DNA of 36,644 bases, from the IMG/VR virus record IMGVR_UViG_3300037420_001937, positions 1 through 36,644 of that record, one strand, 5' to 3'. The stretch comes from a virus (taxonomy: Duplodnaviria > Caudoviricetes). Made by a program: the position numbers and the translations under genes. Below are positions 1 through 36,644 of the stretch, in pieces. The first letter of the stretch is position 1; the number at the start of each line of letters is the position of its first letter. The notes under the pieces were generated by a model. The model was not told the origin of the DNA, searched no databases, and saw only the letters and a program-made list of their open reading frames with translations.

Positions 1-127
1 CGGGCACGTCCGGCTCGTCCTCGATCGGGCCCAGTTCGACGTCCGGGATCTCGAGCATCCGGGCCCACAGGACGCCGTCGGCGTCGACGGCCAGGTTGTC
101 GGTCTTGTAGACGTACCACACCCTCAA
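1..127 (+). repeat. Terminal direct repeat, left copy (circular assembly overlap)
   Basis: Identical to 36518-36644; falls inside an ORF; 127 is a common assembler k. Confidence 0.95.
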
Positions 128-160
128 CCGTAGCTGTTGTATTCCCAATACAACAGCGGC
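122..160 (-). promoter_or_regulatory. Promoter/operator-like motif, copy 1
   Basis: CCTCAACCGTAGCTG shared with 669-683; perfect 11-bp inverted repeat 133-143/147-157; minus-strand TTGTAT-15-TACGGT. Confidence 0.45.
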
Positions 161-321
161 CCCGCCCGGCGCCTTGCGGATCCGGACGGGGCCCTCGCGA
201 AGGTTGTAGTTTTGACCCCCTGGGAAGGCACCAGCCCTTCCATTCCCAGGCGTTACCGGCTGGTCGGGTTGCCAGAGGAAGCCTAGCTGATGACTTGATG
301 GCCGGCGGCGATGGCTGAGAG

Positions 322-573
322 CTACTGTTGCTCCACCGTCACGTCGCCGGAGACGCGGACGAGCTTGCTCGTCCCGGCATCCATGAAGTACCAGCCATCC
401 GACTTCTCCTCGGTCTGGACCTTGCCCGTAGAGACCCACTCGCGCACGGGCTTGCCCCCGCTGTAGAGCGTCACGCGGCAGCGTGAGCCCAGTGAGACCC
501 TTTCCGCCATCTCGGCGTCTGTGCAGCCGCTCCCGAGCAACAGAAGAATGCCCAGGACGATCCTCCGTATCAC
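322..573 (-). CDS. Small phage lipoprotein (83 aa)
   Basis: GTG at 573 after GAGGAGG; MIRRIVLGILLLLGSG-C lipobox; beta-rich body VTLYSGGK..REWVSTGKV..SDGWYF. Confidence 0.8.
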   Translation of the reverse strand: MIRRIVLGILLLLGSGCTDAEMAERVSLGSRCRVTLYSGGKPVREWVSTGKVQTEEKSDGWYFMDAGTSKLVRVSGDVTVEQQ

Positions 574-668
574 GATTCCTCCTCTCGAGGGTGAGTGCAA
601 TGGATGGAACGACGACGCCCGGTTTTGGGGACCGGGCGTCGACGCAACCACTTCGGCTCTTCGCACCA

Positions 669-710
669 CCTCAACCGTAGCTGAGCCCCGGCCAGGTGCA
701 ACTCAGCGGC
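669..710 (-). promoter_or_regulatory. Promoter/operator-like motif, copy 2
   Basis: Same 15-mer and CAGCGGC as 122-160; GCTGAG/CTCAGC inverted repeat; minus-strand TTGCAC-16-TACGGT. Confidence 0.45.
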
Positions 711-1353
711 GAAACAGGCCCCCCTTCCGCGGCACCAGGAGCGGCTGGTAGGACTGCGGCGACGCCTGAGGCGAGGCGGTCACCGACGCGGTCACGGGAG
801 CCGGCGTGTAAACCACGCGCTCGATCACTGTCGCCGGCGACGAGCTGGGCGCCAGGGTGACGGCCGCCGTCTGCGTGGTGCGCGGGATCCGAATCCAGGC
901 GTCGCCGTGCTTGGCCAGGCACCGTCCGATTCGGCCGGCGGCCCGCCCCAGCAGGCCCGGCTCGTGGACCTCCCCGGTGTACGTCGACGTCGCGGGGGCA
1001 GGCGTCGGGGCGGCCGCGGCCGGGGCGGGTGCTGGCGGCGGAGCGGGTGCGGGCTGGACCGGGAGCGTCACCGGCTCCTCGTACTCGTACACGTGGTGCA
1101 CCACCTTGCGGCTGACCGTCGCCGGCGGCGGAGGGGGAGGCGGCGGAGCGGGCGCCGGTGTCGGTGTCGGTGTCGGGGTCGCCGGCTGGATGGGGAGCGT
1201 GACCGCCTCGGTGGGGGGGAGGACGGGCCGGGCCCTGGGCACCGGCGGCGGGGGCGGAGCCGTATCGTTGGCCGTGGGGATCTGCTTGCTGGGAGCAGCC
1301 CCATCGGCAGGATTGCCCCCCGCCAGCGCGAGGAGCAGGAGGAACGCGTTCAT
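703..1353 (-). CDS. Secreted Pro/Ala/Thr-rich low-complexity protein (216 aa)
   Basis: GAGG RBS; signal peptide MNAFLLLLALAGG; poly-Pro and PT/PA repeats. Confidence 0.75.
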   Translation of the reverse strand: MNAFLLLLALAGGNPADGAAPSKQIPTANDTAPPPPPVPRARPVLPPTEAVTLPIQPATPTPTPTPAPAPPPPPPPPATVSRKVVHHVYEYEEPVTLPVQPAPAPPPAPAPAAAAPTPAPATSTYTGEVHEPGLLGRAAGRIGRCLAKHGDAWIRIPRTTQTAAVTLAPSSSPATVIERVVYTPAPVTASVTASPQASPQSYQPLLVPRKGGLFRR

Positions 1354-1365
1354 GTCGACCTCGTG

Positions 1366-1530
1366 TCACGGGTGCGGCCGGTGGCACTCCGGGGTGACTG
1401 CCCGACGCCACCGGCCGCACAAATGGTACCACGAGGTTGGATCGGCACCGGGCGGCCCGGGACTGAATGCCTGGCCGCAGAATCCGCACGACCGGCAGGG
1501 GCGTTGCCCTGGTAGCGATAACCCGCGCAT
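1366..1530 (-). CDS. Small Cys-rich, possibly Zn-binding protein
   Basis: CRSCGFC..HLC..CH motif; fits the minus-strand gene run; weak RBS, start uncertain. Confidence 0.4.
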   Translation of the reverse strand: MRGLSLPGQRPCRSCGFCGQAFSPGPPGADPTSWYHLCGRWRRAVTPECHRPHP

Positions 1531-1669
1531 GGAAAGGGCCGGGGCCACAAGCCCCGGCCCGAGCGAGAGCCACGAGACGGACGGTCGCACGAAACCAGAC
1601 GCAACCCCAGGTCGAGGGCACAACCCAGATGCACCGGTCTTATCGGCCGGCTTGACAGCAATGTCCTAC

Positions 1670-1705
1670 AAAAAGCCGGCGGATCCCACGCTGGGATCCG
1701 CCGGC
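1670..1705 (-). terminator. Rho-independent terminator
   Basis: Perfect 14-bp stem GCCGGCGGATCCCA/TGGGATCCGCCGGC, 3-nt loop, then TTTTT on minus. Confidence 0.85.
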
Positions 1706-1751
1706 CGGATCGGTTGCCAGGCATCCCTGGCCAGTTCTCGCGCGGCGGAGT

Positions 1752-1886
1752 CTACCGGGGCGGCCGGAAACGCGGAAGTGAAGTTTGACTTCCACCACCG
1801 ACTCTCAGGTGTCGTGTCCGCCGCTGGAACCAGCCCCAGAGCAGCACCAGGGCGACGAGCGCCAGGACCTCGAGCAGGCGGTTCAC
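1752..1886 (-). CDS. Small single-TM protein (44 aa)
   Basis: GTGA overlap with upstream stop; LLEVLALVALVLLWGWF then basic residues. Confidence 0.6.
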   Translation of the reverse strand: MNRLLEVLALVALVLLWGWFQRRTRHLRVGGGSQTSLPRFRPPR

Positions 1887-2194
1887 GGCCGATCGTCGCC
1901 GGTGAAGCGGACCGCCGGCGGCGACGTGTAGCCGGGTCCGCTGCTGGTGAGCGTCATCCGGCAGTAGGCGTCGCTCTCGGGCACCAACGACCCATCGGGC
2001 AGGATGAACGCACACCCGAGGACGTCGTACCGCAGGTTTAACTCCAAGCTTCGGGCGAACTCCGCCAACTCGGCGTCGGTCAGGAAGACGGGCTGCGGCG
2101 GGACGATCGTCGGGCAGGACTCGGTAGCCGCGACAGGAAAGCGTCCCGCGCCAACCAGGGCCGCCAAGGCTCCGAGGAAGTTGCGACGCTTCAT
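1883..2194 (-). CDS. Putative Tat-exported protein (103 aa)
   Basis: GGAG RBS; MKRRNFLGALAALVGA twin-arginine signal. Confidence 0.7.
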   Translation of the reverse strand: MKRRNFLGALAALVGAGRFPVAATESCPTIVPPQPVFLTDAELAEFARSLELNLRYDVLGCAFILPDGSLVPESDAYCRMTLTSSGPGYTSPPAVRFTGDDRP

Positions 2195-2260
2195 GGTCAC
2201 TCCGGTCGGGGTGGTAAGCTTGAAGGGTCGCCCCAATTCTAACCCAAGCACGCGGAGGAT

Positions 2261-2548
2261 GTGATGCCGACCGAGCGCCTTCTGAACCGGCTGCGGACCG
2301 TCTCCGAAGCCATGCTCCATCATGAGGACGACCCTGGTTTCTTCCTGAAGCATGGCCTGATGGAGATGGCGAGGCTCGAGCTCGAGCTCGAGCTCGAGCT
2401 GGCCTCGGAGGAACGGAAGGTCATGACCGTCGCCGAGCTGCTCGAGGCCCTCGAGCGGGCCTATGCCCACAACCCCGAGGTGTCGGCATGGCTTGGGGAA
2501 CAGAAGACGCGACTGATCGCCACTGAGAGCTCGCTGCCGGCGGCTTAA
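2261..2548 (+). CDS. Hypothetical helical protein
   Basis: GGAGG RBS; non-shadow composition; (CTCGAG)4 encodes LELELELE. Confidence 0.65.
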   Translation: MMPTERLLNRLRTVSEAMLHHEDDPGFFLKHGLMEMARLELELELELASEERKVMTVAELLEALERAYAHNPEVSAWLGEQKTRLIATESSLPAA

Positions 2549-2814
2549 CCTTGGGGAGGTTCGGCCCCCTGGTCCAGGGCGGCCAGGAACGCGGCCGACG
2601 CCTCCTCGTCGAACTTGACCGGCTTGTCGATGCCGACGAAGCAGACTTCGACCGTCACCACGTCGCGATGGTCCGCATCAGTCGGCTCGATCAGCTGGTT
2701 CAGAGGGTTGTACTTGCGGCGGTAGTCCTCCCGCAGCTTGCGGGTCCGCTTCACGTCGTACCACACCAGCTGGTCCAGGTTGTACGTCCGGTCGCCGATC
2801 TTCAGCAGCTTCAT
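2545..2814 (-). CDS. Hypothetical protein (89 aa)
   Basis: GGAGG RBS; MKLLKIGDRTYNLDQLVWYDV, globular composition. Confidence 0.75.
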   Translation of the reverse strand: MKLLKIGDRTYNLDQLVWYDVKRTRKLREDYRRKYNPLNQLIEPTDADHRDVVTVEVCFVGIDKPVKFDEEASAAFLAALDQGAEPPQG

Positions 2815-2837
2815 GATCGAATAGAGCCTCCATCGGT

Positions 2838-3119
2838 TTAGAACAGCATCCCCTGATCTGCCTCTCCCGCCGGCTTCAGTGGCTGTGGCTTCCGCTTCGC
2901 CCGCACGATGGGCCGCATGATCCCCCTGACGACCAGGTCGACCTCGCGCGACCAGACCCGGGCGCCCCAGTGCCCACCCTCGCTCCTGAGCCACCAGGGC
3001 CGCTCGCGCCGGACGTACCGCTCCAGCTCCTTGCCCTCGAGCCCCATCGCCCGGCCCCGCTCGGCCGCCGCCATCGCGATCGGGCACAGCTGCCTGGACC
3101 AGTAGCCTTCCCGCGCCAT
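2838..3119 (-). CDS. Hypothetical protein (93 aa)
   Basis: ORF in minus-strand run; ends in Q-x-x-LF-like GMLF. Confidence 0.65.
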   Translation of the reverse strand: MAREGYWSRQLCPIAMAAAERGRAMGLEGKELERYVRRERPWWLRSEGGHWGARVWSREVDLVVRGIMRPIVRAKRKPQPLKPAGEADQGMLF

Positions 3120-3127
3120 AACCTGAC

Positions 3128-3195
3128 CCTCACGGCGTCCGCTTGGGCGGGGGTTCGGGAAGCCCCGCGCCTTCGCGTAGGTCGATCAACACGTT
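3128..3195 (-). pseudogene. Frameshifted remnant of the 3' end of a paralogous RHH repressor gene
   Basis: 29 bp at 3122-3150 identical to 3519-3547; reads VLID/YAKARGF/EPPPKRTP* with two 1-nt indels versus ALTNYLRAQGFTEPPPKRTP*. Confidence 0.7.
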
Positions 3196-3222
3196 ATCGC
3201 TCGGGAGGCGGTTCCTTACCCC

Positions 3223-3441
3223 TTAATCCTCGACTCGAGGACGCTTCAACTCGTTGCGGAGGTTCAACAAGGCCCCATGCGCGAGTTGAAGGTGATGCGC
3301 AAGTTCGACATTTTCCTGAATTCTCAGGTCCGGATCGGATTTCGCGAGCGTCTCACGGGCGTCCTTGACGCTCCGCATCGCGCTGTCCAGATACAGATCC
3401 GCAGACGTCTTGTCTTGGAGGGAATCGAAAACCTCGTTCAT
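3223..3441 (-). CDS. Hypothetical helical protein (72 aa), lower GC
   Basis: GGGAG RBS; lies between the two 29-bp repeats. Confidence 0.7.
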   Translation of the reverse strand: MNEVFDSLQDKTSADLYLDSAMRSVKDARETLAKSDPDLRIQENVELAHHLQLAHGALLNLRNELKRPRVED

Positions 3442-3526
3442 CGTCGTGTCTCCCGTGTCTTGTGGCCTGGAGATCTGCGAAGGCGATCAGCTCCAGATCG
3501 AAGGCATGCGTCGCAGCGCCTGACCC

Positions 3527-3751
3527 TCACGGCGTCCGCTTGGGCGGAGGCTCGGTGAAGCCCTGCGCACGGAGATAGTTGGTCAACGCCATATCAACCA
3601 ATTTGGAAACGTCCGTGCGGATGTAGTCGGCACCCTTCTCGACCCACGCAAGCCATTCCTCGCAAGCCTGCACCGAAAGTCGCTTGTTCAGCGCGGGGCT
3701 GGGCGACTTCTTGCCGGCACTCTTCTTTCTCGCCATCACAGCCTCGGTCAT
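3527..3751 (-). CDS. Ribbon-helix-helix repressor-like protein
   Basis: RLSVQACEEWLAWVEKGADYIRTDVSKLVDMALTNYL strand-helix-helix pattern with GF..PPPKR tail; divergent from early operon. Confidence 0.75.
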   Translation of the reverse strand: MTEAVMARKKSAGKKSPSPALNKRLSVQACEEWLAWVEKGADYIRTDVSKLVDMALTNYLRAQGFTEPPPKRTP

Positions 3752-3871
3752 GTTCGGTCCCTTTCTCAGCACGCGGGAATGGTAACAGGGTGGTGTGGCC
3801 TACGACAGAGGCATCATAGAGGTTCGACAGTCACTGGGCAATCCCTGCACAGAATTTTTGTCCCCAGTCTC

Positions 3872-3899
3872 TTGACACTCGCTGTGTAGTGGATAGGAT
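3872..3899 (+). promoter_or_regulatory. Sigma70-type early rightward promoter
   Basis: TTGACA-16-TAGGAT; flanked by inverted GACAGTCAC (3826-3834) / GTGACTGTC (3900-3908). Confidence 0.7.
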
Positions 3900-3936
3900 G
3901 TGACTGTCCGGTCGGGGCTGTCTCAACCGGCGCATG

Positions 3937-4002
3937 AAAAAAGCCCCCGTGAGTGCCGTTAACACCCACGAGGGCCAGTCCCCAAAAAAGGACATCCGTG
4001 CA
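3937..4002 (-). ncRNA. Predicted cis-antisense sRNA over the RBS of the first early gene
   Basis: Minus promoter TTCACA(4037-4032)-17-TACGGT with extended TG; ends in hairpin 3943-3975 plus TTTTTT. Confidence 0.55.
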
Positions 4003-4485
4003 ATGGCTACCGTATCACACGATCCCCTGGCTGTGAACTGGGATCTAGTCGACCTGGTCCCGCCCGAGGCCGACGAGCTCGATGAGATCCTCGACGTCTT
4101 CGGCGACAACGCCAACCTGGGGCTGCTCCAGTATGAGGACCGGCCGTCGTTCGCCAGCTACCTCGAGCTCCAGGCGAGCCGGTACCGCTCGCAGGAGGAC
4201 GAGTGGGCAGTGTATCTGGCCGGGCTGATCCAGGCCGCCGCCGACAACGCCCGCCGGCACCAGGCGACGACGCCGGCGGAGCTCGAAGCCCGCCAGGAGC
4301 TCGAGGACGACGAGCGGGACGCCAACCTGGTGGCCCGGGGCTACGACCAGTGCCTCGCCGAGCTGCAGGGCGATCCCCTGGCCCGGTACCACCGGCAGCG
4401 GCGCGAGGACCTGGCCGAGGGCCGGCGGGAGACGGCGCGGCGGGAGGAGCGGCTGCGGCAGATCATGAGCGGCTTCGGCGAGTAA
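4003..4485 (+). CDS. Hypothetical acidic early protein
   Basis: AAGGA RBS, ATG 4003 (MATVSHDP); first gene of early operon. Confidence 0.75.
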   Translation: MATVSHDPLAVNWDLVDLVPPEADELDEILDVFGDNANLGLLQYEDRPSFASYLELQASRYRSQEDEWAVYLAGLIQAAADNARRHQATTPAELEARQELEDDERDANLVARGYDQCLAELQGDPLARYHRQRREDLAEGRRETARREERLRQIMSGFGE

Positions 4486-4545
4486 CCAGCCTAACCAGGC
4501 CCGGCCGGCGACGAGCTGGCCGGGCCGCTGACAGGAGCGACGACA

Positions 4546-4770
4546 ATGCGCCTTGATCCCTATCAGCGAGTCGAAGCCCTGCTCAAGACGATCGACAAGA
4601 AGCTCGAGCGGGCGACGTGCTGGGACCAGACCTCGCAGACCGTGGACGGCCGGGCCAACGCGATCAACGAACTGATCGAGGGCCTCGGGCACGCCTGCCA
4701 GGCGATCAGGATCCTCAGCGATCAGACCAAGATGTGCGACGAGCACATCGGACGGATGCTGCCCAAGTAA
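4546..4770 (+). CDS. Hypothetical coiled-coil protein (74 aa)
   Basis: AGGAG RBS; heptad pattern. Confidence 0.75.
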   Translation: MRLDPYQRVEALLKTIDKKLERATCWDQTSQTVDGRANAINELIEGLGHACQAIRILSDQTKMCDEHIGRMLPK

Positions 4771-4905
4771 CCCAGGGAGCGCGGCTCACCTCGAGCCGAT
4801 CCGCCGTGCCTCAAGCGACCAGCTCCAGCGCTGGCTCCGCGAGACCACGGCCGCGCTCCGCCACTCTCGCCGAATCTGCCCGGCCTTGAAGAAAGGAGCC
4901 CCGCA

Positions 4906-5664
4906 ATGACCCAGCTCCCTGACCTCTTCGCGTCCCTCGCCGCACCGTTCGACCCGAGCGAGGTGAAGGTTCGCACGCAGAACAGCCGCCTGCTCCATTA
5001 CGTCACCGCCCGCACCGTGATGAACCGGCTCGACAGCGTGTTGGGCCCTGAGAACTGGTGGGACCGTTACGTGCCGGGGGAGAACAGCGTCCTCTGCGAG
5101 CTGACCATCCGCTTGCCGGACGGGTCGACCCTGACCAAGTCCGACGCCGGCGGGTACGCCGGGATGTCCGACTCGGGCGACGACGACAAGTCGGGCTATT
5201 CCGACGCCTTCAAGCGCGCGGCCGTCAAGTTCGGCGTGGCCCGCTACCTCTACCGCGACGGGGTTCCGGCATTCGTCCAGGAACGCACTGGCAATCCGGA
5301 ACACCCTCACGAACCCCCCAGCAAGGCCGCCGCGATGCCGCCTGCGAACGACCACGCGCATGCCAACGGCAAGACCACGGGCCTGTGGGGCGGTTCCAAA
5401 CCGGCGCAGACGCGACCGCCGGCCGCGTCGTCCAATGGCGTCGCCGGCGACAAGGCGCCGCGCGACGGCCGGGCCTTCTTCCGATGGGTGAAGGACCAGG
5501 AGCAGCGCCACGAGTTCGGCCTGCTCAAGTACATGAACGGCTGGGCGAAGCTCCAGGACTTCCCCGGCCGGATGGTGGACTGGGACGCCGGGCAGATCGC
5601 CCTGGCCCATACCGAGGCGGTGCGGCGACTGGGGTCACTCGAGAGTCAGGAAGTGGGGGCGTGA
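4906..5664 (+). CDS. Rad52/Rad22-family single-strand annealing protein (Sak/DdrA-like)
   Basis: LAAPF..EVK, YVTARTVMNRLDSVLGPENW, KSGYSDAFKRAAVKFGVARYLY signature motifs. Confidence 0.92.
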   Translation: MTQLPDLFASLAAPFDPSEVKVRTQNSRLLHYVTARTVMNRLDSVLGPENWWDRYVPGENSVLCELTIRLPDGSTLTKSDAGGYAGMSDSGDDDKSGYSDAFKRAAVKFGVARYLYRDGVPAFVQERTGNPEHPHEPPSKAAAMPPANDHAHANGKTTGLWGGSKPAQTRPPAASSNGVAGDKAPRDGRAFFRWVKDQEQRHEFGLLKYMNGWAKLQDFPGRMVDWDAGQIALAHTEAVRRLGSLESQEVGA

Positions 5665-5888
5665 ACGACATGGGCGTCTTCCGGAAGAAGATCACCGTCA
5701 CCGATGGCGAGGGCAAGCCTGCCCCCGCCATCCTGGCGGTTTGCCATTGCCGCTCAGAACAATTCAGCTGCTACTTGGTCTTCGCCGGCGGCGAGATCGC
5801 TCACCTCCATCTGCAATGCGTCCGCTGTGGCATGTCCTACTGCGATGGCGTCTGCGGAGACCAGCCCGACGTGGGAGGTGCCGAGTGA
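5661..5888 (+). CDS. Small Zn-ribbon protein
   Basis: GTGA overlap; CHC..CVRC..CDGVC. Confidence 0.7.
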   Translation: MNDMGVFRKKITVTDGEGKPAPAILAVCHCRSEQFSCYLVFAGGEIAHLHLQCVRCGMSYCDGVCGDQPDVGGAE

Positions 5889-6115
5889 ACGGGTTGCGTT
5901 GCATCTGGACCGTACGCGCCGGGATCCTTCCCGGCGTCGTCATGCCGGAGCTCACGCGCACCTGGCTGATCGCCGCCGATGCGTGGGGGAAGCTCGACGA
6001 TCAGGGACGGCTCGAGCTGTTCCACCGGCACCGCAGCGAGGCGCACCAGTACGCCGTCGACATCACCGACCCCAATCGCGTGAACTGGGTGAACGTCGAT
6101 TTCATGTGGATGTGA
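5885..6115 (+). CDS. Hypothetical protein (76 aa)
   Basis: GTGA overlap; GGAGG RBS. Confidence 0.7.
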   Translation: MNGLRCIWTVRAGILPGVVMPELTRTWLIAADAWGKLDDQGRLELFHRHRSEAHQYAVDITDPNRVNWVNVDFMWM

Positions 6116-6122
6116 GGAGAGA

Positions 6123-6407
6123 ATGGGGAAACCCTACACCGACGAGCAGTTCCAGGAGTTCACGGCGAAGATCGTCGACCATCTTCGCCGCGCCGGGCCG
6201 ACCGCTCAGGTCGACCTGCCCCATCTGATCCCCGGGCTCAGCGATTACATGCTCCGCCAGTGCATCTCGCCCTTGCTCCGCAACGGCACGGTCCGCAGGC
6301 GCAGCTACCGGCGCGAACACCAGAAGCGGCTCGCCTACACCAGCAGGACCGTGACGGTGACCACCGAGGCCACCTTTTACGAACTCGTGGAAAGGACAAG
6401 GAAATGA
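6123..6407 (+). CDS. Putative winged-helix DNA-binding protein
   Basis: GAGGAG RBS; IVDHLRRAGPTAQVDLPHLIPGLSDYMLRQCISPLLRNGTVRR. Confidence 0.65.
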   Translation: MGKPYTDEQFQEFTAKIVDHLRRAGPTAQVDLPHLIPGLSDYMLRQCISPLLRNGTVRRRSYRREHQKRLAYTSRTVTVTTEATFYELVERTRK

Positions 6408-6616
6408 CCCATTCGGACGTGATTGATGCGCCATGCGACGGCCATCTCATTGACGTCGACACCTTCGCCGATCGGCGGATCACCTACCACGGGATCCTCG
6501 ACCTGGTCGTGACCATCTACCAGTGCGACCGCTGCGCCCGGCGCATCACCGTGGAGCGCAAGGCCGGCTTCGAGCCGCTGGCGGTCTCGCTCGCCTTCGT
6601 CGTGACGGGGCTGTAA
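6404..6616 (+). CDS. Hypothetical Cys-containing protein (70 aa)
   Basis: ATGA overlap; YQCDRC knuckle. Confidence 0.6.
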   Translation: MTHSDVIDAPCDGHLIDVDTFADRRITYHGILDLVVTIYQCDRCARRITVERKAGFEPLAVSLAFVVTGL

Positions 6617-6682
6617 CGTCAGTGACGGATCCGGAAGCGGGGCCGGATCCGCGAATTCGAACCGTCCGGTCGGCGCCAAGGA

Positions 6683-6711
6683 TTGCGAGCGTCGGAAGGA
6701 CGGGTTAAGAT
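6683..6711 (+). promoter_or_regulatory. Promoter of replication operon
   Basis: TTGCGA-17-TAAGAT about 140 nt upstream of ATG 6854. Confidence 0.55.
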
Positions 6712-6791
6712 TCCCCGCTGGATGGCGCGAGAATTGACGCGCCCGTTTCGCTATTTCTGGTCACGGAGCAACCGTTGATCGCACCAGCCTA

Positions 6792-6846
6792 TTAACCGGG
6801 TCCAAGTGTGAGAGCTTTCCCCGGCTAACGGCGTAACCACAGGTCC
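6792..6846 (+). repeat. Leader hairpin, copy 1 of 30-bp repeat plus ACAGGTCC box
   Basis: 6796-6825 matches 8729-8758 at 29/30; ACAGGTCC at 6839-6846 and 8767-8774. Confidence 0.9.
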
Positions 6847-6853
6847 CGCAACC

Positions 6854-7102
6854 ATGTCCGCCGCGAACCCGCGCGGGGTGAATGACCCCGCCGCGACCGA
6901 TCGGTGTCCGGCCCGCATGCGCGCCAGACGTCCGAAGCGTCGCTCATCGTACCCCGAGCTCGGGCCGCGAGTCAATCCGCCCAGCCCGCAAATCCCGCCG
7001 TCCCCGCAGGACCCCGACACCTACGATCCGTGGTCCTTTGCGGACAAATGGTACCGCTGGGAGCTCGCCCAGGACGCCGACGGCGAGGGAGGTGGTTCAT
7101 GA
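6854..7102 (+). CDS. Hypothetical protein, first gene of replication operon
   Basis: ATGA coupling to next gene; start uncertain. Confidence 0.5.
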   Translation: MSAANPRGVNDPAATDRCPARMRARRPKRRSSYPELGPRVNPPSPQIPPSPQDPDTYDPWSFADKWYRWELAQDADGEGGGS

Positions 7103-7548
7103 CCACCGAGGCCCCGCCCGAGCGCCCCGCGCCAACCGGCTGGCCGCTGCCCGCCGAGCCCGAGCTGCGGCCGCGCCGCTACCTCGACGGCATGTGCCAC
7201 GTCCCGCTCGACCTGGTCCGCGATCCCCAGCTGGGATCCGGGGACAAGACGGTCGCCTGCGCCCTCTCCGCGCTGTCGTTCGGCAGCACCGAGGTCATCG
7301 CGCTGAACGAGACGATCGGCCGGCACTGCGGCCTGAAGTCGCGGGAGATCCAGACCGCGCTCAAGCGGCTTGAGGCCCACGGCTGGATCCGCCGGGCCGC
7401 CGCCTCGGGCAAGCTCCAGCGGCGCATCGTTCTGCTCTGGAAGCTGCCCGACACGTTCGACGGCCTGGTGCCGCTCGACGCCCCCAAGGCCAGGCGCAAG
7501 CCGGGAAACCCGCAGCTCCCCCTGTTCGGGGGGGGGGGTGACCCGTGA
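7099..7548 (+). CDS. Winged-helix (HTH_36-like) protein, replication-associated
   Basis: GGAGG RBS; VPLDLVRDPQLGSGDK..NETIGRHCGLKSREIQTALKRLEAHGWIRR. Confidence 0.8.
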   Translation: MTTEAPPERPAPTGWPLPAEPELRPRRYLDGMCHVPLDLVRDPQLGSGDKTVACALSALSFGSTEVIALNETIGRHCGLKSREIQTALKRLEAHGWIRRAAASGKLQRRIVLLWKLPDTFDGLVPLDAPKARRKPGNPQLPLFGGGGDP

Positions 7549-8744
7549 GTACTAGATGGGTCACCCGGGTCCCGGATCGCGCCAGCGTCGATCCCCGGAT
7601 CCTCGCCCTCTCGGCCCCGGACCAGAACATGCTGCTGGTGCTCGAGGGCCGATGCAAGGGCCGGTGCTACTGCCGCGTCTCCAACGAGGAGCTGAGAGAC
7701 GCCATTGGGATCTCCCGCAGCGGCCTGGCTGTCATGCTCCGCCGCATGGAGGAGGCCGGAGTCATCCATCGCGTGGTCGCCGGCCGGAAGACGGAGCGCC
7801 TGGGATTCGTCCTCCGCTGCCGCTTCGACCCCGAGCGTCCCACGGCCGATGACCCGGCCTCAATCCGCGCGGCCACCGAGGCGCTCGAGGCGGCCTCGTC
7901 CAGAGAGGGCTCGCGAGGCTCGCGCAGGGCGCTACAGAGTGGGCCCTGCAGGGCGCTACAGAGTGGGCCCTGCAGGGCGCTACAGAGTGCGCCCTCTCCT
8001 ATTGAAGAGTCGTTGTCGTTCGAAGAGAGATTCTCTGAAGAGGGAAATTCGCTCGAACCACGACGACGACCCCAGACGGCCGACCCGGTGGTCGAGCAAC
8101 CTCCACCACCACGGCCCGAGCAGCCCCGGCCCGACGTCTCGCGGATCCCGCGGGAGGAGCCTTCACCCTCAACCCCCCCTCCGCCGCCCCGGGAGGATCC
8201 CGCCCCGCCGCCGGTCGCGGCGGACGGGCTCACCGAGGGCCAGCGGGCCTGGCTGGCGACGCTCGGCCCCGAGCAGCGTGCCCGGCTGGACGAGTTGCCG
8301 GCCAAGGCCCGGACCCGGCTGCTCGAACCGCACCGCGCCGGGGTCAACCCCTGCCCGATCCTCGCCGGCGTCGCCGCGCGGGAGCTGGCCCCACGCCAGG
8401 CTCCTCCTCCGCCGCGGGTCGCCGCGACGGCCGCCGAGCTGGTCCGGCTGCTGCCCCGCGACCCCGATCCGGCCCTGGTTCCCCAGTGCGTCGGGGCCAT
8501 CATGCTCGAGCTCGAGGACAAGGGTCTCGTCTCGGTCCGCTCCATCGAGAAGCTGTGCCGGGAGGTCACAGCCGGGATCAGGCCGGTCGAGAGCCTCACT
8601 GTCCCGCTCGAGAAGACCCGGGCCGCCGCCGAGAAGGGTACGCGGTTCAGGTCCGGGCCGGCGGCCTACTGGATGACGTCCGTCGCGAACTACGACCGGG
8701 AGCGCCTCGGGGGCGCAAACACCGGCCGCCGGGTCCAAGTGTGA
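7545..8744 (+). CDS. Replication initiator (N-terminal winged helix, internal iterons)
   Basis: SNEELRDAIGISRSGLAVMLRRMEEAGVIHR; lambda O-like architecture with in-gene repeats. Confidence 0.75.
   Translation: MSTRWVTRVPDRASVDPRILALSAPDQNMLLVLEGRCKGRCYCRVSNEELRDAIGISRSGLAVMLRRMEEAGVIHRVVAGRKTERLGFVLRCRFDPERPTADDPASIRAATEALEAASSREGSRGSRRALQSGPCRALQSGPCRALQSAPSPIEESLSFEERFSEEGNSLEPRRRPQTADPVVEQPPPPRPEQPRPDVSRIPREEPSPSTPPPPPREDPAPPPVAADGLTEGQRAWLATLGPEQRARLDELPAKARTRLLEPHRAGVNPCPILAGVAARELAPRQAPPPPRVAATAAELVRLLPRDPDPALVPQCVGAIMLELEDKGLVSVRSIEKLCREVTAGIRPVESLTVPLEKTRAAAEKGTRFRSGPAAYWMTSVANYDRERLGGANTGRRVQV
7924..7995 (+). repeat. Three tandem 24-bp iterons (probable replication origin)
   Basis: GCAGGGCGCTACAGAGTG(G/C)GCCCT x3 with AGGGC/GCCCT dyad; AT-richer stretch 7996-8050 follows. 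Confidence 0.85.
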
Positions 8745-8785
8745 GAGCTTACCCCGGCGGCCGGTGACAGGTCCAACTCCGCTCA
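8715..8785 (-). ncRNA. Predicted antisense sRNA (copy 2 of the 30-bp repeat)
   Basis: Minus promoter TTGACG(8819-8814)-17-GACAAT; 14-bp perfect stem 8720-8733/8753-8766 with CTCTCACA loop, then TTTG. Confidence 0.5.
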
Positions 8786-8871
8786 ACCCGATTGTCCGGT
8801 GACATTATGTCCACGTCAACCAGGTCTTGCAGACTAACCGACACGCGGCCCCCGAGAGGGTCGTCGTGCCA

Positions 8872-8942
8872 TGCCTCCGCGTGGGTCTCGAACCCACCCT
8901 CGCTTTACGAAAGCGGTGCTCTGCCGATTGAGCTACGGTGGC
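8872..8942 (-). tRNA. Degenerate tRNA-Thr(CGT)-like sequence, probable attP
   Basis: GCCACCG TA GCTC AATCGGCA GAGC A CCGCT TTCGTAA AGCGA GG GTGGG TTCGAGA CCCAC G CGGAGGC A; short variable loop, extra G, A-A acceptor mismatch, no CCA. Confidence 0.75.
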
Positions 8943-8959
8943 ATGGCGTCACGGGTTAC

Positions 8960-8988
8960 ATCCTAGTCACCCTCTCCGTGATCGTCAA
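8960..8988 (-). promoter_or_regulatory. Sigma70-type promoter facing the tRNA-like element
   Basis: TTGACG-17-TAGGAT; same TAGGATGT as the 3894 promoter. Confidence 0.7.
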
Positions 8989-9101
8989 CCTCATGCTCCG
9001 GTTGGGCGGGGTCCGGAGCGGGAATCGACCCCCGCTTTTTGGGGTATATTCCCCTTACCCCCGCCCCGCCTTTTCTACCCACCAAAACGGAGCGATACCG
9101 C

Positions 9102-10025
9102 ATGGCTGCGATCGCCTACCCGACCTTCCAGCGCAGGCTGCTCAAGCTCTACGAGCCTCCCCAGCGGGCCCCGAAGACCTTCGGCCGCATGGCCCATGTG
9201 CTGACGCTCGTCGGGGCATTGGACGATCCGCTCGTCCGCACGACCGAGGACCTGACCCAGGATCTCGTGTCGTCGTATGTGTGCTCGAGGACGGTCCGGG
9301 CGAACACCGTGCTCGGGGAGCTCGGGTACCTCAAGGCCGCCTGTTGCTGGGCGGAGGACGAGGGGTACCTGAGGCAGAACCCGTTCCGCGGCAAGCGGAA
9401 GAGCCCGACCGCGTGGATCCGTCCGGAGCCGCCCCGCCAGAAGCCCTGGCACCCCCATGCCGACCTGGTCCGGCTCCTGGCCTACCTGGAAACCCAGGCG
9501 GGCGACTGGCAGGGACACCGGCTCTACGCGCTGACGTGCCTGGTGGCGCTGACGGGCCTGAGGCGCGAGGAGGCCCTGCACGTCCAGCTCGAGGACATCG
9601 ACTGGTCGTATCCCGTGCTCCGCGTCATGGGCCGCCGCCGGCTGAAGACCTACGACAGCGCGGCGCCGGTCCCGATCGCCGGGCAGCTGGACGAGGTCCT
9701 GCGGTCCTGGCTGCCCCATGCTGGTCCCCTCTGGCTGTTCCCGGGCGTGCGGCGGACCAGTCCCTGGGTGTACGCCGCGAACGGGTACCGGCCGCTCGAC
9801 CGGCTCGCCCGGGCCGGCGAGGCGGTCGGGATCCAGGGTCTCACGTTCCAGAGTCTCCGGCACAGCTGGGCGACCCATGCCGAGAGCAACTGGCAGCTCC
9901 GCGATGCGCTCATCCAGCGTTGCCTGCGGCACACGACGCCGATGACCTCGAAGCACTACAAGCACGCCGACCTGGTCAACCTCGTCGCCGCCGTGCGGCA
10001 CATCGGCTACCGGCCGAGTGCCTGA
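9102..10025 (+). CDS. int: Tyrosine recombinase/integrase
   Basis: GGAG RBS; TGLRREEAL (R), LKT (K), QSLRHSWAT (HxxR with H to Q), LRH, KHY (catalytic Tyr). Confidence 0.93.
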   Translation: MAAIAYPTFQRRLLKLYEPPQRAPKTFGRMAHVLTLVGALDDPLVRTTEDLTQDLVSSYVCSRTVRANTVLGELGYLKAACCWAEDEGYLRQNPFRGKRKSPTAWIRPEPPRQKPWHPHADLVRLLAYLETQAGDWQGHRLYALTCLVALTGLRREEALHVQLEDIDWSYPVLRVMGRRRLKTYDSAAPVPIAGQLDEVLRSWLPHAGPLWLFPGVRRTSPWVYAANGYRPLDRLARAGEAVGIQGLTFQSLRHSWATHAESNWQLRDALIQRCLRHTTPMTSKHYKHADLVNLVAAVRHIGYRPSA

Positions 10026-10043
10026 GTTCGGTCACTCTCGCCT

Positions 10044-10076
10044 CTCCCCTGCCCTTCCCCCCCGGGGCAGGGGAGC
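10044..10076. terminator. Hairpin between convergent int and RHH genes
   Basis: CTCCCCTGCCC/GGGCAGGGGAG inverted repeat; no U tract. Confidence 0.45.
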
Positions 10077-10132
10077 GCCCTCCCGCCTTCGCCAATCCGC
10101 AGACCTTCGGCGGATTTGTTAACGCAGCTTGC

Positions 10133-10474
10133 CTAGGCTGCCGATTTCGTCTTGGGAGCGAAGAGCGACCGAAGGTCTGTCGGCAGCGTCGGCAGGGTGA
10201 CTCCCTTCAGAGCCGGCGCGATCAATTTGGCCACCAGGTCGCACTCTTCGATCCCGAGGCTTTTCGCCGCGATCTCGACCTTGCGCGCCAACCGCTCGTC
10301 GAAGCTCCACGTCTTCTTGACCTTGCGGATGACTTTCTTCCCGGACGGCGTGCCGGCCTGGTCATCGCTCGGCACGCCGTCCGGCGGCGTCGACAGCTCG
10401 GTCTCCGCGGGCAGAGCCGGATTGCCGGCCTCGGGCGTCAGTTCCTCGTCGCCCCGTTTCTCTCGTCGGGCCAT
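10133..10474 (-). CDS. Second RHH/CopG-like regulator (113 aa)
   Basis: GGAGG RBS; KVKKTWSFDERLARKVEIAAKSLGIEECDLVAKLI. Confidence 0.7.
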   Translation of the reverse strand: MARREKRGDEELTPEAGNPALPAETELSTPPDGVPSDDQAGTPSGKKVIRKVKKTWSFDERLARKVEIAAKSLGIEECDLVAKLIAPALKGVTLPTLPTDLRSLFAPKTKSAA

Positions 10475-10698
10475 TGCCCGGTCCTCCCAGCATCGGGCCA
10501 TCGTCGCGCCGTGACCCACGGTTGGTCGCGGTCGCTACTCTCCTCATCGGCGCGCCGTCGCGCCGGCTTGCGTCCGACCGCCTACGCGGCCCCAGGAGCG
10601 ATCCTGGCCCGGAGACGGCCGTTCCCCCGCCCAAGCCCCCGATCGCCGCGGAGCCGGCCTCTGCGGACGCCGTCGGCCCGTTGCCAGGGAGGTGCCTT

Positions 10699-11148
10699 AT
10701 GAGCACGCGAAAGCGACCGTTCGTCCTACCTCCAGACTTCGACCCGGACGATCCGGAGGAGCTGGTGAACCTTCGGATCCGGCTGCTCGACGAACAGTTT
10801 GAGTTGCGTCGTCAGCAAGACGAAGCGTGGAGAGGGCGGGATCACTGCGCCAAGCACAAGCCCGAGGAATGGACTTACGAGGTGATGCTCCAGGCGGCCC
10901 GGGCCACGTACTGGAACGAGCTCACGGTTCCGACGAGTCACCGGGCCGCGCTGGTGCAGCTGGTGAACTACGCGCTCTGTGCCCTGGAGTCGCACGACAT
11001 CCGTGCGGCCCGGGCCAGGGCGGAAACCACGGAGGGTTCCGGCGATGGAGTGGCTGCGGATGTGGCTGGAGCGGTGGCGGCGGCGGACCCAGCTCGAGAT
11101 GGCGCACCTGATGGTCCGCCGGGCGGAGTTGGCGCTGCTGGATTGTGA
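10699..11148 (+). CDS. Hypothetical protein
   Basis: GGAGG RBS, ATG 10699 (MSTRKRPFVLPPDF). Confidence 0.7.
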   Translation: MSTRKRPFVLPPDFDPDDPEELVNLRIRLLDEQFELRRQQDEAWRGRDHCAKHKPEEWTYEVMLQAARATYWNELTVPTSHRAALVQLVNYALCALESHDIRAARARAETTEGSGDGVAADVAGAVAAADPARDGAPDGPPGGVGAAGL

Positions 11149-11296
11149 CGAGGTCGAGGTTGCGGCGATCGTGCGGCTGGCGTGGAAGATCCGGGCCAAC
11201 GGCGGGGAGCGGCGGGCCCTGGCCCTGATCCTGCTCCGCGACGACCTGGACGCGATCGCGCACGGCAAGGAACCGGAGATCAGGAGGCGCGCGTGA
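11045..11296 (+). CDS. Hypothetical helical protein
   Basis: GGAGG RBS, MEWLRMWLERW; GTGA coupling downstream. Confidence 0.6.
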   Translation: MEWLRMWLERWRRRTQLEMAHLMVRRAELALLDCDEVEVAAIVRLAWKIRANGGERRALALILLRDDLDAIAHGKEPEIRRRA

Positions 11297-11568
11297 ACGA
11301 GTTCGACGTCCCCATGGACCTGGCCAGCTGCCCCGTCTGCCGCTGCCTGGTCTGCCTGGTCCGCTACGTCGACAGCCGCGGGGCCGTCCCCTGGGACCCG
11401 CGGTTCCTGCACCGCAGATTGGCCGTGTCCACGATCGGGATCCACACCTGGGCCGACTGGCTTGAGGCAGGCCAGCGCTGGGGGCTGTGCTACGACCGCC
11501 CCCACGAATGTCCGCCCGACGAGCTGCCGCCGGCGGTGGAGGGGAGCCATGCGATCAGGATCTACTGA
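11293..11568 (+). CDS. Hypothetical Cys-rich protein
   Basis: AGGAGG RBS; CPVC...HEC. Confidence 0.65.
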   Translation: MNEFDVPMDLASCPVCRCLVCLVRYVDSRGAVPWDPRFLHRRLAVSTIGIHTWADWLEAGQRWGLCYDRPHECPPDELPPAVEGSHAIRIY

Positions 11569-11863
11569 GAGGCGCAAGACTGGACCGCGCATCGTCGTGC
11601 CTGATGCGGTCATCCCTCATTGGGCAAGGAATGGCGTTCTGTCCGAGCAGCAGCTCCGGCGGCTTTGGTTTCTGACCGAGGGCGGAATCCCCAATCGGGC
11701 CGACCAGGTCACCGCGAAGGAGATCGGCCGCGCTACGGCATTCTGCGTGGAAGGGGACTCGGCATGGCGGCGGATCCGGCCGACCAGCCACGACATCGCG
11801 ACCGGGGTCAGCGAACCGGAGCCGAGCGAAGCGCAGGAAAACGCCCCCTCGCCTCGTCCCTGA
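11549..11863 (+). CDS. Hypothetical protein
   Basis: GGAG RBS; last gene before convergence hairpin. Confidence 0.55.
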   Translation: MRSGSTERRKTGPRIVVPDAVIPHWARNGVLSEQQLRRLWFLTEGGIPNRADQVTAKEIGRATAFCVEGDSAWRRIRPTSHDIATGVSEPEPSEAQENAPSPRP

Positions 11864-11873
11864 GGCAGGGGGC
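11838..11873 (-). terminator. Terminator at convergence of late and early transcripts
   Basis: GCCCCCT(C)GCCTC/GAGGCAGGGGGC stem followed by GTTTT on minus. Confidence 0.6.
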
Positions 11874-11903
11874 ATCCGATCGGACGTTCAAGTCAGCCTA
11901 ACC

Positions 11904-12218
11904 CTACGGGTTGCTCACGGTCAACACGTCCTCATCCGAGGGCGGAGTTGCGCCCTTCTGCCGGCATGGTACGCAGTCGGGGGGGGGCGGGGGTGCCGCC
12001 GGCGGCCGGGTCCCGAGCGGGATCCGCGGCTTGCGGGCCCGCCTGGCGGTCTTCATGCGCTCGAGGTGCGCGCGGACCGCGTCGGGATCGAGGTGCCGGG
12101 TGGGCCAGCCGGCAATCGCGCTGGCGTGCCTGGAGGCGAGGAGCAGGGTGACCCCGGTCGACCCCTCAGCGCAGCAGCAGAGGGGGAATCCGTGCGGGCA
12201 GTCACAGGTGCGCGTCAT
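11904..12218 (-). CDS. Small Cys-rich protein at end of tail operon
   Basis: ATGA overlap; CDC, CCC, CVPC motifs. Confidence 0.6.
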   Translation of the reverse strand: MTRTCDCPHGFPLCCCAEGSTGVTLLLASRHASAIAGWPTRHLDPDAVRAHLERMKTARRARKPRIPLGTRPPAAPPPPPDCVPCRQKGATPPSDEDVLTVSNP

Positions 12219-13003
12219 GGCTCGGTGATGGTGATCGTGTCGCCGGCGGCGTAGAGGGCGTTCGCCACTGGCCAGGTCCAGGTGATCGAGAGCTTGGTCG
12301 TAATGTCGGGCACCGTCAGCGCCGTCACGTTGAAGGTCCCGACTGTCGTGCCGCCGATCGTCGTCAAGATCTGCCGCTGCGAATCCTGCATGACCCAGAA
12401 CGGGCTCGCGCCGGGCGCGGACGTCCAGTCGTCGTTAAAGTTGGCGCCCTGGACGATCGTGCTGGTGCCGTACCGCGAGTCGTTCACGTTCAGGGTTTTC
12501 GCGATCGGGTAGCTCGACGATGTGCCGGTGTTGTCGTGGTACATGGCGAACCAGCACCGGAAGCCGGTCGCCGCGTTGAGCGTGTAATTGACCGTGTTCG
12601 GGCCGCCGTTCACGAGCTGCGTTGCGACGTAGGTGGCGACCCTGGTGCTCGCGGGGGTGATGATCAGGGTGAGGTTCTGGCTGGTGCCGCTGACGGCAAG
12701 CGAGATCGGCCCGTAATTGCCCACCGAGTCGGTGGTGCCCGAGGCGAGCTCCACGCCGGTCGCGGGATCCCGGAACGAGAGGCTCGCCTGGATCCCGAGC
12801 GTGCGGAAGAGGATATGCCAGCAGCCGCGTACGACGCCGCTGATGGTCGCATTTCTGAAGCCGCCGCCGGCCCCGCCGAAACTCCAGAGATCCCGGACGC
12901 CGGTGCGGAGTCCGGCCACGTCCTGCTCGAGCTGGAGCACGCGATCGCCGTCGACGTTGAGCCGGCGGATCAACTCTCGCAGCTCGGCCTGGAATGGGGT
13001 CAT
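12215..13003 (-). CDS. Distal tail / receptor-binding-type protein
   Basis: N-terminal coiled coil, Gly linker, Ig/carboxypeptidase-regulatory-like beta domain, Thr-rich beta C-terminus. Confidence 0.65.
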   Translation of the reverse strand: MTPFQAELRELIRRLNVDGDRVLQLEQDVAGLRTGVRDLWSFGGAGGGFRNATISGVVRGCWHILFRTLGIQASLSFRDPATGVELASGTTDSVGNYGPISLAVSGTSQNLTLIITPASTRVATYVATQLVNGGPNTVNYTLNAATGFRCWFAMYHDNTGTSSSYPIAKTLNVNDSRYGTSTIVQGANFNDDWTSAPGASPFWVMQDSQRQILTTIGGTTVGTFNVTALTVPDITTKLSITWTWPVANALYAAGDTITITEP

Positions 13004-13004
13004 G

Positions 13005-13133
13005 TCAGCGGCCCTGGGCATCCCGGAGCTGCTGCCGTAGCGACCGCACCTCCGCCTCGAGCGCGGCGATCCGCCGCGCCTGCTCCTGTTCGCGGGCGAT
13101 CGCCGCGCGCAGCTCGGCCCATTCGGGACTCAT
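13005..13133 (-). CDS. 42-aa coiled-coil protein (not in ORF track)
   Basis: MSPEWAELRAAIAREQEQARRIAALEAEVRSLRQQLRDAQGR; ATGA overlap, GGAGG RBS. Confidence 0.7.
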   Translation of the reverse strand: MSPEWAELRAAIAREQEQARRIAALEAEVRSLRQQLRDAQGR

Positions 13134-15808
13134 GGCTCACCTCCTCCCCCTTGATCGAACCCGAAGAACTCCGCCGGCGACGTCGGCGCCCCGACCGAGC
13201 GCAGGTAATCCCCGGGGTTGGTCGGGATCCCCGAGAGGTCGGCCTGCCCCAGCTCGGTGGCGTTGCCCGTCGACAGCCCCGCTCCGGTGGACGCCGCCTG
13301 CTGCGCTGCCAGCCCGGCCTCGAGCGCGGCGTGGCCCTCTTCCGTGGCTCCGAAGCTGAAGAACCCTTCGGGAAGCCCCACCGGCAGCCCGACCTGGGAC
13401 GGCCGGTCGAAGGCCTCGCCCGAGTAGTAGGCCCGCCGGTTCGACAGCCCCAGCGTGGTGACGTAGGACACGCCCGACGGCCCCTCTTGGTAGGCGAGCG
13501 AGCAGCGCGCGATGGGGATGTTGGCCGACTCCCACCCGCTGGTGTAGCCGTTGCCCGGCAGGCTCACGGTGTGGCCCGGGGTCAGCGCCGCGGCGAGCAG
13601 GCCCTGGTAGGGCACGTCCCCCTCGACCACGGTGTCCTTGACCGAGTCCAGGACCTCCGACGCCCAGAGGTCCATGTTCGCCTGGTTGCCGTAGTCCCGC
13701 CACTCGTGGCAGGAGATGACCTTGGTCTCGGTGATGTTCTCGGCCGAGTGGGCGGTGCCTGTGTACTGAGGCACCCCGCCGACGTCGGCCGGCCAGGTCG
13801 CCGTCAGGATCCCCACGGCGATCGGCAGGAACAACTGCACGTCGTCGGCGGGGAGGGGGGTGACGCCGTCGGCCGAGAAGACGAGCGCGGTCGGCTTGGC
13901 CAGCACGATCGAGTTGCCGTCCGGGTCGATCGAGGCGATGCCGACCGCCAGCTCCTGGTACGGTGGGTTCCCGCTCGCGCTGTAGAAGACGGTGGCCTGG
14001 GCGTCGGTGACAAGGATCTCCGATAGGCTGTTGCCCCTCCGGAACGGGGTCGGGTAGGGAAAGGACTGCTGGACCTTAGCCGCGATCGCCGCGTTGGAGA
14101 GCTTGTACTTGCGGTACACGACGCCCGCCCCCCCGCCAGTGCCGAAGAGCTGGCAGCTGCCGTAGGTGAGCGCGGGGACGGGGTTGTCGATCGTGAGGTT
14201 GCACGTCCCCCCCGGAGAGAGCGACGTGTTGGCGAGGATCCGCGCGGGCCAGCGTTGCTGGACTCCGCTGATCGAATCGGAGTAGAGCAGGATGTTGCCC
14301 AGGTGGCCGCTCGACGTCTGGTCCCAATAGTTCGCCGGCCACTGCACGGTCGCGTCCGCCGGCGTGAGGGTCACCGTGGTCGTGTTGGGCTCGGTGCAGG
14401 TCCCGATCACCGACTGACCCACGCCGGGGGCCGTCAGCAGCACCGTCGGTGCGGTCGTGTAGCCGGTGCCGCCGGCGGTGACCGTGATGGACGTCACCTT
14501 GCCCGAGGTCAGCGTGGCCGTGGCCGTGGCCCCGGAGCCGCCGCCCCCCGTGATCAGGACCGAGGGGGCGGAGGTGTATCCGTACCCCTGATTGCCCACC
14601 GTGATGCCGCTGACCGCCCCGCTGGCGATCGACGCGGACGCGGTCGCCTGGCCGCTCGTCTGCCCCGGCTGGTTCCAGTCCGCGGCGGTGAAGTCGGCTT
14701 TCGCCTCGGAGTTGGTCAAGCCGTCATGGGCGAAGTCCTCCTGCAAGCCGCCGTCCGGAGCGCTCGAACCGCTGAACGGTACCTGGCCGAACGTCTGCCC
14801 CTGAATCAGGGCGCTGCCGCGGATCTGCACCCGGCTGGAGCACTCCGACCAGTCGCGGGTCAGCGTGGGCTTGGGGACGCGGCTATCGCTCCCGTCCAGG
14901 GTCAGCGTGATGTCGTTGGCGTAGGTCCGGGGGTCGTAGAACCGGATATCGCCGTTGGGGTCGACGTGCAGCCAGTGGTTCGGGTGGTAGACCTGCACCA
15001 TCGCCTCGAGCGCCTGGAGGATCCGTTCGCCGGCGACCGTGACCCGCTGCGGGGGGATCACGGCCAGGGCGTCGAGATCGCCGAGCGTCGTCGCCGGCAG
15101 CCGGCTGAACAGGACGACGGGGGCTGATGTGTACCCGCTGCCGACGGCGGTGACCGTCACCCCGGTCACCGCGCCACCGGCGACGGTGGCCGTGCCGGTC
15201 GCCCCGCTCCCGCCCCCGCCGCAGAAGAACACCGTCGGGGCGGTCGTGTACCCGCTTCCCCCCGCGGTGACCGTCACCCCGGTCACCGCGCCACCGGCGA
15301 ACGACGCTGTACCCGCGGCCCCAGTGCCCGCGCTCGTGTAGTTGCCGATCCCCTTGGCCGAGAGCGCCGCCGCGTTCTGGCTCATCTCGAGGACGTCGGC
15401 GACGATCTGCGCGACGGTGCGGCCCGCCCTCGAGGGGATGTAGGCCCGGCCGTCCGCCGGCGACAGGTTGTAGGTGATCGTATCAGTGAGCGTGTTGCTG
15501 TCGGTCACCGGGATCCGGTGGGCGCGCTGGATCAGCCCCAGGGCCGTCCACTCGCGGACCCAGCCGGCCTGGTGCTCGTCGAAGTGGGTGAGCACGCGGG
15601 CGGTGTCGCCGGCGAAGATCAAGGTCGATCCCTCGGTCACCGTCACCGTCTGGTTGTTCCAGGCCGGCATGTCCTGGAGCCGTCCGCCCTGGATGCTGAA
15701 CCGGAAATAGGGTACGACGCCGCGGCCGAACAGGTCCCCCCCATACAGGGTGAGATCGTAGTTCGCGCGGTTGATCGTCGTGCCGCCGATCGTGAGCGTG
15801 GTGGCCAC
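13130..15808 (-). CDS. Large tail tip/hub protein (892 aa) with Gly/Thr repeats
   Basis: Follows tape measure; four VT.TA.GSGYT.AP.V repeats; hub-like ILQALEAMVQ..HWLHVDPNGDIRFYD. Confidence 0.8.
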   Translation of the reverse strand: MATTLTIGGTTINRANYDLTLYGGDLFGRGVVPYFRFSIQGGRLQDMPAWNNQTVTVTEGSTLIFAGDTARVLTHFDEHQAGWVREWTALGLIQRAHRIPVTDSNTLTDTITYNLSPADGRAYIPSRAGRTVAQIVADVLEMSQNAAALSAKGIGNYTSAGTGAAGTASFAGGAVTGVTVTAGGSGYTTAPTVFFCGGGGSGATGTATVAGGAVTGVTVTAVGSGYTSAPVVLFSRLPATTLGDLDALAVIPPQRVTVAGERILQALEAMVQVYHPNHWLHVDPNGDIRFYDPRTYANDITLTLDGSDSRVPKPTLTRDWSECSSRVQIRGSALIQGQTFGQVPFSGSSAPDGGLQEDFAHDGLTNSEAKADFTAADWNQPGQTSGQATASASIASGAVSGITVGNQGYGYTSAPSVLITGGGGSGATATATLTSGKVTSITVTAGGTGYTTAPTVLLTAPGVGQSVIGTCTEPNTTTVTLTPADATVQWPANYWDQTSSGHLGNILLYSDSISGVQQRWPARILANTSLSPGGTCNLTIDNPVPALTYGSCQLFGTGGGAGVVYRKYKLSNAAIAAKVQQSFPYPTPFRRGNSLSEILVTDAQATVFYSASGNPPYQELAVGIASIDPDGNSIVLAKPTALVFSADGVTPLPADDVQLFLPIAVGILTATWPADVGGVPQYTGTAHSAENITETKVISCHEWRDYGNQANMDLWASEVLDSVKDTVVEGDVPYQGLLAAALTPGHTVSLPGNGYTSGWESANIPIARCSLAYQEGPSGVSYVTTLGLSNRRAYYSGEAFDRPSQVGLPVGLPEGFFSFGATEEGHAALEAGLAAQQAASTGAGLSTGNATELGQADLSGIPTNPGDYLRSVGAPTSPAEFFGFDQGGGGEP
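15147..15300. repeat. 37-bp exact intragenic repeat, 117-bp period
   Basis: 15147-15183 equals 15264-15300. Confidence 0.9.
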
Positions 15809-17665
15809 TCAGGGCGCTCCGGCGTTGAGGTTGGTGGGACCGGGGGCCGCGAGCTGCCGGCGGAGGTCGGCATTGTTCCGGGCCAGCTGGGCGTTCCGCG
15901 CCTCGACCTGGCGGAGCCGGTTGCCGATCGCCGCGACGGCCTGCTGCGTCTCCATCACGACGTTCTGGGTGGCCATCTGGGCATCGATTCCCGTGCCCGC
16001 CTGCTGCAAAAACTTCTCGCCGACACCCTTCTCGATGTTGGAGGACAACTGCTGCGACAGGGCCGCTCTCTGCCCGATCCCGAGATTGGGCATCTGCCGC
16101 AGCAGTTCGGCCGACACCAGCTCGTTGAGCCGCTGGAAGCTCGCCGCCGAGAGCTGCCCATTGGCGCCCATCTCGAACTGGCCGCCGGCGATCCCCCGGG
16201 CCAGGGCCGCCTCGCCCTGGGCCTGGAAGCCGCCCATCGCCCTGGCCTGGCCGGCGACCTCCTTGCCGAAGGCGGCTGCGCCCTTGTCGATCTGTTGTGC
16301 CTGAAGTTTCTCCTGGGCCTTGATCGCCCTCAGTCCCGCCTCGGACTGTCGCTTGTTGTCTTGATCGATGGCGTCGCACGCGTCGAGGAGTTTCTGTTGC
16401 TCTTTCTCCTTGGCGCGAAGGATCTTCATGCCCGCTTCAAACTGACGCTTGTTGTCCTGGTCGATCCCGTCGGCCGCGTCGAGCATGGCCTTGGTCTGCT
16501 TCTCGGCTGCCTTCTGCTGAGCGGTCTTGGGGGCGAGCATCCGCTCGGCCTGCTCAAAGCCGGCGACGTGCTCGGGCAGGAAGTGTTGGGGGGCGAAACG
16601 CATGAGGTTGGCGACGTCGCTGGTGGCACCGGCCAGGCCCCGCTTCACCGCGTCGCGCACCATGATCTCGGCGTTCTCACGCAGTTTCGCCAGATCCCCC
16701 AGCTCATTCGTGATCTCCATGGCCTGCAGGTTGAGCTGCATGCGCTGCTCGCCAACCGGCATCTTGGCGGCGGCCTTCGCCAGCTGATCGCGGGTCTGCA
16801 GCAACTTGGCTCGGCGTGCCCGCTCGACACCTCCGATCAGGGTGTCGATGTCCGGCTCCTCGGCGATGACGCCTTCCAGCATCTTCGCTCTTGCGGCCTT
16901 CTCTTCCTTGTCCGGTTCGAGCTGCCGCAACTTGTCGAGGTCGGCCTGAAGTTGCTTCTGCTCGGTGATGTCCTTTTCGAGTTGCACCGACCTTTCGCGC
17001 AGCCTATTGTATTCGGCCGTCTGTTCAGCGGTGTGGGCCGAGAGCTTCTCGAGTTCTTCCAGCCGGTCCTTCGCCGCCTTGAGTTCTCGCTCCATCGCCG
17101 CGATGTCATTTGCGGCCCGCTCGAAGGCCCGGGTCTCCTGGAACAACGTGACGATGGTGTCCCAGTTCTTGTAGAGGATGTAAGCCCCGGTCGCCGCCAG
17201 CGAGATGCCGGTGGTCCAGCCAGCGATGGCGGTTTGCGACAGGCCAATGGCCTGGGCGATCCCCTCGAAGGTGCGCGGAATGTTGTTCAGGACCCCGAGA
17301 AACCCGCCGGTGGAGAAGTCCTCGACCCCTCGCGAGAACTCGAGCATCGCCTGCTGCGCGCCCCTGGAAGCCGCCGTCGACTTCTGCATGGACTGGGCGG
17401 CCATTGCGGCGGCCGCCCTTTGTGCGGAGCCGTACTTGGTGACGGCGTCCGTGGCGACCTGATAGGCCGCCCTGGCGTCCTCGAGCTGCGCCTGGAGCCT
17501 CCTCCCCTCGCGATAGTATTCCTCGACGCCGACCGCGCCAGATCGATAGTTCGCGGTTAAAGTGTCCAGAGCCCTTTGTGTTGAAACGATCTGGTTTTGC
17601 GCATCAGCGAATCCCTTGGTGTCGGCTTCAAGGATTAAGCGTGCAACTTCCTCGACCATCGACAT
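15809..17665 (-). CDS. Tape measure protein (618 aa)
   Basis: Ala/Gln/Glu-rich helical protein, ARLILEADTKGF N-terminus, hydrophobic segment ending YKNWDTI; position after tail tube. Confidence 0.8.
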   Translation of the reverse strand: MSMVEEVARLILEADTKGFADAQNQIVSTQRALDTLTANYRSGAVGVEEYYREGRRLQAQLEDARAAYQVATDAVTKYGSAQRAAAAMAAQSMQKSTAASRGAQQAMLEFSRGVEDFSTGGFLGVLNNIPRTFEGIAQAIGLSQTAIAGWTTGISLAATGAYILYKNWDTIVTLFQETRAFERAANDIAAMERELKAAKDRLEELEKLSAHTAEQTAEYNRLRERSVQLEKDITEQKQLQADLDKLRQLEPDKEEKAARAKMLEGVIAEEPDIDTLIGGVERARRAKLLQTRDQLAKAAAKMPVGEQRMQLNLQAMEITNELGDLAKLRENAEIMVRDAVKRGLAGATSDVANLMRFAPQHFLPEHVAGFEQAERMLAPKTAQQKAAEKQTKAMLDAADGIDQDNKRQFEAGMKILRAKEKEQQKLLDACDAIDQDNKRQSEAGLRAIKAQEKLQAQQIDKGAAAFGKEVAGQARAMGGFQAQGEAALARGIAGGQFEMGANGQLSAASFQRLNELVSAELLRQMPNLGIGQRAALSQQLSSNIEKGVGEKFLQQAGTGIDAQMATQNVVMETQQAVAAIGNRLRQVEARNAQLARNNADLRRQLAAPGPTNLNAGAP

Positions 17666-17701
17666 AATGAGGGGCCCTCAGTACGACATGGGAGGCTGGC
17701 A

Positions 17702-18043
17702 ATGCGACGACTGCTGATGGTGGCCGCGATGGCCGCGTGTCCCCTGGGTTGCCAGGAGCGGAAGCCTGATGGCGAGACGCTTCGTCCCGACTTGACGATC
17801 GGGGAGGAGATGCTCGCGATCGATCCTGAGGACGAAGGCAAGGAGGTCACCGTCTTGAGAATGTCAGGAGACGGTTACCCCCTGGGAACGATCACGAACG
17901 GCACGAAGGTGAGAGTCATTGCGGCGTGGCGGGACATCCCCAACGAACCGATCCCGGTCAAGGTCCTGATTCTCGAAGGGAAGAACCGGGATCGCGCGGG
18001 GGAGGTGTCCCGCTCATTCCTCACGCCGATCACGTATAAGTGA
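17702..18043 (+). CDS. Lipoprotein moron, antisense within tail operon
   Basis: GGAGG RBS; MRRLLMVAAMAACPLG-C lipobox; SH3-like GTKVRVI..VKVLILEG..GEV. Confidence 0.8.
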   Translation: MRRLLMVAAMAACPLGCQERKPDGETLRPDLTIGEEMLAIDPEDEGKEVTVLRMSGDGYPLGTITNGTKVRVIAAWRDIPNEPIPVKVLILEGKNRDRAGEVSRSFLTPITYK

Positions 18044-19013
18044 ACAGGAAGTCGACGTTGTTCGTCGTGTCGTACCGCGACCCGAGCGACAGCTTGCGCT
18101 GGTAGTTGGTCCCCAGAGGCAGGTCGTCGTCCAGGCCCTCGATCCGCGCCCTGGTCTTCCAGTCGAGCACGATCGTGTGGGTGCCGTTGGTCAGCGTGAG
18201 CGACAGCGTCTTGGACGCCAGGGTCTGGAACGCGCCCCGCAGGTCGGGCGACGCTCGCAGGATCACATCGGCGTCGAGCTTGACCTTGCGGCCCCAAGTG
18301 CGCTGTTTCTGCACGAACCGATTGGCGAAGAAGTTGAGGACGTGGTTGTACTGCCACGAGCAGTTGAGCGAGAGGAACTCGGCGAAGGCCGCCGAGTCGA
18401 TCGACAGCCCGCCGTTGGCGTGCGAGAACAGCACGTAGTCGGTCGGGTACTCGTTGTCCGCCGGCTGCGGGAACACCGTGGCGTTGGGGTCGGTGGACGC
18501 GTCGTAGCTGTTGCCCTGGTACGTCGAGCCGTTGAAGTCCAGCGAAAGCAGGAACTTCTGCCCGTCCTCGCTGGAGCTGAGCGACCCGGCGTCGACCTTG
18601 CAGCCCAGGTACCGGGTGCGCTTGTAGGCCCCGGTGTCGTCCTGCCAGACGGCGTGGTCGATCGTCACGCTGGCGAGCTGGTTGGCGGGCTCCGTCGTCG
18701 TCCAGGGGGCCGTCTGCCCCGAGTTGATCTTCGTCAGCGCCGCCCCCAGCAAAAGGCTGGCCTGGCTGTAGCAGAAGGTCGTCTTCAGCGTCCCCTTGAG
18801 CTGGGTCTTGTCGCTGATCGTATCGGACTCGACGTTGTAGCCGCCGCCGTACATGACGGACTGGGTGATCGGCACCGGCCGCATGCTGAAGCTGTTGCCC
18901 TCCTCGAGCCGGATGACGATCTGGTCGGTCCCCCGCACGGGGGTGACCTTGGGAGTGAGGTAGGACGATTCCTGGGTGACCTGGACGAACTCACGAGCGA
19001 AACCGACGGACAT
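18030..19013 (-). CDS. Major tail tube protein (327 aa)
   Basis: VQVTQESSYLTP N-terminus, RYLGCKVDAGSLS; position after tail terminator. Confidence 0.85.
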   Translation of the reverse strand: MSVGFAREFVQVTQESSYLTPKVTPVRGTDQIVIRLEEGNSFSMRPVPITQSVMYGGGYNVESDTISDKTQLKGTLKTTFCYSQASLLLGAALTKINSGQTAPWTTTEPANQLASVTIDHAVWQDDTGAYKRTRYLGCKVDAGSLSSSEDGQKFLLSLDFNGSTYQGNSYDASTDPNATVFPQPADNEYPTDYVLFSHANGGLSIDSAAFAEFLSLNCSWQYNHVLNFFANRFVQKQRTWGRKVKLDADVILRASPDLRGAFQTLASKTLSLTLTNGTHTIVLDWKTRARIEGLDDDLPLGTNYQRKLSLGSRYDTTNNVDFLFTYT

Positions 19014-19059
19014 GGCAGCGCTCCCTTGGTCGGGAGGGGAAGGCGGACCGGGTTAGTGC

Positions 19060-19566
19060 TTACGAGGTCTTCACCTCGATCTTGAAGCTGCCGACGGGCC
19101 GGAACTGGCCGTCGGAGCCGGCGGACGGATTGGGGTCGTGGGCGGGGTTGACGGCCTCGATCAGGCCCGTGGTCGCCCCCGCCGTCTTGAGCTTGTCGTG
19201 GACGGCGAACATCGTGGTGGGGTCGCTCGGCCGAAGCACCTTCGCCATCGCGTAGAACAGGTTCTCGACGTCGTCGACGACCAGGCCGGAGACGAGCATC
19301 TCGACCATGATGACCAGGTCGCCCTTCGTGGCCCCGGGGAACCACCAGTTTTCGGCGTGAGGCACGGGCGTGAGCCGGACGGCCACGCCCTGCTGGAGCG
19401 CGAAGTCGGCCTTGTCCTCGGGCAGACCGCGCCAGCTGCGGAACGCCCCGGGCTTGCTGAAGACGCTCTGCAGGATCGGGGCACTGCGCAACAGGTCGTC
19501 GATCGCCCGAAAGACGAGGGTTCGCGGCGAGTCGTCAAAGGGGAGCTTGCCATAGCGCGTCGCCAT
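19060..19566 (-). CDS. Putative tail terminator/completion protein
   Basis: Size and position between neck gene and tail tube. Confidence 0.6.
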   Translation of the reverse strand: MATRYGKLPFDDSPRTLVFRAIDDLLRSAPILQSVFSKPGAFRSWRGLPEDKADFALQQGVAVRLTPVPHAENWWFPGATKGDLVIMVEMLVSGLVVDDVENLFYAMAKVLRPSDPTTMFAVHDKLKTAGATTGLIEAVNPAHDPNPSAGSDGQFRPVGSFKIEVKTS

Positions 19567-20096
19567 CAGTTCTTACCTTTCAGCACGTCGCCGGCGAACT
19601 GGCGGAACCTGGCCTGGACCTTCGCCCAGCCGGCCGGCGTGATCCCGCCGACGTCGCGCTTGGGCAGCACCCACTTCGTCCCGGGCTTCCTCGCACCGGT
19701 GAGGTGATACTGGGCGAAGCCCTGGCCCTTCTTGTTGACGATGCCCTCGTACCACATCCGCAGGACCGTGAACCCCTGGCCCGATTCCTGCCAGGCGGTC
19801 TTGAAGTTGGTGATGAACCTGGAGTTGAGCCCCCGCGGTACCAGGACCGGCCCGAAGCCCCGCTTGGGGTTCTTGAACGTCGACTCGGCCATCGGTGCCA
19901 GGCGCTTGCCGAAGCGGTCCACGCCTTCAAGCAGGCCCCGACCCAGGAGTTTCTCGATATTGTCCTGGACGATGATGTTGCGGATGTCCCCCTTGACGCG
20001 CGCCGTCCCCTTGCCGTTCAAGCGAGCGGCCTCCTGGATGGCGCGCATCTTCTGTACGAGGGCCCCGGACTGGGGCCATTTGACGGTGACCGCCAT
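19566..20096 (-). CDS. Neck/tail-completion protein (Mu gpG / P2 gpS-like)
   Basis: Basic; GVDRFGKRLAPMAEST, FAQYHLTG, LPKRDVGGI resemble the G..W.PL..ST / YA..HQ.G / IP.R.FLG motifs. Confidence 0.7.
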   Translation of the reverse strand: MAVTVKWPQSGALVQKMRAIQEAARLNGKGTARVKGDIRNIIVQDNIEKLLGRGLLEGVDRFGKRLAPMAESTFKNPKRGFGPVLVPRGLNSRFITNFKTAWQESGQGFTVLRMWYEGIVNKKGQGFAQYHLTGARKPGTKWVLPKRDVGGITPAGWAKVQARFRQFAGDVLKGKN

Positions 20097-20114
20097 GGGA
20101 GAAGTGGTGATCGC

Positions 20115-20327
20115 TCAGGAGGGCCTGGAAGACCGGGTCTCGGTGGCTGGCTCGGACGCAGCCTCGAAGCGGATCCCGTGGTCGCCGGGATAGGGCAGGC
20201 GGTGATCGTGGCGGGCGAGCAGGATGGCGTCGGGGATCCCCTCGGGGAATGCCGTGCACCGCATCGTCCCATACGGGGCCGAACGGTCGAGGTGCTTGCA
20301 TTCGAGGCACTGGGGGAAGATGGTCAC
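20115..20327 (-). CDS. Small Cys/His protein, candidate immunity or partner protein (70 aa)
   Basis: GTGA overlap; [16 protein letters not shown]....[14 protein letters not shown]. Confidence 0.8.
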
Positions 20328-21667
20328 GGGGTCGGCCCCTTGAGCTTCGCGTAGAACGCCATCACCCACGTATTATACGTCTTCCCGGCCTTCAGTCCCG
20401 CATAAACCTCGGCCACGAACTCGAGCGGGTGCGTGGCGGCGTACCGGCTCACCTCGGTGGCGATCCTCGCCTGCTGTGCTGGCTTGAATTGCGATCCTCT
20501 GAGCGACTTCACCACGACGGCATCGTGCTGCGCGTGGGCCAGCTCGTGATGGATGATGTGATCCTCCGCCGTGCTGGAGAACCAGCCTTTTCCGCCGGCG
20601 TTCGCCATGTACGTGGCCGGGTCACTCCAGTACGGGTGCTTCTCGTTGATGTAAAGCGTTCCATCTTTGGGGCGGAAGGCCGCGATGACCCTGTTGACCG
20701 GCTGTCGCGTCCATGTCGCGATCGCGGCATGCCCATTGGGAGCGATGGGAACCCCGAGCGCCTGGGCGGCGGCGATCGCGCGCTGGATGGCCGGCGTGGC
20801 ACCGGGTGAAGGGACGGGTCCGGGAGCCGGAGGAGGCGCCTTCGCCGGCTGCTGGACCGGCGCCGGAGTCCGGGCGATCGATCGGGCCGGCACCTTCGCC
20901 GGCGGCGAGGCCTTCGGCCTGGGCCCTGGCTTCGGCTTGGGTGGGACGGGTGCCGTCGTCGGCGTCCCCTTTTGGCTTCGCTGGCTGGTGTCGTAAACCT
21001 CGATGTACTTCGAGAGCGGGTTGGGCTTCTGTCCCGGCGCGAGGTAATGGACCTTCCCGATCACGTAGCCGCCGCCGGGTCCTGGCCTCGCTCCCGGAGG
21101 CAGCGGTTGCGGTCCGGCGGAGGTGGCTCGCTGCGGCACGGGCTTCGTCGCCGACGGCAAGACCTTCGGCCTGGGCTCGGGCTTCGGCTTCGGCGTGACG
21201 TGGGTCCGCTTCCACCAGTCGCGCGCGTCGCGGGCGATCTTCTTGCGGCCGGCAGGGCTGATGCCGATCGTGTTCCGCACCGGCAGGGCGCGGGCGCCGT
21301 GCTTGTAGGCGTGGTACCCGAGGATCTTCGCCCAACTGGTCCGCCCGTGGCCCTTCCAGTAGAGCGTGGCGGCGCTCGCCGTCGTCCGCACGTCCAGGAG
21401 GTTGATCGTCCGCGACTCGGCGTAGTGCGGAATCAGCGGCGGGCCCTTGGCCCCATCCGGCCGGCTCTCCGGCTTCACCAGCTTGAGCTTCTTGCCGTCG
21501 ATCCCGATGCCCCGCCGGATCTCCCGCCGTTTGACCTCGAGCGCGATCTCGCCCAGACGCCGCCAGTAGGCCCGCCGGTCCGCCTCCGAGGCGCGGGCCC
21601 ACTCCGGCCCGGCCGGCTCCCACTCCTGGCCGGTGAGCCGGATATTGAGCGGTTCGGTGTTGGGCAT
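20324..21667 (-). CDS. gpG-like domain + Pro-rich linker + zincin metallopeptidase (447 aa)
   Basis: N-terminus paralogous to 19566-20096; C-terminal [30 protein letters not shown]. Confidence 0.8.
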
Positions 21668-22482
21668 CAGCGGAGGTTGGTGGCCCCGCAGTTAATGTAC
21701 ACATCAGCGAAGCCGTCGCCGTTGAGGTCGATTTCCGCGCGGTAGGTCTTCACCAGCTCGTTGGCCTCGAACGCGAACCCCCGGGCCAGGTCCTGGTACG
21801 AGTGGTCGCCGTTCTTGCCCAGCTGGGCGCGGCAAATGTAGCTGAGCGCCTTCTTGGCGGTCACCTCGCGCGTGGTGTCGGTGACCATCAGCAGATTGTT
21901 GGCGAGCTGGTCCCGCAGCCACTTCGACGGCATCGGGTCGCGGCCGCCGTAGAGCGACCACGCGCCCCACCCCGGCGTGCCCAGCTGGGGAGCGAACCCC
22001 AGGTACTTCCACCGGCTCACCAGGATCTCGTCCAGCCAGCTGCGGGCCCGGCCGACCTGCACGGCGAAGCCGGCCTGATCGGTGCCCGACTGCAAGTCGT
22101 CGATCCACGCGGCGTACTCACGCAGGTCATCGATCGAGCAGTAGGACGGTGCGGCGACGGCGGTCCCCGGGGCCGGCAGGACCTGGAGTTGCCCGAGGTA
22201 GTAGGTGTGGGTGCCGCTGGCGTCGGCGACCGAGCACTGGACCTGGTACGTCGCCGGCGTCAGGCTGGCCGATTGGGCGGCGGTGATGGTCAGCGTGGTC
22301 AGGCCGGCCGGGGCGCTTGACCAGGCTGGCACCAGGGTCAGCAGCGCCGCACGCGTGCCTCCCGGCCAGACCTTGGCGGCCAGCGCCTCGGTCCCGGCGT
22401 ACGCGATCGCCACGCCGTTGGTGTCGACGATCGGCACTGTCCAGGTATCGCCGGACCCTTGCTGCAGCGGCCAGGTCGCCAT
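21667..22482 (-). CDS. Head-tail adaptor with extra N-terminal Ig/BppU-like domain
   Basis: Beta-sandwich N-half (QGSGDTWTVPIVD..TYQVQCSV); C-half starts YCSIDDLREY..RARSWLDEIL. Confidence 0.7.
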   Translation of the reverse strand: MATWPLQQGSGDTWTVPIVDTNGVAIAYAGTEALAAKVWPGGTRAALLTLVPAWSSAPAGLTTLTITAAQSASLTPATYQVQCSVADASGTHTYYLGQLQVLPAPGTAVAAPSYCSIDDLREYAAWIDDLQSGTDQAGFAVQVGRARSWLDEILVSRWKYLGFAPQLGTPGWGAWSLYGGRDPMPSKWLRDQLANNLLMVTDTTREVTAKKALSYICRAQLGKNGDHSYQDLARGFAFEANELVKTYRAEIDLNGDGFADVYINCGATNLR

Positions 22483-22487
22483 CGAGG

Positions 22488-22646
22488 TCAGTCCTTTGTG
22501 GGGGCCGAGCGGGAGGGGTCCGGACCCTGGCGGATGGGCGAGGGCCGCGAAGGGTCTGGGTTGCGGGACGCCGCCGCGGGCAGCGCGGCTGTCCCTGCGG
22601 TGATCGCCCCTCCGGTGTAGGGGAGCGAGCCGTAGGCCGCGAGCAT
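22488..22646 (-). CDS. 52-aa protein (not in ORF track)
   Basis: GGAG RBS; MLAAYGSLPYTGGAITAG..PDPSR x2; fills the intergenic gap. Confidence 0.55.
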   Translation of the reverse strand: MLAAYGSLPYTGGAITAGTAALPAAASRNPDPSRPSPIRQGPDPSRSAPTKD

Positions 22647-22688
22647 GGGGAGACTCCGGGGTTCGGACGCGGGGCGGAGCGGACCGGG

Positions 22689-23054
22689 TCAGACGATCGT
22701 CGCGCCACTGAACGACGGGTGTCGGAGGGCGGCGGCGTAGAGCTTTTGGCCGATGGTGGCGTAGGCGCTCGCGAATTCCGCGTCCGCCATCAGTTCAGCC
22801 AGCGTCGGGAACGACTCGGCCGCGACGGGCGGGTTGGCCGTCGGATTGCCCGGAGTCAGGACCTGGCCGAGCGAGATCCCGACCTGGCCGAGCGGCGCGG
22901 CCGCCCATGCCGCGGCGTTCGGGTTGAGGTCCAGCGTCATCCGGCCGACGCCGGCGGCGATGTTCAGCTCGAGCCGCGAGATCCACGCATAGACGTTGGA
23001 TAGCGGATTTGCTGGGTCGTACGGATTCGGGTAAGTCGGGATATTGAGCGCCAT
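22689..23054 (-). CDS. Fibre-associated protein or chaperone (121 aa)
   Basis: GAGG RBS; directly after fibre gene. Confidence 0.6.
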   Translation of the reverse strand: MALNIPTYPNPYDPANPLSNVYAWISRLELNIAAGVGRMTLDLNPNAAAWAAAPLGQVGISLGQVLTPGNPTANPPVAAESFPTLAELMADAEFASAYATIGQKLYAAALRHPSFSGATIV

Positions 23055-23064
23055 GGGAGCCTCT

Positions 23065-24741
23065 TCAATAGAGCGGATTGACCACACCCGAGCCGTCCTT
23101 GTAGACCAATTTGCCCGCGGTGGTCGAGAAGTAGAGAGAGCCGTTCGGGGCCGACGAATCGGCGAGTTGTGCGGGTTTGATCGGACCGTAGACCGTGACG
23201 CTCTTGTCCCCGCAGAGGGTCAGTACGTCAGTCTGAGTCGTCTGACCGGTGCAGATCGCCCACGTGAGCAGGTTCGACCCGAGGCTTGACGAGAGGCTAC
23301 TTTTGAGCGAGTGCCGCCAGTTCCCGGGGCCGAGGTTACCGGCGATCTGGATCCTTTGGACCTCGACATATATGCCGTCTGCACCTGAGTTCGCCGAGTT
23401 GAGCACGCCTGAAAACGTCGAATCGGCCGCGACGGTCAGCGTACCGTTGCTTGAGAGGTTCGTCGCCGTCAGGCCGGTCGGATCGACATAGGCCAGCGTG
23501 CTGCCGTTGTTCTTGGCCTTCCAGATCGCCCCGGACGTATGGGTCACACTGGCGTTAATCGTGACCGCATCGATCGCATCGGCCGCGTCGCTCTGGATCG
23601 TCAGCCCGATCGCGCTGTTGAGCGACCGCAACTTGCCGAACGCCGAGCCCATCTGGAGTTCGGCGAGGTTCACGATCCCGGTCCCCGCGAGCGAGCGGGT
23701 CGGCTGGTTGTCGTTGCCGAAGATCAGCGTCCCGGAGGAGCCGCCGTCGACGTCGCTGACCGTGTGCGTGCCGATTGAGACGGTCGGGGACAGCAACTGG
23801 ATCGACGAGGCCGCAGCGGTCACTCCGGCGACGATCTGCAAGATCGTGAACGCGCCTCCGACGCCCGGCCCGGCGTTGATCCCAAAAGACGACCAGCCGG
23901 ATTGATAGGGACCGAGCTCCAGGGCGCCGCGGACGCTTCCGGTGGCCTGGTCTAACGTGAAAGCGATCGGTCGCACCTGGAAGCGATTCACCCCGTCGTT
24001 GGCCGCCGAGAGGTACTCAAAGTAGAACTCGCTCGTCGTCTTGCCGGAGGAGGGCTCGACGTAACGGGCCTCGATATTCAGCGTCGACGTGGGTAGATCG
24101 TTGCGCCCGGGGGCAGCGGGATCGCGATTCGGGTTGTACCCGAGATAGAGCACGGGGTCCCAATACTGGGTGGAGTCGACCGTAGAGAATCCGCCATAGG
24201 CGCACAGCTGCCAGGGCCCGAATGAAGCTGAGTCGATTGGCTGATGCGTGAGGAGAGTCTGTGGGTTCGGGGCGGCGAGAGTGCCCCCCTGCGTGCCGTG
24301 GTCGATCTGGGGGGTCACGATCTTCGACGCGTGGGTCTTCACGCCGGCGACGACCTGGTCCCCTGTGACCTTCACCGCGGCGGCGTCGAGGGTCGACAGG
24401 TCGCCGTTGAGGTCATTGATGGCCGCGGCGTTATTCAGGGCCCCGAACACGTCTCCGGGCGTGAAGTCCTGGTCGGTCCCCGACTCCAGCGTCAGCCCGG
24501 AGATGACGTCGCCAACGACGCTGGTGGCCCTGTAGGTCGCGTACTTGGTCAGGTCGATCAGCTGTCCCGAGGGACTCATCGCGCTAACCTTGATCGCGGT
24601 GACCCGGATCGGACTGGACGCCGACGGCGTGCCGAACAGTGACCCCTTGCCGGGTGACACCGTGAACGACGTCGAGACGCCGTGGGTGTAGGCGGTAGCG
24701 AGGGTGGTCAGCGCGTTGTCGACGGCGAGGCATCGGCCCAT
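23065..24741 (-). CDS. Fibre / receptor-binding protein (558 aa)
   Basis: Gly/Ser/Thr-rich; fibre motif VKVTGDQVVAGVKT; C-terminal APNGSLYFSTTAGKLVYKD. Confidence 0.75.
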   Translation of the reverse strand: MGRCLAVDNALTTLATAYTHGVSTSFTVSPGKGSLFGTPSASSPIRVTAIKVSAMSPSGQLIDLTKYATYRATSVVGDVISGLTLESGTDQDFTPGDVFGALNNAAAINDLNGDLSTLDAAAVKVTGDQVVAGVKTHASKIVTPQIDHGTQGGTLAAPNPQTLLTHQPIDSASFGPWQLCAYGGFSTVDSTQYWDPVLYLGYNPNRDPAAPGRNDLPTSTLNIEARYVEPSSGKTTSEFYFEYLSAANDGVNRFQVRPIAFTLDQATGSVRGALELGPYQSGWSSFGINAGPGVGGAFTILQIVAGVTAAASSIQLLSPTVSIGTHTVSDVDGGSSGTLIFGNDNQPTRSLAGTGIVNLAELQMGSAFGKLRSLNSAIGLTIQSDAADAIDAVTINASVTHTSGAIWKAKNNGSTLAYVDPTGLTATNLSSNGTLTVAADSTFSGVLNSANSGADGIYVEVQRIQIAGNLGPGNWRHSLKSSLSSSLGSNLLTWAICTGQTTQTDVLTLCGDKSVTVYGPIKPAQLADSSAPNGSLYFSTTAGKLVYKDGSGVVNPLY

Positions 24742-24820
24742 GGATCAGCTCCGCTGGTGGCCCATAAGGGGGATCGAGACGTCGCCGGCCGCGGCGATCG
24801 CGGCGGCCGGCGACGCACGA

Positions 24821-25357
24821 TCAGGTGTCGCGGACGTCGACGGCCAGGAGCACGACGCGCCCCCGGTGGGTGTCAGCGCTGTTCGTGCCGGTCCGGCGGA
24901 CCCGGATCAGCACCCAGTCGCCGGCGGCGACGCCGTCCAGGTTGGCGACGACGATCGCGATCGCGCCCGATTGGACGATCCCCGCCGTCGCCGGCAGGGT
25001 GATGGTGCCTGCGGTCTCCGTGCCCATGCCGGTCTCGTCGAGCACGTCGGTGCCGCCGGCCAGCTTCTTGACGGTCACCGTGAACCGCGCCACCTTGCCC
25101 GGGTCGGGGTTGTTGGGATCGTCGGCGACGAACAGGGTGAACGTCGCGCCGGTGGCCAGGGCCGCGGTGTCGGGGAGCCGGCCGATCCACACCGCGTCGG
25201 TATCGGTCAGGGGGCGGTAGCCCAGTCCCGCGCCCAGTCCCGAGGCGATCAGGGGATTGGGCGCGAGCAGGTTGTGTCCGGGCCCCATGGGTCCGCCTGC
25301 CGCGGAGGGAAAGGCATCCTGGGGCCGGAGGGTCAGAAGACAGTTACCGGAAGCCAT
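24821..25357 (-). CDS. Putative head decoration / fibre-base protein
   Basis: Directly after capsid gene; jelly-roll-like VAAGDWVLIRVRR..DT..G.V.L. Confidence 0.6.
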   Translation of the reverse strand: MASGNCLLTLRPQDAFPSAAGGPMGPGHNLLAPNPLIASGLGAGLGYRPLTDTDAVWIGRLPDTAALATGATFTLFVADDPNNPDPGKVARFTVTVKKLAGGTDVLDETGMGTETAGTITLPATAGIVQSGAIAIVVANLDGVAAGDWVLIRVRRTGTNSADTHRGRVVLLAVDVRDT

Positions 25358-25404
25358 GGTTTGCTCCCTGGAGGAAAGCGAGAGAGAGGATCGGGGAAGG
25401 GCGA

Positions 25405-25439
25405 GCGGGCCTGGCCTCCCGACCGGAGGCCAGGCCCGC
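25405..25439 (-). terminator. Hairpin after major capsid gene
   Basis: 15-bp perfect stem GCGGGCCTGGCCTCC/GGAGGCCAGGCCCGC then a pyrimidine-rich tract. Confidence 0.65.
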
Positions 25440-25444
25440 GGAGA

Positions 25445-26377
25445 TCACTCGGCCACGCTGAAGAGCTGGCCCATGTTGTCGCGCACGACCTTCAGGCCGA
25501 AGCCCGCGTCGATCGTGACGACCCACCCCCCCTTGAGCTGGTTGTAACCCAGCTGGATGCGGATGGGGATGCCGGCGAAATCGACATAGGTGTATTCCAC
25601 CACCTTTTCATCGGGGGCCGGCAGCGGTCGGGTCACCAGCGCGATCGCCCACTTGTGCAGGTAGGCACAGGTGAACGTCCGGCTGCCGACGCTGCCGGAC
25701 GTGGGCATCTGCTGATCGAGCTTGACCGTCATCCCGTACGCGGTCGGCATCGTGCCGGTCTCGCGCACGAACTCGGCGGTCTTCATGCCGGCGATCTGGG
25801 CCTGGGTCCAGTTGCTGTCGCCGATGACGGCGGTGTAGACCGTCGACGGCAACAGGAGCGACATGCTCGCCGGGTCGTCCGCCACCGGCACGTTCTGATC
25901 CGCCAGGACCGCCATTCCCGACAGGAACTGGGCCGTGGTGATCAGGTGCGAGGTGGTCGAGATGGCGGTGTTGGTCGTGAAGTTCCCGGTCGTGAACAGA
26001 CCGGTGACCTTCTTGTTGATATAGGACTTCACGCCCTTCAAGGCCGCGTCGAGGAACACGTTCCGGATCGACAGCGGCGAATTGAACTGCTCGAAGTCGC
26101 GCACCAGGTACCCGAACTCGGGATGCTGGTTGAAGGAGATGGGGACGGTCGTGAACGCGATGTCCGTCAGGGGCAGGTCGCCCAGACCGGCATCCGCCAC
26201 CGAGTTGGTGGGGTCGGACGGGATCGCGACGTCGATGGTCTGGCCGATGGTGGCGGGCTCGGACTTGTAGTCCATGTACACCGACCCGGAGGCTTTCCAG
26301 GTGGGCGCGAGCAGCTGGCTGGCCTCTTCGGTGGCGGCCACCAGCGTCTGATAGAACGCGGAAATCGTGTTGGCCAT
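25445..26377 (-). CDS. Major capsid protein (P22 coat-like, HK97 fold)
   Basis: MANTI start, GQTIDVAIP, HKWAIALVTRPLPAP, IDAGFGLKVVRD; position after scaffold. Confidence 0.9.
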   Translation of the reverse strand: MANTISAFYQTLVAATEEASQLLAPTWKASGSVYMDYKSEPATIGQTIDVAIPSDPTNSVADAGLGDLPLTDIAFTTVPISFNQHPEFGYLVRDFEQFNSPLSIRNVFLDAALKGVKSYINKKVTGLFTTGNFTTNTAISTTSHLITTAQFLSGMAVLADQNVPVADDPASMSLLLPSTVYTAVIGDSNWTQAQIAGMKTAEFVRETGTMPTAYGMTVKLDQQMPTSGSVGSRTFTCAYLHKWAIALVTRPLPAPDEKVVEYTYVDFAGIPIRIQLGYNQLKGGWVVTIDAGFGLKVVRDNMGQLFSVAE

Positions 26378-26409
26378 CGGAGGGTAAGACCTCGCTTACC
26401 CAGGTCGGC

Positions 26410-27120
26410 TTACCCGTCGATGATGTCGAGGGTGCCGTTCTTCTGGGCTTCGGCCACGGCTTTCGAGTTGCGCGGGTCGAGCTTCCAACGCGGGTCCTGA
26501 AGTTGGGACTTCGTAACCCGGAGCCGACTCGCGTTCGTGTCGGGGACTCCCCGACCGCTGCTGGAAGCACTCTCGAGCGGAGGCCTCGCCGGCAGCTTCT
26601 GATGCCCTCCCGGGCCAGCGGCGGGCGTCTCGCCCGTTGCGACCTTGAACAGGTAGGGCTTCGCGCCCTGGGCCTGCTGGAAGGCCGCCGTGACCTTGGC
26701 CGCGTCGGGAACCTCGCCCTTCGCGGTGTATTTGATCGCGTCCCAGACGTCGTTCAGGGACACACCTTCGTTGAGGGTGTACTTCACTTCCTTGCCGTCC
26801 TGGCCCTTCACAGTGAAGGTCGGCGCTTCCTTGGGCTTTCCCAGGAAGGCGTCCGAGTGGTCGCGTGCGTCGAGCTTCCCCTGCAGCTCGGCGACCTGGT
26901 TGGCCAGGCCGTTGGGTCCGGCCTCGACCTTCGACTTCCAGCTGTCGCGGTCGGTGGTCACCGTGGTGAGCTGCGCCTTCGTCTCCGCATGGGCCGCGAC
27001 TTCTGCCTTGAACGCCTTGCGGCGCTTCGCCGCCTCGCTGTTCGCGGCGGCCAGGTCACCCTCCAGCTGGCTGATGCGCTTCAAGAGGGCGTCGGTCGTG
27101 TTCGATGCTTCACCGCTCAT
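26410..27120 (-). CDS. Capsid scaffolding protein
   Basis: ANSEAAKRRK coiled coil, KPYLFK motif; directly before capsid gene. Confidence 0.8.
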   Translation of the reverse strand: MSGEASNTTDALLKRISQLEGDLAAANSEAAKRRKAFKAEVAAHAETKAQLTTVTTDRDSWKSKVEAGPNGLANQVAELQGKLDARDHSDAFLGKPKEAPTFTVKGQDGKEVKYTLNEGVSLNDVWDAIKYTAKGEVPDAAKVTAAFQQAQGAKPYLFKVATGETPAAGPGGHQKLPARPPLESASSSGRGVPDTNASRLRVTKSQLQDPRWKLDPRNSKAVAEAQKNGTLDIIDG

Positions 27121-27186
27121 AAATGGATCGGTCCTGGTCTGGGGATCGGGGTACCGGCGACTGCAACGCGTGATGACGTGGAGGCG

Positions 27187-27621
27187 TTACGCCTTGGCGG
27201 GAACGGGAGCGGCGGGCTTCTTGGCCTCGGTGAGCTCCGACTCCAGCTCGGCCACCACATAGTGCTGCTTGTGGAACGCGTCATGAAGCCGTTCGTCGGG
27301 CGGGAAGGGACGCATCGGCGGGTTGAACAGGTCCGGCTCAAACGGCTCGTCCGGATGGGTCTGCTTCCATTGCAGCTTGGCCTTGTCGATCCGGTCCTGC
27401 TGGAGCTGGCACCGCCGGCGGTCGAACTCGACCTTGGGGTGGAGCTCCCGCAGTTGGCCCCGGGCCCGCTCGAGCTCAGCCTTGATCGTCGCGACCGGCC
27501 GCTTCGGCACGGGGGCCACCAGCTGGATCGGAGGAAGCGGCGTGGCCGGTGCCGGGACCGGGACCTGCGGGGTGTTGTCGAGCGGCTCGCCATCACCCAC
27601 CAGGTCGTCATTCGTCGTCAT
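27187..27621 (-). CDS. Hypothetical coiled-coil protein
   Basis: GAGGAG RBS; between portal and scaffold. Confidence 0.65.
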   Translation of the reverse strand: MTTNDDLVGDGEPLDNTPQVPVPAPATPLPPIQLVAPVPKRPVATIKAELERARGQLRELHPKVEFDRRRCQLQQDRIDKAKLQWKQTHPDEPFEPDLFNPPMRPFPPDERLHDAFHKQHYVVAELESELTEAKKPAAPVPAKA

Positions 27622-29176
27622 CGTCGTCCGTCTCCTCATCGTTGGAGGTGTCGTCGGTCAAGTCGTCATCGTTGGCGCCGTCGCCGCCGTCTTCGCTCCC
27701 TCCGCCTGAGCCGTCCTGGTTGTCGGCCTGGGCGACGTCGAGGGAGGAAAACAGCTGCTGCTCGCGCTCGAGGTCCTGGGCGGTCTCCTCGAGCTGCTTC
27801 TCCGCTTCCTCGCGGGTGAGGTTGTCCCGCTCCATGAGGAGCTGGGTGCGGGAGCGGAACCGGTTGTCGAGCAGCCACTGATCGCCGCGGTCGCGTTCCT
27901 CGCCCGGCAGCTTCGGGTACATGCTCGGCCACCGCAGCACCAGGCCCGGCTGCTCGGCGACCTGCAGCAGCTGGTCGCCCGTCGCCCGGTACTCCTGGTA
28001 CCGCTGGCTGCCCAGGTGCTTCGCTCCGATCGTCAGCACCAGCTTCGCCAGCTGATCCTCGTAGTGAGCGAACGGCCGCTGCCGCGACTGGGCCCAGAGG
28101 ATCAGCGGGATCTGCTCGGCGACGATCGCCACGCCGCTGCGGGCACTGTCCTGCGTCAGCCGGATCGTCGCCGGCGGCACCCCGTGCAGCTCCATCGTCA
28201 GGTCGAGATAAGACTGGATGTCGTCCCAGCCCGCGGCCACGAACGAGCTGTCGGCCTGCAGGTACTCCACCTCCTGCTTGGGGTCGCCTTCGGCCCCGTC
28301 GCCCATTGCCGGCAGGTCCCAGTAGTCACCTGGGCTGATGGGCGATGGCGGCCGCCAACCGGCCCGGACGTTCTTGCCGACGATCACCGGCCGCAGGTTG
28401 TACCGGACGCAGTCGAAGCCCTCGGTCAGCGCGAAGTTGGCGCCGTCGTTGACCTCGCGAAGGTTCGTGCCCGGGCCGTCGGTGTGGAAGTAGCAGGTGG
28501 GGAAGTCCCAATGCACGAATGAGAATGGGAGGATGCCAAAGGCGTTCGGCTCGGTGGCTCGTAGCTTGTACGCCGTGGCCCCGTTGGGCTGGCCCGGGTT
28601 CCACTCGCTGGTCAGGTAGGTCCGCTTCTCGTCGGGCGTCCAGAGCCGCAGCCGCCGCTGCTGGTTGTAGCAGTCGAGCGTGGCCACGGCGAGCGGCTTG
28701 AGCGCGTCGTCGGGGTCGAGCCACACCACCAGCTCGTTGGCGCGCCACAGGTGGATCCGCACCGGCCGGTCGGGGTCGGGGTCGGGCAGGACCTGGAAGC
28801 CGGCGAAATCACCCACGGCGCTCATGCGGTCGGCGTCCTGCCAGTAGGCATCCGCCGCGTTAGCGCGATAGACCGAGTTGAGCCAATCGGACGCCGCGAC
28901 GTAGGGCTTGTCCGCGACGCCGGCGGGCGCCTTGAGCGTCCGCCGCGGTCCGTGCCCGTACAGGTTGGCCGTCAGCGCCTGGACGATTCGCCGCATCACG
29001 AGCGCGGTGCGGGGATAGCGCTTCGCATCGTACTGGCTGCCTGGGGTCCGCGGGGGAAACCGCGAAAAGTCGCCCCTGTAGAACTCCAGGTTGTACAGCG
29101 CGTCGTCGAGGCGCGCGGTCTCGTTGCGGAGGCCCGCGCGGATCTCGGAGTCGATCGAGCTCACCAGGTCGGGCAC
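27608..29176 (-). CDS. Portal protein (SPP1 gp6-like)
   Basis: FYRGD, PNAFGILPFSFVH, ARSGVAI, acidic C-terminal tail; 522 aa. Confidence 0.9.
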   Translation of the reverse strand: MPDLVSSIDSEIRAGLRNETARLDDALYNLEFYRGDFSRFPPRTPGSQYDAKRYPRTALVMRRIVQALTANLYGHGPRRTLKAPAGVADKPYVAASDWLNSVYRANAADAYWQDADRMSAVGDFAGFQVLPDPDPDRPVRIHLWRANELVVWLDPDDALKPLAVATLDCYNQQRRLRLWTPDEKRTYLTSEWNPGQPNGATAYKLRATEPNAFGILPFSFVHWDFPTCYFHTDGPGTNLREVNDGANFALTEGFDCVRYNLRPVIVGKNVRAGWRPPSPISPGDYWDLPAMGDGAEGDPKQEVEYLQADSSFVAAGWDDIQSYLDLTMELHGVPPATIRLTQDSARSGVAIVAEQIPLILWAQSRQRPFAHYEDQLAKLVLTIGAKHLGSQRYQEYRATGDQLLQVAEQPGLVLRWPSMYPKLPGEERDRGDQWLLDNRFRSRTQLLMERDNLTREEAEKQLEETAQDLEREQQLFSSLDVAQADNQDGSGGGSEDGGDGANDDDLTDDTSNDEETDDDDDE

Positions 29177-29192
29177 GGGCCGTCCTCGGACG

Positions 29193-29417
29193 TCAGAGGA
29201 TGGGCTGGACGATCGCGTGGCTCACCAGCACCGGCGGCGGGCCCGCCTCCACGGTGAGCGTGAGGGAGGCGAGCCGCGGGTCGACCATCATCGGATGGAG
29301 GGCCGGCGCCTCCTTGGCGCGGCGGATCCGCTCCGAAAGCTCCCACGCTGCGCGGCTGACGGCCGGCATCGGAAGCGGGGGGCGTCCCAATCCCGGCAGC
29401 GCATGATTGTGTCGCAT
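29193..29417 (-). CDS. Hypothetical protein (74 aa)
   Basis: Tightly packed in late operon. Confidence 0.5.
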   Translation of the reverse strand: MRHNHALPGLGRPPLPMPAVSRAAWELSERIRRAKEAPALHPMMVDPRLASLTLTVEAGPPPVLVSHAIVQPIL

Positions 29418-29420
29418 GCT

Positions 29421-29669
29421 TCAAATCTCCCAGCAGTCGCTGACGACCTTCTCGGGCTTGCCGGGATCAGGCCCCCAGCTGGGGTTCCAGTTGAGCCGCA
29501 TGGAATTGGCGATCAGAGCGCCGAGGGGAGTCCCTCCCTGCTCGACGAAGCGAGCCAGCATCTCCCTCATCGCCTGGAGTCCGCCCCGGAAGAGTTCCTC
29601 GGCCCGCTCCTCGGTGACATAGCCTTCCATCCCGTTGGAGTCGCTGTCTCCCCAGGCCTCGTAGCTCAT
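29421..29669 (-). CDS. Hypothetical protein (82 aa)
   Basis: GAGGAG RBS; FRGGLQAMREMLARFVEQ..SMRLNWNPSWG. Confidence 0.75.
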   Translation of the reverse strand: MSYEAWGDSDSNGMEGYVTEERAEELFRGGLQAMREMLARFVEQGGTPLGALIANSMRLNWNPSWGPDPGKPEKVVSDCWEI

Positions 29670-29683
29670 GACTTGATCGCTCC

Positions 29684-29896
29684 TCAGGTGGCCGGGTGCA
29701 CGGTGACCGCCGGTTTATCCGCGTGGGGGGCGTCCGGATCCGGCCAGACCCAGCCGGCCTCACGCGCCTTGGTGAGGGTCAGTGCGACCGCGGCGTAAGG
29801 GTCCCGGGCCACAGAGGAGAGGCCCGTCTCGGGCGACTCGCCCAGTGTGGCCCGCCAGACGCCGGAATCCTTGTGGACGGTGATCGTGCCGGTCAT
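29684..29896 (-). CDS. Hypothetical protein, weakly HicB-N-terminal-like
   Basis: ATGA overlap; ITVHKDSGVWRATLGESPETGLSSVARDPYAAV. Confidence 0.6.
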   Translation of the reverse strand: MTGTITVHKDSGVWRATLGESPETGLSSVARDPYAAVALTLTKAREAGWVWPDPDAPHADKPAVTVHPAT

Positions 29897-30309
29897 GTGT
29901 CGTCGCAGTCCTCGCCGTCGTCCGGGTCGCCCTCGCAGTCCTCGCCGACGACGCGGAGCGAGGGAGGCAGTTCGAGGATGAGCCGAGACCCCGCCGGAAG
30001 AGAGCGGAAGAACCTGATGGGGTGGTCGTCGCGCGAGACGAGCTTGTTGATGGTGTTCCTGGCCTCGGACAGCTCGCCCTTGGCCCTCATGAGCTCGCCC
30101 CGGGCGAAATCGGCATCGCACTGGGCCTTCTCGGCGATGCCCTTCAGCGACCGGTTGGGGTCAGCCGTATCCGCCGATGCGAGCACGCGTGTCCGGAGCG
30201 CCTTGACCCGGGAGAGAACCAGGGCGTTGACCGCGTGCACGGTGCCGTCCTCGTTGGTCAGCTCCTCCTCGATCGCGGCGAGCGCCGTGGCGATTTCGTG
30301 GTGATTCAT
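29893..30309 (-). CDS. Hypothetical coiled-coil protein (138 aa)
   Basis: GAGG RBS directly after terL stop. Confidence 0.65.
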   Translation of the reverse strand: MNHHEIATALAAIEEELTNEDGTVHAVNALVLSRVKALRTRVLASADTADPNRSLKGIAEKAQCDADFARGELMRAKGELSEARNTINKLVSRDDHPIRFFRSLPAGSRLILELPPSLRVVGEDCEGDPDDGEDCDDT

Positions 30310-30318
30310 AAACCCTCG

Positions 30319-31728
30319 CTAATCATTGAACGCGAACAATTGCCCCGCCGTGTCCGCATGGTTGGGGCTGTGCTTGAGCCGCTTGGCGAACTCGTCCTTG
30401 TCCTCGAGCTGGATCCGGCCCTTGTTGTCCTGCGTGTACCGGAGGCCTTGGAGCTCGGGGCGGATCTTCGCCAGGAGGTCAGGCCGGATCGCAAACGGGT
30501 GCTGGGGCACCGAGACGCCCGAGTCGAGGATGACCATACGCTTCGGGTCGAGGCGCTGACGCATCCGCCAGGCGGCAGCCGCGCGGAGGTTGGCGAACTT
30601 CTTGCCCCCTTCGTTCCCGCCGCGGTAAGGCCTCGCCCCGCGGATGCCGACCGCCTCGAGCCGGTTGCCGAAGTCGGCCCCGATGCCCGCCACATCCCAG
30701 CTGATCCGGTGATGCTCGACGCCCCAGCGCTGCGCCTTCAGGGCCGCCTTGTGGGCCGTGGTCTCGAAGTTCCAGTTGGGCGAGTGGTCCCAGTCCACGA
30801 TGCCGTTGTCGTCGCGGACCCCGATGACCGAGTCGTCGCCGCCGCGGCCCTCGCCCAGGTCGATGGCCAGCCGCATCGGGCCGGACCGCTTGTGGATCGT
30901 CTCGCCGGCGAGGTTGAGCCAGCCGGTGGGGATGACCGCTTCGATGCCCGAGTCCGGGAACAGTCCCAGGACGTGAGTCAGCCACCAGAGACTGTGCTCG
31001 CCGTAGTCGTTGCGGGCCTTGGCCAGCCAGGTCGCATCCGCCAGTCCCCAGGGCGACCTGGGCAGGTCGATGTGGGGCGACTCGAGCGAGCTGATCTGGA
31101 TGACCTGCGACAGGCCCGGCAGCGGCCGCTGACATCGCTCGTAGAACTGACCGAAGGGCCAAAGGGGGTTGCCGGTGGCGAGCAGCCGGGACGGGTTGAG
31201 GCTGTCGACGGCCTCCCAGATCGGATCGACGATCCCTGACGCTTCGTCCAGGATCGCGGCGACGTCGGCTCCGTGGTGGCCCGAGAACCGCTCCACCTTC
31301 GTCGTGGAATAGGCCAGGGCCTGCCAGCCCTCGCCCAGGTCGACCTTCAGCGGCGATCGCAACAGGCGGCCGCCCAGGGGCACTCGCGAGCCGCGGTAGG
31401 CCCGCTCGACTTCCTTCCAGAGCACTTCCTCGAGCTGCGTCTGGCTGGGGGCCGTGGCAACCACCAGGCTGCCCGGATGCTCGAGCAGGAACCAGTGAAG
31501 CAGGCCCGAGTCGACGAAGCTCTTGCCGACCCCGTTCCCCGTGTGGACGTACGTCGCCGGCGACTCGACGAACGACGTGCAGATATCCCTCTGCTTTGAC
31601 CAGTAGCCGACGTTCCCGAGCTGGTCCGGTTTGTCGCGACCGAGGATGGTTTCATTGAACCGGGCCGGGTCCGTCCGGCACGCTACCAGCTCCCGGGCGA
31701 TCGCCTCCCTCTCGCTCGCGCTGCTCAT
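30319..31728 (-). CDS. terL: Terminase large subunit
   Basis: Walker A TGNGVGKS, Walker B AILDEASG, motif III ATGNP, nuclease LAIDLG..GDDSV, SPNHAD. Confidence 0.96.
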   Translation of the reverse strand: MSSASEREAIARELVACRTDPARFNETILGRDKPDQLGNVGYWSKQRDICTSFVESPATYVHTGNGVGKSFVDSGLLHWFLLEHPGSLVVATAPSQTQLEEVLWKEVERAYRGSRVPLGGRLLRSPLKVDLGEGWQALAYSTTKVERFSGHHGADVAAILDEASGIVDPIWEAVDSLNPSRLLATGNPLWPFGQFYERCQRPLPGLSQVIQISSLESPHIDLPRSPWGLADATWLAKARNDYGEHSLWWLTHVLGLFPDSGIEAVIPTGWLNLAGETIHKRSGPMRLAIDLGEGRGGDDSVIGVRDDNGIVDWDHSPNWNFETTAHKAALKAQRWGVEHHRISWDVAGIGADFGNRLEAVGIRGARPYRGGNEGGKKFANLRAAAAWRMRQRLDPKRMVILDSGVSVPQHPFAIRPDLLAKIRPELQGLRYTQDNKGRIQLEDKDEFAKRLKHSPNHADTAGQLFAFND

Positions 31729-32062
31729 AGCGCCGGGCCGCCGCGATCAGGTCCCGAACCACGTCGGCCGCCGTCGGGGCGTCGCCGGCGTCACCATCGC
31801 GATCGAGCCGCTCTCGGGCCAGGTCGATCGACTGCTGGCGGAGGTTGAGGCTGTCGGCGGCCAGGATCGTCCGCAGCGCCATGATCCGCTCACGCGTGCT
31901 GGCCTTGCCGGAGCGCGAGAGCTTGTCGAGCCGCCGCAGGATCCGCATCCGCGACTTCGGCGAGATCGGCCAGGCCGCCCGGAACGCCTGGCGCTCGAGC
32001 GCCATCTCCGAGCGGCTGGGCGTGTCCTCCCCCTGGCCCCCTTCGCGCGATGACTCGTCCAC
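31652..32062 (-). CDS. Putative terminase small subunit
   Basis: Immediately upstream of terL; helical W.I...R..I / RERIMALRTILAADSLNL. Confidence 0.6.
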   Translation of the reverse strand: MDESSREGGQGEDTPSRSEMALERQAFRAAWPISPKSRMRILRRLDKLSRSGKASTRERIMALRTILAADSLNLRQQSIDLARERLDRDGDAGDAPTAADVVRDLIAAARRYEQREREGGDRPGAGSVPDGPGPVQ

Positions 32063-32071
32063 ATCGGGGAC

Positions 32072-32290
32072 TCAGGCGGCCCGGCGGCGGAGCTTGGCGA
32101 AGGCCTGCATTGACGCGAGCACGGCCCTGGCCACCGCGACGACGCGGGATCGGAGCGGCCGGGGGCCGGCGGCCCACAATCGCCGCCGGCGGATATCCTT
32201 CAAGGCACGAGCCACATAGCGATCGAAGCTGTAGCGGCTCATCCGCCGGCCATCAAGGATCCGGCGCGGGGGCTCGGTTGGGATGCGCAT
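32072..32290 (-). CDS. Small basic hypothetical protein
   Basis: Packs between holin-like gene and terS; start uncertain (32290 or 32308). Confidence 0.45.
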   Translation of the reverse strand: MRIPTEPPRRILDGRRMSRYSFDRYVARALKDIRRRRLWAAGPRPLRSRVVAVARAVLASMQAFAKLRRRAA

Positions 32291-32297
32291 GGGCGTC

Positions 32298-32546
32298 TCA
32301 GGGGACATGGTGTTCGTACGATTCGACGGGGGGCTTGGGCTGCGGGCGGGGGGGCCGCAGGTCGGCGAAGGTCCGCGCCAGGTGGCATGCGCCGACAACA
32401 ACGTGGTACAGGATCCCGACGACCAACGAGGCGCAGGTCAGGATGAGGACGGCCCGCTGGCTGGCCAGGCCTGAGCCAACCGCGAGCACGACGCCCACGC
32501 CGTCGGAGATCCAGCCCGGCAGACCGTGGAGGTGTCGATCGCTCAT
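32298..32546 (-). CDS. Two-TM membrane protein, holin-like
   Basis: GAGG RBS; hydrophobic GVGVVLAVGSGLA and AVLILTCASLVVGILYHVVVG. Confidence 0.6.
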   Translation of the reverse strand: MSDRHLHGLPGWISDGVGVVLAVGSGLASQRAVLILTCASLVVGILYHVVVGACHLARTFADLRPPRPQPKPPVESYEHHVP

Positions 32547-32590
32547 GACGCGCCTCGGTGCAGAGGGGAAGCCGTGGTTTGCGGGTCAGC

Positions 32591-32758
32591 TCAGCCGTTG
32601 ACGGTGCCGTTGGTGGCGTGGACGGCTCCGCCGATTCCGATGATCGCGCCGGCACCGAACAGGTCCTGCAGCGCGGCCGTCGGGTCGTGCTGGTTGAACA
32701 GGTGGTACAGCGCCAGGCCGACGAGACCGACCGCGGGAAGATACGTGAGCAGCTTCAC
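32591..32758 (-). CDS. Small two-TM protein, holin-like (55 aa)
   Basis: GTGA overlap with protease stop; LLTYLPAVGLVGLALYHLF and LFGAGAIIGIGGAV. Confidence 0.65.
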   Translation of the reverse strand: MKLLTYLPAVGLVGLALYHLFNQHDPTAALQDLFGAGAIIGIGGAVHATNGTVNG

Positions 32759-33600
32759 GGGGACACCTTCGCACAAAGCGTGGGGGTGAAGGTCAGCCGG
32801 TACTCGCCGGCTGCCGGGACGGTGAAATCGAGCTCGAAGGGCTCACACGAAACCGAAGGGTTGGAGGGGTCGCCGGCGGCCGCCGGCGGAGCCGTCGGCG
32901 TCGACGGGGCCGGCGGGCCGCAGAGGGCCTGGAAGACGGCAACGTCGCCAGGCTGGGGGCCCTTGATCGCACGGTCCAGGGTCGGGGCCATCAGGTTGCC
33001 CGGGCCGCTGTGACCGGCGCCGAGGATGTGGCCGAGCTCGTGGGCCATCATGAGCGTCATCGTATCGTCGTCGAGCTGCTCAGCCCGGTCGAAAGTCTGG
33101 TGCAGGACGCCGGTGTAGCCCCGGGTCGGGGGCAGCTCCGAGAGGGCCAGGACGTTCCACTGGCCGTCGATCGTCGCGGTCCTGGCCAGGATCTGGGCGG
33201 CGGAGGGGTCGCTGGTGGGCTCGAACTGCATCCCGCAGACAGCGGAGATCAGCCGGGTGGCGCGGAGGTAATTGGCCTCCACCCGCGCGGGGTCAACCCC
33301 CGGATAGGCGATCTGCTGGAAGTAGCGGAGCTTGCTCAGGCCCCAGTTGGGGGCGCCCAGACCCCAGGCGAGCGGCATCACGTCGGGGTGGGCGCAGCGG
33401 GGCCTGGCCAGGTGCGAGGTGACGCCGGCGTCGAGCTGGCCCGTCGCCGGCAGCCCGTGAAAGATCTGGTACCGCCGGAGCAGGACCTGCTCGCCCTCGT
33501 TGAGGGCCCAGCGGAGGAAGGCTTCCCCCATCGCCTCGAACTCGAGGGCGTGGCCGAGCTTCCACAGCACCTTGGCGACTTCGATCCAATCGGCGATCAT
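32755..33600 (-). CDS. Matrixin (M10A, MMP-like) metalloprotease with pro-domain and cysteine switch
   Basis: LRRYQIFHGLPATGQLD..PRCAHPDV pro-domain; HELGHILGAGH zinc site; LMAP Met-turn; DVAVFQALCG. Confidence 0.92.
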   Translation of the reverse strand: MIADWIEVAKVLWKLGHALEFEAMGEAFLRWALNEGEQVLLRRYQIFHGLPATGQLDAGVTSHLARPRCAHPDVMPLAWGLGAPNWGLSKLRYFQQIAYPGVDPARVEANYLRATRLISAVCGMQFEPTSDPSAAQILARTATIDGQWNVLALSELPPTRGYTGVLHQTFDRAEQLDDDTMTLMMAHELGHILGAGHSGPGNLMAPTLDRAIKGPQPGDVAVFQALCGPPAPSTPTAPPAAAGDPSNPSVSCEPFELDFTVPAAGEYRLTFTPTLCAKVSP

Positions 33601-33704
33601 TCCGGTCTCCAGGGTTCGAAGCCCATGCACACGACCCCGATCAGGATGCCCAGGATCACCCAGAGCAGCTCATGCCCGACGAGGGACAGGAACCGGCCGA
33701 TCAC
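33597..33704 (-). CDS. 35-aa single-TM peptide
   Basis: GTGA and ATGA overlaps on both sides; LLWVILGILIGVVCMGF. Confidence 0.65.
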   Translation of the reverse strand: MIGRFLSLVGHELLWVILGILIGVVCMGFEPWRPE

Positions 33705-34006
33705 GGCTTCCGGTACCCGAGCGACTTCAGGACCTGCAGGGCGTCGGACCAGGTCGGGAACGCCTTGCCGGTCTCTTGCTTGAACCGCGCGATCGCCTTG
33801 AGGAACTCGGACTCGTCGTCCTCGTACGGCGTGTCGCAGGTCGCCGGGTTGCGGGTGCCGCGCCGTTTGCTCACCGCGCCGGCCAGGCCGGCGCGGATCG
33901 TCTGCGCGGCCTTGGTACCCTTGGGCTGGGACTGGGCCAGCTTCGGCTCCGGTGGGAGACCGGGCGTGGCCCGGAGCAGGTCCAGGACGGGGGCGCGGCG
34001 AGCCAT
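33701..34006 (-). CDS. Homologue of a conserved planctomycete small protein
   Basis: NPATCDTPYEDDESEFLKAIARFKQETGKAFPTWSDALQVLKSLGYRK resembles the recalled DPTTCERDY..EFM.AM..YK..GR.FPTWSEVLEVL..LGYRK family. Confidence 0.75.
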   Translation of the reverse strand: MARRAPVLDLLRATPGLPPEPKLAQSQPKGTKAAQTIRAGLAGAVSKRRGTRNPATCDTPYEDDESEFLKAIARFKQETGKAFPTWSDALQVLKSLGYRKP

Positions 34007-34092
34007 GGTGCGGTCCCGAAGGCGGTGCGGATTGCGTTGCCTCTAAGGGATGGCTGCGCGCGGTGTCACGTTCGGGGGTGTGTTGGGCGTGG

Positions 34093-34293
34093 TCAACTGT
34101 CGATCCGGCCGACGGTTGCGACAATCTCGAGCCGTTCCGTTTGCTCGCCCGCTTCCATCTCGAGATCGTCGAGGATTCGCGCGATCTGAGTGGTCGAGAG
34201 CCGGGTGAGCCGGGCGAGGGCCCGAAGGCCGATACCGGCCCGGTGGCAACGAAGAATGTCGAGGTTGCGTCGCCGGCGAAAGGAGGGAGTCAT
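34093..34293 (-). CDS. Small HTH protein
   Basis: RNLDILRCHRAGIGLRALARLTRLSTTQIARIL. Confidence 0.7.
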   Translation of the reverse strand: MTPSFRRRRNLDILRCHRAGIGLRALARLTRLSTTQIARILDDLEMEAGEQTERLEIVATVGRIDS

Positions 34294-34298
34294 CGTGG

Positions 34299-35048
34299 TC
34301 ACGCGGTCTGGAGGCCGTGCTGGTCCTGGTCTGCGGGCGGAGAAAAGTAGGTGTCCCAGCCCCATCGACGATCGCGGAGGCAGTAATGGGACCGTCGCTT
34401 GGACAGGTCCTGATCCTTGCATCCGGGACACACTGGCGGATCCGGCCAGCGGCGGAGGCCTCGACCGCAATCACAAGTGATCCGCAGCACCTTCCGGCGT
34501 TTGCCGCCGGCATGGCAGTGGCGGCAATGGACCGATGGCCGCGGGGCGGTGTCCACCTCGGACCAGGGCCAGAGCGCGTGCCCCATCAGCAGCACCGAGG
34601 GATAGGCCACGTCTTCGGGACGCAGCGGCAGCCCGCGGGCGCGCCGCCGCTCGGCGCGGCGGTTGACCAGCCGGGTCATCTCCTCGGTGAAGATCGCCGT
34701 GGCCGCCGGGCCCAACTCGCGGGAGGGAGTCCGCTCCACGGCCGGCGGCGGAGCGTCGTCCAGGATCCGGCGGCGCTTCCGGAGCCGGCGTTCCCACCGG
34801 AACGGCGGCAGGTCGCCGACCATGTCCAGGTCCAGGAGCCGGATCGCCTTGGCACTGAACGTCACGACCGGACCTTCCGGTCCGTCGCTCACGTCCAGCC
34901 AACCCATAATGTCTAGTTCACATAAGGAATCTGAGACATCAGACTCCGATTTCTCAAGCTGGACTGCGAGCGCGGCGACGCTCATCCAGGCGGCCGGCGC
35001 GTCGATGAGCGCGACCACCATCGGTGGCAAGTCGTGGGTGCGAATCAT
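34299..35048 (-). CDS. Winged-helix + Zn-finger protein, candidate late regulator
   Basis: WMSVAALAVQLEKSESDVSDSLCELDIMGWL; CRHC, CDC, CPGC, YCLRD; first gene of late strand. Confidence 0.7.
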   Translation of the reverse strand: MIRTHDLPPMVVALIDAPAAWMSVAALAVQLEKSESDVSDSLCELDIMGWLDVSDGPEGPVVTFSAKAIRLLDLDMVGDLPPFRWERRLRKRRRILDDAPPPAVERTPSRELGPAATAIFTEEMTRLVNRRAERRRARGLPLRPEDVAYPSVLLMGHALWPWSEVDTAPRPSVHCRHCHAGGKRRKVLRITCDCGRGLRRWPDPPVCPGCKDQDLSKRRSHYCLRDRRWGWDTYFSPPADQDQHGLQTA

Positions 35049-35230
35049 GGTGCGAGCCCCGGCGTCGGGGAATTGCCTATCTTCTCTACTCTACCATAGG
35101 CTCGATGTGACATGAGCCCTTGATCAGTACGAACGGGCTGCTAGACTGTCCAGGGCCGTTCGGGGCTGGACAGCGTAAAATGCCTGGCTTTCCGAAAGCC
35201 CCATCGGCATTGAGAAGGCGCAAGTAAACC

Positions 35231-35262
35231 CTTGCGCATCCGCAACGTTGCGGATGCGCAAG
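35231..35262. repeat. Perfect 32-bp palindrome, candidate serine recombinase site
   Basis: CTTGCGCATCCGCAAC|GTTGCGGATGCGCAAG, no spacer, 34 bp upstream of the recombinase. Confidence 0.9.
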
Positions 35263-35296
35263 AAACGGCGGTTCGAAGCCACTTTTCCGAGGTGCG

Positions 35297-36157
35297 ATGA
35301 TGACCAGGGCGATCCTCTCCTACCGCGTCTCGAGCGATGATCAGTCCGCGTCCGGCTGCGGGATCGGGGCTCAGCGGGATGCATGCATGCGTTACGTCGG
35401 CCGGGAAGGCTGGGAGGTGCTCGAGGAGATCGAGCGAGACGAGGGGGTCAAGGGAGAGACGCCGCTGGCGGACCGGCCCGAGCTGGTGGAGGCCGTCCAG
35501 CGGATGCGGCGGGGGGATGTGCTCCTGGTCTACAAGCGGGACCGGCTCTCGCGCGACCACATCGACCTGGCCCTGTTCGAGGCCATGCTCCGGCGCAAGG
35601 GGTGCCGGCTGGTCTCCGCCCTGGGCGAGGGGACCGAGCTGAACCCGGACGATCCGCTGGCCGTGCTGATCAAGGGCGTGGTCGACCTGTTCAGCAAGTT
35701 CGAGGTCATGATGATCCGGTTCCGAACGCGCGGTGCGTTGTTGGCCAAGCGCCGCAAGGGGGAGCGCAACGGCCAGACGCCTTACGGCTGGGACCTGCAC
35801 GATGACGGGCGCCGGTCCAAGGTCAAGATCGACAAGCGGACCGGCCAGGTGATCAGCGGCGGCAAGCCGATCGCGCTGGTACCCAACTCGGCCGAGCAGG
35901 CGGCGCTGCGGGCGATGGCCCGGATGCAGTCGGAGGGCTGCTCGCTGGCGGCGATCGCCGACTATCTCAACCGCCGGTCCATCTACACCAAGGCGGGCAA
36001 GCCATGGGCGCGCTCGAGCGTCAGCTACGTTTTGAAAGTGAGCGTCCCACTCCTTGAGGCGGAGCCCGATGGCGACGAAGCGGAAGGTCAGTCCACGCAC
36101 CCGGACCACCCTGGCGGACCAGCTCCGGGCGGCGATCCTGTCGACGGGCCTGTCTGA
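35297..36157 (+). CDS. Serine recombinase (catalytic plus short recombinase domain)
   Basis: YRVSSDDQ (catalytic Ser), DRPEL, LLVYKRDRLSRD, PYGW, SLAAIADYLN..T..GKPW. Confidence 0.93.
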   Translation: MMTRAILSYRVSSDDQSASGCGIGAQRDACMRYVGREGWEVLEEIERDEGVKGETPLADRPELVEAVQRMRRGDVLLVYKRDRLSRDHIDLALFEAMLRRKGCRLVSALGEGTELNPDDPLAVLIKGVVDLFSKFEVMMIRFRTRGALLAKRRKGERNGQTPYGWDLHDDGRRSKVKIDKRTGQVISGGKPIALVPNSAEQAALRAMARMQSEGCSLAAIADYLNRRSIYTKAGKPWARSSVSYVLKVSVPLLEAEPDGDEAEGQSTHPDHPGGPAPGGDPVDGPV

Positions 36158-36437
36158 GTACCGGCTCGCCGCGGAGGCGGGGATCGACGCCGGCAGCCTG
36201 AGCTGCTTCATGAGGAGCGAGAGGTCGTGGACCCTGGACACGGCGGACCGGGTCGCCGCGTACCTGGGTCTCGAGCTCGTGGGCTCGAGGTTTGTGATGA
36301 ACGCCCGGCCGGTCGCCCCGCAGCGGCTCCCGAGGCGCGCGGCGCGACCCTCCCTGGCGGCGATCGCGGAGGCGACCGCGCCCGCGGAGGCACCGTCTTC
36401 ATCAGAATCAGATCCCGCTCTGCCGGCGGAAGGTTGA
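36069..36437 (+). CDS. XRE-family HTH protein
   Basis: GGAG RBS; LADQLRAAILSTGLSEYRLAAEAGIDAGSLSCFMRSERSWTLDTADRVAAYLGLEL. Confidence 0.85.
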   Translation: MATKRKVSPRTRTTLADQLRAAILSTGLSEYRLAAEAGIDAGSLSCFMRSERSWTLDTADRVAAYLGLELVGSRFVMNARPVAPQRLPRRAARPSLAAIAEATAPAEAPSSSESDPALPAEG

Positions 36438-36644
36438 TCGCCATTCGTTGCGTTCATCCTCCCGCGTCGGACCCTGCCAGAGCTCGAGCAGCTCAGCGCG
36501 TTCGGCCACCATGGGCACGGGCACGTCCGGCTCGTCCTCGATCGGGCCCAGTTCGACGTCCGGGATCTCGAGCATCCGGGCCCACAGGACGCCGTCGGCG
36601 TCGACGGCCAGGTTGTCGGTCTTGTAGACGTACCACACCCTCAA
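36408..36644 (-). CDS. Hypothetical protein spanning the circular junction
   Basis: Frame stays open into positions 128 onward; possible leaderless GTG at 36638 behind the 122-160 motif. Confidence 0.55.
   Translation of the reverse strand: MRVWYVYKTDNLAVDADGVLWARMLEIPDVELGPIEDEPDVPVPMVAERAELLELWQGPTREDERNEWRSTFRRQSGI
36518..36644 (+). repeat. Terminal direct repeat, right copy
   Basis: Identical to 1-127. Confidence 0.95.

Follow-up and report, generated by a model that had tools for sequence, protein, structure and literature searches.

The window analysed here, an IMG/VR virus record taken whole (36,644 bases, with direct repeats at its termini), encodes a zinc protease with the architecture of a pro-matrix-metalloproteinase (pro-MMP), set among small membrane protein genes ahead of terminase, and no recognisable endolysin or spanin. 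We think it probable that this protease is a lysin, released by holins, held back by a cysteine latch and acting on envelope protein, with both the lysis role and the substrate being predicted. The original prediction had proposed such a protease lysin; an exchangeable gene slot, the lack of any lysin match and a near-invariant cysteine switch speak for it, whereas the holin identity of the neighbouring genes fared less well.

The window contains integrases, replication proteins, terminase, and capsid and tail genes, and the majority of its genes are without annotation (PHROGs on 62 genes, Pfam on 80 ORFs). Key loci were called again with ORFs from all frames, some high-GC genes having been mis-framed by the gene caller. 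We read the record as complete, with the CheckV completeness estimate of 30% as a caveat, since integrase, replication, head and tail genes are all present and relatives with the same structural genes measure 35-37 kb. The virus occurs in soil and rhizosphere metagenomes, and no RNA run is listed among the sequencing runs that contain it. Given that the same cassette is present in the chromosome of Singulisphaera sp. PoT and that the named members of the 55-residue protein family described below are from Isosphaeraceae, we infer an Isosphaeraceae planctomycete as host; the phage is likely temperate. The head region contains a gene for a 447-residue protein (20324-21667, minus strand) ending in a second HExxH zincin-like domain, for which there was no Pfam match; presumably it resembles the peptidase-tipped minor head proteins. 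It is followed by a small Cys-rich gene (20115-20327, minus strand; phrog_33375), and the pair recurs in two relatives, G055 and G501.

The protease, 281 residues long, is encoded on the minus strand at 32755..33600 (ATG at 33600, stop at 32755). It consists of a helical prodomain (residues 1-75), a catalytic domain (residues 76-231), a Pro-rich linker and a short β-rich tail. The cysteine-switch motif PRCAHPDV occupies residues 67-74 and contains Cys69 (33379..33402, minus strand), the zinc-binding motif HExxHxxGxxH (HELGHILGAGH) spans residues 187-197 (33010..33042, minus strand), and the Met-turn is at Met204. The zinc motif and Met-turn define MMPs, in which the switch cysteine blocks the zinc until it is oxidised or the propeptide is cut away (PMC3102199, in the sections drawn on). 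Pfam Peptidase_M10 (PF00413) matches with 28.9 bits against a cut-off of 24. Sequence comparison with solved structures gives MMP proenzymes as the best relatives, which align across the switch and the catalytic domain, PRCAHPDV falling on the cysteine switch of human MMPs. The AlphaFold2 model has a pLDDT of 81, and its top matches in Foldseek and VIA are all pro-MMP structures; pro-MMP-2 aligns in VIA with a Z-score of 21.7 and an rmsd of 2.7 for 210 residues (model range 1-231), at 30% identity. No hydrophobic N-terminus, and hence no signal peptide, was seen in a hydropathy scan. Zinc motif, Met-turn, prodomain fold and cysteine switch together confirm, at the level of sequence and model, the signal-less pro-MMP (M10A) that had been proposed, with predicted latency and activity.

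The prodomain had been described as PGBD-like, and binding of peptidoglycan by it is not supported. PG_binding_1 (PF01471) scores only 13.1 bits on the protease (cut-off 23, E 0.11) and 37.2 bits on a jumbo-phage homologue (L016), but eukaryotic MMP clusters carry the same Pfam family, so a match to it does not show peptidoglycan binding. Nor did the protease match any known peptidoglycan hydrolase catalytic domain. The helices concerned are, moreover, missing from a short propeptide in 43 of the 157 homologues that have sequence before the catalytic domain, some of which may be database proteins with wrong starts, and from the Singulisphaera prophage protease, whose short propeptide is genuine; a longer start for the latter was examined and ruled out. 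The switch cysteine is retained in 41 of the 43 short-propeptide homologues. Thus, as judged from the alignment, the cysteine latch is conserved and the peptidoglycan-binding-like helices are not.

The protease family numbers 1,228 representatives at E up to 0.001 and is present on 155 viral contigs; the nearest ESM Atlas clusters are 82-100% viral. We aligned 161 of 162 proteins, including that of the window and leaving out one eukaryotic protein. The H, E, H and H of the zinc motif are invariant in 161/161 homologues, and the switch column is Cys in all 155 that have a residue there (six have a gap), a conservation that is partly selected because the homologues were picked by similarity to the query. 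A second cysteine, Cys122, is kept in 134/161; as speculation, it might pair with the switch cysteine after export. Three MMP homologues have an N-terminal signal-like segment and a C-terminal membrane segment. P0053, P0103 and P0129 have a C-terminal extension, a helical segment that looks amphipathic and resembles the small cassette genes, and a viral homologue in L080 (10019-10693) has a twin-arginine-like leader directly before the switch cysteine. Of 401 genomes from the phylum to which Singulisphaera belongs, the Singulisphaera sp. PoT prophage alone yielded the close family, and 40 others have distant M10 domains. The 50,697 GenBank phage records gave no match to the MMP or to the C1-like protease introduced below, and thus no cultured reference phage; plasmids gave no match to the C1-like protease.

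The cassette is on the minus strand, codirectional with the late structural genes. Four-base overlaps chain together the genes for a 101-residue soluble protein (33701..34006), a 35-residue single-transmembrane peptide (33597..33704; hydropathy 2.26), the protease, and a 55-residue two-helix membrane protein (32591..32758), the stop of the 35-residue peptide overlapping the protease start and the protease stop overlapping the start of the 55-residue protein. The gene for an 82-residue protein with two hydrophobic stretches (32298..32546) follows 44 bases on. Upstream, at 34093..35048, are two putative regulators: a 69-residue HTH protein with a weak match to a late transcriptional activator (phrog_836, E 0.001) and a 249-residue protein. 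Downstream, the terminase large subunit and probable small subunit (30319..32062; phrog_2, E 4.8e-29, the small subunit by position) mark the slot. The coupling of the protease to a membrane gene on either side, in a cassette before terminase, is as first described. No sigma-70 promoter was found near the cassette. A serine resolvase/recombinase (35297-36157, plus strand) is encoded opposite the late regulator, as in relatives L082 and L009, and a tyrosine integrase elsewhere (9102-10025, plus strand); between regulator and resolvase is a perfect 16-pair inverted repeat (35229-35264), a candidate terminator or recombination site.

In L082 and L360, too, the genes run regulator, small soluble gene, protease, two-helix gene, membrane gene, terminase, with a single-membrane peptide in addition in L082, and the Singulisphaera sp. 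PoT prophage and L360 share the gene order of the window. That prophage covers about 6.079-6.119 Mb of the chromosome, and its protease gene is at 6088808-6089422. The cassette precedes terminase in phages with different head modules. Homologues of the 101-residue protein are found at the same place in L082, L009 and L360, peptides like the 35-residue one lie directly before the protease in L082 and L002, and homologues of the 249-residue protein lie near it in the same two. On another contig, Singulisphaera sp. PoT has a cassette with a C1-like protease (L278, G100:C3:191767-195630), so that this strain has both versions.

The 35-, 55- and 82-residue proteins are all small, with at least one predicted transmembrane stretch each. 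The 55-residue protein is a holin candidate by family and neighbours; its family comprises 122 proteins, the named members coming from Singulisphaera, Aquisphaera and an Isosphaeraceae genome. The 82-residue protein is a second candidate by hydropathy and position, having positional counterparts in L082, L009 and L360 but no detectable sequence homologue. Two transmembrane segments had been assigned to each of these downstream genes; the 82-residue protein does have two hydrophobic stretches, but the second helix of the 55-residue protein is marginal (Kyte-Doolittle 19-mer maxima 1.71 and 1.22). No family match supports a holin identity for the small genes: none of the three matched a Pfam or PHROGs holin family, and relatives gave sub-threshold matches only. 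The nearest named ESM Atlas clusters are holins, at 0.81-0.82, which we treat as a lead only. A spanin-like or thioredoxin partner, seen in several C1 cassettes, is absent from the window.

No lysin or spanin family was matched in the window by PHROGs on 62 genes or by Pfam on 80 ORFs, and six-frame searches of the record found none of 12 lysin families. PF11860 likewise had no match, but had none in its controls either. These searches agree with the prediction that the window has no recognisable endolysin or spanin. Six-frame searches of MMP- and C1-bearing records found PF01510 in 0/48, PF00959 in 0/42, and PF01464, PF08291, PF01520 and PF13539 in 0/44 each; CHAP, NlpC/P60, GH25 and Hydrolase_2 were found in 0/5 records, and the 41 ORFs of the Singulisphaera prophage matched no lysin family. 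For a base rate, we used 22 viral records of at least 31 kb out of 65 matched by two arbitrary DNA words, and compared them with 25 test records (14 with M10, ten with only a C1-like protease, and G055). PF01510, PF00959, PF00182 and PF05838 were found in 0/25 test records and in 10/22 arbitrary records (Fisher p 1.2e-4, uncorrected for kinship), where one of the ten positives is below the curated cut-off and two share a source genome, the two sets are non-independent draws with different hosts, and divergent lysins could escape Pfam. A weak M23 match in one of the 25 test records (G024) is inside an RNA-polymerase-like ORF and so is false. On these sequence comparisons, the scans show that these phages are without recognisable lysins, which does not by itself make the protease their lysin.

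We searched for relatives in two ways that were blind to the protease, by terminase and by the 55-residue gene. The terminase search gave 15 distinct loci in a wider scan and seven relatives with the slot intact, L124 being excluded as the alignment seed. Four of the seven have a protease in the slot: a C1-like enzyme in L094 and L097 (the latter also with a homologue of the 55-residue gene), a pro-MMP in L103 and a prodomain-less M10 enzyme in L096. In L324, a CAP-domain gene (4192-4620; PF00188, 55 bits) occupies the slot among four membrane genes, which suggests a lysis-linked role for CAP domains. In G055 (72% complete) and G501 (90%), which share the window's structural genes, the slot lacks protease and membrane genes alike; these two phages are possibly defective, or else the cassette is perhaps an accessory. 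ORFs in the G055 slot and after the L096 protease were considered as MMP-tail remnants (6.8 and 10.8 bits, shuffle maxima 3.9 and 3.6) and rejected, the similarity being not significant in the full ORF set. ORFs in L101 (8808-9344) and L096 (8133-8405) end in a segment like the β-rich MMP tail, with weak scores and no protease domain. The window also encodes a Pro/Ala-rich protein with a signal-like N-terminus (703-1353, minus strand); most relatives (L082, L003, L004, L096, L101, L325), even those without a cassette, encode similar proteins some kilobases upstream of the slot.

The search by the 55-residue gene gave 30 viral loci, with a protease-like gene beside it in 26: 23 papain-fold enzymes of about five lineages, one C1-like enzyme, one pro-MMP and one astacin, the last above the Pfam cut-off. 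No enzyme was seen at three loci, and one is about 1.5 kb from a canonical endolysin gene, Peptidase_M15_3. The 23 papain-fold enzymes are exported proteins with a Cys, His, Asp motif, often with an N-terminal membrane segment. Their catalytic domain has a predicted papain fold (pLDDT 66), for which PeiR is the top structural match (8z4h; Z 12.3, rmsd 3.6, 154 residues aligned), with the next matches within about 1. Profile searches with the two papain-like families gave no relative of solved structure, and the two profiles did not align to each other; the C1-like family was called from Gln/Cys, His and SWG motifs together with sub-threshold Pfam matches. Thus, the slot beside the 55-residue gene exchanges four protease families: pro-MMP, astacin and two with a papain fold. 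That M10 genes would be found in an exchangeable slot had been set as a test beforehand, and they are, both with and without a prodomain.

Beyond the slot, membrane genes are found beside MMP genes in 20/56 near positions and 25/144 far ones (p 0.008), and beside the C1-like enzyme in 43/72 and 24/146, respectively. The enrichment beside MMPs is therefore modest, far below that beside the C1-like enzyme. By lineage, the MMP has a predicted membrane neighbour in 11 of 18 and none in seven. One homologue is among head-tail connector genes (L071), and several in large phages are near structural genes without membrane neighbours. A clade of ~200-kb phages has the MMP and C1-like proteases within one block of membrane genes. 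Jumbo phages have a C1-like gene in the flank of 62/81 MMP loci, while small phages have one family or the other, not both. The ~200-kb clade also encodes an RNA-polymerase-subunit-like protein (L311, 895-2775).

If an MMP-type protease stands in for the endolysin of this cassette, its genes would be expressed late and the signal-less protease would accumulate in the cytoplasm in inactive form. The small membrane proteins, as putative holins, would make lesions through which it is released. Outside the cytoplasm the latch would open, once Cys69 is oxidised or the propeptide removed, and the active protease would then cut envelope protein. Extracytoplasmic action is supported by the signal-bearing MMP homologues and the membrane-anchored papain-fold occupants, which parallel the exported endolysins of other phages. 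We favour envelope proteins as the target, in a protein-rich layer or as outer-membrane tethers, over peptidoglycan cross-links, since the enzymes occupying the slot belong to families that cut proteins, and the peptidoglycan-binding-like helices can be dispensed with. To our knowledge, no M10 enzyme cuts peptidoglycan. Planctomycete walls were first described as protein-dominated (PMC12673574, in part), but planctomycetes have peptidoglycan sacculi that are sensitive to lysozyme (PMC4432640, in part), and so something must still breach the peptidoglycan.

It is unlikely, in our judgement, that the protease is an accessory which weakens the envelope or processes a partner, the essential lysis functions being those of the membrane genes with a host autolysin or an unrecognised phage enzyme. 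The two close relatives without any cassette suggest that the module may be accessory, and the CAP domain in place of a protease in a third, the joint occurrence of MMP and C1-like enzymes in jumbo phages (62/81 MMP loci), the many unannotated genes of the window and the precedent of a phage metzincin (Listeria Mtz-Tim; PMC8235301, in part) all fit such a role. However, the window cassette has no enzyme-like gene besides the MMP, the searches gave no canonical lysin that it could assist, and small phages hold a single protease family.

That the protease is virion-associated, serving head maturation or entry across a protein-rich surface, is quite improbable. A timed maturation step would be well served by a zymogen latch, the β-rich tail, which is conserved, could dock on the particle, and one homologue is found among head-tail connector genes, with several in large phages near structural genes. 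The gene of the window is outside the head module, however, and its coupling to membrane genes and replacement by enzymes with signal-like segments do not fit a virion component. Also against a maturation role, the cassette keeps its position ahead of terminase even where the head modules are unrelated; two of these phages (G002 and G004) have a prohead-protease-like gene of their own, which we take to be such from its place between portal and capsid and its sequence character. We give equally little credence to a cargo gene, placed here by chance, whose latent product would act in the cytoplasm on a host defence or regulatory protein or remodel the lysogen surface. Such a gene would need no signal peptide and could occupy a variable slot that is dispensable in two relatives, and the distant M10 domains in 40/401 planctomycete genomes are possible donors; yet the close family occurs among these genomes only in a prophage, the genes are codirectional with the late structural genes, and one and the same membrane gene is accompanied by four protease families that are unrelated to each other.

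Lysis by the protease, the reading we prefer, can be extended to planctomycete phages as a group. These would have dropped muralytic endolysins in favour of interchangeable proteases with one holin family, and the animal-type cysteine switch of the MMP would serve as a lysis timer, opened on leaving the reducing cytoplasm. We regard this wider proposal as tentative, a possibility that we would not yet call probable; if true, the load-bearing layer of the planctomycete envelope would be protein, and phages would possess an established enzyme family with the complete pro-MMP architecture. If the protease is the lysin, phage lysis would gain an enzyme class, along with a novel means of silencing a lysin until release. 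Since what a phage lysin cuts reveals the layer that has to give way, it would become testable which of the two, protein or peptidoglycan, keeps the planctomycete envelope intact. A test would require no new isolate, as the cultured lysogen Singulisphaera sp. PoT has the same cassette.

Vertebrate pro-MMPs (MEROPS M10A; pro-MMP-2 1ck7, pro-MMP-1 1su3, pro-MMP-10 9csx, matrilysin) have in common with the window protease the prodomain, catalytic domain, cysteine switch, HExxHxxGxxH motif and Met-turn. The window protease differs in being phage-encoded, in having no signal peptide, and in having a Pro linker and short β-rich tail in place of the hemopexin domain; in about a quarter of homologues the helical prodomain is lost and the cysteine stays. 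Karilysin has a non-vertebrate MMP catalytic domain, but it aligns only from residue 66 of the model onward, and the MMPs of insect viruses, also non-vertebrate, are from animal viruses. In the lambdoid S-R-Rz/Rz1 cassette, small membrane genes and a signal-less enzyme lie between the late regulator and terminase. The window has a like arrangement, with membrane genes coupled to a signal-less enzyme, but this is a protein-type protease with a zymogen latch rather than a muralytic enzyme, and no spanin pair or holin family was detected. The pseudomurein endoisopeptidases (Pei) are papain-fold peptidases with a lytic role as viral lysins; the likeness to PeiR concerns the papain-fold occupants of other phages, not the zinc protease of the window, and the fold shows no substrate.

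The literature searched (subscription papers outside its scope) gave no published MMP-type protease lysin, and the terms Planctomyc, M10, matrixin and papain are all absent from the main text of a survey published in 2025 on the lytic proteins of viruses (PMC12596118). The closest system is Listeria Mtz, a metzincin of phage origin encoded close to lysis genes, with effects on both the cell envelope and lysis; it is secreted, works with the TIMP-like lipoprotein Tim and accompanies a canonical holin-lysin pair (PMC8235301, in part). In contrast, the window protease has no signal, TIMP-like partner or detected lysin. Host exit by cutting envelope protein is thus apparently an undescribed route. 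The protein itself is a member of the M10 family; employed as a lysin, it would make for a novel version of the holin-enzyme cassette. What is new here is a minimal, MMP-only cassette and the swapping of four protease families beside one membrane gene, together with a base-rate control, counter-examples and a cultured lysogen.
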